A stretch of 64,000 bases of DNA. Source: Dimorphilus gyrociliatus (lineage: Eukaryota > Animalia > Annelida). The first letter of the stretch is position 1. Every line of letters begins with the position of its first letter. The position numbers and the translations under genes were made by a program. Location: positions 992,001 through 1,056,000 of the forward strand of contig CAJFCJ010000001.1 of the NCBI GenBank assembly GCA_904063045.1, read 5' to 3'. Below the pieces are notes generated by a model. It saw only the letters and a list, made by a program, of their open reading frames with translations. It was not told the DNA's origin and made no database searches. Below, one piece after another: positions 1-64,000 of this stretch.

Positions 1-2027
1 AGTTCCTGGTATTAGGCCATCAGGATTTTTAGTCTCTTCTGAGGCCGAAGCAACTTCATGCATTGGGATATATGCGTTGTGTCTATATAAGCCTCGAACT
101 TTTCTACCATCGTTTTTCTCAACTGTTATTGACCTGTATCGGTCAAAGTCATCTCGATAAGCAGGTGGATTTGGTGGGTTTGCTGGTGAACTTCTTAGAG
201 ATTTGGGTAAATTCAATTCAAAAGAAATTCTATCATAAAACGGGCCAGGAATCCAAACTGATAAACCAGAACTTATTTCACATGTCTGACCATTAACAAA
301 CTTTACGATTAGTGGACCACTTATAAGATCAGTTTTCTCGCTTCCTGTTAGCACTATACCTGGACCATATTTACCTTTTCCATCGATTGGTGCCAAAACA
401 TGATCAGAGGGAGCTATAGGATGTCGTCTGGCGTCTTCAATTGATACTATATCATAGATTAGAGTTTCTTGAAAGGTGGAAGAACTTTGACGGGGTTTCT
501 TTGATGCGAACTCGACTAAAAATTTATCGTCTAATAGATGAGATTTTACATTTCCGAAATAGAAATATCCATCATCATGTTTTCTTGCTAAAACTTTTGA
601 TCCAACAATCATTCTTCCAGCGTCTTCGGCAGAACCAACCTCTCCAGCTACATCGACGATTCTCTCTCTAGTAGATGTCCAATGATAAGGAGGAGTATAT
701 TTTACCCATCCAGATGGTGGGTTGTTAGAATAATAGCAACTTGGGACATTTAGATGTGAAATTGATTTCTTTGGTGGTGGTTGGACGATAATCTGTTCGG
801 GATATTCTTCTAAGTTTGTGGATATTGAGCATAATCTATTTTGTAAGTGATGAACTTGTCGATCTGATGAAATAACAGTTGAAGTACCCGGCGAACATAC
901 AGTTGTCAGTTGTTCCAAATGTTTATGGCAGCTTGTTGTAACAAGGTTGAGAGTTCCATAGCTTTCAGATGCCAGTTGACTAAGGAAATTAGTAATTGTC
1001 GCATTTTCAGGACAATCCCCTTTTTCCAGGAAATAGCAATGAACTGGTCGGCCATTGGTAGCAGGTATCACGTGATCAAGGGTGTCTTCTGGATGATCAT
1101 CGGGTAAAGAGTCCGTGACAAGACACACGCAATCGCACTCGTTATCACCCAGAGCAGTTAGAATAGCGTCTAACACGTTTGAAGTCGTTTTAGGTTGAAC
1201 ATTTCTTAACCATTCTGAAGCTATTTTTACAGTGTCCAAGTTGCAAAGAACGCATTTATCAGCCCACGCAGTGGCCTGTCCGCTGAATTCAATTATATTG
1301 AACATTCCGGGTTGATCACTTCTGGCTCGTTCCTCTAAAGTTGCAATAAGTTGATCTTTGACTTCTTCCAAACAATCGAACATTGATGCACTAGTATTTA
1401 TACAGAATACTACATTTTTTTCATTGATGTTCTCGAAAAGATAAGTTTCTGTTGTACTTTTCAAAGTACCTCTAATCTCTGGGCATTCTCCTTTAGAGCA
1501 AACAAACTTTAATCGATCATATAGGTTTTCGGAGATCCAGACAACGTTTGATCGAGGAACACGTTGCTTTTGATCATTTGCGAGTCTTATTTCAATTTCA
1601 TCTGCAGAGCCACTCTCCTCACTATCGATAGAAATTATTTCAGCAGGAATATACCTGCCGTTTACGGAATTTTCCGGTGCAAGAACTTTATCGAGAGTTG
1701 CTAGGGGATGACGTTTACCATCATTCAGAGATATAAGATCAATGATATGAGTTTCTTGGAATTCATTTTTATCCTTTTCTCTTGTGCTTTCAACATCCAA
1801 CTCAACAAGAAAATTTTCTGCATTTATCTGTGAATTTGTAACAGCTAGTTTACAAATATGATCGAGAACTGTCATAAATGATCATCAAATGCTAAGAAAA
1901 AGTAAAAAAATCTTACCTGATTTACAACTCTTCCACTATAATAGAAATTATTAGAATAATTTCTGGCTAATACAGATACATTTTGTAGGAAAATACCAGA
2001 ACCTGGAATGCCGGCTTCCTCTGTCAT
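1..2027 (-). CDS. VWA-domain protein with flanking DUF4537 (Tudor-like) repeats, VWA3B/C11orf16-like; 3' end runs off the window
   Basis: Exon 1 is 2027-1917 (MTEEAGIPGSG...SVLARNYSNNFYYSGRVVNQ), followed by a GT-AG intron 1916-1828. Exon 2 (1827 to <1) is open throughout. It contains a VWA-like segment (VVFCINTSASM...FNIIEFSGQATAW...NVLDAIL...CLVTDSLPD) and a second VLARKHDDGYFYFGNV...FLVEF repeat. It is missing from the ORF track because it has no stop inside the window. Confidence 0.75.
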
Positions 2028-2118
2028 AATTTCAAGTAACTTTAATCAACTCTGTCTAAAATTGAGCTTAAAAGTAACAACACTAATTGTATAGTCAGTG
2101 CTTTAAAAGTTTGTATAC

Positions 2119-2168
2119 GTCGTCTAAGCAACCGCGCAGGCGCAATAGTGGAAAAATTTGGCGCCAAA
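2119..2168. promoter_or_regulatory. Promoter motif cluster: X-box-like GTCGTCTAAGCAAC (2119-2132), NRF1-like CGCGCAGGCGCA (2133-2144), palindromic E2F site TTTGGCGCCAAA (2157-2168)
   Basis: The motifs were read directly, 92-141 nt upstream of the ATG at 2027, and form a GC-rich island in AT-rich DNA. Confidence 0.5.
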
Positions 2169-2753
2169 TATTATAAACTTTATTGCATTTCTAAATAAGA
2201 GACAATAAATATGGAATATGCTCTAATAGATAAACATTATCTTTAGACATTTCAATATAGCAAAAAACAAATGGAACAAATAAACAGACAAAATAATACT
2301 TTAGAGAAAATAAAATGAATTAGATTTGCTAGAAACATTCGCTTGTTCAGACAAATATAAAATCGATAAAAATTACCTTTAGGCATATATTACTTCAATA
2401 ATTAATAAAAAAAATTTCTCTATGGTCTATATTTCATATCATATATATCTATTTAAACGTTCCCTTTGGAACTATTTAAATGAATTAATAACAATTTATT
2501 CTTGTAATTAAAGCATATCAATAGATATTGTGACCATATAAAGCTACTAATAACTGGTTTTTTTTGTTTGCCCTAATAAAAATCAAGGTTTAGATTTTTT
2601 GTGTTTAATTTTTTGTCATTTTCCAATAAATTTACAGGCAAGTCAAGTTCAGGAGTAATTTTTTGTTTGTTTTCTTTTTTAAAGAGACTAGCTTTTCAGA
2701 AGAGAAATATAGTAAAATTTAAAATAAGTTAATAACTTTTGGGACAAATCACT

Positions 2754-4289
2754 TCACCAAACAACCCAATTCAACCCAAAACTTTTTGAGACAGCGGCTA
2801 CTGTTACAGCAGCTACAACTCCACCTACCGTCCATTTTATGACACTATAAAACATAGCTTTGTCGGATTTGGAATGAAAATCTGCTGATTTTGATTTAAC
2901 GATTCTACTGCCATTTTGTCGTTTCAATTTCATTTCTGCAATACGAGCATCTCTTTCTCGCTGTTCCCTTTTTCGGTTTTCAAGAAGTATCCTGGCCTCG
3001 AGTTCAACAGTCTCTGGAGGAAATCTTATATATAAAAGACCCGCTTGTGAAACAAGTTTCTCTAGTGGTATTTCTGGCGGAATATTAGATAATAAACTAT
3101 GTACAAAAGGCATTTCACACTGGCAGTCCATCACTTCATTTTTTCGATCTAGAACTACCTGTTTGTAAAAGACAGTTATCATATTATTATAAAAATACAT
3201 AGAGATAAACAGGAATAGTTAAAAGAAAGATATACGTACTGCAGCACCCATATAGACAGCCATCAGTGGATGACAAGCTATGAAGAAATCATAAAGGCGA
3301 ACAATTGAGGAAAATTCATTTAAGACATGGCCGAACCATGTAATGAGCCATGAGAGAGCAAAAATAGTTCCTACTTCAGATCTAAAAGAGTAATACATAA
3401 TATTAAACTTTAGATTATTGAGAGAACAATTCTTACAATTCCAAGAATCTACGTAATTCTGAGTTAACCATTCCTATTATTGGAAATAAATAATCGAGCA
3501 TATGATTTGTTCTGTCCATATTAACATCCATGAATTCTCTAAATATATAACAGCAGGTTACTGTTTAATTCATTTAGACTCAGAAAACAATTACCTTAAA
3601 TGAGATTTTGATAATTTATCCATCAACGTCACAGTTAATTCTTCACCAACAACTAATAAAAATGTGACACAAACATCGTGATATCCCTAGAGAAATATAT
3701 GACATGGGATATGCATTAATACATGTTTATAATGTTTTAAAAAAATATCTTTATAAAACCTGATAATAATTTAGTCCTTCATTGTTAACAAGTACTCGCA
3801 TTATGACATCTATGAGAATATCTTGATAAGACAATCGAACTTCTTCCTCCATTCCGGGGGGGAATCTTTTAACTGAACGATTAACATCTAAGACAACCTG
3901 ATTATAGTCTTTGTGAGCATGAAGAACTTCATCACTAGGTCTTTCAATTCTATCATTCTCGCTGAGGCCAAGTAATTTTGGCCAAGCCAACTTTCGAAGG
4001 TCATTGTTGATAAAACCTTCTCTACTAATTGCAAGTTGTTTTAGAGTGACGACATCACTTTTATCGACTGCTTCTAATATGGCTTTGCCCTTGAGATCTC
4101 TCTTCTGCCGGTCTGTAAAATAGAGATGATTTTGTTTTGTTTACATAACTCAATTTAATACAAACTTCCAGCTGGCGAACTGCTACTCCTCTTATAGTTA
4201 TTTCTGAGACGGGATGCAGGTGAGTTTGGACAGGATTCGCAGGAGTTTCTTGATGGAGGAGCAGGAGATGGTGTTCTACTAATAGTCAT
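2754..4289 (-). CDS. TBC1D20: TBC1 domain family member 20 (Rab1/Rab18 GAP), multi-exon, tail-anchored
   Basis: Peptides TLKQLAISREGFINNDLRKLAWPKLLG, DYNQVVLDVNRSVKRFP, LNYYQG(Y)HD and MDCQCEMPFVHSLLSNIP, plus a C-terminal hydrophobic helix (VIKWTVGGVVAAVTVAAV). ATG at 4289, stop at 2754. Confidence 0.93.
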
Positions 4290-4577
4290 CTGATATGAAT
4301 CACTGAACTTTCACCCTTTGTAAAATATTTCAAAATTAATATAAGTAGTGTATTGCATCTGAATAATTATCGTCTGCCACTGAAAATATTTTCGTATCAA
4401 GTAAATTTTTTATCTTTTTTCTAATTAACTTTCGAAATTTTTTTATAAATTATTATTATAAGCAATGTTTATATTCCAGGGTAAATTCTACTGACATGTT
4501 GAAAAATTTCAAACAGAACCTTTATTTCGCGTTCGTACGTTTCTTATCATCTCATGTTGTGCCATTCTTAATCAAAA

Positions 4578-7500
4578 ATGTTCTTCACGCTGGCTTTTGG
4601 CTGCATTGAACTAACTCAATATTGGAAGTATCGTAATACGTTTCTACATTGGTTACATTTGGTAAAATGCTGTAATCAGGCTCAAAGTAGTTTGTTTCTT
4701 GAAAATTGTTCTCTTCATTCCAAAAAACATTATGAGAAAATGACACCATTAAAGATTAATTGGAATTCATTCATTAAAGCATATAAAATTGATCCCAAGG
4801 TATAGATTTTACAAAACACCTTCAACATTTAGTTTAATCATAAAAATGCGCAGTTTTTCTATTTTTCAATCACCTTGGATTTTGAAAAATTAAAGTTTTT
4901 GCAACATTCAGTGTCCTAATCAAATCTATGAGCATTCGAATATAACATCTATATATTTCATTTATAATTTACTTTAACCAATAAACAAGGTTGGCAAGTT
5001 AAACCTTGTTTTCTTTTGATAGAAAGCAAAGCAAAGGCATAAAAAAAATATCTAAACATTTAAAGGTATAATAGTATCTAATAGTTACCTAAGTATTGTT
5101 GATTAAATATTCAATTTAATGAGAACTTACCGGGTAATTCAGTCAATTAAATATAGCTTAATGGTTCTTTATGATATTTAGGAGTCAATTCATTTGGATG
5201 AAGATTGGACTTTCTTCGTTAACCATCAATATTTGGAGGAAATTCTTAATGATGAGATGCTTTTGGTAGAATTCACATCTCCAGAGGAGCAGAAAGAAGA
5301 TAGTAGACTATTTGATGTCCCAGTTAGATATAGAACAAAAGTACAGTAAACCTTACGATATCTTTATTTTAATTAAGGTTCATTTAATTAGTAGTTTTCG
5401 GAGATGGTAACACCTGTTGCTTGGAAAAGTGACGAATCTATAAAAATACTAGTTCAATGTACTCTAAAATCTTTAGCTGACCTCTGCAGAGCATTACAAT
5501 TTGACAATGTTGTTTACGAAGATAATTTAAATATGAAATGTTTAACAAGTTAGTTATTTTCACTATTTATCATCGTTGCTATTGATTTTTTTCCAATCCT
5601 TTGTTTAATGCGGAAGCAGCTGTTAATTTATCAGGAAGAGCAAAATCCCTGTTGCAAACTGAAGAGAAAAAAACAGAAATGTCTACATTTGCAAAGGACA
5701 AGGCCAATTCTGATGACAAACAATCGACAGGACAAAAGCAGACCATTCCTAAACCTCCGAATGTACTGGTTTACACAGAGAGGAGTGCAAAAGAAGATTC
5801 GTTTTTAGCTTTGAAAGAAACCTTGCGAAGCATTTTGGGAGCAAATAATTATACTTTTTACCATTTAAGCGAAGAAAAGGCTTTAGGCTACCCGTGGAAG
5901 GAGAATACTACGCTCTTAATAATAATGGACAAGACACTCAAAGAGAATATAAATAAAATGTTCTATGAGTATTACATAAATGGTGGCAATGTTTTGAGTT
6001 TATGTTGCCGTACCTTCGAAGAGAATTTTCTAGAAGTAAAGGATAAAGGAGAAGTTAATATTCGTAAAATAAAATTAGAGTGTTCTGAATGGAAAGATGT
6101 ACCAGTTTTCGGGTGTTGTAATATATCTTTTGAAAATTTCAAGAAACAAAAGTTTACCGAAATAGCGTGGTTTTCAGACGACACCAGGAGGCCTGCTATA
6201 CTTTTCTCGGATTCTGAAGATAACTCTGGTAAAGTTATACTGTCACATGTAAGATTTTTTAATTTCTTTCTTATCACAGTCACACAAATAAAACAGTGTT
6301 TTAAACAGTAGATGGCACTGATATTAAAAACGTTTTAACTAGATAACAATTGGGCAGTCTTTCGTATTTAGTCTTATCTTCTTTCCAGGTTCAATGGCAC
6401 ATCGAGATCAAACACGAGCAAAAGCAAGTTCTGAAACATTTGTTATCTTCCTATTTCGAGATAAAGCAGTCTCAAGAGGAAGATATACAATTAACGCAAG
6501 GTTATTTGATATCTAAACAAGAGGTATTTCCATATCTTAATTGTCCTTAATATCTAATATTAAATAATCTGCTTTTGATATTCTAAGAACTCAAGAAGAA
6601 ACTTCCTAAAACACATTGAAGTAAAACTAACAAACGGTATTTTGAGATCAAACAAAACTGTCCTAAAATTTGGAAATACTGAAAAAGACACACCAAGTGA
6701 AAATTTCCTTCCAATTAATATTGCATCAAACTGCAATAATTTCAAATTATTCAATTCTGATGAGTACTTTCACCATCTTTCAACCAAAACACTAGGGAAG
6801 ATACTTATCTACGCAGACATGATGGGCAGTACTCAAAATGTCTTTGACAGGTATATTACATACAATCTAATATACAATATAAAATTATTAAAATTCCACT
6901 TTTAGTTTGCAATTTTCAACTCCAAAAGACCTAGGAATAGCTTCAATAGCAAGTCGCCAAATTTCCGGAGTTGGTTAGTTTTTCCTAATATGTTAAAGTA
7001 AATAAGACATAAAATTATAAATTATACGATATTAATTTTTTAGGGAGAGGTGGTAATGCATGGTTGAGCCCACCCGGTTCCCTATGTCTATCGTTTCATA
7101 CGATGGTTAGCCTAAAATCAAAATTGGGGCAGCATGTCTCCTACGCTCAACATATTGCGGCTTTGGCCGTTGTAAATGCCATCAGGGATATTAAAGAGTA
7201 TAGGGTATGTTTTCCGCAGATCAAACATTTAAGTAATACTTTATGAACATATCTTCTTATAAAGAATCTAGATTTGAGAATAAAGTGGCCGAATGACATT
7301 TATTACAAGGACAAAGCTAAAATAGGGGGAATTCTTGTTGACTCTTCAGTGTTTAAGGATCAAATACATCTAATAATAGGTAGGCTATTACGTTTAAAAA
7401 TATTATGGATCTTAAGATTCACTTTTCTTTCTCTTTTTTATAGGGATTGGAGTAAATGTTAGCAATTCCAAACCTACCCTTTCAATAAATGATATTATAA

Positions 7501-7823
7501 ATAGATACAATAAAAAGGCCGCCAAATCTTTAGAGAAATTTACTGTACCGAAAATGGGAGCTCTTATCATATCAAAATTTGAAGAGTTGGTTGATTTATA
7601 CGAAAATGAACAAGAGGATAATGTCTCAGCACTTTACTATGAGAAATGGATTCATTCAGGAACAGAGGTGGAGTTATGGAATGGAACAAAGGCAAAAATT
7701 GTTGATCTGGACGAATATGGCTATCTAAGGGTCTTTACAGAGTCTGAAGAAATAGTTAGTGTTCATCCTGATGGAAATAGTTTTGATATGACCCGTGGTT
7801 TAATTTTACCTAAAATAAAATAA
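4578..7823 (+). CDS. HLCS: Biotin--protein ligase / holocarboxylase synthetase
   Basis: C-terminal BPL motifs STQ, GRGGNAWLSPPGSLCLSF, IKWPNDIYYKDKAKIGGIL, DLDEYGYLRV and VHPDGNSFDM, plus the KPPNVLVY N-terminal domain. Exon 1 (4578-4799, phase 0) splices in frame to the exon starting at 5182. Confidence 0.95.
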
Positions 7824-7880
7824 GAGTAATTCAGAATAATTATATTCTATAAACGATGTTAAAAAAGAGATAAAAGATTA

Positions 7881-10663
7881 TCATTGCTGATGCGTAACAT
7901 AGTAATCGTGGTAATACATAAGAATTGCTATAGGTTGGCCAATAATTAAAGTAATCCATACAGCCATATTTCCATACTTTCCATCAAGATATTTTTTAAC
8001 GAAAAGGGCAAAAGGTACTTGACTCAACATAGCTGTAAACGCCCACAATCGGAACATTCTTAATGGAACACTAACAAGATACTGAAAAAAAAATTGTTAT
8101 CAATTGAAGAGTTCAAGACCATCAAGATTATTAGAATTAAAAATAGAAATTTAAGAAAAATATATGAACCTCGTGGAAAAATGCTGAAGCCAGAAAAACG
8201 AAAACACCAGCTGACATTTTACTATATCCTTTGGATAACATTGGTTTATAAAGGTGGCGTAAAGCCCATTTATGTACGGGTATATTCCAATTTTGCCAAA
8301 ATGATGAAACATCTTCTGCATTCCACCAATCTCTATAGAAAGTTCTATCGCCAAATTGTAATAGTTCGGCAACAACATTTAAACATGAGTGAAAGAACCA
8401 GTAGAAAAATATCAACCAAATAAAGTGATTCGGTATCTGTAGAAAAGTGAGATTAGATGAATTTTAGGATTAGTTTAAGAAAAGACGAATAAAAAAATAT
8501 TCAGTAATAATAAACTTACAGCTAGTTTCAATAGTCGCTCTACGACATTACTAATTTCCATCTTTTTGAAAGGGATTAGTGCATTATTAACAGTAGGTAT
8601 AATCCATTGTTGAATAAGGCAAAGCATTAAATGTGACAAGAAGAGCTAGAAATATAAAAATATACAGTAAAATATGTATATATATATATATATATTTGTA
8701 TATAACTATAAATTTTTATTTACCATTTCTAGAATACGTTTTATTAAAAATCGTTTTCGAATTCGAGACGATCTTGGAAAGTTTAATTCGTAACAAAGAG
8801 TTGGTGCAAACAGAAAATAGTAGATATCTATATTTAAAGGAAATATATACAGTATATAGATAAACTATCTATACATTGCAAACTAGATAATTATACCTTT
8901 TAAATTGATATTATCAGGATACTTTTGAAAATGTTCACGATTATTTTCAGTTAATTCAGCTGAATTTCTTACTGTAAATTAAACAAAGACATAAGTTTGA
9001 CAAAAAAGTAATTAATGAATCAACTTACAATTTCCCTGCGATGAAACGGATTTAAATCGGGTTCTACCCGATTTTTTCTGTAGTGTTTCCAAATCTTGAC
9101 GACACCATCTATTAACGTCGGCATAGGATATCAATTTAAGAAAAACGATAGTATAAACAGCAAGTGTGATCGAAGAGAAAACTGTAAAATCAGAAAAAAA
9201 AACATAAAGAAATAACATTTAATCGATTTCTTGGAAATCAATAAAAAGGAAGTAGAAAACAATTACCTGGACTCGGATGAAAATAAAGTATAACAACTGC
9301 AGGGTACAATATTATCAAGAGCCAATTAGCTTTTAATAGCTTTCTTGCTCGATCCTCGGAAATTCGGTTCTATTGTTAACGATAGAAATTAATATTCATG
9401 AACAGGGGCAATGCTATATGTATAATAAATATCTTATTACATCACTTAAAAGAATTTCCAAGTAGAATGAAAAAAGAATGAAAAAATTGGTGGCTGAAAG
9501 AGAATTACAAATGCATATATTTCTTAGAATAGTATAAATAATTTCAGCCTACTTATAATAAGGGCAAAGCAAGGCCAACTATAAGGATCCTTCGCAAGGT
9601 GTCTTACCCAAGCAATAGGATCAATAAGTATACCATATCTGAAAGAATGAATAATGATGAATAATAAACATGCAACCAAGAACATTCGATGTAGACTTAC
9701 TTAATCAAATTTTCAAGAGCAACTCTTGCGTTTGAAAGAACTAATAAAATTATACATAAATTGAGCAATCCTCTATAATCACCAAAACCACTGGATGAGC
9801 TAAATAAGGAATCGGCCCTTTCATGGCAACTGAAAAAAAATAAAAATAGATTGTATATGTTTTGTAAACATAGAAATATTTCTTTGTTGTTGATCACGTG
9901 ATTAGCTTCACTCCAACACGTGCCTGACCTGGAAGAGGAAAGCTAGACAAAAAGTCACGCACAGGTCACACGTGTAAAAGTTATTAAGTATTTTTTGTTG
10001 TTGCGAAAGAGGTATAGAATTATTAATTGCAATCATTCCTACCCAAATTTTAAACTTTTTATTTTTGAGCAACTATAGCAAATTATTTCCTCATGTTCGT
10101 GAAGCCAAGGAAAGTAAGTAGCAGCGAATTCACTGAGACGAGATTCTTTTTCCTCTTTTTTTGTGAATGGGGTGTCGACTCTACTCGGTGTAGTTCTAAA
10201 TTGGGCTCTGTAAGTAACTGGAAAATGACAAAGGCACTCATCGTCTGGGTCTCTTTGATGGACTACACCAGAGACAAGATTCTTCGTCAGGCCGGTAACC
10301 ATCGTCCTCCTTCTAAGATAATTATCACTGTCTAGCTCGTCATCCCCTTCTAACTTCCATGTTCGGATAGAAGTTCTTGATATACAGTCGCGGCTCATAT
10401 TCGGCTGTTCAACACTGCCGACACAACCGTCAATAAGCGTTTGATTGATTTTGTCGGAACCGGATCAATGTCAAGGCTACACCGGTTGTAAACAAACAGT
10501 CGAGCTCAACACTCAGCCGAGTCTGAGTGCTCTAAATGTAAGATAAATGAACTCACGGCTTATCGCTTCTAGAAAACTTTTCGCGTCGAGACTCTTCTGC
10601 CTGGAATGACACTCTACTACAACTAATACGACGTCTAACCAATTTTTTTCCCGGCTCCGCCAT
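7881..10663 (-). CDS. DGAT1: Diacylglycerol O-acyltransferase 1 (MBOAT family)
   Basis: Exon 1 (10663-10557; [18 protein letters not shown]...SDKP; donor GTGAGT) joins in phase to 9829, giving [18 protein letters not shown]. Other motifs are [42 protein letters not shown] and the terminal [10 protein letters not shown] at 7883-7881. Confidence 0.96.
8677..8695. repeat. (TA)n microsatellite in a DGAT1 intron
   Basis: Direct read of about 9 TA units. Confidence 0.85.
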
Positions 10664-11659
10664 AATTCGTCTCGTTTCAGTGGAAAAAAACTATCGAAAA
10701 ACACACACAATCGAAAACGGGTATTTAAAGTAGCGGTGAATTTAAACAAAATTTGCCTAAATTCTTTTGGATATGTTTATTTAGATCATTCACCCTGAGC
10801 TAATTTGAATAAAATTTTCCATCATAAATGATCTTTTCTACATATGCCACTAAATATGGCTTATTAAATACGCAAAAAAAATGGAGAAAAAATTCAGTTT
10901 GGAATGTCTGTAAAGGGGAACAGGTCAAAAATAATCACAAAGAGTGCACTAATTACAGGCTCACAATAAATAATTAGCTATTTCAGAGTACAAAGCAAAC
11001 ATATAAACATTAGAGTTATTTACTTCTCGCCGACCTAATCTTAGCTATAAACACGTAATGCATCTTTTATTTGATCTAGCGTGAATGTAACGCATTATTG
11101 CATTGTACTATTAAAAAAATGACTAAAGAAAAAAAAAAACAAAAACGCAACTTTAGATAAAAGCTGGTAGTCTAATCTAATACGATTGTACTTTGACCAT
11201 TGAGGTTAAAGTTTGATAATTAATCTCTCTCTCTCTCCGAAAAAATGAACCTTAATGATCTAATTATTATTATAATTTGTATCTTTGAATATACTCCAAA
11301 AGAACAAAAAACAATAATAAACAATAACAAAAAAGAAGCGTATATATAGATATCTATATATATATAAATTTATACTGCTTATCGTATAAGAGCAATGTTA
11401 AGAACGTTTAAAAATAGTTTATTATGTCTATTTAGTTGATAATCTCTCTTCTTTGGGGATAATTCAATTTCAATTGAGTTTTATATAATTTATTGAATTC
11501 AAATAGAACGAAATGAGTCTATTGCGTAACAAAGAAGAATAAATAATTTCTTCCTTAAAAACCAATAAATACAAATTAGTGAATCAGGATTATTAAGTAT
11601 TGAAATAAAATTAAGTATATTGGAGACAAAAAATTGAGTTTTACTAAGTTAAACTTCAT

Positions 11660-14600
11660 TTATAAAGATCCAGTTGAAATTATCTTGAAAAGTGCTGCGA
11701 CATTATTACTTTTAATTGAGTTTCTGCAAGCTGTGATGACTTGATTCTTATATTTCCCAACTGAAATGTAAGCGAAGAAGATAAAGAATGTAAACAATTA
11801 TGAATTTTTTTTCTATTGTTAAATAAAAAGGAAAAAAAATGGTCATTAACCTCTTAATTTTCCAGCCTTCTGAATTATTTGATTCAGTTGTTTCAAGCAG
11901 TTGAGTAACTCTGTATGATTCGTAGATCGTACTTTGTAACCATTGATGAGATCTTTATTGAAATTGAACAGATCCATATAATTTTTTCTCATACTTTTGC
12001 TGTAAAGTTGTAGATAAATGTTATCCTTATAGTTATTATCTCAAAAGGAAATATTGCTACTAACATGTCACCTAACAATCTAGCATCTTCCGCTCTAACT
12101 ATTAAATTTTTTATTATATTGGAATGATCGGCCATTTCTGCTGTAAGCTTTTGACCAGCAGCGTGAAATTCATCAACTTTAGATAGAATGTTGCCTAATT
12201 TTTCCATCTCTTCGGGAAAATCTGCAGTGACTTGTAAATCTTCTATATTAAGGAAAGTACAAAGGGTTTGAATCAAATCGGCTGCGACATCCATATCATT
12301 TGTTCTAATAGTAACCTATTTAATAGTAAAATTTTTACCATCTTGGATAAAACATGTTTATTAATTTAACTAACCTCTCCACGACCTGTCATAGTAAATG
12401 ATACGGCTCCTAAGGTTCTAAGGGCTTGGAAGTTAATATTTAAATCAGGTCCATCACACTTAAAATCCTCGCTTAATAAGAAATTTTGATTAATCCATAA
12501 AACAATCTACAATTATTAGTGTTGTTCGTTTAATATCTCACAAAAAAAATTTCCTGAGTACATACTCTATTGATTCTCTCATGGATTTTAAAAGTAACAT
12601 GTCCAGCTGGTTCTGGAAGGTCTGTTTTTGTAATTAGAGCATACATAGAAAACTTAGGTAGTTGTCTTGATAATTCAAATACGTGAAATTGAGTGCTAAT
12701 ATAGAAATGATAATATTTTAAAAGTATTGAAAAATTCATAAGAATTATTCTTACCTTGATTTATAACCAACGAAAACTTTTAAATGTAAATCAATAGGAA
12801 AATCTTTATTAGGAAATAATGATATGGACATTTCCTGACCAATTTTTTGCTTAGGAGGATGTCTGTTTAACGTTTAAGGAGAATAATATTTACTACATCT
12901 TTCAGAAAATAGATAAGAAAGATAGACCAAGGTTTATACTAACGAAACGTGACATTCATTCTCAAAGATACCCTCTGCAAATATTATTGCCGATCTAACA
13001 ATCGTTTCTAGTAGAGAAATTGAATAGAATTAACTATTTTATAGTAAATAAATAGTACCAATATAATAATACTTACCGTTTGAAGTTGATATTATCAGAT
13101 TTACATGAGGCTGAATAAAAAATAAAAATAGATAGAAATTACATCAATATGAAATATTATTAGTAATTGTATGAACAATAGAAGAAATGTAAAAAAGAAT
13201 ATTTCTATCATTCTTAATTAAGTGTTAAACTTAGAATCTTTAATGAAACATTTTCATTTTCACTTTTTTTTTAATGTTATATCAAGAAATAATCATTAAT
13301 TAAACTGCATTTTGCTTTAAAGTAGTAAAAAGATATACAGTATAATGATGATAAATATTTGAATATATCGTTAATTTTAGAAAAAAATTGATTGTTGAAA
13401 TAGTATATTGGATAATAGAGCACAAAATATTTGAAAAGATTTTTAGAGTGTTGTAACGAAGGATCAGAAATGAAAGTGAAGTTTTGTGAATTATACCTTT
13501 TCACCGCTCTGATAAAAGTTGAATATATATTGTTATATATTTATAATTGTGTGTAATTATGTATATACAGTATATGTATATATGAATAATATTAATATAA
13601 AACTTTAAACTTACTCCTACGTGGGTTGTTCCGGCGGATATGGTCAAAGACGTTTGAATAGTTGTATCTGCCTATTAAAGTGATAAAATAAACAGGTAGC
13701 TTTGCATTATATATAACAAAGTATTTGCAATAGAAAAAACTAACGGGTATAATTCCCATCTCCTTCTGATCCAACTCGCCCAATCCTGATGGTCTTATCA
13801 TTTTACTTGCTTTTAGATTTTCTTCGTAGTTACGCAATTCAAGTAGTAGATTCTATATAGATGAAAATATCTCAAATGTGGAGAATATTCAAAGGAGAAG
13901 ACCATACCTGCTTCCTTTGAGTTAGTTCTCTTAGCGCTTCTTGTTCAGTATTCGTGTCTTGTAATGATTTAGACCCGCCAAATCCACCACCACCTCCTGG
14001 TGTAGCGCTTGTTATTCCATCTACCGCAATACCTCTACTTGCATTTTCTGGAGAAATTTGGTTGAATCCCTTTAATTCACCTTCTGTGCTAGCTATTATT
14101 AGACATTCATTGCCATCCATTTTATAATTCCCCTATATAGCGATATAAAAATACTTTTGAGGGTAAACTGTAATACAATTAATGATAATGATTTACGTGA
14201 ACTATTCCAGCTACTGCAGTTTTCATGTTATCTTTATATATAACTTCTCCAGCTTTATCAGTTCTAACGTCAAATTTGCCATTACTCCATCCTGTAATTA
14301 ATTCATCTACACCGTCGCCGTTCAAATCGAAAGAATGCAAAGAAGTTGGATGATTTTTTGACTTTTGAAAGAAATAGTTAAATGTTAAAGGTAATGTGAT
14401 TATATACAAAACCTTACTTACTTTTATTCTCCAAAGTCGGGTGTTTTTGTCATAAACACCAACAGTTCCGTTATTTAGAGAGTATCCAAACTTGTTGTCT
14501 GACATACGACAGAGATCTAAAATAACCTGAAAAAAATATAATATTTTTACTTTTATATTAAAGAGACGATAATTGAAATCTAATACGTCTGTCTCGGATA

Positions 14601-15367
14601 ACTCAGCTAAGATTGCGTCTTCTTGAAACACACGAATATCAAAATCTTCTGACCCAACAATTAACTCATTCTGATTATCGTTGTTGAAATCAACTAATTC
14701 TAAAGATCTAACATTATCACCAGTAACCTTGTAAATAAATATACATCATTTATGACTATATTAAAAATATAAAGAAACGAACTGTCCAAAAACCTTCTTC
14801 TCCATCTTTGTCAAAACCCTGAAGTGAACAATTTCCTCCAGCAATAACCATAGTTTTTTCCAAACCACCTAATTTTCCAATTACTAAAGCATTACTACCG
14901 TCAGCGGTCTATGTTGAAAAGTTTAACTTTAAAATTTGAAATTATGTTTGCTGTTGAAATACAAACTTCCTTGTAAAAAAGGTCAGTATTCGAATGAACA
15001 TTGTAAGCTAAAAAATTAGTAGGAGTTCCAATGAAGAGTGTGTCACCACTGGACCGATCTTCTTCGTTAAATGAACCGCTAATTACAGCGCTAATGGATT
15101 GATTTATATTTAAGAGTGATATCGAGCTATTTCCTTTGCCTTCTAAGCGACCACCATATATTTCTTGCGGTGCGTGTGGGCTATGAATGAAAACCTAAAG
15201 CAAATATAATAATCGTGATAAGGTAATGACATTAACATTTCACTTTAAACCTTTCCGCCTGTTGTTGCACAAGCTAAACTTGGATGTTTTCCATCAAAAT
15301 ACCCCAAACTAACCATTCGAGGATTGATTTTCATATTTAACTTTAAAGTGAATATTGGTAGCAACAT
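11660..15367 (-). CDS. BBS2: Bardet-Biedl syndrome 2 protein (BBSome subunit)
   Basis: N-terminus [46 protein letters not shown]; internal [34 protein letters not shown] and [12 protein letters not shown]; C-terminus [20 protein letters not shown]. Confidence 0.96.
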
Positions 15368-15675
15368 TCTTGACTATTAGAATTCCAAATACTTTAATAA
15401 ACAAATTATTTATAGTGTTTCTTTTTTTTTTAAAGTTATTAGAACTACACCGATAAAAAAGACATACACGAAACACAAATATTCGAAACTGTAATCTGGA
15501 TAATAGCTCCTAGGCAAAATACCCTCAAACTATTGAATGAAATGCACGCGACGGTAACATGACGGGAGCCATATTAGTATTGCTAAATTATGCTTGGGAA
15601 TGACTGTACAAACCACTGGATAGTTCCACGTTAAGCAACACCTGAACTCGCGTATGCGCACAGAATCTGTACACG

Positions 15676-16903
15676 ATGGCAAGTGAAAACGATCCCCTTC
15701 TCGACATAAAAACAGCTTATTACACCGGTAATTTTCAACAGTGTATTAATGAAGCACAAAAGTTAAAGGTAAATTTCTAAATTTAAATACTTCTAGAAAA
15801 AGAATACTCTAATTCAAAACAATCCATCGATAATAAAACAGTTCCTTCTTTTCGTGTAGGTATCTTCGGATCTGGCAGTTGACAGAGACATTTACATGTA
15901 CAGATCTTATATTGGTCAGCGTAAATATGCTGTAGTCTTGGATGAAATCACTTCAGGAAGTCCTGACAAACTTCAAGCTGTTCGTCGATTGGCCGACTAT
16001 TTATCAGATACATCTAGGGGACCTCAAATTGTTTCTGAACTTGACAAACTTATGTCAACTGGATCTATAGACATTGAAAATGATACATTCCTAGTATGTG
16101 CTGGTAGTATTTACTACAACGAAAGATGCTATGAATCTGCATTAAAATTATTACACCAATCTGACTCTTTAGAGAGTCTGTCATTGATGATTCAAATTCT
16201 CTTGAAAATCGATCGGGTTGATCTGGCTAGGAAAGAATGGAAAAAGATGCAGCATATAGAGGAAGATCATATTCTAACTCAATTAAGTCTTGCTTGGGTT
16301 AATCTATCTATGGTACGTTGCAAGAGACATCTTTATATTAAAAATATTCATGGGTTTTTTTTTTCAACTAGGGAGGGGAAAAGTTGCAGGAAGCCTATTA
16401 TATTTACCAAGAAATGTGCGATAAATATATATCAACGCCATTACTTTTGAACGGTCAAGCTGCATGCTACATGCAACAGGGAAAATACGATGATGCTGAT
16501 ACGGTTCTCCAAGAAGCTTTAGACAAAGTAAGGAGCATTTCGTCCTACGTTGTTTATCAAATTAAATGTTTGATTTATTTTCTAGGACAGCAACAATCCT
16601 GAGACTCTTATCAATATGACTGTTCTTTCTCAACATTTAGGAAAAGCACCCGAAGTTTGTATTAATATTAAGGGGATAACAGTAAGAAAAAAACTGAAAT
16701 GATTATTTTTCCTTCAGGTTAGCAATCGTTACATCTCGCAGTTAAAAGATTCGCATAGAAAGCATCCTTTTGTACAAGACTATTTGAATAAGGTAACAAT
16801 TTTATCATTTTTATTTTCACTATTATTAATAACTTTCTTCTAATTACAGCAAAATGAATTCGATAGAATCGTTATGAATTATGGACCATCAGTAACTGCT
16901 TAA
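15676..16903 (+). CDS. COPE: Coatomer subunit epsilon
   Basis: [31 protein letters not shown]; [12 protein letters not shown]; [16 protein letters not shown]; [13 protein letters not shown]; SNNPETL; stop at 16901-16903. Confidence 0.96.
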
Positions 16904-17545
16904 AAGAAAATTTAGAAAAATAAACACTTAATTTAAAACTTTAATGATATATCTTCTAATATTTATAACTTTAAAATAGACAATTTTTTCTGGTAATTCA
17001 TATCTTTACGGGATTTTCACTGTCCACAAATTGTTCATTTTATTTAATGAAAAATGTACCAAAACATATGCATTTCATAAGTTTCGGATATAAATAAGCT
17101 GCCCAAACTAATTGATATTCGTACACAATATACTTTATATTAGCATCATTGATTACCTAGGTTTTTGACTGCGAAGAGTATCTCTTCTGCTTGATATAAA
17201 ATAAACATTGTTGATCAATACAATCGATTGAATAGATTGTTTGAATAAGGGCGGAACATGGAACGTTGACTAATCGAAAACCCTTCTGGAAAACTTATAG
17301 TGTCCTTGTTTTGTTATTCAACAACTGTCGATAGTCTATTCAATTGATTAATTATCTTAGGTGGGAGAATCAGCATACACTAACAAGATGTCGCTTCATA
17401 CTGGTTGATTAAAACCAATTGGCGAGCAAAGAAAGGACAACATATCGAAGTACTAAATAGACAAAATTATCTTGACTTTTTCATCATAAAGTTAATAGAT
17501 TTAGAATAGCTGTATGATAAGGTAGCTTTATAGGATCAATTTGTC

Positions 17546-20500
17546 ATGGGTAATATGTTTAAACGTCAAAGTGAAGTTCACATTGATAATGAAGTAAGTA
17601 GTCACCTTTTTTTTTAAATTTTTTATACAAGTATTACCTACATAAAGATAAAAGCAAGACCGAAGTTAGGAGGGAAAAAACCTCCCAAAAATCAATCCGT
17701 CAGTGGATCTCAATTATCTCAGGAGAGTCATGCTGACACCGAAGACTCAAGCAAATTATGTACGCCTACATATAAATTGTTAATAAATTATTTATTTATG
17801 AAGTCCATAAATAGCTTACAGAGAGTTGGAGATTAAAAGGAAAACTTTAGAGAGTGAACTGAACGAAATGAAAATTTTATTAACAAAATTAGAGGACGAA
17901 AATCGAAGAATGAAGAATGAAAATAGGGTAATTAACCTGAAAAGAACCATCAAAATTTCCTAATTAAATATACTATTTGCTTTAAAAGGCAATGCAGAGA
18001 ACAAGGGATAAATTAGCTCAGGAGAAGGAGCAAGCGCTAGAGGCAGCAGAAAACGCTTTAAGTAGGTCGAATTTCTTTGAACAAGATCGAGATAAAATTC
18101 AAAGACAATTTAAAGTATTAATCTTAATTATAAATTCACTAAAAAGACTATTTTAACAATGATTTTATAATATTCTAAAAAGATATTTAGAGAAACAAAG
18201 GAATCTGAAATTCAAAATTTACTGCAAGCTCGCAGAGATTTAGAACAAAAACTGTCAAGATTTGCAACAATTGATGAGAATGACGGATCTCATTTTGATT
18301 TAACGAATGGTAAGTAATATTTTTATAATATAATATTTAATTAGAATTAACTAATAGGATTAATTTAAAAATTAAGGAAACTGGTGGAGTCATATTGGAA
18401 GTGAACCTAGTCTAGGAAGTATGGTTCATTTAAATAACGAAAAAAATGACTTTAATCAAAATCAAATTGTCTCTGATACTGGAACTCCTTATTTAACAAT
18501 AAACAAAGGTATTATTTTATAATGATTATAATTTGAATAAACTAAATACTTGAATGTTTTTAGATGACTGGCATACAGCAATGGCAAATTTATCTCAAAT
18601 AATGCCCTCATTCGAACAGCATAGCGAAAGTTCAGTTTTTAAAATTTTTGTATCTGCAGCTCAAGATGCTTTACCTACTTATGAACTTTTCAAACAAAAG
18701 CATTTTGAAAGTCTTCAATCGCTTTGCTTACAAGCTGGAAAGGGATTATTATTTGTTCTATTAGCCGACGATTTCGATAAACCGATTGCTCATGTAAATA
18801 TTTTGCATTAATTCAATATAATATTTTAAATATTCATGTTTCAGTTACAAAATATTGCCAGACAAACTCAGAGAGAAGATTGCAATATTTTTCTAGCATT
18901 TTGGAATAATCAATCAACTAATAACTTAAAAAGTGATTTTGATAGATATATACTTTTCAAGGAAGATGCCAAACCTGTTGTTATTTGCCTCAATTCATCC
19001 TGTTCAAACGAGTAAGATATCTATCCAGTATTATTATTATTATTATATCTTAAATATGTATAATAATAAAACAGAACCATTATCGATATGAAGTTAAAAG
19101 TATCCAAGGTTCCCTTACTGAAATTATTTGAGTATAGTCAGTTTGATGATATTTCTGATTCTGTTGCTAAAGAACTTGAAAGTTGTATGAAAAGGGTAAT
19201 TTATTGGCTGTTTATAATACTTTTAATAAGCAAGTAGTAGTGTTAATTTAATGATTTTTTTGTTTGTTTTAGATTATGGATATGGAACCACCTTCGAGTG
19301 ATGAAATTAAACCCCTTTGTCAAGTAGAGGCTTTCGATCCTATGACAGATTTTGAACAACACGATTTATTCAAACATTTTAGCAATAGTTCTTGCGAAAT
19401 TCGATTTGAATTGGTAAATATACTGCTATTCAAAATACGATAGACCTCTTTTAATAAACAATGTAAATATTTTCAATAGTTGTATGAAAAGATAAATTCT
19501 CATGTTTCACCTGCGGGTCCTTTATCACCACTTATTGTTCATGGCTATCCTGGTTCTGGGAAATCTTTGTTGTTGGCTAAATGGTTAATTTATAAGATTT
19601 ATTCAATTTAATATCCTATATTCTTCTCCCTTTTTAAAATTGAATGTTTTTTCTATATAGGATTGAGCTTCAACAACAAAAGAGGGAAAAAGTTAATATA
19701 TTATACCATTTTGTTGATGACTATTCTTCTCCTAGTGCACTTTGTTGTCTGATTATGAGACGCTTCTCTCAAAAGCTTTTATCATACGTTCCAAATCCTC
19801 CATCCATGTCCTACTGTCCTGAGAAATTGATATCAGACTTTGTAAAGTGGCTTGAAAAGGTTTCGTCTAGAATTAGTAATGGAATTATATTAATTATTGA
19901 TAATGCTCACATGATTTTGGTATTTCTAATATATTTCTAATCAAAACGAAAAAAACAAAACAGTAATTTCTTTTCCAGAATGTTGAGACTATGCTTAATT
20001 GGCTACACGACCCTTTACCAGTTAATGTTCGAGTACTACTATCCGTTGCCAGTGATAAGATGCCACCTTCCTGGAAGTAGGTTTCATTAAAAAAAATGAC
20101 CTATTTATAAATACTATATTGTTTATAAACAATCCATCGTTAAAGGTCATGGCCATCTTGTCAATTGGAATCGCATTCAAAATCTCATATTAGAAGTCTT
20201 TTTCTAAACGAATGGACTTGCAACGAAAGTTTACACAGCACTTTTGAATTTACTGAAGATCAGTTGAATTTCATTGTAGAACAATGTTCGCTAACTGATT
20301 CTAAATCTGTATCAAGATTTATAATCTTATTAGTTAGATCTATTGGAAGGTAATGAATACAAACACTGTAAATAACAGAAAGTACTAATCCTATAACTCG
20401 TTTCAAGCTTATCGAAGAAGGATACTTTTGGCGAAAATATAAGAATGTTTGCGAAATGTGTCAATTGTGAACAATTGTATGAGACCATTTTAAGGCATAG

Positions 20501-23088
20501 TAGCAAAATTTTAGGTGGAGATATATGGAAAATAACATCTAAAGTTAGGTTTTTGAATTGTTGCAGTAATTATTATATTTATTTAATTAAATCATTAAAT
20601 TTTAGATATTAAAACTCATCTTTGTTTCTCATTGTGGTTTAACGGAAGCGGAAATATTTCAATTAGTACCTTCCTTAAATTGGAATACTTGGGGGGCTAT
20701 TTGGATACTCCTCGAACACTTGAAAGTTTTAAAAAATGCTGCTGGTCTTATAACGTTAGAAAATATCACTATAAAGAAAGTTATCAATAGGCTCAAAACT
20801 GGTAAATAACGATTTAACAATGATAGTAAAAATTAATGATAACGACTATTATCTTTTCCATGGCAGATGACAAAATAGACACGTTTCAAATAAGTTTAGA
20901 AAAAGTTGATAAATTCAGTAATACCAACTATTTTCAAATTCTTATTGATTATTTCAAACAATTTATGAAGTATTTAAATAATTATTCAATCAATTAAAAT
21001 AAACCTAATTAATATAATCTTACTAATTATAGACCTGGTAAAATAACTCATAGAACTGCCGATGAATTACCTTGGTTATATTTTCAAATATCAGATAAAA
21101 ATGCATTACATTCTTGTGTTGCTAATTTATGCATCTTCAATCAATTCTTTTCAAGGTAAATTTGAACATTTAAATTAACATTTACCTAAGTATTTATCTA
21201 CATTCTGTGAATAGGGGAAGATGCGATGAGATTGTTCTATATTGGCAAAATTGTGGAAGTGACAGAGAAACAATGGCTACTGAATATATGACGAGTTTGA
21301 AGGGATTTGAAGATCGTAAGTGCTTTTAGTGTCTTCTGATTTGGAGTGCTTATGGAATAAATGTACTTTCAGTTGCGGATGATGGACCCGACTCCTTTAT
21401 TACCCTGCCAAAAGTCGCAGAAATGTATGAAGCTTTAGGCCTTTTACTAAGGGAACTTGGAATGTTTGAACAGGTTTTGGACTATTAATAAGATTAGTAA
21501 ATATCTAAATTGCTTTCTATATGGCCTAGGCTTTGAGACCTCTAGAAAAAAGCTTAGAACTTAGGGAGGCAGCTCTAGATCCAGATCATATATCAATTGG
21601 ACGATCTCTACAGCAATTAGGTATCCTCAATACCATATGGGGAAAATATGGAGTTGCTGAACAACTACATAAAAATGCTTTAGAGGTAAAAAAAAAATAA
21701 CAAATAAATGAAAAGAGGGAGTTTGTTACGAGTTTTCATATCTTCTAAAGATATTCGAAGCATCCCCTGATTGCGATAGTAAACTTCTTGGAAAACAGTT
21801 AGATCTAATGGCTCAATTATTTATGAGACAGAACAAGTATACATTCTCATTTTTATTTCTTATATTGTAATAATTATACAATTCTATGCGATTTCATATA
21901 AAAAAGACAAGATTCAGCAGAACCTTATCGTAGACGGGCAATGAGCGTTATTAAGTCATCTCAAGGGGTAACATTTTAGCATTTTATTTTCACAGTTTCG
22001 CTTAAAAGTTCACGAAGCGATAATGAATTACTCATATATAAATATATATATATATATAGATATATATATATACAGCAAGGACACGTACTTCGAAAAAAAG
22101 CAGCTGTCCTTGAAGATATGACTATAGGACCGGATTCTCCAGAACAAGCAAGAACTTTAAATGATTTAGGTGTTCTACAGTTTCTACAGGGAAATACAAA
22201 GTAGATTTGTTAAATAATCATCTTTTCATTAATTATAAGATTACTGTTTGAAAAAAGATCTGCCGAACCTTTACTCCTTAAGTCAATGGAAATGAGAAAG
22301 GCGGTATTCGGTCATAATCATCTTGACGTTGCTCAATCTTATCACAATTTGGCAGCTTTATATACTGAAATGCAAAAGTTTGAAGAAGCTATGAAATTCT
22401 ATGAAACCGCCTTACAAATAAGACGAGATGTAAATAAGTTATGAATATGAATTATATACCTACGCTTATTTGTGTTTCTTATTAGCTCCTCGATAAAAAG
22501 CATCCTCAAATTATATCATCATTAATGAATTTAGCTTCGCTTCGCAAAAAAGTGGTACGTTAAGGGAGTAAAGTATTTAACACGCCTTTTATTCATTCAC
22601 TTTTTTAAACAGGGAGAGATAGAAGAGGCTATACGACTGTTTCAACAAGCAGCCGACTTAAGGGAAGAAAACTTAGGATGTTTACATCCTCTAGTTGCGG
22701 CTGATTTAGCTAATTTAGCTGTCTTGCTATCCCAACTTGTAAGTTTAGATTGATCAATAATTGTCACTTTATCTCATTTGGAAAAAACCAATTCAATACA
22801 GAAAAGGCATAACGATGCTATCCCCTTATATGAAAGAGCTTTAAGAATATATGAAGAAACTCTAGGTCCTCAAAATGGAAAAATTGGAGATCTTTTAAAA
22901 AATATGGCTCTCTCTAGATATGAACAAGGACATTTTCAAGTATTTCCTATAATATAGTCCTTCCAATCATAAGTTGTTAAATATGAAATCATTTTTAGAT
23001 TGCTGCCAAACTGTACAGAAGAGCTACAGACTTAACATCGACTCTAAGAAAATCGGTGACAAGCGATGGCTTGATAAATGACTTGTAG
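17546..23088 (+). CDS. NPHP3: Nephrocystin-3 (coiled coil, NACHT-like P-loop, TPR repeats)
   Basis: MG start, coiled-coil exons, P-loop VHGYPGSGKSLLLAKW, DPLPVNVRVLLS, RTADELPWL, and many TPR exons (ARTLNDLGVL, VAQSYHNLAALY, VAADLANLAVL). Stop at 23086-23088. There are many short introns and not every boundary was checked. Confidence 0.92.
22034..22072. repeat. Interrupted (TA)n microsatellite abutting an NPHP3 3' splice site
   Basis: ATATATAAATATATATATATATATAGATATATATATATACAG; the next exon starts at 22076. Confidence 0.85.
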
Positions 23089-23514
23089 AATGTAGTATTT
23101 TCCTTTTCCAATTCTAACTAAAATTCCGTCATTAAGCAGTCAGGAATATTAGTTTGTTTGTGATAAATTCTATAAATAGATTGTATATGCTAGCATAATC
23201 AATTTTGTTGTTTAATAAACCTAATGAACTAATTGTTAAACTCTACTTATTGGAATTAGAAAATTGAAGTAAACGTTGAGACTTATTTATTAAGGACGCA
23301 ACATTTACAATTTCTAGAGTATTGAAAGATGTTCACTAAGCATTCTTTGTGACAGATGTAATTATTTCATTTTTAGAGGAACTCTTACTATCGTATATAA
23401 ACGCCATCACAACTATATATCTAAATTGTCATTCGAAGAAAAATAAATACAATTTAAACTCTAACAAAAATTTGTTCTTATTACTCGAAGTAATAGATTA
23501 GTTCAATGTTCAAT

Positions 23515-26500
23515 TTATTCTAGTTCAATTATGATGTCATCTTCTGCAACGGTATCACCAGCTTTGAAATGAATTTTCTTTACCTAATAAAGAAGTATAT
23601 CATATAAATGAATATTATTTTTATAGTTAATATATTATACAAACCTTTGCTGTTTTACCCGCAATTAAACTGTTTTGCATCTTCATTGCTTCCAAAACGC
23701 AGACTTCTTGTCCTTCAGATATCATTTGACCAACTTCAGCGGAGACTTTCTTTACCATTCCAGGCATTGGAGCAAATACAGTTGAGAGTTTATCTATAAC
23801 CTTTTTTTCGGGCATGTGCTTAACATATTCGCTAATTCTTTCCTCCAAGACGTGTGTTTTGAATACCGAACCAGCATACTGCAATTTTATGTGGCCTGCA
23901 GCATCTCTACCCAAGAGTTGGTATGTGATTTTTGATCCATCAATATCAGCGTTTATGATACTTTGAGATAAGTTAAAGTTGTTTTTGATATCAAACGTTT
24001 CTCCCCTACATTTTACTGTAAATATATCGTCTTTCAAGACAATGTGCACTGCTTCTTGGTTGCCATCTAGTACAACGCTTAATTTCCATTCTTTGTCTGC
24101 TAATTGCTCATTATGTAACCTTTAAAAGGATAAAGTATATAGTAGCATTGATTAAATAAAAAGTGAGATTTCAAACCGTTTTTCATTAAGAAAACTCCTA
24201 TCTCTAACGTCTTCCTTAGCATAAACGCAACTAGAAACAGCCATTAGTTTAAGTTCCTCAGAAGATGTTAATTGTTTTCCTGACGTAGTAGATTGTTTTA
24301 AATTATTTATTGATATCTTGATAAATGAACAACAAACCTTTGAAGCCATCCGGGTAGGTTTCTTGAAGATATTTTGTTGTAATATCACCAGAAACAAATC
24401 TCTCTTCAGTTATAATATCTCTCAATAATGGAATATTATGAGTAACTCCTCTGATTACATATGAATCCAAGGCGTTCGTCATCACATCCAAAGAAGTTTG
24501 ACGATCCTTACCGTAAGTTACCAACTAGCAATAAAATATTTGCATAAGTTGACTATTAATGAAATATAAATACGTCTAATACTTTACCTTACAAATCATT
24601 GGATCGTAATAAATGCTAATTTCAGATCCCTCTGTAATTCCACTGTCACAGCGTATTCCCTCTCCTACTGGTTCGCTATATCTTGTTAAACGACCAATAG
24701 ATGGGAGACCAAAATTTTTATAGGGATCCTTTAAATTATTGAACAGGTCAATTAAGAAATTTTTTATAGTAGGCTCGATTTACCTCGGCGTATACTCGGC
24801 ATTCCATTGCCCAGCCATCGACAGGAATTTCATCTTGCGTATGGCTTAGTTTATGTCCTTTGGCAACTCTTATCATTTGATGAACAAGATCGATGCCTGT
24901 AATACATTCTGTAATTGGATGTTCTACTTGTAGACGGGTGTTCATTTCCAAGAAGTAGAAGTTTTTCTGAGAGTCAACTAAAAATTCAACTGTTCCAGCC
25001 GATGAGTATTTAACGGCTTGAGCCATAGCAACAGCTTGTTCACCCATCGCTCTATTAGAACAGAAATTTAATTGTTTGTATTTAAAAAGAAATCAAAAGT
25101 CAGCGGGGCGATATTACTTTCTCATCTCAGGATCTACAAAAGTACTAGGAGCTTCTTCAATAACTTTTTGGTTTCTTCTTTGTATAGAACATTCTCTCTC
25201 ATTCAAATAAACTGCGTTTCCATGATTATCGCATAGTACCTGAACTTCAATATGCCTAGGATTATCAATAAATTTTTCAATTAACATTCGGTCATCCCCA
25301 AAACTTGACTTTGCTTCATCCTTTGATAATCTAAATCCTTTTCTATAACAAAGTTAAAAATTAATATAGTTATTGTTATAAAACAATTTATCATATACCT
25401 AGCTTCTTCATCATTCCAAGCAATTCTCATACCTTTACCACCTCCACCTGCAGATGCTTTTATCATAACTGGATAGCCGATTTGGCGTGAAATTTCCACA
25501 GCATGATCTTCATCGCCAACTTCTCCATCAAATCCAGGAATCATATTAATCTAAAATTTCATATGATAAAATTAAATCAATAAAACTTTCGATTTGGCAT
25601 ATTTAAACTACTACCTTTGCAGCTGAAGCAATACGTTTGCTCTCTATTTTATCACCCATAGATTTAATAGAATAAGAAGACGGTCCAATAAACACAACAT
25701 TGTTGTCGGCCTTAAATAAATATTATAAATGTTCATTATAGTAAATTTTAAATGCTTATAAAAACTTACAAGCTGAGCGGCAAATTCCATATTTTCTGAT
25801 AAAAACCCATAACCTGGATGGACAGCTTGAGCTCCGGTAGATTTAACAGCCTCTAAAATTTTGTCCATCCTCAAATAACTCTGGCTAGTTGGAGCGGGGC
25901 CGATACAAACAGCCTCATCAGCCATTCTGACGAATTTCTGTTCAAAATTGAAAAATTAGAGGATGTACATTTAAAATTCTAAATGTTATTATTACCGCAC
26001 TGGAGTCCACTTCGCTGTGGACAGCGACGGATTTGATACCCAGTCTCTGGCATGATTGAATGACACGGCAAGCAATTTCTCCTCGGTTAGCAACCAATAT
26101 TTTATCAAATTGCTAAAAATTTAAAAGAGTAAAATCGAATTTAAAACAATAACATATGGTACTTACACTTTCTCCTTTTTGGATTTTGTCATTCCAGTAT
26201 AGATCCCTAAAATTTTGACTGGTTGTTTGGAAAAATCTTAGTGAAATCTGTAAAAAGGCAAAAAGAGAAGTGAACCATCTGTGAAGCAAGAGTTCATTTA
26301 AACTACAATTGCTAGAAATTGTAACTTAAGCTCAAAAGTTTCCAAGTTTAATATATATTCTTCCACTTTTAGATCAGTAATAACTAACAACTAAGTAACA
26401 ATATATCGCATCTTTATGACTATTCGGGTCAAGGACGATCAATGTCACCTATCTGCAACCAGTCTTTACATTCATTTACAAAAAACTTAAAAAAAGCCTA

Positions 26501-26640
26501 TACACACAATGTAAGCACTAGAAAAATCATCAACGTATAAAGCATAAAATTATTGACTATACCGGAGAGAGTTTCACAGAAGAAATGTTTCTCATACGAG
26601 AACAAGCTCGAAAAACCGGCAATTGCAATGAAGTAGCCAT
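23515..26640 (-). CDS. PCCA: Propionyl-CoA carboxylase alpha chain, mitochondrial
   Basis: Exon 1 encodes an Arg/Ser-rich presequence ([18 protein letters not shown]...). Other motifs are [52 protein letters not shown] and the biotinylation motif EAMKM. Confidence 0.97.
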
Positions 26641-27178
26641 TTGTCAATTCGTCTGACTGTCTTGATTTCGACTAGAGTCTCACTAATTTTGGGAGCGAAG
26701 AACTCTCAATATAATCGTTCATTTTTCCGCACAAACGACTGTCCTTTTTCTTCACGAACTGATTGAAGGCTCTAAGCTAAACTAATTGAAGATTTTTTGT
26801 TAATAAAATACCTTTGACAGTTGAGAGAAACATGGTTTTAACAAAATGTAGAAAAGTTTAAAGATGATAAAATTTCAAATAAAAAAATGGTGCGATTGAT
26901 ACAAGTTTGTAGAAAATATCTTACTATTATTCTTTTATTTTTATTGAAATAGTATCAATTTCTTTCACTTATATTACCTCCGACTGTCACCATAGTTTAC
27001 TAATACCAAAAACGAATTCAATTTCTTCTAATATAACACTTATATCACTCGTCTAAAACATTTTAATAACTCAGTTTTATATAGAAATTGAACTTTGAAT
27101 TTGTTGCTCACATGTATAATAAATCTAAAACAGACAAAAAATTTTGAAAGTTCAAAATTACTCCTTCTCTGAGCGATA

Positions 27179-27906
27179 ATGGCTGATTCTGGGGAATTTC
27201 CTTACGCTCCAGAATGGGCAAATGGACAGGACTACAAAAAATACTGGGATCATTGGAAATCTTTGCAAACATGGTATAATAAAAATTATGGGAATGAAAA
27301 CTATCAATCAAACTACTTAAATGCCTACGGACATCACTTATATTTATGGAATCACTACTTTCAGCATTTTATGCAACAGTATAAATTCTTCACATCTCAA
27401 ACTTTGTCCCAATATGCAGTAGAAAATAAACCTACTAATTTTAATCCTTATTACGAATCTGATGAAGTTGACGAAGCTGATTTAGAGTATAAAAATTTTT
27501 TAAGGGTTTCCATGGAGCATAAAAAAGAAAGAGGTATTATAAATTAGAGCATTTAGGCCATTTGTTTATTGAAATTCAATTGTAATCTTCAACAGATAAA
27601 ATGAAGAAATGCGTCAATGAAATGGTTTATGTTAATGTTTCTGATTGTAAGTTTTTTCTTGAAACGTACAAATATCAAAAGATTTATTGTTTGTTTTTAT
27701 TTATAGTACCAAAAAAATCAAGAATTTTAAGTCCAAACCAATCGGATTCGAGACGAGAAAAAATTTTAAAGCTATATGGTAATGATGGTGCTAAGATACA
27801 TGCTATGGAAACTGCATTACAATTGAATTTTGAACGAAAGCAAGATAAACTTCGACCACAAGTCTGGCCTCAATTGCCGCTACACATCAAATTTTCCGAT
27901 GAATAA
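27179..27906 (+). CDS. GEMIN8: Gem-associated protein 8 (SMN complex), 3 exons
   Basis: N-terminal YKKYWDHW..W motif; C-terminal KLYGNDGAKIHAMETALQLNFE...PQVWPQLPLHIKF matches the Gemin8 C-terminus. Confidence 0.88.
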
Positions 27907-28047
27907 TACTTTTAGTTTAATAAATTTAATCGTAAGTTTATTTTTATAACACAAAGTTGCTTGTAAAGTCTTTTATAAATTAATATATACAACCTAGATA
28001 CATCCAGGTTGAGGGATTATCTAAAAATGTGAAATGTTACTGGTAGG

Positions 28048-28872
28048 TTAAATCTCTTCAACTATCCCTCTTGCTATCAATGGTTCACATTCTGATCTTT
28101 CGAGAAAGTGATGAGTTCCTCTTGACAAATGTAATGTTCTACCTGAGGTCAGTTCAATGGATCCGTGTTCAGTGGTGCATCTCACCTCGATCAATAAAGA
28201 TTTCGGAGGTTTTAAATTGTGAGTTATATCAGCTCCCACGGCTCTCATGTAGGCAGTGAGGGATTTGTTATATTTTTGTAACCACGAGAGTTCGTGTTCT
28301 GCTAAGCGAGACCGAATATCAGGAGGAAGAACTGTGCCCATTTGCCAACGAAGTTCTGCTATTGAGGTCGCTCTTTCGTTGAGATAAGTTAATAAAATAC
28401 GTTTATTCCTTTCAAGTGCTGCATGACGAAGCTGAACCCCAGGAAAAAGACCTTGTTCTCCCTCTGAGGAAGCCGTGCTATTTTATTAAAGATTTATTAT
28501 TAGGACACTAATAGTAAAATAGACTCTTCATCTAATATCCTTTTCATGCATAGGATTGAGCGTTTGCAATTATATAGTTACTTTGATGTTAAGAGTATAT
28601 CATATAATTGATTACAATTTTACTTAGATCAATTAAACACCTGTAGAGCGAATACTTATGCATATACATATTAAACTTACACGTCTTTATGATTTTCTTC
28701 AAAGAGGCTTTTCATCTCTTCTAAGACTTGTCGCACAGTTTCCTCCTGTCGAGCGATAATAAATATGTTGTGGCTTAAATTCATAGACATAACTTACATT
28801 GAAAGAAGGTAATAATCCATCCCCACATCTTTTCAGTTCCTTAATTAACTCTAAGGCTTTCTCGCCAAACAT
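28048..28872 (-). CDS. GINS1: DNA replication complex GINS protein PSF1, 3 exons
   Basis: MFGEKALELIKEL...LPSFNEETVRQVLEEMK; LRHAALERNKRILLTYL; LRWQMGTVLP; NLKPPKSLLIEVRC. Confidence 0.96.
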
Positions 28873-28936
28873 ATTGATTGTCTTCTTAGATATTTAGGAA
28901 GCATCAAAGAAGATTACAGCTATAGAAAGGATATTA

Positions 28937-28957
28937 TTTGCCCGCTAAATTTTCAAA
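28937..28957. promoter_or_regulatory. E2F-like site TTTGCCCGC with a nearby TTCAAA (CHR/LIN54-like) upstream of GINS1
   Basis: The motifs lie 65-85 nt upstream of the GINS1 ATG; the spacing between them is non-canonical. Confidence 0.35.
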
Positions 28958-29617
28958 TTACTACATAGTTACTTTTCGATATGCTTCAGTTATCTATAAA
29001 ACGTTGAATCGATATCGAAAAATCAAATCGATTTAATAAACGATAATTGCTTCAACATGGATTTAGGTCTATATCTGATAAGGAACCTAATTGAAAAGAT
29101 ATTTGTAAAAATTTCCATAGTATTAATTTTAAATTTTATTTTACTCAAAATTAAGCTTAGTAACAGTTTCAATTAGACATTTTGCAAATCGAGTCAATTC
29201 ATCAGAATTAATCGAAGCCGTTGCCCTTTGTTATGCTCGCTACACATCTTACAGAATAACGTATGAATTTATACAATATATTATCAATTATGTAATTCAG
29301 TCGATTCCTTGTTATGGAAGAAAAAAAACAAACAGACTGGTGGACTGGTAGGAAAAAGAACCAGTCTATGCATTTCCCAGATATTTCACTGTTATAGAAC
29401 AGTGCAATTGAGGAAATTCGGAATCGACGCTATTAACGTGCCATGTTATATCACTCATGACACTTCGATATATTTAGAATTTCTGTTTCCTACAATTAAC
29501 TCTATTTGGAAAAAACGTAATATTTGGATAGATATAAGCTATCGTCAGGTCATTGGCTTTCAATGAAGCGTCACTAACGATGAGGAACTAAGCAGAAAAG
29601 ATGTTATAAAAAACGTT

Positions 29618-32600
29618 ATGGATAAAAAAACAATTTATTTGTTAGAGATTATATACATTCTTATTCATTTACAAGAAGTAGTAGCTGAGAAGTGCAAAGG
29701 AAGAAAGATCTTTCAAGAGAGAACAGGAGTAATTACTGACGGGCCAAAAGAATATGAATATAAAACACATTGCGAATTTCTTATAAATGGTTTGTACAAT
29801 ATTTGAAAACTGAATAAAATGTAGGGCTGAAAAATAGAGTACTATCAGACAGCGCTATCAAATACATCTTTCAAGCGTATGCTATGACTTTTTAACAATA
29901 TATTGGTATATCAGCTAAGATATACTATGTTATCTAAAAAATAAAGGAAATACTTAATAAATAAGATATCAGTTTATTATAAATAGATCAACAAATATAA
30001 GTGTATTATTAATAATTAGATTAGTGAGGTACTGGAATGTTATATAACATTTCCAGCTGTTAGGTTATGCCACTAATTATGATGTGCAATAAGCAGATTG
30101 TCAATCAAAATGTTTTTCCTTGATTTCTATGGCAGGATGAAAAGCTTTTCGCAGCCAAACTCTCCAAGGCTTTCTATATAATTGCATTATTTTAATCACA
30201 TGATACATGTAAAATTGGTGATTTATTCCCCCGTTTTTCTATATATATTTGAGGGATAAAGAGCCTAAGTTGGAAAATCTCAAAATTAGGCAAACTGATG
30301 GAAAGTTTACTATTTGCAAGCCTAAATTTACTAAAAAGGTCATAAAATATTACTTTATGCTGTTAACCTTATCAAATACAGGCGCCTGTCTAGCTTCTCA
30401 AGGCAGCTCATCCCTCGCTCATCAATCGTTTAACTCTTAAAGGATAAATCTCTCCTGTTGCAAAAAATAAATCGAATCTTTCTCTTTCATTTTCATTGTG
30501 ATATGAAAAATACTATCTCTATATTTATTGCTAAATAGAAAGAATAACAAATGACAGCAATTTATTAGTAGGAATAATTAATATAGTCAAAAATAGGTTC
30601 TTCGGTTGCCGTGCTACCGCTAAAGAATGCATAAATTATATATAAACCAAGTATTTTTAGTAGGTTTATGTATTTTAGACGAGATTTATTTTGCTTATAA
30701 TCTTCTTAAATTTCAAATGTTTTTTTCAGGAACTGAATATGGACCTTATATTACTGTAACATTCTCCGAATTTTCTACGGAATGTAGCTATGATATTTTA
30801 ACAATTTATGATGGCACATCATTTTATAGTCCTGAATTAGCTACACTCAGTGGTGAAACTATACCATCGGTTCCAATATTAGCTAAGTCCGCTTTTGTAA
30901 GTTATTTTCCTGATTTTACTAGGAGAAGACAGTATTTCCTTTGTAACAAAAGATGGCATAAATATCATTGTTCTCAGAAAATATCTATATTAAATTATTA
31001 AGTACCTTTTCTTAATTTTCTATGAAAAATGGGTAAATGATATCTTGTTTCTATCCCTTTAGAAATCTTCTGTAAAGTAAATAATTTATTTTAGCCGTCA
31101 GTAATCCATTTTGGACCTGTTATAAACGTTTTCGAATTCCTCAGGAATAGTTGTGTTGCAGAAATAGCTTAGATATTTTCTCTACGTTTTACGGTTGATG
31201 GATTACTTGTTATTATAAGCTGATCATTGAAAAATATTTTCTGGTAATCTCCTATTGTTCGACCATGTTTCTTCTGTGCATTTTGTTGCGAAATTAGGAA
31301 AGATTTTCCGTATAAAACATTATTTTTTATATTCGTCTCTATTTTTTTTAATTTGGACACTTGAACTTTATTTATTCCTCTCCCTTGCCTCTTCATTCCT
31401 GAAAAGTAGCGTGCACTGCAAAAGTGCAAATAGGCTTTTATCTAGATAAGCTTCCATAGAAAACTAAAACCATTAGGTATCGTTTCGCTATTCTTTTTTT
31501 TATGTAAACTGATACGGTTTGTCATTTTGAAATATAAAAGTTTATTATTACAAAGTAAGGAAATAGACAGATTTTTTTTCAGTGTTGTTACGATCACAAC
31601 CAAACTGATCCCTTTAAAGTATTTATAAGTATTATATGACTTATGTACACTAGACTTTCTAATTTTTAAATAAATTTATGTTTCTACATAATTGTTTTTC
31701 GTTCATTTTTTCAGATGCTATTGCATTTTTGGTCAGATAGAAATTATAGTTTAGACGGATTCAAGGCCGTATATATCATATCAAAATGTCCTTATAACTG
31801 TTATTATCCTGATTGGGGTGTTTGTGACGAGAATGGAATTTGTCGATGTAAAAAATGCAGGAAAGGTAAAGCCTGTGAGAAGAATAGTTGTAGCTGTTCG
31901 GATAAAGGTACATGGAACAGTGTAAAAGAAATATGCACTTGTGAAGCAGGGTATCAAGGAGAAACATGTAGTCTACCGCCAATTCCGCTCTCTGAGCAAT
32001 TTGGAAAAGCGTTTCGAATCACAACTCAATTCTCTAGTCTACCTCCTCTATCTGGATCAGCTGGAGGATTTATTGAGTCCACAAATTCTTTCATAATTTT
32101 TGGTGGTAGGTCACTGAACGGCGTGTCCGATACAGTTTATACTTACTCTCAGCAGAATGATCAATCATATGGTTGGTTGGATGAAAAAATTATTGGTTAT
32201 CAGCCAGAAGGTCGTTATCAGGCTGCCTATACCGTAAGCAATAATGGGTTGTACATCCATGGTGGTATTTTAGAAAGTGGTCGCTTTTCAAATGAATTGT
32301 GGTATTATAATAGTATTTCTAAGTTATGGACTCACTTAGCAAACTCCACTTTCCGATTAACTATGCATAGTCTAACTTTGGTAAAAATTAACAGTACTGA
32401 ATATTTGTATGTTGTTGGAGGACTAAATGAAAATGATCAAATCAGCGAGAGTATTTATCGAATTAATTTGATCTCAAATGTTTGGAGTAGGGTCCCATCT
32501 TATGGTAAATATTGGTTAGGTAGATTACAAGGACATACTGCTGTTTTTGATGAAAAGTTGAACTCTATTCTAGTCTATGGAGGATTTCAAGTTAATTCTA

Positions 32601-35600
32601 ATCAGGGATTGAATCGTACATCCCAAATATCCGTATTCGATATAAACATGATGGCTTGGTTCGCTCTGTCATCTGACCTAGCAAAAAACGTTCCTACAGG
32701 ACGAGTGTACCATAATATGCATCTCATTAATGACTATCTCTTAATATTTGGAGGAAATGTTCATTTACATAATTATTTAGAGAAATGCTATTCCTCAGAA
32801 ATGCTAATTTTTGACCTTAAAATAAAAAAATGGCTAGATATTACAAAACTGATGCCAGAAGGACAAAATATCCGTAGCATTCCTCCCAGGCAATTTGCTG
32901 TTAGCGGTATAACTAAAGAGGGAATTCTGTACGTTGCTAATGGCTTTAATGGGATTGCTCTCAGCGATTTTTGGGCCTTTGTTTTACCCCAATCTATTCT
33001 TGGAAATCAAGTTTGTTTATTTTTATTCTTATTTTTTAATTTCCGTCTCCTCTTGAAAGTCAAGTGTCTAGCACTTAGTGCCGACGGCTAGGTGATAGAA
33101 ACTATATTTCTCTCGATACCTGATGATGAAAATATCATTTGATGCAATGGAAGAGAAAATATTATATTTTAATGTTAAATAAATGTCTTTAATCTAAAAC
33201 TTAATGGCCTTGTTTTTAAATCAACAGATTGAAGGATCTCATTGTAGGCAATGGAAAACTACTTCCCAATGCCTCTATGATTCTAGGTGTAGTTGGTGCA
33301 AAACCAACTCTAAGTGCTTCAACTCTTCTACAGTTTCAATTGTTTGTTTAGTTTATTTTCTTATCAAAAACTATCTACATATAATTGGTATTTGTTGAAC
33401 AGAATTGTACAACTCCAGCATTTAATATTTCACCGAGCACTCTTCTTGAGAGTTGCTCTATTTTAACTAACTGCATTTCGTGCTTGGCTCACTCGTCGTT
33501 CCAATGTGTGTGGTGTGAGAAAACTGCCAAATGCATTCCCGATAAACTAGGTATAGCCAAAATAGAATTTTGCGTTTCTTTACCAATTAACACTTATTTC
33601 CGCTTTACAGAATGTCCAAAGGCAGCAATAACCTCTTGGTGGACAAAGGATAAAAAAATAAAGCAAATTGCTAATTGTCTAGTCTCAAAACGATCTGGGG
33701 TAATCTGTTTATCTTCATATACCCCAACGGCAGATAGAGTCTGGCCAGATGAAGTAAGTTGAGGGATCAGAATGAATAAATATTTATAAATAATACTTTT
33801 AATGAATTCTTGCCATTAAAATGTTATAATATACATTTATTATTCAAATATTGCAGGGGTACTATTCTTCCAGTTTAAAAATTTCACACTTGAATTATTC
33901 GGAATTTTGTCGGGGATATATTCATTCCCCTCATCAATTTACCGATGTAGAAGTTTCAAAAAATGCATATGATCATGTCCTACTGCAGATCAGTACAAAT
34001 TCCAGCGAGCAGCATTTGGTAATTATAAATATATTCGAACAAATATTTAATAATATTATTTTACATTTAATATATGCAGAGAAATATTAGTAATGTAAAT
34101 AAAGGAACTACAACGGCCAAGGATGGGTCAGTTATTTTTAAGAGCAAAAATAGATATTATTTTGAGTTAACAGTGGAGCCAAGAAAAAATAATGCAATTA
34201 ATATGGCAATTCTCTGGAATGTTACAGGAGGAATAAAGAGAGTTGTTAGTATTTTATTCGATTAATAAATGTAAAATTCTAATTTATCAATCAACTAATA
34301 GGTGATAAATAATTCATATCTTGAACCCTACGGGAATTCGCTAACCTGTTCAAATGGTATGAACTGTCTGACGTGCTTGTCTAATTCTGAATGTTTATGG
34401 TGCAGTAATTCAAAAAGATGCCTTGATAGAAATTCCGGAAAATGTGAAAATGAATCTACTATTAGCGAGTTGTCTTGGTGTCCTTCTTGTCGAAAGTCGG
34501 TTCAATGTTCTTCCTGCACTCAGGTAAAATTTAAAAAAAACATTTATTGTTTTTTCTTTACTTTAGATTAATTGCAGATTGACCACTGTGTCTGGAATAT
34601 AGCAAAATCAGAATGTTTTACTTATAAGGCTGGAATGGAGGGAGCAAATTGGGTTAGAAATTTTTCGAATTGTGTGGACTGTCATAATAAAACCGACTGT
34701 TCATCATGCATCCTACAAGATTCGTGTGCATGGTGCGAAATAACAGAATCTTGTTTTTTCTTTCCTCTCTACTTATCAAAATATAATCAAGGTGGCTGTG
34801 AATCTTGGCTATCTAAGGAAGAGGAGGGTTTAAAGTGTCAGTCTTGTTCTTCCAAAAAGAAATGTAAATCTTGCCTAAAAGATTTTGGCTGTGGCTGGTG
34901 TTATGACGTTGAAAATCCCTCTATAGGAGTTTGTGCAAAGGGTGACTTTAAACAATCGTCAAAAGCTACTTGTACACAATTTCTTAACTCGACTCATTCA
35001 ACGATCTTTTCACAAACATCTGAATGGGCTTATGATGAATGTCCAGAAATGGATGAGTGTTCCCTATCTCTTCACGATTGCCAGGAAAATGCAACCTGCT
35101 TTAACACATTGGGATCTTATGAATGTAAATGTAATAGAGGATTCATTGGGGATGGTAGAGTCTGTAAGAGAACGTAAGAGGCTTTACTCTTTGATATTTC
35201 ATTTCGTATTTCTCAGTTGTTGTAATTCTTTATATGTAACTATTCAGTAAAAATTTGGAACACTACTCCTGAATAATAATTAACAATTCGAGTATTCTTT
35301 GATTCACCTTTTGTCATCACAGAACGAGATTGTTAAAAAACCATTTGTTAATGGCTATATTGCCCTTAAGCACAAAAGTAACCTATGTTATCTTTAAGAT
35401 AAGACTTTAGACAGTTGCTACTAGAATTTCTTTGCCTAGAATAAATTTTCCAGAGAGATAAATTTTCACAGAGTTGCCTGCTGTTCTCGTACTATTCTGA
35501 AATTCATTTAAACAGTTCATTTTTTTCCAGATGCTATGAGGATTGCAAGCAGGGTTATTGCAGCGGACCTCCAGATTACGAATGCATATGCTCGTTAGGA

Positions 35601-38600
35601 TGGAATGGAACCGATTGCAGCATGGATTGTGGATGTAATAATCACAGCACATGTGTAAATGGCATTGGACAGTGTGATAAATGCTATAATTTGACAGTTG
35701 GCCTGCACTGCGAACATTGTGCGAAAGGAGCATATGGTTCAGCTATTGACCAATCCGGCTGCAAGGAATGCCAATGTAACGGACACGGCTCTATACACAA
35801 AGGATTATGCAATAACAAAAATGGGTCTTGTTTTTGCGGGGATAACACTATGGGCGATCATTGTGAATTTTGCAAATCGGGTTATTATGGTGATCCCAGG
35901 TAAATAATTCGTAATGCAATCTTTAAGTAAATTATTAAGCACTATTTGCTTCAGGAACGGAGAGCAATGCTATATGTCATGCAGTAGAGATACAAAACTT
36001 ATAGAAAGAAAAGGCTATTTTGGTTCTAAAATGGGGCCTGCAGTATCCTTAACATCAAAAACTTGTCAATGGACTATTCCAGCTACAATTAATGAAAAAG
36101 TTTTCTTATCAATCGAGTCTGGTTCAACTGTTAACTGCCAAGAAGAGTTCGTTTTTGTTTACGAGAATACTTCGCCTAATGATGAAAAATTATTATTAAC
36201 CTTTTGTGGCAAAAATCCAGCCAAAATTATCTCAGAAAAGAATGGGATGGTCGTTAAATTCATAACTCGTGAGTATATTATTTTATATACAAATAATAAC
36301 CGTATTTCATAATAAACTGTATATTTAACAGAAAGAGTAGAGTCGTATTTCAATGCTAGCTATGAGATACTTGCCTGTCCTAACAATTGTGGTCAGAATA
36401 GAAATTGTGAAAACAATCAGTGCGTATGTAAAGAAGGTTATTTGGAACCATATTGTGACCAACTCGTTTGCCCTAGTAATTGTAGTTTACATGGTATTTG
36501 TAATAAGGTATATACCTTAACTTGTATTACCAACTTTATCTGCTATTAAAACGAAATTTGTTCTCCAGATATCCAGACTTTGCGATTGTGAGGAGGGTTT
36601 TTATGGCCCCATGTGTGAGAATACTAAACCCAACTCTTTCTCAGATAGAATATTTGTAAAGCTTGTAGATAACAACCTAAATTGGAATAGATATGGGCTT
36701 GCTTCAGGCGTTTGTGACAGTAATGTTACAATTTCATTTGGTGGTTATAATGCTAATGACGGAGCAAAAGACGATCTTACAATTTATTACCCTAAAAACA
36801 ACTCCAAGTTAGAAATTGCGAGAAACGAATCAAAATATTGGCCTGAAGCTAGATATATGCATGCTGCCGATTGTCTTCTTGGAAAATTATACATTTACGG
36901 AGGTTTCAATAGCAAGAAGATAAAAACGTTTGACGATTTTTGGCGATTTAGCTTAGCTACAGGATGGGAAAAGCTAAAATCTCCGCACCTACCTGTTGTA
37001 GGACATACTTTGACAAAAATTAACGATACTCATTTGTTAATACTGGGAGGTTTTACCCTTACTTCTTCGTTTAACGGAGAAGCGTTACTGTACAATGTTC
37101 CAAAAGGAACATGGACAAAAGTACCTGTAACAGGAGTAGAACTACCGGTGTCTATAGGACACTCATCAATTCTTCACAAGAAAACAATTTACACCTTTGG
37201 CGGTCTTCAATTAAATCTGGGAAAGTTTACATCCTCAAATAATCTATACGCTTTAGATACAACCTATTTTCACCGAATTCTGATTCCTTCCAAAAATGGT
37301 CCAGCAGCAACTTTTTTGCATGCATCTATGATTCTAAGAGATTTTATGTTAGTGGGAGGCGGTTATACAAAGGAAGAGAAAGAATATTTGGAGCTATGGG
37401 CTTATCAATTTGATTGTGGTACATGGCTTCAGATAAATAATTTCAATTGGCGTCCATCAAATTTAGTTTCTATGAACTTTATTGAAAAAGGAAGTAATAG
37501 TTTTGTAATACTCGGCGGTTTGAGAAGCTACGGAAAAATAGAAGAAAATACCTATGAAGTTCATATTTCTGACATATGTAATCAACTGAGTGAAAAGGAA
37601 TGTACGAAAACTGACGGTTGTGGTTTTTGTAACGGAACTTGCATGGAATACGATAAATCCGTTGCAATAAGTAACTGTTCAGCAGAATTTATTGGTAATA
37701 AGTGCACGAATAAAATTCCAGATGGTAACTGTGAGCTATTTAAGTCCTGTTTATCCTGTTTATCGTCATCCACCGAGAAATCAAATAATAAAGCTTGTAG
37801 TTGGTGTACAAAATGTCAGAAATGTGTTAAAGACATTTGGAGATGTGATCAGGGTCATGAATGTAATATTCAGGAATCACCTCTCATGCACCCAAATAGC
37901 TGCCCTAAAACATGTTTAGCTTCAGGTTGTAAGACGTGTGGTAACGACTGTGAATATACTAATAGTCGACAGAGAGTGTCAGATACTCAAGTGATCAAAG
38001 TTCGAGACGGGAGAATTCAATGGGACTGTACACCCACTGAACGTCAAAAAACTTCCATAGGATTATCTTGCCCAACTCCTTGTTCCGAGCTTCGAAGCTG
38101 TCAAACTTGTATGAACAGCACGGGTGAACAGCCTGGTGCTACAAAGTGTTTTTGGAGTGCATCAACCAATTCGTGTGTACCAAAATCTGTAATTATGCTA
38201 ACTTGTTCAGCGGGACAATGTTCCCCATTTTTTACTCATTCCGGATTAACTCAAGGGAAAGCTTGCAACACTCCGAAATGTGATAATGAAATCGGTTCCC
38301 TTCAATCTCTGCATTGTCCTGAATCTTGTGCCAATTTTGATAGATGCTCTACCTGTTTAACATCTCCTCTATGCAATTGGTGCAGCGAACAAGGGGGAAA
38401 CGGAAAAGGCTCTTGTATTTCGGGTAAAAGTTGTCTTCATTTAGGCTTTATAAAAACGTATACTTGGAATTATGGTAAATGTCCGGAAGAAAATGAGTGT
38501 ATAAATGGACATCATGATTGCACTGAATACGAAACTTGTAAGGATCTGCCGATAGGTTATAGTTGTGAGTGTTCTGAAGGATATGAAAGAAAGTCTTCAG

Positions 38601-40222
38601 GTGTTTGCGAACCTGTATGTCCTGGTTGTCTCCACGGTAGTTGCACAGCACCTAACAAATGCTCTTGCAATTTTGGTTACGTTGGCACCAATTGTACGAT
38701 TGAGTGTCAATGCAATGGACATAGTGATTGTGAGAGTGCCAAAAATCCTCATATTTGCCTTAAATGCGAGCACGGTACGACAGGTAAAAATTGTGAAAAA
38801 TGTGCTCCTTTACATGTTGGCAACGCGATAAATAAGGGTGAACGTTGTTTGAGCTGCTCAGACTATTGTTTTAAACATACGAACTTTTGTCTTTCGAAAG
38901 AAGACGCTGACACATTCTACAATCAATCAAAATCAACGAAAGTATCTATAGAAGACTGGGTTGCTAACATCACCTCAGGACCAGAGAAAGATGCTGTTTG
39001 TATGTTTTGCGGTGATAATACGAAGGGAATGAGGTGCGAATCATGTCAGTCAAATTTCTTTAGAATTTCTGACTCATTGGAGACTGAGGCTTGTCAACCT
39101 TGTCAGTGCAGAGGCCATGCGAAATACTGTGATCAAAAATCCGGATTACATTGTAATTGCCATAATAAAACTAAATCAGCATGCTCTTCCTCTAATCCGG
39201 AAGAAAAGTGTTGGATGAAACAGTGCTCCGAATGTTTAGAGGATTTTTATGGTGATCCGAGCCTTGAGGGGGCTCAATGTTACCGACATATAAAAACAGA
39301 TCAATCCTACTGTCTGGACCCTACTCTTCCTGTCAACTGTCCTAATCCTCCGGAACCCCTTGCACCATTACAATTTGCTTATTTTGGTGTCACACCTCAA
39401 TATGTCAATGTTGATATAAGAATATTTTTGGATATATATATTGGTAAAGTAAATATGTTTATAGCTCATGATTCCAAAGTATTACTGATCAAATGGGATG
39501 GCTCCTATCATCGGATAATTTTAAATGATGAGTATTTAATGGATGATTCAAGTCAGAATTCAGCGAGGGAAGTTTTGAGTATAAGCAATAGCAAAGGGCG
39601 AAGAAAGCGCAGTTTGGATAATTCAACTAAAATTAAATTTCATAATTATGCCTGCAGAAGTCCCTGGTGCCATGTTGAATTTAAAACGAACACCCTATTA
39701 TTAGTTAGTAATATCAGCCATAAAGCTATCGTTCGTATACCTTTCGAACCCTTTAATCTGAAACATGCGAAATTTTACGTTCTCATTTATGCAACTGCCG
39801 ATTCAGCAAAGGGCGTTCTTGGGCACATCTCATCTCGTCAGGACCATCCACATATTGATTTATTCGTTTTCTTCTCTGTTTTCTTTTCATGCTTCTTTCT
39901 ATTACTTGCTAATTGCATAATTGTTTGGAAAATGAAATCCATATATGTTGCCAGAAGACAACGACAGAGACGTCACATGGAAATGGAACAAATGAGATCT
40001 AGACCATTTGCGCTTATTACTATAGATATTAATGAAAGCGAAGAAACTGATAAAAGATATTTTCTACCAACTCCAATTTCTCTGGAACAAACTGATGACG
40101 GTGTGGCCGATGTAGCCACATTTTTCGTCTTTCTACCAGATAATAGAGTATGTTTAGCTTCAGCTCTAGTACAAAGGCGACATGCTTTCAGGGCAAGGAG
40201 ACCATCAAGCAGTCATGCTTAA
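29618..40222 (+). CDS. MEGF8: Multiple EGF-like domains protein 8 (attractin family; CUB, EGF, kelch, PSI, laminin-EGF, TM)
   Basis: Signal peptide followed by CKGRKIFQERTGVITDG, CUB motifs TECSYD and MLLHFWSDRNY, two kelch blocks, PSI and laminin-EGF repeats, TM HIDLFVFFSVFFSCFFL, and the cytoplasmic MRSRPF motif (39992-40009; MASRPF-type MGRN1-binding motif). Confidence 0.95.
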
Positions 40223-40888
40223 TGAAATGGAATACAAGATATATTCTCAAAATCACCATCCAGATAACTATCCCCTTCAAAATGTTTCATATAGGGGCTC
40301 TGATAAAAGAAGCATCGACCCGGATTTTGATATGCACAAAGATGAGCCTACAAACCCAATGATACATCAAACTGATCAAAATATTAAGCCTATGATCGAG
40401 GACAATTTTTTGTTTTTTTTAGTTTTATTTCATAAGAACTTTTACGGATACCACACTTTAAATCAATTAATCAAAAAGCTGGGTCGACATTCCTGTCTCC
40501 TAAGAACATATCGCCTATTTGACTATGTTTAGACAATACTTTCTGTACAGTCTAGTCAGAAACGCAGTTTTTCATGCAGTGTTTGTTGCTTATCTTTCTA
40601 CACATTGTATAATAAATAAACGGAATTTTAAGAGATCTTTGTAAATAACTATTTTAAACATTATTTTATTATGGAAACGTTATCGTTCCCGCCAGAATAT
40701 ACAATTTGTGTTAAGTCAGCGGAAAATAAATTGTTTTTTAGCTAAAGAATAATTGATAATGTTACAGATAATTATATCATATATTGCAAAAATATAAATA
40801 GTCGCAGTTTTATCTATAATTGTCTTAGCTCTGTGGATGGGTTGACTAAGTCATGCTAAGTTTAAAAATAGACAATGGGAATATCTCA

Positions 40889-41052
40889 TGACGTCACTAA
40901 AATGGCGGAGATTTGGTAATTTGTCTGTATCGAAATTGAAGTATGCGGTCGATCTGAATAAATCGGATAATCGAATGTTATAAATTAACAAACAAAAGCA
41001 AATTCTACAAATCGTTCATAATTTAACAAGATTTAGTGAAATTTGGTCATTG
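40889..41052 (+). promoter_or_regulatory. Probable WIP promoter and non-coding first exon: full CRE TGACGTCA (40889-40896), YY1-like AAAATGGCGG (40899-40908), donor GTAAGT at 41053
   Basis: The motifs were read directly. The likely acceptor is TTTTAG at 41873, upstream of the ATG at 41922. Confidence 0.5.
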
Positions 41053-41921
41053 GTAAGTTAGGTTATCAGTTAATAATCGCCTCTAAATACATAAGAACAA
41101 AAGAATAAGTCGTAATTCTTATTCTGGCAATACGATTTGCAATAAGGATGATTGATATTTATTATTAAGTTATATATGCTAAAAAAAGCTGATACTACTT
41201 AAAAATCTCTTAATACCTAAAAAACAAGAGAAAGACAAGGTTATTCAGTAACATTTCTCAAGATTGATTTTAAAGCAATTATCACAAAAGGTGTGTTTTT
41301 TTCAATGTATCTTCTATACCTGCGTTATTTTTAATACATTCTAAGTGACATTACAGAAGAAGCATTCGCAAATATGCTATAGTTGGTTTGTTGTTAAATT
41401 AAAATTGGATATAGTTTTGTTCAAGGATTACTACAGCTTTTTTTATGACAGACCAATCTGAATGATTTAAACACAGATCAAACTTTTGTGGCGTGCGGAC
41501 TTTAATTTTAGACTTTAGCTTTAGACATAATTTAATATCTAAGCAGTACTTGCTCAATTTTTTCTTTCTAAATATAGAATATAATATATTTGGCATTGTA
41601 AACATTTTCGTTTAAGATACATTGAATAATATCGATTAAGCATTTAATATCGTTACCTTTTCGATATCGATAAATAGACACATTGTATAGCGTTGTTCGA
41701 TACGATTTAATCAGTAGTATAGAAAATCAGTCATCGGTGAGTTATATACGTATATTACCAGTCTATTCTATTTTTTTTGCGGAAGTAGCAATCGAATGGA
41801 GAGAGCGGACAAAATATAAAATGATATGTTTTCTCTCCTATAATTAACGATTGGGATTGGTTATTAATTTTAGGCCAATAATTGGTTTTTCAACATTAGT
41901 TTACTACCAATCTGACAGAAA

Positions 41922-43641
41922 ATGGCAGCCCCTCCACCACCTCCTCCTCCTGGACCTCCACCAACATTTTCACAAGCAAATACACAACCGCCAAGAATGA
42001 ATAGAGGTGAACAGGATCAACGGGGTGCTTTGATGAGCTCTATTAATAACTTTAGAGGAGGACTCAAGAAAACTAAGACAAATGATCGTAGTGCACCTCT
42101 GGTTGACAGCAATAAAGGTAATTTTTTTTAAAATACATGTGCTTGATTATTGACGATCATAGATATTTCAGAAAATAATATAAGGAAAAGTGCGAGCACT
42201 GGAAACATACGCGGTACTTAAATGTTGTTAGCAAAAAAAAACACACTCGCTATCTTTTAACACTCGCCTGATCTCTTATCACTGTCTCGTATTTTTTTTT
42301 AGCGCGAAAACCACCGGCGGAACCTCCGCCGGAACCTCCTCGTTCACCCTCAGTCCGGAAACCGAGGGCTCCACCGCCACCGGTGCCTTTTGACAGTTGC
42401 GGTAAAGGCATGAATCGTCGTGCTAAATGTTATTTTTTTCATAGAAGAGTTAGAAAGATAAGATAAAAAGTTTGCGATAAAAATTAGTAATGAATTTCGT
42501 TTTATCTTTTACTTAATAATGAAGGTTGACCTGTTTGCTGAAAAATGTTTGTATAGTCTAGATATTGCTAATGTCAAATAAGAACGCATGCGTTTTATCT
42601 AATTTTCCTTCGAGTCTAAATAATTATTTGTCACTAATTTTCATTTTCTACTATTAATCTCTTTTTTTTTACAGGAGGAGCTGGTCCAGCTCCGATGAGG
42701 ACTGGAGGACCTCCCTTTGGTGGAGGAGGTCCTATGAATCCAATGAGTGAACTGCAATCGAGAGTAAAGCAGCGACAACTTCGTTCGACAGGAAGCAGTG
42801 AGTAAACAAGACAATAATGTTTTCAAAATTTAGACTTTATTCCTCTTTTACAGATGCATCATTGACTTCAGCTTCAAGACCAATAGTTCCTCCAGCAGAG
42901 AGACCAAAATTTGCTCAACAACCACAGCAGCCGAGATTTGACATGCCATCTCGCAGTCGAGCACCACCGGCTCCAAATCCAATCAATAGGACAGCATCTA
43001 GTGGATTTACAAATGGTTTTGCGAAACAAGCTCCCGCTCCAATCCCTGTTTCAGTTCCGACTCCCCCCTCTGTTCAGGCTCCAACACCTCCCTCTGTTCA
43101 GGCTCCTCCCCCTCCCCCTCCATCTTCAAGCCATATGAGAGTTTCTCAGTCAGGCTCTCACGCTCCAGTTGGAGGATCTCGGTACAACCGTGCTTCAAAT
43201 TCAGCTCCGCCACCTCCTCCGCCTCCTCCCTCAAAATCAAGGAATGCTTTTCCTCAGAGACCTGGGCCACCTCCTCCACCTCCACCCAGTAGGTCGGCAC
43301 TTTCAAGATCGAACACAAATCCTCCAAGGGGTCCTCCTCCACCACCACCTCCTCTACCACATAGAGAAACAGCACCCCCTCCTCCTTCAACAGAGCCTCC
43401 ACCTCCTCCCCCTCCTTCGAATCGCCCAATGCCATCTAGTGTACCACCGCCTCCGCCTCCGCGTCAAGACACCAGAGTTATGTATGATACGTCTTTCGAG
43501 CGAAATTATAATTTCCCTGCTCCGAACACTTTCTGTGATCCACCACCGTTTAAGAGAGAAACTCGTCATTATCCGAGTAAATATAAACAAAACCCAGCTG
43601 CAAGGGTTAACCATCCTCCTCCACCAGTCAACTATCGGTGA
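41922..43641 (+). CDS. WIPF: WAS/WASL-interacting protein family member (WIP/verprolin)
   Basis: MAAPPPPPPPGPPP start, WH2 domain (RGALMSSI...LKKTKTNDRSAP), proline-rich body, and C-terminal WASP-binding segment FERNYNF...PPPF...YPSK. Exons are 41922-42117, 42172-42213, 42303-42401, 42675-42797 and 42854-43641. Confidence 0.92.
43057..43104 (+). repeat. Two-copy 24-nt coding tandem repeat (PTPPSVQA x2) in WIP
   Basis: CCGACTCCCCCCTCTGTTCAGGCT followed by CCAACACCTCCCTCTGTTCAGGCT. Confidence 0.85.
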
Positions 43642-43872
43642 AGATTTAATAAAGTTTTAAATGAAGTTACATTCCTATGCAAAACTATGATTCGCTTACG
43701 CTCAGTGTATAGACGAAATTTAAAAAAAATTGTATATTTAAAATATATTTTATTGCACGAAAGCTTTTTCGCCATTTTATTTGGCCAGTTCAATCTTTTT
43801 TATCATATTAAATAAACTTTTCTGTTTCGTCAATAAGTTTGTTGTCATGGTAGCAATTAGACGCCACTCGAT

Positions 43873-44826
43873 ATGAGTATAACAATAATAGCGACAGTTT
43901 TTAGCGCTTTAATTAGCTCAATTGTAGGCTTAAACCTTATTCCTCTTCATTCATCAGATGCCTATGATATTTTACGGGAAAAGACAATGGAGTTTGGGAT
44001 ACCGAGACCTAACATGACTGTAGAATGTGATAAATATGCCATCGGTGAAGAGATTTCAGACTTAGCAGTCAGCAAGTCACACAGTGTCTACGTTTTGAGC
44101 AATTCGAGAAATCAATCAGTATTATTTGGACAAGGAAGCTATGGAACGGTTATGGTTCTCGCTATTTGGAAGAAGACTAAGCTCCAATTTCAAGCATTTA
44201 AATATTTAAACCTGCCTATTCCCCATTTGCTAATTCGAGAAATCGATAATAATGTCTTTTTACAACGTTCTAAATATGTACCGAAATTTTTGGGTCTCTT
44301 AAGTATAGAGGATTTTCTAGTACCCGGATTTAGCCAAGAATTAGCTGCTTTTTATTCTAATTCTATTCGTGTCGTAACTTTGGATGACTTTGTGAGTTCA
44401 GAGATCGATTTTAACTGGATAGACCTCTGTCTTAGCCTCTCTTTAGCTCTATCAGATTTACACAGAGTACGACGTTATTTTCATGGGGATTTAAAACCGA
44501 ATAACGTTCTAGTGAGATTGGATGAATCTAAAAATATATCAATTGTATTGATTGATTTTGGTCAAGCAGGCCCAGTTGGAGAGATGAGTTACCTCCTTTT
44601 CAGTGGATCTTTTGAAGCAGGATGGTATGCTGCACCTGAATTAGCAAAAGGCTATTCGCTATCTGAGAAAACAGATATATTTTCACTGGGTTTTGTGTTT
44701 AGAGAAATAGCATCTTTAAAATCTGTCAAGTTTTTAGATCTTTTGGGTAGAGATTGTATGAATGATGATCCTGAGTTACGTCCAACACTAAATCAGATTA
44801 TTGATAAACTTACAAGCAATAAATGA
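43873..44826 (+). CDS. Intronless protein kinase with N-terminal signal/anchor peptide; non-RD (HGD) catalytic loop
   Basis: A single 317-aa ORF with GQGSYG, AFK, FHGDLKPNN, DFG, APE, TDIFSLG and RPT motifs, and a hydrophobic N-terminus MSITIIATVFSALISSIVG. Confidence 0.9.
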   Translation: MSITIIATVFSALISSIVGLNLIPLHSSDAYDILREKTMEFGIPRPNMTVECDKYAIGEEISDLAVSKSHSVYVLSNSRNQSVLFGQGSYGTVMVLAIWKKTKLQFQAFKYLNLPIPHLLIREIDNNVFLQRSKYVPKFLGLLSIEDFLVPGFSQELAAFYSNSIRVVTLDDFVSSEIDFNWIDLCLSLSLALSDLHRVRRYFHGDLKPNNVLVRLDESKNISIVLIDFGQAGPVGEMSYLLFSGSFEAGWYAAPELAKGYSLSEKTDIFSLGFVFREIASLKSVKFLDLLGRDCMNDDPELRPTLNQIIDKLTSNK

Positions 44827-44942
44827 ATTGTTTATTTCGACCAACTCTTGATAATATTGGTGAATCAGTCGTTTATTATTAAAAGCTCGTCGGCATCTCA
44901 TATAAAGAAAAAGTTATAGACTTGCGTGGCACTAGATCGTCC

Positions 44943-45687
44943 TTAATAAGTCGCACCATCAGGCGGCTGTGAACTTTTCTTATTTCGAGGGTTTCTCATG
45001 CTTTTTCTTATTTGATCGAGTAGCATATAAATAGAACAATTATAGTTCCAATTTATGAAATTAGAAGTGTTGACCTGTTGAAATTTATACAATAAGATTA
45101 AAATTATTCAGATTTTTGACTTTTTCATTTTACTTTTCCTTGGGAATCCACGCCTTCAAGATTGATTTTCGTTAGAAATCGAACTGCTGGTGCTTCTCGA
45201 GGATAATTCTCGCCAGCATGAATACGAAGCGAATACATCCTATTATCATACGTTGTCTGTAAATTCATGTCTATTGTTAGTATTGTGTTGTTAGTTAATA
45301 GGTAAACTACAAACTCCAGGAGGTCCTAATATCATAGCCTGCCAATGGCTCATTGTCATATCATCATTACGTTCCAAACCGAGCGAAATCGTGCCGTCAC
45401 CATAGCCTGACCGAGCTTTTTCCAGCTCCTCCAATACTCGAAAATTTCTTGGTACAACAACTGTTAAATACATTAAATATTATTTTGATTGGAAGCGTCA
45501 TGATTCGTGACTGGAAAATTCTGAGAAATTAATATGTGGGATTATAATGACTGATATTAAAAATACCAAAGTAACATGACAATTCTTATATTCTTTTGTA
45601 AATATTTCGTCCTACGAAACTCTAAAGTATTCATTCTTAAAAGTAATCGTCAAAATTACCAGTATCTTTTCCTCCGGACGCCGCCAT
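44943..45687 (-). CDS. UBE2V: Ubiquitin-conjugating enzyme E2 variant (UEV1/MMS2-like), 4 exons, divergent
   Basis: [15 protein letters not shown]...[10 protein letters not shown]...[17 protein letters not shown]...[16 protein letters not shown]...SQPPDGATY; no catalytic Cys. Confidence 0.92.
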
Positions 45688-46069
45688 GATTGCAACCAAA
45701 TGGAACTTTTTCGTATAAATAAAATATTTTATCTTAAAAAATTAGAAAAAAAGCAAAAAAATTCCAAACACTAATTCCTTTCATAAAATCATAATTTATA
45801 AAAATATCTTGATGATTATTACGTAAATTACATTTCGTTGGTAGCGCCATCTGTACAATCGTGCACGAATTCCAAGAGATTTAAGAAGCTTAGAAATAGA
45901 AAATCCGTAAGAAACAGTCATTATGGTGTCAAACAAGGACAATCTTTATTCAAACTAATAGAACAAGGTTATCAAACTAGAAAGGTATCTATGAATACTA
46001 GTTTTAAAAATATAGATTTCAAAACTCTGCTTTTTCGCAACATTTGGATCAAATCAAAGATCTGAAGGT

Positions 46070-49000
46070 ATGAATCTAACTGTATCTACTTTGACTAATG
46101 CCAAAACAACAAATGAAGAAGTTTCACATCTAAAAACTTTGAAAGAAACGATTAAAAATTCTGCAAAGGATGGATGTAGACTTCAAGATATTTTAGAAGA
46201 AGATATTAATTCTTTTGTTTTTTACTTGTTTGAACGACGATACGGTTGGGCTGAATCTGATTGTAAGAATGGTCGAAACAAGAGGGAAGAAGCTAAATAT
46301 AAGTCATTTATTAACGAATCTCTTGATTTTCTTATAAATTGGTTTGTAAAGGACAATTCAAAGTCACTTTCCGTACATGTTTTCTTCAACAGGCTTACCA
46401 ATCAATCTGTTTCACCAGTTATCCTAGAAGCCTTTCAATATGGAATTAAAGAAGGTGAAAAAGTTTAAATGTTTTTTATGTTTTTATTATATTTGTTAAG
46501 AAAAGTATGTTGTAAAAATAAAAAAACAGCCAGCCAAAAACCTTCCGTACGAAAACACACGTTCTCTAGAGTTATGGATTGGCTTAAATCTCATAGAACT
46601 GAAATTAATGAAGAAAACTTCACTTTAGTCGAAGTAATAAATATTTCACCAACAACTGTTACTTCATAAATTATATACTTTGATTTTTGTTATTCCTTTT
46701 TACCTATAGACTCTTATCACACTGGGATTAACAGATGTTTGGTCTGTTATCAGGAGTAGCGTTGCCTCTCGTCTAATGCATTTGGCTCACTATTTGTCAA
46801 TTAAGCTTATTGAACAATTAGTAAGTACTTTGGTAAAATTATGTTCGAATCTGGAAACAACATGGCAAACGAAAGAAGGTGCAGTTTTAGGAATAAATGC
46901 CATTCTAAGAAACTTTCAATGGGTTGGATTAATATCACCAAGTTCGGGAGCATCTACTTTGTCTTTTGATCCTGTTATGCATACGGAATATTTACTTAGG
47001 GTAAGTGTAAATATAACTTATTCAATAAACAATATTGAACAAACTTAAGAGTGAAAATTAATGTTCTAGATGGGTGACGAAGAAATGGAATGCATGCCCG
47101 ATTTTTTGAGAAATTGTGCATACGATACTCTCTTTCCTTTATTGGCTCATCAACAGTTAAGTGTCCGAGAGAATACGGTTAAAGCCATTTCTTCTTATCT
47201 TACAAGAACAGATTTTACGGTTCGTCTACTCGTAGACAGAAATTTGTCCATATTATATTAAAAATTCTCATTGACTACTTTTCAGGAGACTCTTGCTTGT
47301 TTTAAAAATGTTATTTGCCAATTGACTGCAAATATTCCAAGTGGAGTAAGTAACCATTCTGTTTGTTTAAATCATTGAACAGTTTTCTTTATGACCTTAT
47401 TTTTTTTATAGATTCATTATCATAATGCAATCAATGTGCCAAATTTTAAATTTATGGAGGCTCAACATGCCGAAGGCTTATTAGGAGTTTGTGAATTTTT
47501 AGTTAAAGTAGGTTAATTAATTAAATACTTAATTATTTTAATATGATGTTACATGACTTTAAAGCAAATCCCTCCGGCTCATCTCCTCCCGCATTGGCTT
47601 CGTTATACCAGCACATTTTGTCTATACCTTAAGCATCCTGCGTCAACTGTCAGACAAGCTACAAGCTCAATTTTTAAATTTTTAGTTGCAAAGGATAGCA
47701 ACAATCCGTTGTTTGGTAGATTGGTTTTAGACTCTTTATCTTCTCAATGGAATGAGGGAGATTGGCAATGGAGAGAAGGGTGTATGCTCTCCTACGAACT
47801 AGTGTTTCGCTTTTTAATAAAAAATCATCTTTTATACACTTTTGGCCTACAATCACCAGATGAACCTGAAGAAAAGTTTGTTTAAATTATGAATGAAAAC
47901 AGTTTAGCAGAGTTTGTAACGAAATTTATTTATTCATATATAGAAATGATAAAAAAGCATCTCAAAGCTATTCAGAGGAAAACTTAAAACTTGCTAAATC
48001 AGTTGAAATCCATAAGTCACAATCGGTATGCTAAATTTGTCTTATTATTTTATATTAGTTTTATTTGAATTTTGAAGAAAAAACTTAAAAGAAAGAGTTC
48101 ATTTTCTATGTACCTCATTTTAAGTTGTTCTAGATTCACTATTATTTTCGTGCTATCCACCCACTTCTTATAGTTTAATGCATGATTGTCGCTATCTGCA
48201 TGCAGAAAGATAGATCGTCATCACTCTCGTCGGATAATAATGAGAGAGAAAGAAGAAGTTCCTTTTCATCTCCTCAACATAAGAAAATTTCTGTTGAAAA
48301 CGTGAGTGTCTCCACCATATTCCTTTTTATTTTTAAAGATATTCTTTGGAAATTTTATTTAACCTATTTCTGTTTTGTTTATAGCTTATTATTCCTCTTT
48401 TTATTAAATTTTCAATACTTTTCTTTATTTTTTGTGTTCTTGTGATTTCTTGTAAATATAAAGAAATCTAAAGACGATGACGAAGATACTTTTAACGAGG
48501 AAGATGCCATTAGAATACGATATCAAAAGAAAGTTTCGCGCGGTCGAACATCAATATCGACCGCTAGTCCAGCGTGTTTAGAACTATCAATGAAATGTCA
48601 TGTAAGATATATTATTTAAAAAATGGCTTCCAGATCAAGAGAACAGATTAATATCACACATTAATTAGCTTTTTTGCTTTATCATGGATTTTTTATATTA
48701 GCAATTGATCTTAAAAACAAAGAGACCAAACAAAAAACCAAAAATATAAAAATTAATTATCATATTTCAGTTAAAGAAAAGAAAGGCTTGGGGCCAGGTT
48801 TGTGTATACACGGTTTTATCGTCAACTTCTGTCGTAAATGCATTTCTTTACTGACATAAATTGTATATTTTCAATCACTTGCTATTACTGTGTATACTTT
48901 GTGTCTGTTAAACACAAGTACTAGAAAAGGGAAAGGGAATAATACGCTTGCAGTTTGAATTGCAAATTTTCTATAAAATAAGCTTTCTTTCTGATTACGT

Positions 49001-52000
49001 TTGTCAAGAAAAAAAAGTAATATGACAATATCTATGAAATTCTTTCCATTTCTTTATTTATTTATACTTTTTAATATAAATATTATCTATCTCCTGTTCA
49101 TTTTCTTCAGACAAAGCAACTGACGCAAGATAAAGGAAGAGATTCTCATAATCTACATAGGTAAGATAAATAGTCTTTGTTTCCATTTTCTTTATTTTTT
49201 ACTTTCATATTGTTAATTTAAACCTCTTAACTGTTCCATTCTGTAAAGGATGCTTTTAATATATGAATAATTCCCTTTATACCTTTATTAACTGTACCCT
49301 TTATATTTGTAATTTTGTTAACCAACGAACTGCAGAAGTTGGAAAAGAAAACTTGTTAGGTAGTATCTTTTTTAAAACAGTAAAAAAATGAAGGATTTGG
49401 TTTTTTTTAAAGTTAGAGTGTAGTAATTTTCTTTATTTGTGTTATTATTCTTAATAGCTGAAGTATTATTAATTATTATTTAGGTGTTGATATTTCCTCA
49501 ATGTTTTTACTGTCTATTAAACAAAAAAAACACCTATTTTCTCTTGTTGAAATGTAATCTCTTTTTGTGACATATTATACCGTATATTAACATATATAGA
49601 GTATATACAGCATACTGTTAATATGTATACTATATACTGTATAATGATTTTTATATTTGTTTAATTTATATTGTTTGAATTTTATATTTAACAACTTTTT
49701 TTTTTATTAAATCAAAGACTGGCGACAATCAGTAGCACAAGAATGCCTTTAGATAATATGGGGAATCGTTCAAGATCGAATTCTTTAAAGAGTAGCAAAA
49801 CGAAAAGTTTATTATGCTTATGTAGGGAAACTTGCGAAGAAATTGACGAAGATGAAAAAGAAGAAACGAATTCAATGACACTTTGGAGTGCTCTAAATGC
49901 TGATTCAAATTTGGTGAGAGGTAGTGATTCGTCAGCTTCAAGACCAAACGCCAACAGATTAACGTAAGTATATAGGCCTAATTTTCTTTCATTTTACAAA
50001 AAAAAAGACAAATCTTTCCCCTCTTTGAATATATTTAATATTGAGTTGATGTGTGCGTTCAGAAGAATTGCAGATGATAATACGTAAGCAGTTAATCTGT
50101 TCACCAGCATAATATTCTTTTTTCTAATTTTTACTTTACCGTTTTGAATTTCAAATCACTAAATCACATGAGCAAGGAAGAACTTCTTGCCTCTTCTATA
50201 TTCTTTCAAATGTGTGATGTTATTTTATTTATATGGCCTGTTCTTATTTCTTATTTTCAACTATATAAATTAACTGTATCAGTCTTAAATGTGTTTTATT
50301 ATATTAAAATATTTTAATGTCAATGGATTATAAGCTTTAATTAGTCAATTATCAAAGTTCATTTTGGTGTATTTACTTTATGTAATGCTTCAACAGACGA
50401 AGAAGAAGGTCGAGTATGCCTCCTGACCCTCCAACAATGCACCCGGAATGGTTGACGAAAATTAACTTAACGTCTTTCGATGAAATATTTCTTGTTATTC
50501 TGGATCAAACTGTTCAATGTTTAGCTGATTCCTGTTGGGAGCTGCGAAGAATGGCAGCTCAATTACTTCCAGTAGTTGTTGAAGCACTTCGTTGGTATGA
50601 TATGAATATTTTAGAAACCGTTTGGGAAACTAGATTAGATAGTGACTGTTCTCTTTGGTGCTTTGGCTCAGCTTTGGCCCTAAAATATACGTTACACCAC
50701 GCTGCAAAACTGAAATGTCTAGCATTAAATCCTCCAGCTACTTGGTTCGATATATTAGCCTGCAGACGGGTTGTTTTAGCAATAACTTCAAGTGTTGAAA
50801 GTAACGCTAAGCAACTTTGCGGAATAATGACTTCTATTTTAGATAGATCGACTTATGATAAGCTAAGCGTTATTGCTCTAGAAGTGCTAATTCTCTTCTA
50901 CACACATTTTAAGGGAGCATTCGTTGAAGTTCGTTAATTTTTTTTTGAATGCTAAAAACTTATAACAAAACTTAATTAGCCTTCAACATTTCAACAGGAT
51001 AATGATGACCCTTTAATTCAAGCTATAGATTGCTTAAAATCAATAGCGGATCAAGCGTATAGTGAATCGGCTAAACAGAAGTACCATATATTCACCGTTC
51101 AAGAAAAAGAGTCTTTCTTTAGGTATATTAATTCTCCTGTACTATCTATAAATATTTAATATAAAAAAACCCAGAAAACAGATATAAACTTATTCATAAT
51201 TCATATATTTTTGTCTTTACGATAGTTTTTCAACTACTCAACGACAATCTATATCCATTTCGATGAAACCTGCTCTCTCTGCTATTGAATTCACTTTCGA
51301 AGAACTGCAAAATTGCATCATTCCTTTCGTTAAAAGAGCATCGGACACTTTAACAGTCTGCTCTCTTGCACCTTATCTTGCAATGACTCTTTCTTCTTTC
51401 CATGACCAGGATGTTTTATGTAAAATTTTGGTTGACAGGTGGGCAATATACACAGCCTATTTTATGATAATCTGTTAATAGTTCTTCTTTTTCTTATAGC
51501 TTGACACATTTAGTAACTAGATGTGGGGATTATTTAAAAGAAAAAAAGGATGAAGTCTGCAAAAATGAACTTCTACATACTGCAAAATGTTTATCTAATT
51601 TAGTTTTAAAGAAGTCTTTAGATGTTTATACACTTCGTCACTGTTTACAAGTGGGCTATTTAATTTGTTTATCTGTACCATCGGCAATGGCGATTACTCT
51701 TCGAGCTGCAATAGCTCGATATAATAATTCGGACAGTATTAGGTCATCACCACTTGTCTCACCACGATCTAACGGTGTTGATTTATCATTACATTCTATT
51801 GATGTTCGACCAGAGCTGATAGAAAACCCGTCTTCTTCTGATGACGATGAATCAAAAACTAAGATTATTAAAGAATCACAAACTCTGGATGCCAGTAATG
51901 GCTCCAAATCTAGTAGATTAAGAGTCTATTCAGAAGAAGAGGAAGAATCTGATTGGGACGATTGGAGTGAAGATGAAAATGAGGTAAAATATTTAAATTA

Positions 52001-52276
52001 AAATGAAGATTTCTCCTTAAAATATGATATTAAATATACTAAACAGGAAGATGACGCGGTTAGAGAAGTTTTGGCAGAATTTGTGCAAATGTTTAGTTCA
52101 GAAGATTGCAGAAAAGAGATAAAGAAGCTGCAAGATGACGAACAAAAGATCATCAAGGTTGGTTTCTTTCAAAAAGAAAATGTCATTAGGTTATAACCTT
52201 TTCCGTTTTCCAGGAACTACAAGGTCTAAAAATTCCGGCTCATAAAAGCTGGTTGCACCGTCCAGAATTCGAATAA
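46070..52276 (+). CDS. Large uncharacterised HEAT/ARM-repeat-like helical protein with a central disordered, microexon-rich region
   Basis: Consecutive exons join in phase through canonical GT-AG introns. HEAT-like segments include WSVIRSSVASRL, TWQTKEGAVLGI, LSVRENTVKAI, STVRQATSSIF, WQWREGCMLSY and CWELRRMAAQLLP. The acidic C-terminus carries DWDDW. Stop at 52274-52276; the start codon is less certain. Confidence 0.8.
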
Positions 52277-52398
52277 AGTATTAATGCTTATTATTAAAAT
52301 TTATTGCAGTGTATAAACGTTATATTTATTAAGGAAAAGAATATTAGACACGTTGCATAATGAACATTGAAAGTTAATATAATAAATGTTACCTAACG

Positions 52399-55175
52399 TT
52401 AATGGTTTTTAGATTTTTCCAACACATTATTTAGCATACCGTTAAGCCATTCGTTATGTTCAGTAACTGTTTTATTATCTAATTGTAGACTCAATGATAA
52501 AGAAGCGCTGGGTAGGTTGAAATTAAAACTATTATCTGTATTATAATAATCTTTCGGCTGGGTTTGTAGTCTTGACTTAAAATCAGAATAAAATTCTTTA
52601 TCCCATTCGCTGCTATTGTCCGTTGTATTTTGATATATTGGTAGAACTAACGGATATGAATGCGTCCCTGGTAAAGGCGTTGAATGTGGTGTATCCGAAA
52701 GCTCTGATTCGTTTTTTATTACATCTTTCTCAACATAATTTACGATATTTTGCTTATTGTTAAAATTACTTAGATCCGGGCAAGATTCTATGAAATTGAT
52801 CCCGGCTGACGATCTATCTTCTCTATCGCTTTTATTCTGACTGTAGGTTGTCTTATTCTTCTTCTTATTCGTTTCATTTATTATACTTAATAAATTGATG
52901 AAAATAAAAAAAGAGTTTGCCATTGTATTATTACCTACATTCTAACCTTTCTATAATACCATTACTCGGTTTCATTGATAACGTATTTATAGAAAACATA
53001 TTACTCCTACGATTCGATCTCCTGCTTCTAGATCTACTGTTTTTTCTACTAAATTCCTTAGGATTTATAGGAGGTTCGCCTCTTATATTAATTCCTGTCA
53101 ATTCTTCGCATAAAAGTAAAGGATGATCATTATATCTCAATTTCTCTTTCGAATCTTTCGAATCTTATAAATTTAATTCAGATTTAATATTTATTGATTG
53201 TTATTAGTATGAGGAATTTTTTACCCGATAATTTTTCATTTTCATCAAATTTAACTCTTGAATTAGTCATATTTTCAGATTTTACAGGCTTTGAAAAATT
53301 TATTATCTCTTTTGAACGTAAATTTATTGGAACACTCCTACTTTCCGTAATATAGTTGTTAGTCTGAAATAGCTTTTCTTTATGATCTAATAGTCTGTCT
53401 ATTTGAAAATGATCAGGTAGTTTTTTGTATTGAAAATCTGCTTTTTTACTGCAACAATTGCACTTGGTACAAAAGAATCTGAAAGGAAGAGAAAGAGAAA
53501 AAGAAAAGGGAGATACTTATAACATGATAGCTAAAAACAATTGATTTTATCTATTTTCCTTACCTCCATATGAATATTATAAGAAAAATGCTAATTATCA
53601 TAGCTAGAGTGATAAGGATTATGGTTGTTTGTCTTACAATACTTTTCCTTTGCGGTTCGTCCTTCCATTGATTTTTCCAATTTTGAACAGCTTCTATAGA
53701 ATATAAAACCAATTATCTTGTCTTTCTTTTATTTTGCTATTGAAAAACAAACTTAAAACAGAATTTATGATAGATGGACGTTTTTCAACATCTAATTTCG
53801 ATGAAAAGGTAACGTTCTTGTCTTGGCATTCGATTAAAGATGAACAAACTTGATTTTCTATTCCATTTCCAATACAACTTAAAGTTGATTGACATATTCT
53901 ACTTCTATGTCTTGAGTTGTTTTTATCACACTTTATAGGACAAATAGACCAAGGTGACCACTCTGTCCATTCTTGAACTCGTAAGCAAGAAACAATACGG
54001 CAAGAGTTTACTTGTACCTCGGTAAATGTTTTACAATTAGCTATCTTTTTAAGGCAATTCCTAGTCCTTTTCCTAATACCTTTATCACATGTTTTAGAAC
54101 ATTTTGACCAGTTTGACCATTCATTAAAATAAATAGATAAATTACTACTAACAGTAGTAATAGGTTCTTTCGTAATATTAAACCTATTGTATAGTTTTCT
54201 ATTAGAAACAAAAGACAATATTATTCATACCCTTTAAATATATCACCTAATATCCGTAGTAAGTGAAGTATTAGTATCAGAGTATTGAAACTTTGATTCT
54301 CTAGATATAATTTTTCCATTAGAGGACTGCGATAGATTTAATTGCAGATCGATATCAGATTGATTTGTAACAAGTTCATTCTGTTTAGATAAATTAATAA
54401 TATCTTTAACAATTTTCACTGTAATTCTTCTATTGTCCTTTGAAATGTTATTTGTAACTTTGAAAAGAGCTAAATATAAATATTCGATTCGTTATTTTTA
54501 ATATACTATTGCCAATACCTTCTATGTTTATTTGTTCTTTTGTACTTGTTTCATCTATTTAAAATTCTATGATGGTTAGTTACAGAATTTACAAGTTTCT
54601 ATTATTCTTACATAGGCTTACCGTCTTTAATAGATTGTTGAGTAGTTATTGCTTGTTCTGAACAGTAACTCGATTCTTTGCAAGGCCTCTTCCAAAGTTC
54701 AGTTTTTCCTTTACAGTTTATCTCTATTGGTTTAAGAATTTTAGAAAACGGATTTCTGATTAAACAACGCCTTGTTTGGATATCTGAACAGGATAAACAA
54801 CTTGACCACTGACCCCAGGTCACTAAACTCTGTAAGGTATTTACTAGACTCTTTTCCGGTTCAGATACTAAAGTATTCAATAGATTCATTTGTAAAAAAA
54901 AAAAGGTCAGCATTTAATTATTATTACGTACTAATCGTCAAAGGGCATTGAACGCTATTATAACACTCTCTTTTTTCTATGTTAGTGCCGTCACAAGGCA
55001 TTTCTAGGCATAATCTTTGTCTTTCTGAAATTCCTTTACCTATACACGACCTAGAACAGGATGACCAAGGAAACCAATTTGTCCAACCATTAAACCTTAA
55101 AGATTCATTCATATTTAAATTAGCTAAGATAATAATAATCATTAAAGATAATGTCAATTTTTGTCGAATCATCAT
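52399..55175 (-). CDS. Type I membrane protein with four thrombospondin type-1 repeats and a long cytoplasmic tail
   Basis: Signal peptide MMIRQKLTLSLMIIIILA. TSRs are GWTNWFPWSSCSRSC, TWGQWSSCLSC, EWSNWSKCSKTC and EWTEWSPWSICPIKC. The TM (TIILITLAMIISIFLIIFIW) is followed by RFFCTKCNCC. Exons join in phase to the stop at 52399. Confidence 0.82.
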
Positions 55176-55651
55176 GTTTATTGTTGATAGGAGTTAGAAA
55201 TCTGAAAATTCAAATATCTAAATAGTTACATCACTCAAATATTTTCCTAAATTAGGAGTGCTTCTTTTCTTTTTAAATATAGATATTAATATTTAATAAT
55301 TTAAATTAACTCCTAATTTAATGTTGATATAGAAAATAAGCATTTTTCAAAGTTGAATATACGAAAAAAAGGAAAAAGCGAAAATAGGGAATAAAAATTT
55401 TCTATATATATACTGTATATATAGCATATGGTTGTATGAGTAAAACAAAAATAATGAAACAATAATAAAAATAAAAACACTATAAAAATAGTAAAATCAG
55501 ATCTGCTTTATGTTTCTTTTGTGGCACCTGAAGAAATAACAAAAGATTACCTACTTGTGTAACTCTAAATATCTACGCGAGCTATGAGAGTGAATTAAGC
55601 CTCGAACCTTCATTTAACTAATTAAAATAACATTAAGTTTTCATTGTGTTT

Positions 55652-58316
55652 TTAGTTTTTTAAACTTTTCAGGTTATGGCTTAACCATGATTTTTCCTTG
55701 CTGGAAGTTGATGGAATTTCCTTTGGTTCAGTAAGTTCTAATGGTTCCAAATCGTTGTCTTTAAAGCTAGGTTTTACTGTTCCTGACGGATTCTTTACAC
55801 GAATTACTTGAGGTAGGCTCGCAGAATAGGTGACTTTTGGATTGTCTAGGTTTATCAAATTCCCTTTAATCTAGTGAAAGAAAAGTCTTTAAAGAGAGTT
55901 TGTAAAAAAAAAATGTCTCTGAAGACTTACATCTTCTGGTCCTGTACCGAATTTAACGAATGACCCTACTTTCGTGTCGCTGAGATCATCAATGTCCTTG
56001 AGTGTTTCACTACTTGACTTGTGCTCTGTACTCTTTTCACTGCTATCTTTGATTAGAGATTCTTTCTCGCTGACTGTTGTTAATTTGTGTTGCTCGCTTA
56101 GTTTATCTTTAGCACTGACGCTAACATCCGAAGTTGATCGAACTTCCATGTCAAAAACACCTTGCTCGGGAAGATTTTCATTCCGACTTGGAAATGATGC
56201 TATACTACTGTAAACGGTACCCGGTACTGTTGAAAAATATAGCCTCTTGTCTGAAATCAATTGAGATAAAAAATCTTTTATATACCATGCTTTAGGTTTG
56301 ATTTCGCTGTTTCTCTAGACGTCTGACGATTCCGGAATTGAAATTTGAATGATGGGCTGTGAGATTTCATTGATATATTCCTTAATCGATGATGACTCTT
56401 GGGGATATTTCTCGGTCCGATAAAACCCTTCAGCATTAAAAATACATAGATTATATAATTGATAATTATACAGTATAATTTAGAACATGTAATTACCATT
56501 TCTTCGTCGGCTTCTTCAATAGTACCAACAACTTCAGGGAAATCAGGTCTTTGATGTGGAATACTGTTTTTTTATTATTATTATTATTATTAAATTTAGT
56601 ATGATTGTTAAAATTTTTTGGAAGATTATAAAAACTTACTGCAGATTTAAGGTCGAACCAACGAAAGGATCAACTTGTTTTGAACCAGCGGCATAAGGCA
56701 AGTTGAAATCAACAGTATCCCAGTAGGCATCTCTTATCAATTCAGGATGCTCAGCATGCATTTCGTCAACCATTAAATAAGACACCTTAAAAAAATAATT
56801 TAACGGTTATTTTCTCATTTTGAAAATTTTCTCAAGTTGATTTTTACTTGAAGATTTCTATCAATTAACGAATTAATATCAAAATCATCGTCATCTTCCC
56901 CGAAAGGATTAACAAGAGATTCGGCAACCTTTTAAAATTGGCATTTGGACTATATTATTTATATAAGAATATCGTTTACCTTAAGCCATCCCATATAGAA
57001 AAAAAATTGCATAAAAGTAAAATAAGGAATATAAGGGTCTATCTGTAAACCAAGAAAAAATATGTAGTAATAGTCCAATGAATATACTTAACTATTTGCT
57101 CTTACTTCTATCTTTCCTTCAACCTTATCCACAATAAACTGCCTTCCCATCAAACATCCGATAAAAAATACATATACAGCGAGAGTAACAACCTTTAAAT
57201 ATATATAGAAATAAGATCAAAAATGAATTAGTTAAGTAATATTACCTGAGTGTAAACAAGTGGTACAGAAACCCAATCAAAACTTAATAACATACCTAAA
57301 CGGCCTCTAAAATCATTAACTTCCTGTTTTTTATAGCAATTTAATACTAATTATTGTACACATGTAAATACAGATTTATTTTATACAAACATCTATTAAT
57401 GTCTTTAAAGCAAAATCGTCTTTTATTAAACCTTCCCGTCTAGCTCTAGTTAACAGCGATGTTGTCCAAACAAGAGGCACAAAATACTTATTGTGTTGGG
57501 TTTTTAAATGATGTATTATCTCTTGTTCATTTTCCGTCATGATGCCTATAATTACAATACTATATTTAGCTAAATACGAAACAATAGTCTAAATTACTAT
57601 TCGGAAAAATTTTCCAACCTGCTTTTTCAATGTGCGATAACGAGGGAAATCTCTTTTTAACTGCAGAGCTCATACTGGCCAGAGTTAAGGTGTAACTTAG
57701 GCACATATAACGCATTATTCCTCGCCTCATCATTCTTGCTCTTTCTGTATTGGCTTGAATGCTTGACATAACAAACATAGCCATTCTGTCTGGCCAAGGA
57801 AGAACTAAAAATTGCTTCCACCATCTAGATTAAAAATAAGTGTAAAGGAATAGATATTTCCATTTTTTCCAATAGTTATTGTTGAAAATAGTTGAACTTT
57901 TAATTGAACTAACCTACTAACGACAATTGATACATAAAAACCAAGAACAAAAGCAACTGGAATGAGATCAGCATATCGATTGCAGTAAAGAGCCACAGCT
58001 TCGTAAATTCTTCGATTGATAGAAATATTACAAGAATTATATAATCCTTTTTCTTTTCATCTTTTCATTTTTAATACTCACTTTTGTTGCTTTTCATTTA
58101 GGCCAACTCTGTATAGTACACTTAAACATGCAAACATGAAAACATATAAAATGAATTCTTTCCATAGTAGTTTGTATATGCTACCTTTCCATCTGTGTCA
58201 AAATTTCCTAAATTTTACACTTTTCTTAAAACACAAGGTAATAATCACCGAATCAGCAATCGCAGGAAAGTTCCAAAACCGGAAGTAGCAACTTTATCCG
58301 TATATGTAACAGTCAT
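55652..58316 (-). CDS. BEST: Bestrophin (Ca2+-activated anion channel)
   Basis: [21 protein letters not shown]; [16 protein letters not shown]; VKKRFP; [13 protein letters not shown]; Ca-clasp [11 protein letters not shown]; [11 protein letters not shown]. The exact final exon and stop are slightly uncertain. Confidence 0.95.
56572..56592. repeat. (TTA)7 microsatellite in a bestrophin intron
   Basis: Direct read. Confidence 0.8.
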
Positions 58317-58422
58317 GATGGATTATATAACGTTTTTTATCGCTCAGCAGAACACCATATGAACTGCAACAGCAATTACTCGAGATCCTTTGAATTAACT
58401 AAATAAATAAATTCACCTTACC

Positions 58423-58451
58423 AACAGTGGTTAAAAACTTACTACTTCCGG
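58423..58451 (-). promoter_or_regulatory. Bestrophin non-coding 5' exon end with ETS-type CCGGAAGT motif
   Basis: Minus-strand donor GTAAGG near 58422, an acceptor near 58390 upstream of the ATG at 58316, and ACTTCCGG at 58444-58451. Confidence 0.4.
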
Positions 58452-59477
58452 TTGAGTACTATCTTCTATCGGATGGAATAAAAGTTTTTAAGCATAAGAT
58501 GTACAGCAATTATGAAAAAGTAAGTTCCCCAAATCAGGAAATATTCCCGACAAGTACCAGTTTATATTTTCCATGAATTTATCTTATGAGTGTTGGATTG
58601 TTCTTTTTTTATCAGTTATTGTTTGAATAAGATGTAGAACATCCCGCTAAATAATAGAAAAGATAGTAAAAGATATAATGTAGAATATAAACGAACAAAT
58701 AGATGATTACGAAAGAAGCGAATGGAGTAAGATTACTTTATAGAACGTCGCCAATCAATCACATTTAGTAGTTGAAAAGAGCTGATTTATAGAAAATAGG
58801 GGAAAGGAGATAGTAAATAATAAGAGTTAGCTGAAAACAGTGTCAAATATTTATTAGAATATTGTCATATTTCTAAATAATTTAAAAGGAATGATTAGCA
58901 CTGTATTTTAGATTAGATGTTTAATCTTTCAAAAACAAAGTATCTCTCATTTTTGTACACAGTTAAAAAAAACATAAAAGCCATTACCTTATCATTCATT
59001 ACCTTAGAATAAAAACATCATTAGTACAGAAATAAAAAGAAGAAAAAGAAATTATTATATTGAAACAGATTTTTAGAACTAAAAAAAATTGGAATTTTTC
59101 AATTTGGAATGTAGTATTCTTTTTTTTTTTACATGTAAAAATCATGGAGGAGGGAGAGGGGCAGGAAAAGAAATGGAAAATATAGTAGGATGACTACAAA
59201 ATACTTTTTTTTTGAGCATAGAATAATTTTCATTATATTAATAAAGCGCTTTGTCTTTTAATTATGACAAAGAAAATTTTAAAAAAGTGAATTTGGAATG
59301 TAGAATAATTTTTTTTTTCTTTTTTTTATGTTCTTTTTTTTTTAAAGTAAAAATTGTATAAGTAAAATTTTTTGATTCTTTTTTTTTGTATCTCTTTCTT
59401 TTTTTTGAAAATATTGACATTTTTGTTATGAAAATAACATTATATATTTCGGGCAAGTTGTTTTCTTTTTGTTTTGT

Positions 59478-62400
59478 TTAAGTTAATGGCTCCTTTTCCT
59501 GGGATGTCAGATTGATTGATTCGAAAGGATTTGATTTTGTCTGAAAAAGAAAATATGAAATAAATTAGTGATCATTAAATTCTATTTAATATCTATAGAA
59601 TATAATACAATCTAAGAGAGAAGAATCAATTTAACAATATTAATAAAGCCGTCTCTTTCCAAATCTATCCCCTCACCAGTTCATTATTTTTATGTGCTAA
59701 AATGCGTGTTTAAACTCACTTCAAAAAACTCTTCGTACCGTCTAGCGACTTTCTTTTAATATTACATAGAATTTATATAGAAATTAGAGAAAATCTTTGA
59801 TATTTTCTTAATATAGTTTAGTTTTTTTTTCTTACTTTTAAACATGATTTGTACTTACTTTGCCTAAGAGTTTATTAAATATCCTTTTCCCTTTTCCTTC
59901 AACAATTTTTACGGAATCAAACTCTTCTTCTTCAGAAGAATCTAAAGCGCAAGTTTCTGGTGCTGGCATTTCGGCCTCATCGGAATTGGACCCTTTTTTT
60001 CCAATAAGCTTAGAATATTTATATTCAAGCTTTCTATTCTTTTTCCAACAATATATTAGCAAAGAACACAATAAAATGCCAGTGAAAAATATAAATCCAA
60101 CAGCTAAATATAACCATTTTGGAATTGGTGAACACGGCCGTGTTGTTTCTGGTGGGGCATCCTTCAAGAACAAGCAATGCTTGTCTCGAGCAATGTAGCT
60201 GACAAGCTGCTTCCTATTCTTACATTCACCTACGACTTCTTTGTAAGCATCACCCGTACACGCTGGACATGCACCAATTGATTTCCAGAGGAACATGAAT
60301 GTGCATCCATCAAACGTTCCAGAAAAACCTGCTGGAATTATCTCTCCTGGAATTTTTGAAGTAACGTCACACCTGTATAACATTAAGCTTCTTATAAAAA
60401 TTTCACTTTTAGCCTATTTCAAGCAAACCTTAAAATGACTATTGTATAACGTCCATTTTTACATTGATTACTTGAATGTTTACTATAAAAAGTAAAGTAG
60501 GTATCATCCTCGGGATTCTCAGGCAGGTCAAATCGAGCTTTTTTCATCTTATCTAACATGTTCATAGGCTTTGGATCGGATGATATATTCACTAAAATAT
60601 CACCCAAAGGTTTAGGTTGTGTGATAATAGGCGGTTCATTAGGTTTGCTTGTTGGTAAAACTGTCATTTGACACACACTTGATGAAACAGTTTCTTTTTC
60701 AAGCTGAAATTGAAAATTAATAATAAATACTTAATTAAAGCTTAAAAACAGCGGGAAAAGTCATTTAAAGCTTAAAGCTAATTTGATAAATCAGTGAAAA
60801 AACAAACAAATGTTAAAAATAAAAAGCAAGAGCTACTATGAAACTTAAAAGAACACCTTGTCTCATATAATAGATTAAAAAAAGCGTCTCTTAACCGAAC
60901 AAAAAATAACCAACAATTGCCTTTTTTTATGCGAGATATCTCAAATTTGTATCATATCTTCTACAAAATCAAAAAATTGATATCTATTGTGAGAAAGAAA
61001 AAAACACCACCTACACCCTCAATTTGATTTAAAGTGAAAACTCACAAACTCCTCTGTTTTGTTATCTACGTATTTAGTTTCCTCCTAAATTTTTTATAAT
61101 ATAATTTTTTACATAATTTTTAAAATTAGGCAGATTTTGTTTTTTTGCTATAAAAATTTCTTGAAATAATCAAGTTTTTCTTCTTTTAATAATCAAGTTT
61201 TACCTTGTGCAATCCCAAAAGATCCTATATAAACGTACATATATATGTTTATATCATGTACTTATAATAATACTATATATGTTTAATAATAATAAGAAAA
61301 AGTAATAAAAAGTATACTACACACCTCTGAAGAAAACTGGAAATTATCACTACATGTGGCTGGCTTTCCTATATTGTCCGAACATAAACTTATATTATAT
61401 GTATAGTAGAAACTGATATAGGGAGTAAATAGTTTCTCCCCTTTTACTTCTATTGGTTTTGATGCCATTTTGGTAAAGTCATATATTTTACCATTATGCT
61501 TTTGAAACTTGCAAGTTGTTACGCACTTTAGTCCATCAATTGATTTTAACCCTTCGGCACAGGGAGCACAAACAGATTCACCCTTTTTATTAGTGATAAC
61601 AATGTTGTTTTCAGGACAAGGTTTACATTCTGTACCATTGGATATCACCTGACCTGGTGGGCATTGATCACATATTGCGTTCTTCACGTCCTTAATTGTA
61701 CAATTAGAGCATCGTGTTGCACCGCCATTAATAACATTTGTAATACGAATCTGATAGATTCTCGCATAATCACTGGGTGTACTCTTTTGAAATGCCCACA
61801 TTAATGTAGGATATTGTTCGCTGTTCAAGCGGGAAGAATGAGTTGTCTTTGTTTTTGAAGGTGCCAACTTTTCGGAAAGTCCTCTACGAGTAAAATTATT
61901 CAATGTCATAAAGAGGAAGTTGCAATTTTCTTCGCAAGATGTGTCGTATGTTATTTCTATATTACTGTAAATGGTTTCCCCAGCCAATATTTTTGGCTCG
62001 GCAAAACCGAAAACTTTGATTGTCAGGATTGAGTATGTATCATAACCATTTTTGTCCGTAGTTTTCATAAAATCTCCATTCGATTTCCAAGAAATGTTAC
62101 TGCGGCAAAATGATAAACTAGTATCCAAACAGGATGTTGACATATTTATTCCTTTTGATATAGAATCGAAATTTTGAATAATTAACTGCTTATCACCGAG
62201 TTTTTTAGTGGATGGACACTTAATACATGGACCAGAGCCATTTTCACTGTAATAGCCATTTGAGCAAAATTGGCAAATTCCATTGACCAATTCCATTCCA
62301 GGATTACAAGGTGGACAGTCTTGATTAGTTTTAGTCTCAGGTAGAGCGACCGAATCTTTATGTTCACTATTACATATTTTTGGTTCTAACCAGGCATATC

Positions 62401-63698
62401 TAAGTTCTGTTTTGTTCTAAGAAAACACAAAAACAGACAGTTACAAATTTCAAATTACTGATAGTCAAATTACTTATTTCTTCTCACCTGTTTACAGACG
62501 GGATCGACCATTTTATAGTCGTCTTCTCTACACGGTAATTTCTTAATACATTTGGTATGTCCTTCGAAGGAATAGCTATCTTTTTCACAATCTTGGCACG
62601 AAATTGATCCAAGATTGTCAGAAAAGGTATTGATAGGGCAAGGTTTGCATCCTACAGATTTTGGTTGATCGGAGTAGCTGCCCGCTGGACAATCGGTACA
62701 CTCACTGACAAATGCGAGACCAGTAATTTCAATGGATTGTATAAAGATGGAATGTTGCAACTCATCGCTTCTAGAATCTAAAGGTACTACTTTCCATGTC
62801 AAAAAATTCAAACCTGGATTTAATCTAACAGTCTGTGAGACCCAATAGCTTGAACGTGTCAGTGACTTTCTTTGATCATTTTGCCTCTGACACATTTGAT
62901 TAGTAACCGAAAATGCGAAATAAGCTGTAGTAGCTGTATCATAGAGATATCTGAAGGTGACGCTCCCCTCTTTTACCAAATTGGCAACGTAGGTTAAACG
63001 TATCATGCAGGAATCTGGTTGCGCTACTATATAATCTTTTTTACCAATCCAACCAGCAGATTTCGGACAAGTAGTATTCTCCTCCTAGATATTATTGAAA
63101 CATTAAATATTATATATAGAATAATAAATTTTCAACTAACAGCGTCAAAATTGGCAAAGTATTCCACTTTAATGTCGAAATCTTTAGGAATTTCATTCCA
63201 TGTATCGTATCTCTTTCCACCATCTAAAGAATAGCTGCCTTGTGTGCAATCTTTACATTTTTGAATATCTTTATCTAAATATTGTCCCGGTTTACATCTA
63301 ACATCTATACAATAAAGGATGTTTATAATGACAAGAAATCGCCTTGTTTAAGTTCTTTATTGAACTACTTCTACTTACTACAATCGGGTGCTCTTTCTGG
63401 AGGTTGAGGACTACCCCCTGTACATTTGTCAAATTCAGGTACTTGAACTCTCCAACGTTTTCCTTGGGAATCACATTCTGTATATTCATAATGAAAGTCC
63501 GAGTTCTGTTTAATAAATATCATTCGTATTATACCATAAATTACTTGCAGGTTATGTTTTTAAAACACGCTTGACTGAAGTAGTTATAAAGAATATAATA
63601 TATTCAATACTTACTGGTTTACACTGCGGTAAATTGGCTTTCACGTAACATATATTTAATAAAATGAGGAAGATGTACACGAATCTTGCTAAAATCAT
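59478..63698 (-). CDS. ELAPOR: Endosome/lysosome-associated apoptosis and autophagy regulator (UPF0577/KIAA1324 family)
   Basis: Signal peptide MILARFVYIFLILL..., DFHYEYTECDSQGKRWRV, CKPGQYLDKDIQKCKDC, Cys-rich repeats, M6PR-like region, FLWKSIGACP, TM, and tail KLEYKYSKLI...ETCALDSSEEE. Stop at 59478. Confidence 0.93.
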
Positions 63699-64000
63699 TG
63701 TAAAGACTTGTACATACAAATGTACGGAATGGTTTAACTCTTAAATATCGTCGTATAATCCAAAATAACTACGATATATTGTCAGATCTAAAGTTCGATG
63801 TATAATACCCTATTTCCGAGCATGAACAGTCTGTTACAATATTTATAGATGTCGCACACTACCTTTCAATTCACACAATACATATGGCGTCACAGTGAAA
63901 TACGTGTGTTTTATTATCTATAGATCAGATGTTGTTTCCCAACAAAATTTCAAAATGGCGTAAATACAAAGATATTTTTTATACTAAAAAGAAAAAACTA

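What the first reader, a model, noticed from the sequence alone, without database searches (positions are those of the whole stretch)
43873..44826. Intronless, apparently secretory-pathway, non-RD protein kinase
The 317-aa single-exon ORF, in a region where nearly every gene is spliced, has a signal-peptide-like N-terminus, a short linker, and a complete ePK fold (GQGSYG, AFK, HGDLKPNN, DFG, APE) with no later TM. Three N-glycosylation sequons (NMT, NQS, NIS) fit a luminal or secreted location. Known animal secretory kinases (FAM20, Four-jointed, PKDCC/VLK, FAM69, POMK) are atypical families, whereas these motifs look like a canonical Ser/Thr or TKL kinase. The HGD (non-RD) loop is typical of innate-immunity kinases. 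It is a candidate for a lineage-specific family of secreted or membrane-anchored kinases that arose by retroposition or horizontal transfer.
Basis: partly seen in the sequence, partly recalled or inferred. Interest (0 to 1): 0.85.

Follow-up and report, generated by a model that had tools for sequence, protein, structure and literature searches.

The report
Signal-peptide-bearing compact kinase of a worm
A small marine worm carries a real, conserved, single-exon gene for a trimmed-down but probably active protein kinase that starts with an export-type signal, and it belongs to an undescribed kinase family in worms, molluscs and lamp shells, several of whose members look built to work outside the cytoplasm.

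Summary
The ORF (43873-44826, +, 317 aa) is real and unspliced. RNA contigs cover it at low depth. It is conserved in a second species at the same locus (63% identity, dN/dS 0.16). All catalytic residues of a eukaryotic protein kinase are present.

It is not an orphan, a retrogene with a visible parent, or a transferred gene. It is a long-branch member of an uncharacterised TK/TKL-like family. Every named member is spiralian (Lingula, gastropods, bivalves). The family is defined by a ~28-residue deletion that removes helix alphaG and by a non-RD catalytic loop. The host genome has two more members, without signals.

The N-terminus has a signal-peptide layout in both orthologues, and flank charges favour a luminal kinase domain. 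Other family members independently show secretory designs, including one Lingula protein with signal, sequon-rich stalk, kinase, membrane helix and basic tail.

The non-RD link to immunity is only a family trait.

My best reading, at about 0.5, is an active Ser/Thr-type kinase in the secretory pathway. No signal-peptide predictor, strand-specific RNA or experiment was available.

The parts
43847..43876 (+). Upstream ORF (MVAIRRHSI*). Its TGA stop overlaps the main ATG as ATGA.
   Evidence: Read from the sequence. The orthologue has MVAIRRQ* with the same ATGA overlap despite a 6-nt indel. It lies inside RNA contig 43817-44499. A translational role is inferred.
43873..44826 (+). Single-exon coding sequence of the 317-aa kinase, stop codon included.
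   Evidence: ORF list. No splice joint in four RNA-derived runs. Orthologue P0001 is 63% identical and syntenic. dN/dS is 0.16 with synonymous sites saturated.
43873..43929 (+). Predicted signal peptide, aa 1-19. The h-region is ITIIATVFSALI and the c-region SSIVG. The hydrophobic stretch as a whole runs to aa 25 (nt 43947).
   Evidence: Kyte-Doolittle peak of 2.19 at the N-terminus only. The orthologue reads MNMNLR + LLTFICFSI + SSLVG|LNL. Identity is 21% for aa 1-14 against 85% for aa 15-34. The cleavage site is inferred by the -3/-1 rule. No predictor was run.
43930..44067 (+). Linker, aa 20-65. It holds the conserved LNLIPLxSSDAYxIL motif, sequon N47 (44011-44019) and Cys52.
   Evidence: Alignment A1. 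Low-confidence or disordered in the AF2 model; aa 41-62 have pLDDT below 50.
44068..44823 (+). Protein kinase domain, aa 66-317, TK/TKL-like.
   Evidence: Pfam. AF2 model with pLDDT mostly 85-98 across this range. Foldseek top hits are FGFR2, LIMK1, MerTK and IRAK4. The family profile's best PDB hits are JAK, EGFR, LCK, CTR1 and BRAF.
44128..44145 (+). Glycine-rich loop GQGSYG (aa 86-91). Sequon N80 (NQS) lies just upstream at 44110-44118.
   Evidence: Sequence. G86 is invariant and G88 nearly invariant in the family alignment.
44200..44202 (+). Beta3 lysine K110 (AFK). The alphaC glutamate E123 is at 44239-44241.
   Evidence: K110 and E123 are nearly invariant columns in A3. A2 aligned the family lysine three residues earlier, to Q107, so the K110 assignment rests on the A-x-K pattern, on A3 and A4, and on the orthologue.
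44482..44505 (+). Catalytic loop HGDLKPNN (aa 204-211), non-RD and of the Ser/Thr type (DLKPxN).
   Evidence: Sequence. D206 and N211 are invariant. The family loop is x[N/G/C]D[LIF][KH]xxN.
44554..44562 (+). DFG (aa 228-230). APE is at 44632-44640 (aa 254-256).
   Evidence: Sequence. D228, G230 and E256 are invariant.
44716..44733 (+). Site of the family's ~28-residue deletion. Helix alphaF (aa 265-283) runs almost directly into the alphaH-equivalent helix (aa 286-295), and alphaG is missing.
   Evidence: The APE-Glu to subdomain-XI Arg distance is 47 aa here. It is 46-49 aa in most of the 64 'short' sequences (range 40-54) and 62-91 (mode 76) in the 34 normal-length kinases. The profile alignment jumps from LCK residue 203 to 232. 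AF2 secondary structure agrees.
43700..43850 (.). Highly conserved non-coding stretch just upstream. It is either the 3'UTR of the WH2/proline-rich gene or the promoter and 5'UTR of the kinase, or both.
   Evidence: 92-98% identity to the orthologous locus, against 55-64% in the UEV introns. RNA contigs of the upstream gene end at 43833-43836, and the kinase contig begins at 43817.
44827..45050 (.). Highly conserved non-coding stretch downstream. It is shared by the kinase 3' end and the 3'UTR of the convergent UBE2V (UEV) gene. ATTAAA lies at 44878.
   Evidence: 92-100% identity. RNA contig edges lie at 44783 and 44891. ATTAAA position. UEV identity.

Best explanation
The locus encodes a catalytically competent Ser/Thr-type (TKL-like) protein kinase. 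It is a fast-evolving member of an uncharacterised family of compact kinases that lack helix alphaG and have a non-RD catalytic loop. All named members come from spiralian animals.

Its N-terminal 19-25 residues act as an ER signal, either a cleaved signal peptide or a type II anchor. That places the ~45-residue linker and the kinase domain in the lumen of the secretory pathway. With no KDEL-type or later membrane segment, the kinase may go on to the cell exterior, where it would phosphorylate luminal or secreted substrates.

Expression is low. A conserved upstream ORF whose stop overlaps the start codon probably restrains it.

Shown here: the gene, its conservation, its family membership, the intact catalytic residues and the fold.

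Inferred: catalytic activity, signal function, topology and uORF control.

My separate estimates are: functional gene 0.95, family membership 0.85, active kinase 0.7, luminal or secreted kinase domain about 0.6.
For: Gene: ORF. RNA contigs 43817-44499 and 44504-44783 have depth 16-24, against 1-4 in the silent intergenic stretch 45473-45774, and contain no joint. The syntenic orthologue has dN/dS 0.16.

Kinase: Pfam 56.6 bits. All catalytic residues are invariant. The AF2 model has pLDDT 82 and pTM 0.80.

Family: the HMMER search of 1.84 billion representatives gives Lingula P0003 at E 2e-45 as the best non-orthologue, plus dozens of hits that align end to end. The C-lobe length is bimodal. 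Short-type sequences group apart from normal kinases in the tree, with 6 changes against 28 in shuffles. Named members are from Lingula, Lottia, Patella, Potamilus, Solemya, Haliotis, Nucella and Biomphalaria.

Secretory reading:
- The n/h/c layout is kept in both orthologues, while the h-region sequence itself is free to vary: 21% identity against 85% just after it.
- Neither orthologue has a basic residue directly after the segment; the downstream flank is net -1 here and +1 in the orthologue, less positive than its N-side. The orthologue has Arg6 before the segment. Under the charge-difference rule (Hartmann, Rapoport, Lodish 1989, from my own knowledge) both favour an N-in/C-out orientation.
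- No internal Met is conserved.
- Relatives have independent secretory designs. Lingula P0149 has a signal, 7 sequons in the stalk against 0.7 expected, the kinase, a C-terminal membrane helix and a basic tail. Lingula P0003 has a signal encoded on its own exon plus three kinase domains. Biomphalaria P0182 and P0025 have a signal plus two kinase domains. P0030 has a signal plus an HGD-type kinase in a single exon.
Against: - No signal-peptide or topology predictor was available, so the call rests on hand rules.
- The hydrophobic stretch is long (23 residues, KD 2.0-2.2) and could be an uncleaved anchor.
- The window protein has no charged residue before the stretch.
- Most family members (about 54 of 61), including both paralogues in this genome, have no signal and are presumably cytosolic.
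- The three conserved cysteines include two (C186, C295) that are family-wide core residues, so there is no sign of disulfide adaptation.
- The sequon count is at chance level.
- The RNA evidence is from unstranded contigs. Low-level read-through from the highly expressed neighbours could give the same picture.
- The coral metatranscriptome covers both neighbours but not the kinase.
- The tree places the gene on a long stem (1.75 changes per site) with no supported sister.
Confidence: 0.5

Rival explanations
1. Membrane-anchored cytosolic kinase. The N-terminal hydrophobic helix inserts N-out/C-in, like a receptor kinase that has lost its ectodomain or like a cytochrome-P450-type anchor. The 40-residue linker then acts as a juxtamembrane segment, and the kinase signals on the cytosolic face of the ER, Golgi or plasma membrane.
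For: The layout of helix, ~40-aa linker and TK/TKL-like kinase domain mirrors the intracellular part of receptor kinases. The hydrophobic stretch is TM-length with KD 2.0-2.2. Only two uncharged residues precede it in the window protein, which permits N-terminal translocation. Most of the family is cytosolic.
Against: No Lys or Arg directly follows the helix, and the first charged residues are Asp29 and Asp32. The orthologue has Arg6 on the N-terminal side. No family member was found with an ectodomain and a membrane helix upstream of the kinase, whereas one has the helix downstream of it.
Confidence: 0.25
2. Ordinary soluble cytosolic kinase. The hydrophobic N-terminus is not a targeting signal, or translation starts elsewhere.
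For: Both paralogues in this genome and most relatives lack any signal. The N-terminal helix is modelled with low confidence.
Against: An exposed 23-residue hydrophobic N-terminus is conserved in hydrophobicity over saturated synonymous divergence, with pN 0.30 against pS 0.61 for codons 1-26. No internal Met is conserved: M38 and M48 are replaced in the orthologue. The conserved uORF stop overlaps this ATG in both species. No splice joint removes the segment.
Confidence: 0.1
3. Recent retrogene or horizontally acquired gene, as the first reader suggested for its origin.
For: The gene is intronless and sits among spliced neighbours. It lies on a very long branch.
Against: The orthologue is at the same syntenic position in a species with saturated neutral divergence. 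No intron-bearing parent is found in the genome. There is no A-run downstream. Kinase domains of this family are often single-exon, as in the C9 paralogue, Lingula domains 2 and 3, and P0030. The nearest named relatives are spiralian animals. GC3 of 0.27 equals that of the neighbour.
Confidence: 0.05
4. Untranslated ORF that is covered only by read-through transcription from its neighbours.
For: The contigs are unstranded, depth is about 5% of the neighbours', and one metatranscriptome gives no coverage.
Against: A 317-codon frame is kept open in two species, with dN/dS 0.16 and every catalytic residue conserved.
Confidence: 0.03

Closest known systems
Uncharacterised spiralian 'short C-lobe' kinases (e.g. 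Lingula anatina XP_013401651 and XP_013387748, Lottia XP_009048192, and Biomphalaria and Lingula proteins auto-named 'dual specificity protein kinase shkC')
   Same: They share the ~28-residue deletion of alphaG (APE to Arg distance 46-49 aa), the non-RD loop, the WLxxC and CxxxxPxxRP helices, and a TK/TKL-like core. Some members carry N-terminal signals.
   Different: This gene sits on a long branch at 21-28% identity. It has HGD and DLKPNN where the family mostly has xND and DxKxDN. It is a single domain with a signal, whereas most members have long signal-less N-terminal regions or tandem domains. I found no published description of the family in the papers searched.
TK/TKL-group kinases with solved structures (FGFR2, LIMK1, IRAK4, MerTK, LCK, BRAF, CTR1)
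   Same: These are the best structural and profile matches. Fold and catalytic motifs are canonical.
   Different: Identity is only 15-22%. Those kinases keep alphaG, most are RD kinases, and their kinase domains are cytoplasmic.
Animal secretory-pathway kinases: PKDCC/VLK, FAM69/DIPK (Pfam PIP49_C), FAM20/Four-jointed, POMK
   Same: The predicted location is the same: N-terminal signal or anchor with a luminal kinase domain.
   Different: There is no sequence-family match at E <= 1. The genome encodes separate PIP49_C genes on other contigs. Those families are atypical and Cys-rich, whereas this one has a canonical core with no extra disulfide pattern.
Apicomplexan secreted ePK derivatives (ROPK, WNG, FIKK); recalled from my own knowledge, not tested
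   Same: In both cases a eukaryotic protein kinase fold has been redeployed behind a signal peptide.
   Different: The lineage is unrelated, with different structural changes. No similarity beyond the general kinase fold was seen in any search here.

Membership tests
Eukaryotic protein kinase superfamily (Pfam PF00069) | Profile match above the curated cut-off | tested here: met
   56.6 bits against a cut-off of 31.7, E 3.4e-15.
Eukaryotic protein kinase superfamily (Pfam PF00069) | Catalytic residues present: Gly-loop, beta3 Lys, alphaC Glu, HxD Asp, Asn, DFG Asp, APE Glu, subdomain XI Arg | tested here: met
   G86/G88/G91, K110, E123, D206, N211, D228, E256 and R303 are all present and conserved in the orthologue and the family. 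Catalytic activity itself was not tested.
Eukaryotic protein kinase superfamily (Pfam PF00069) | Complete bilobal fold including helix alphaG | tested here: not met
   The fold is bilobal (pTM 0.80), but alphaG is absent: alphaF (aa 265-283) is followed directly by helices at 286-295 and 306-316. About 28 residues are missing relative to LCK.
TK/TKL group | Closest profile and structure matches are TK/TKL kinases; a Ser/Thr-type loop (DLKPxN) would indicate TKL rather than TK | tested here: inconclusive
   The family profile hits JAK, EGFR, LCK, CTR1 and BRAF first. Foldseek gives FGFR2, LIMK1 and IRAK4. The single sequence alone hits PknB, CDK2, JNK and BIK1 about equally. No kinome-wide classification was run.
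Spiralian short-C-lobe kinase family (unnamed) | APE-Glu to subdomain-XI Arg distance of about 46-49 residues | tested here: met
   The distance is 47 residues. The distribution over 98 sequences is bimodal, with most of the 64 short ones at 46-49 and the 34 normal ones at 62-91, mode 76.
Spiralian short-C-lobe kinase family (unnamed) | Non-RD catalytic loop x[N/G/C]D, and conserved Trp and Cys in alphaE and Cys in alphaH | tested here: met
   The gene has HGD. W182 and C295 are nearly invariant, and C186 follows the family consensus.
Spiralian short-C-lobe kinase family (unnamed) | Phylogenetic placement inside the family | tested here: inconclusive
   It falls within the polytomy of short-type sequences, and normal kinases separate at SH-aLRT 93. 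But it sits on a 1.75-long stem with no supported sister.
Secretory proteins with a cleavable signal peptide | n-region, 7-15-residue h-region, polar c-region with small residues at -1 and -3, and no later membrane helix | tested here: inconclusive
   By hand, the window protein reads MS / ITIIATVFSALI / SSIVG|L and the orthologue MNMNLR / LLTFICFSI / SSLVG|L. There is no later hydrophobic segment. SignalP and DeepTMHMM were not available, and the 23-residue stretch could also be an anchor.
PKDCC/FAM69 (PIP49_C), FAM20, Four-jointed, POMK secretory kinases | Match to the family profile | tested here: not met
   None is listed among Pfam hits at E <= 1. PIP49_C genes lie elsewhere in the genome, on C7, C19, C5 and C28.
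Processed retrogene | Intronless copy of an intron-bearing parent, with a poly(A) remnant or target-site duplications | tested here: not met
   The gene is intronless. But there is no parent (next best own-genome match E 4e-9) and no A-run downstream, and the gene is present at the syntenic site in a second species.

The most novel reading that the evidence does not exclude
Spiralian animals (and possibly cnidarians) have an undescribed family of canonical-core, TKL-like kinases that lost helix alphaG. The family has been deployed, once or repeatedly, in the secretory pathway or on the cell surface. Forms include signal + kinase (this gene, P0030), signal + tandem kinases (Lingula, gastropods) and signal + glycosylated stalk + kinase + membrane anchor (Lingula). 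This would be an origin of extracellular or luminal protein phosphorylation in animals independent of FAM20, Four-jointed, VLK, FAM69 and POMK.
Probability: 0.35. Interest if true: 0.8.

Novelty: new variant of a known kind. Interest (0 to 1): 0.55.

Why it matters
The known animal secretory kinases all belong to a few atypical families. A canonical-core kinase family with signal sequences would add a new source of luminal or extracellular phosphorylation. It would also give a naturally minimised kinase domain, lacking the alphaG docking helix, for structural and engineering work.

The gene is single-copy, only 954 bp and intronless. Its host is, by inference, Dimorphilus gyrociliatus, a culturable worm with a compact genome. 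Secretion, glycosylation and activity can therefore be tested directly with one construct.

Even if the secretory reading fails, the alphaG-less non-RD family, present in many molluscs and brachiopods, is still unclassified in the kinome work I could find.

Tried and rejected
- AF2 with only the two orthologues gave an unusable model (pLDDT 31). It was replaced by a 98-sequence alignment.
- The word-indexed protein search found only one close homologue with the single sequence. It found little with the family alignment or with Lingula P0149, so I could not test whether the signal-kinase-TM design is conserved beyond Lingula.
- The language-model Atlas search returned only generic kinase clusters. 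The top one is cnidarian and I did not verify it.
- Sequons as evidence for a luminal location: rejected, because the count is at chance level. N47 and N80 are kept in the orthologue, but two species at 61% identity cannot show constraint.
- Cysteine pattern as evidence for an oxidising compartment: rejected, because C186 and C295 are family-wide.
- Hyper-divergent allele or balancing selection: I considered this when the flanks looked ~95% identical against ~68% for the ORF. I rejected it because introns and neighbouring coding sequence are equally or more diverged. It is the flanks that are unusually conserved.
- Hidden upstream exon: an AG lies 13 nt before the ATG, but no joint is seen in any run.
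- Spliced-leader or operon explanation for the 38-nt gap to the upstream gene's RNA end: no loose ends were seen. The Dimorphilus genome paper reports neither operons nor trans-splicing (PMC7854359). That the window comes from that species is my inference from assembly size and contig number.
- Earlier notes of this scan held nothing on this gene or its family.

Full report
OBSERVATION

Only four in-frame codons lie between the preceding stop and the ATG. The motifs are all present in the sequence: GQGSYG, AFK, HGDLKPNN, DFG, APE and the subdomain-XI Arg. Pfam Pkinase is matched above its cut-off, at 56.6 against 31.7 bits. A Kyte-Doolittle scan finds one hydrophobic segment, at the extreme N-terminus, with a 19-residue mean up to 2.19, and none later. 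The three N-glycosylation sequons are real, but the count is what composition predicts: 2.0 +/- 1.3 in shuffles, with 34% of shuffles reaching three.

IS IT A GENE?

Four public runs were laid on 42000-46500. Three of them were labelled uncertain or DNA, but they carry GT..AG joints of 51-89 nt (plus longer alternative joints, 273-557 nt) in the neighbouring genes, so they are RNA-derived.

- None shows a joint between 43817 and 44826.
- In run X4 the ORF is covered by its own contigs (43817-44499 and 44504-44783) at depth 16-24. The two neighbours stand at about 300 and 540, and the silent stretch 45473-45774 at 1-4.
- A coral metatranscriptome (X6) covers both neighbours but not the kinase.
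- The contigs are unstranded, so read-through from the neighbours is not excluded.

The stronger evidence is evolutionary. One close homologue exists among 5.8 billion clustered proteins: P0001, 318 aa, 63% identity. It lies in the same gene order as here: attractin-like, WH2/proline-rich gene, kinase, then a convergent UBE2V gene. It too is a single ORF. Synonymous sites are saturated (dS about 1.7) and dN/dS is 0.16. Introns of the neighbouring UEV gene are only 55-64% identical between the two species. A 317-codon frame kept open over that distance is therefore under selection.

WHAT KIND OF KINASE?

The single sequence matches many solved kinases equally weakly. An exhaustive HMMER search with the two orthologues found 8093 kinases. 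The best non-orthologue was a Lingula anatina protein with three tandem domains (P0003, E 2e-45). Dozens of hits aligned end to end with the query.

In a 98-sequence alignment the distance from the APE glutamate to the subdomain-XI arginine is sharply bimodal. It is 46-49 residues in most of the 64 short sequences, including this one at 47, and 62-91 (mode 76) in the other 34. A profile of the short sequences matches TK and TKL kinases best: JAK, EGFR, LCK, CTR1 and BRAF. The alignment jumps from LCK residue 203 to 232, so about 28 residues around helix alphaG are missing.

An AlphaFold2 model built on the 98-sequence alignment is confident over the kinase domain, with mean pLDDT 82 and pTM 0.80. 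It shows alphaF (aa 265-283) followed directly by two short helices, with no alphaG. Its nearest solved folds are FGFR2, LIMK1, MerTK and IRAK4.

The catalytic loop of the family is x[N/G/C]D[LIF][KH]xxN. The non-RD state is therefore a family trait and not a peculiarity of this gene.

Every member that carries a source name is spiralian: Lingula, Lottia, Patella, Haliotis, Nucella, Biomphalaria, Potamilus and Solemya. They are annotated as hypothetical, or automatically as 'shkC'. An Atlas cluster from Cnidaria is the nearest by features and by shape, but I did not check it for the deletion.

The oyster kinome paper mentions only a few 'unique' TKL and TK kinases and does not describe such a family (PMC4883820). 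A text search on secreted kinases returned only the FAM20, VLK and FAM69 literature.

The host genome has two more members, without signals. One is a 648-aa single ORF on contig 9. The other is on contig 10, with one interruption near the Gly-loop. In a maximum-likelihood tree the window gene and its orthologue sit on a long stem (1.75 changes per site) inside the unresolved short-type group.

SECRETORY OR NOT?

No signal predictor was available, so this section is an argument and not a measurement.

For a secretory location:

1. Both orthologues show the n/h/c layout. The window protein reads MS / ITIIATVFSALI / SSIVG|LNL, and the orthologue reads MNMNLR / LLTFICFSI / SSLVG|LNL. Small or aliphatic residues stand at -1 and -3.
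2. Residues 1-14 are 21% identical and keep only their hydrophobicity. Residues 15-34 are 85% identical. This is the pattern expected of a disposable h-region followed by a conserved mature N-terminus.
3. The downstream flank begins with Asp29 and Asp32 and carries no basic cluster. The orthologue has Arg6 upstream of the segment. By the charge-difference rule (my own knowledge) this orients the C-terminal domain to the lumen.
4. No internal methionine is conserved, and the conserved uORF ends on this ATG in both species.
5. Relatives show secretory designs that do not depend on this gene:
   - Lingula P0149 has a signal, a stalk with 7 sequons (0.7 expected; none of 3000 shuffles reached 7), the kinase domain, a C-terminal membrane helix and a basic tail. 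This arrangement places the kinase outside the cytoplasm.
   - Lingula P0003 has a signal encoded on its own first exon, an acidic stalk and three kinase domains.
   - Biomphalaria P0182 and its relative P0025 have a signal and two kinase domains.
   - P0030 has a signal and one HGD-type domain in a single exon.

Against a secretory location:

- The hydrophobic stretch is as long as a membrane helix.
- The window protein has no charge before it.
- Most of the family, about 54 of 61 proteins scanned, has no signal.
- There is no extra cysteine pattern.
- All relatives are unverified gene models. An older Lingula model (P0152) puts 145 residues in front of the 'signal' of P0003.

I put the probability that the kinase domain is luminal or secreted at about 0.6. 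I put a cytosol-facing N-terminal anchor at about 0.25 and a soluble cytosolic protein at about 0.1.

ORIGIN

Nothing points to horizontal transfer. The relatives are animal genes, and GC3 (0.27) equals that of the neighbouring gene.

Retroposition cannot be shown:

- there is no parent gene;
- there is no poly(A) remnant;
- the gene predates the split of two species with saturated divergence;
- single-exon kinase domains are common in the family.

CONTEXT

G000 has 77.9 Mb in 349 contigs. This matches the ~78 Mb, ~350-scaffold assembly of the annelid Dimorphilus gyrociliatus. Introns of 51-89 nt and the marine sources also fit. This identification is an inference. That paper reports no operons or trans-splicing, and it provides the CAGE data that would settle where this gene's transcript starts.

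VERDICT

The gene is a real, probably active, TKL-like kinase with an export-type N-terminus, and it belongs to an undescribed alphaG-less family that includes other signal-bearing members. The sequon, innate-immunity, retroposition and transfer arguments do not hold. I rate it a new variant of a known kind, of moderate interest. The interest would become high if secretion is shown.

Noticed in passing
window 43847-43876 (+); L013 9981-10004: There is a conserved upstream ORF, MVAIRRHSI* here and MVAIRRQ* in the orthologue. In both species its TGA stop overlaps the kinase ATG as ATGA, despite a 6-nt indel. This suggests termination-reinitiation control of a weakly expressed gene.
   Followed up: partly
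window 43700-43850 and 44827-45050: The non-coding flanks of the kinase ORF are 92-100% identical between two species whose introns are only 55-64% identical and whose kinase CDS is about 50-88% identical. These are strongly constrained UTR or promoter elements of the WH2 gene, the kinase and the convergent UBE2V gene.
   Followed up: partly
window 42115-42674 (+): The upstream WH2/proline-rich gene shows alternative splice joints in RNA contigs: 42115>42170 or 42115>42673, 42212>42302 or 42212>42674, and 42400>42674. Cassette exons are skipped in some transcripts.
   Followed up: no
G000:C9:1429267-1430070 (L002/L017) and G000:C10:1444211-1444924 (L018): These are two further members of the alphaG-less kinase family in the same genome, both without a signal. 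One is a 648-aa single ORF with a long Ser/Lys-rich N-terminal region. The other is interrupted once just after the Gly-loop.
   Followed up: partly
P0149, P0003 (L015 6001-13056), P0182, P0025, P0030 (L030, L031): Family members in Lingula, Biomphalaria and unnamed samples carry N-terminal signal-like sequences. P0149 adds a stalk with 7 sequons and a C-terminal membrane helix, so its kinase domain would be extracellular. In P0003 the signal has its own exon.
   Followed up: partly
whole genome G000: The size and contig number (77.9 Mb, 349) match the published Dimorphilus gyrociliatus assembly (~78 Mb, ~350 scaffolds). A coral metatranscriptome (run X6) holds near-identical transcripts of the neighbouring genes, so the animal or a close strain was present in that sample.
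   Followed up: partly
L029 626-784 (+), upstream of P0007: A small ORF with a hydrophobic stretch (LMALILLFIHII) lies about 250 nt upstream of the HGD-type relative P0007. It could be a separate signal exon like the one in Lingula. This was not tested.
   Followed up: no
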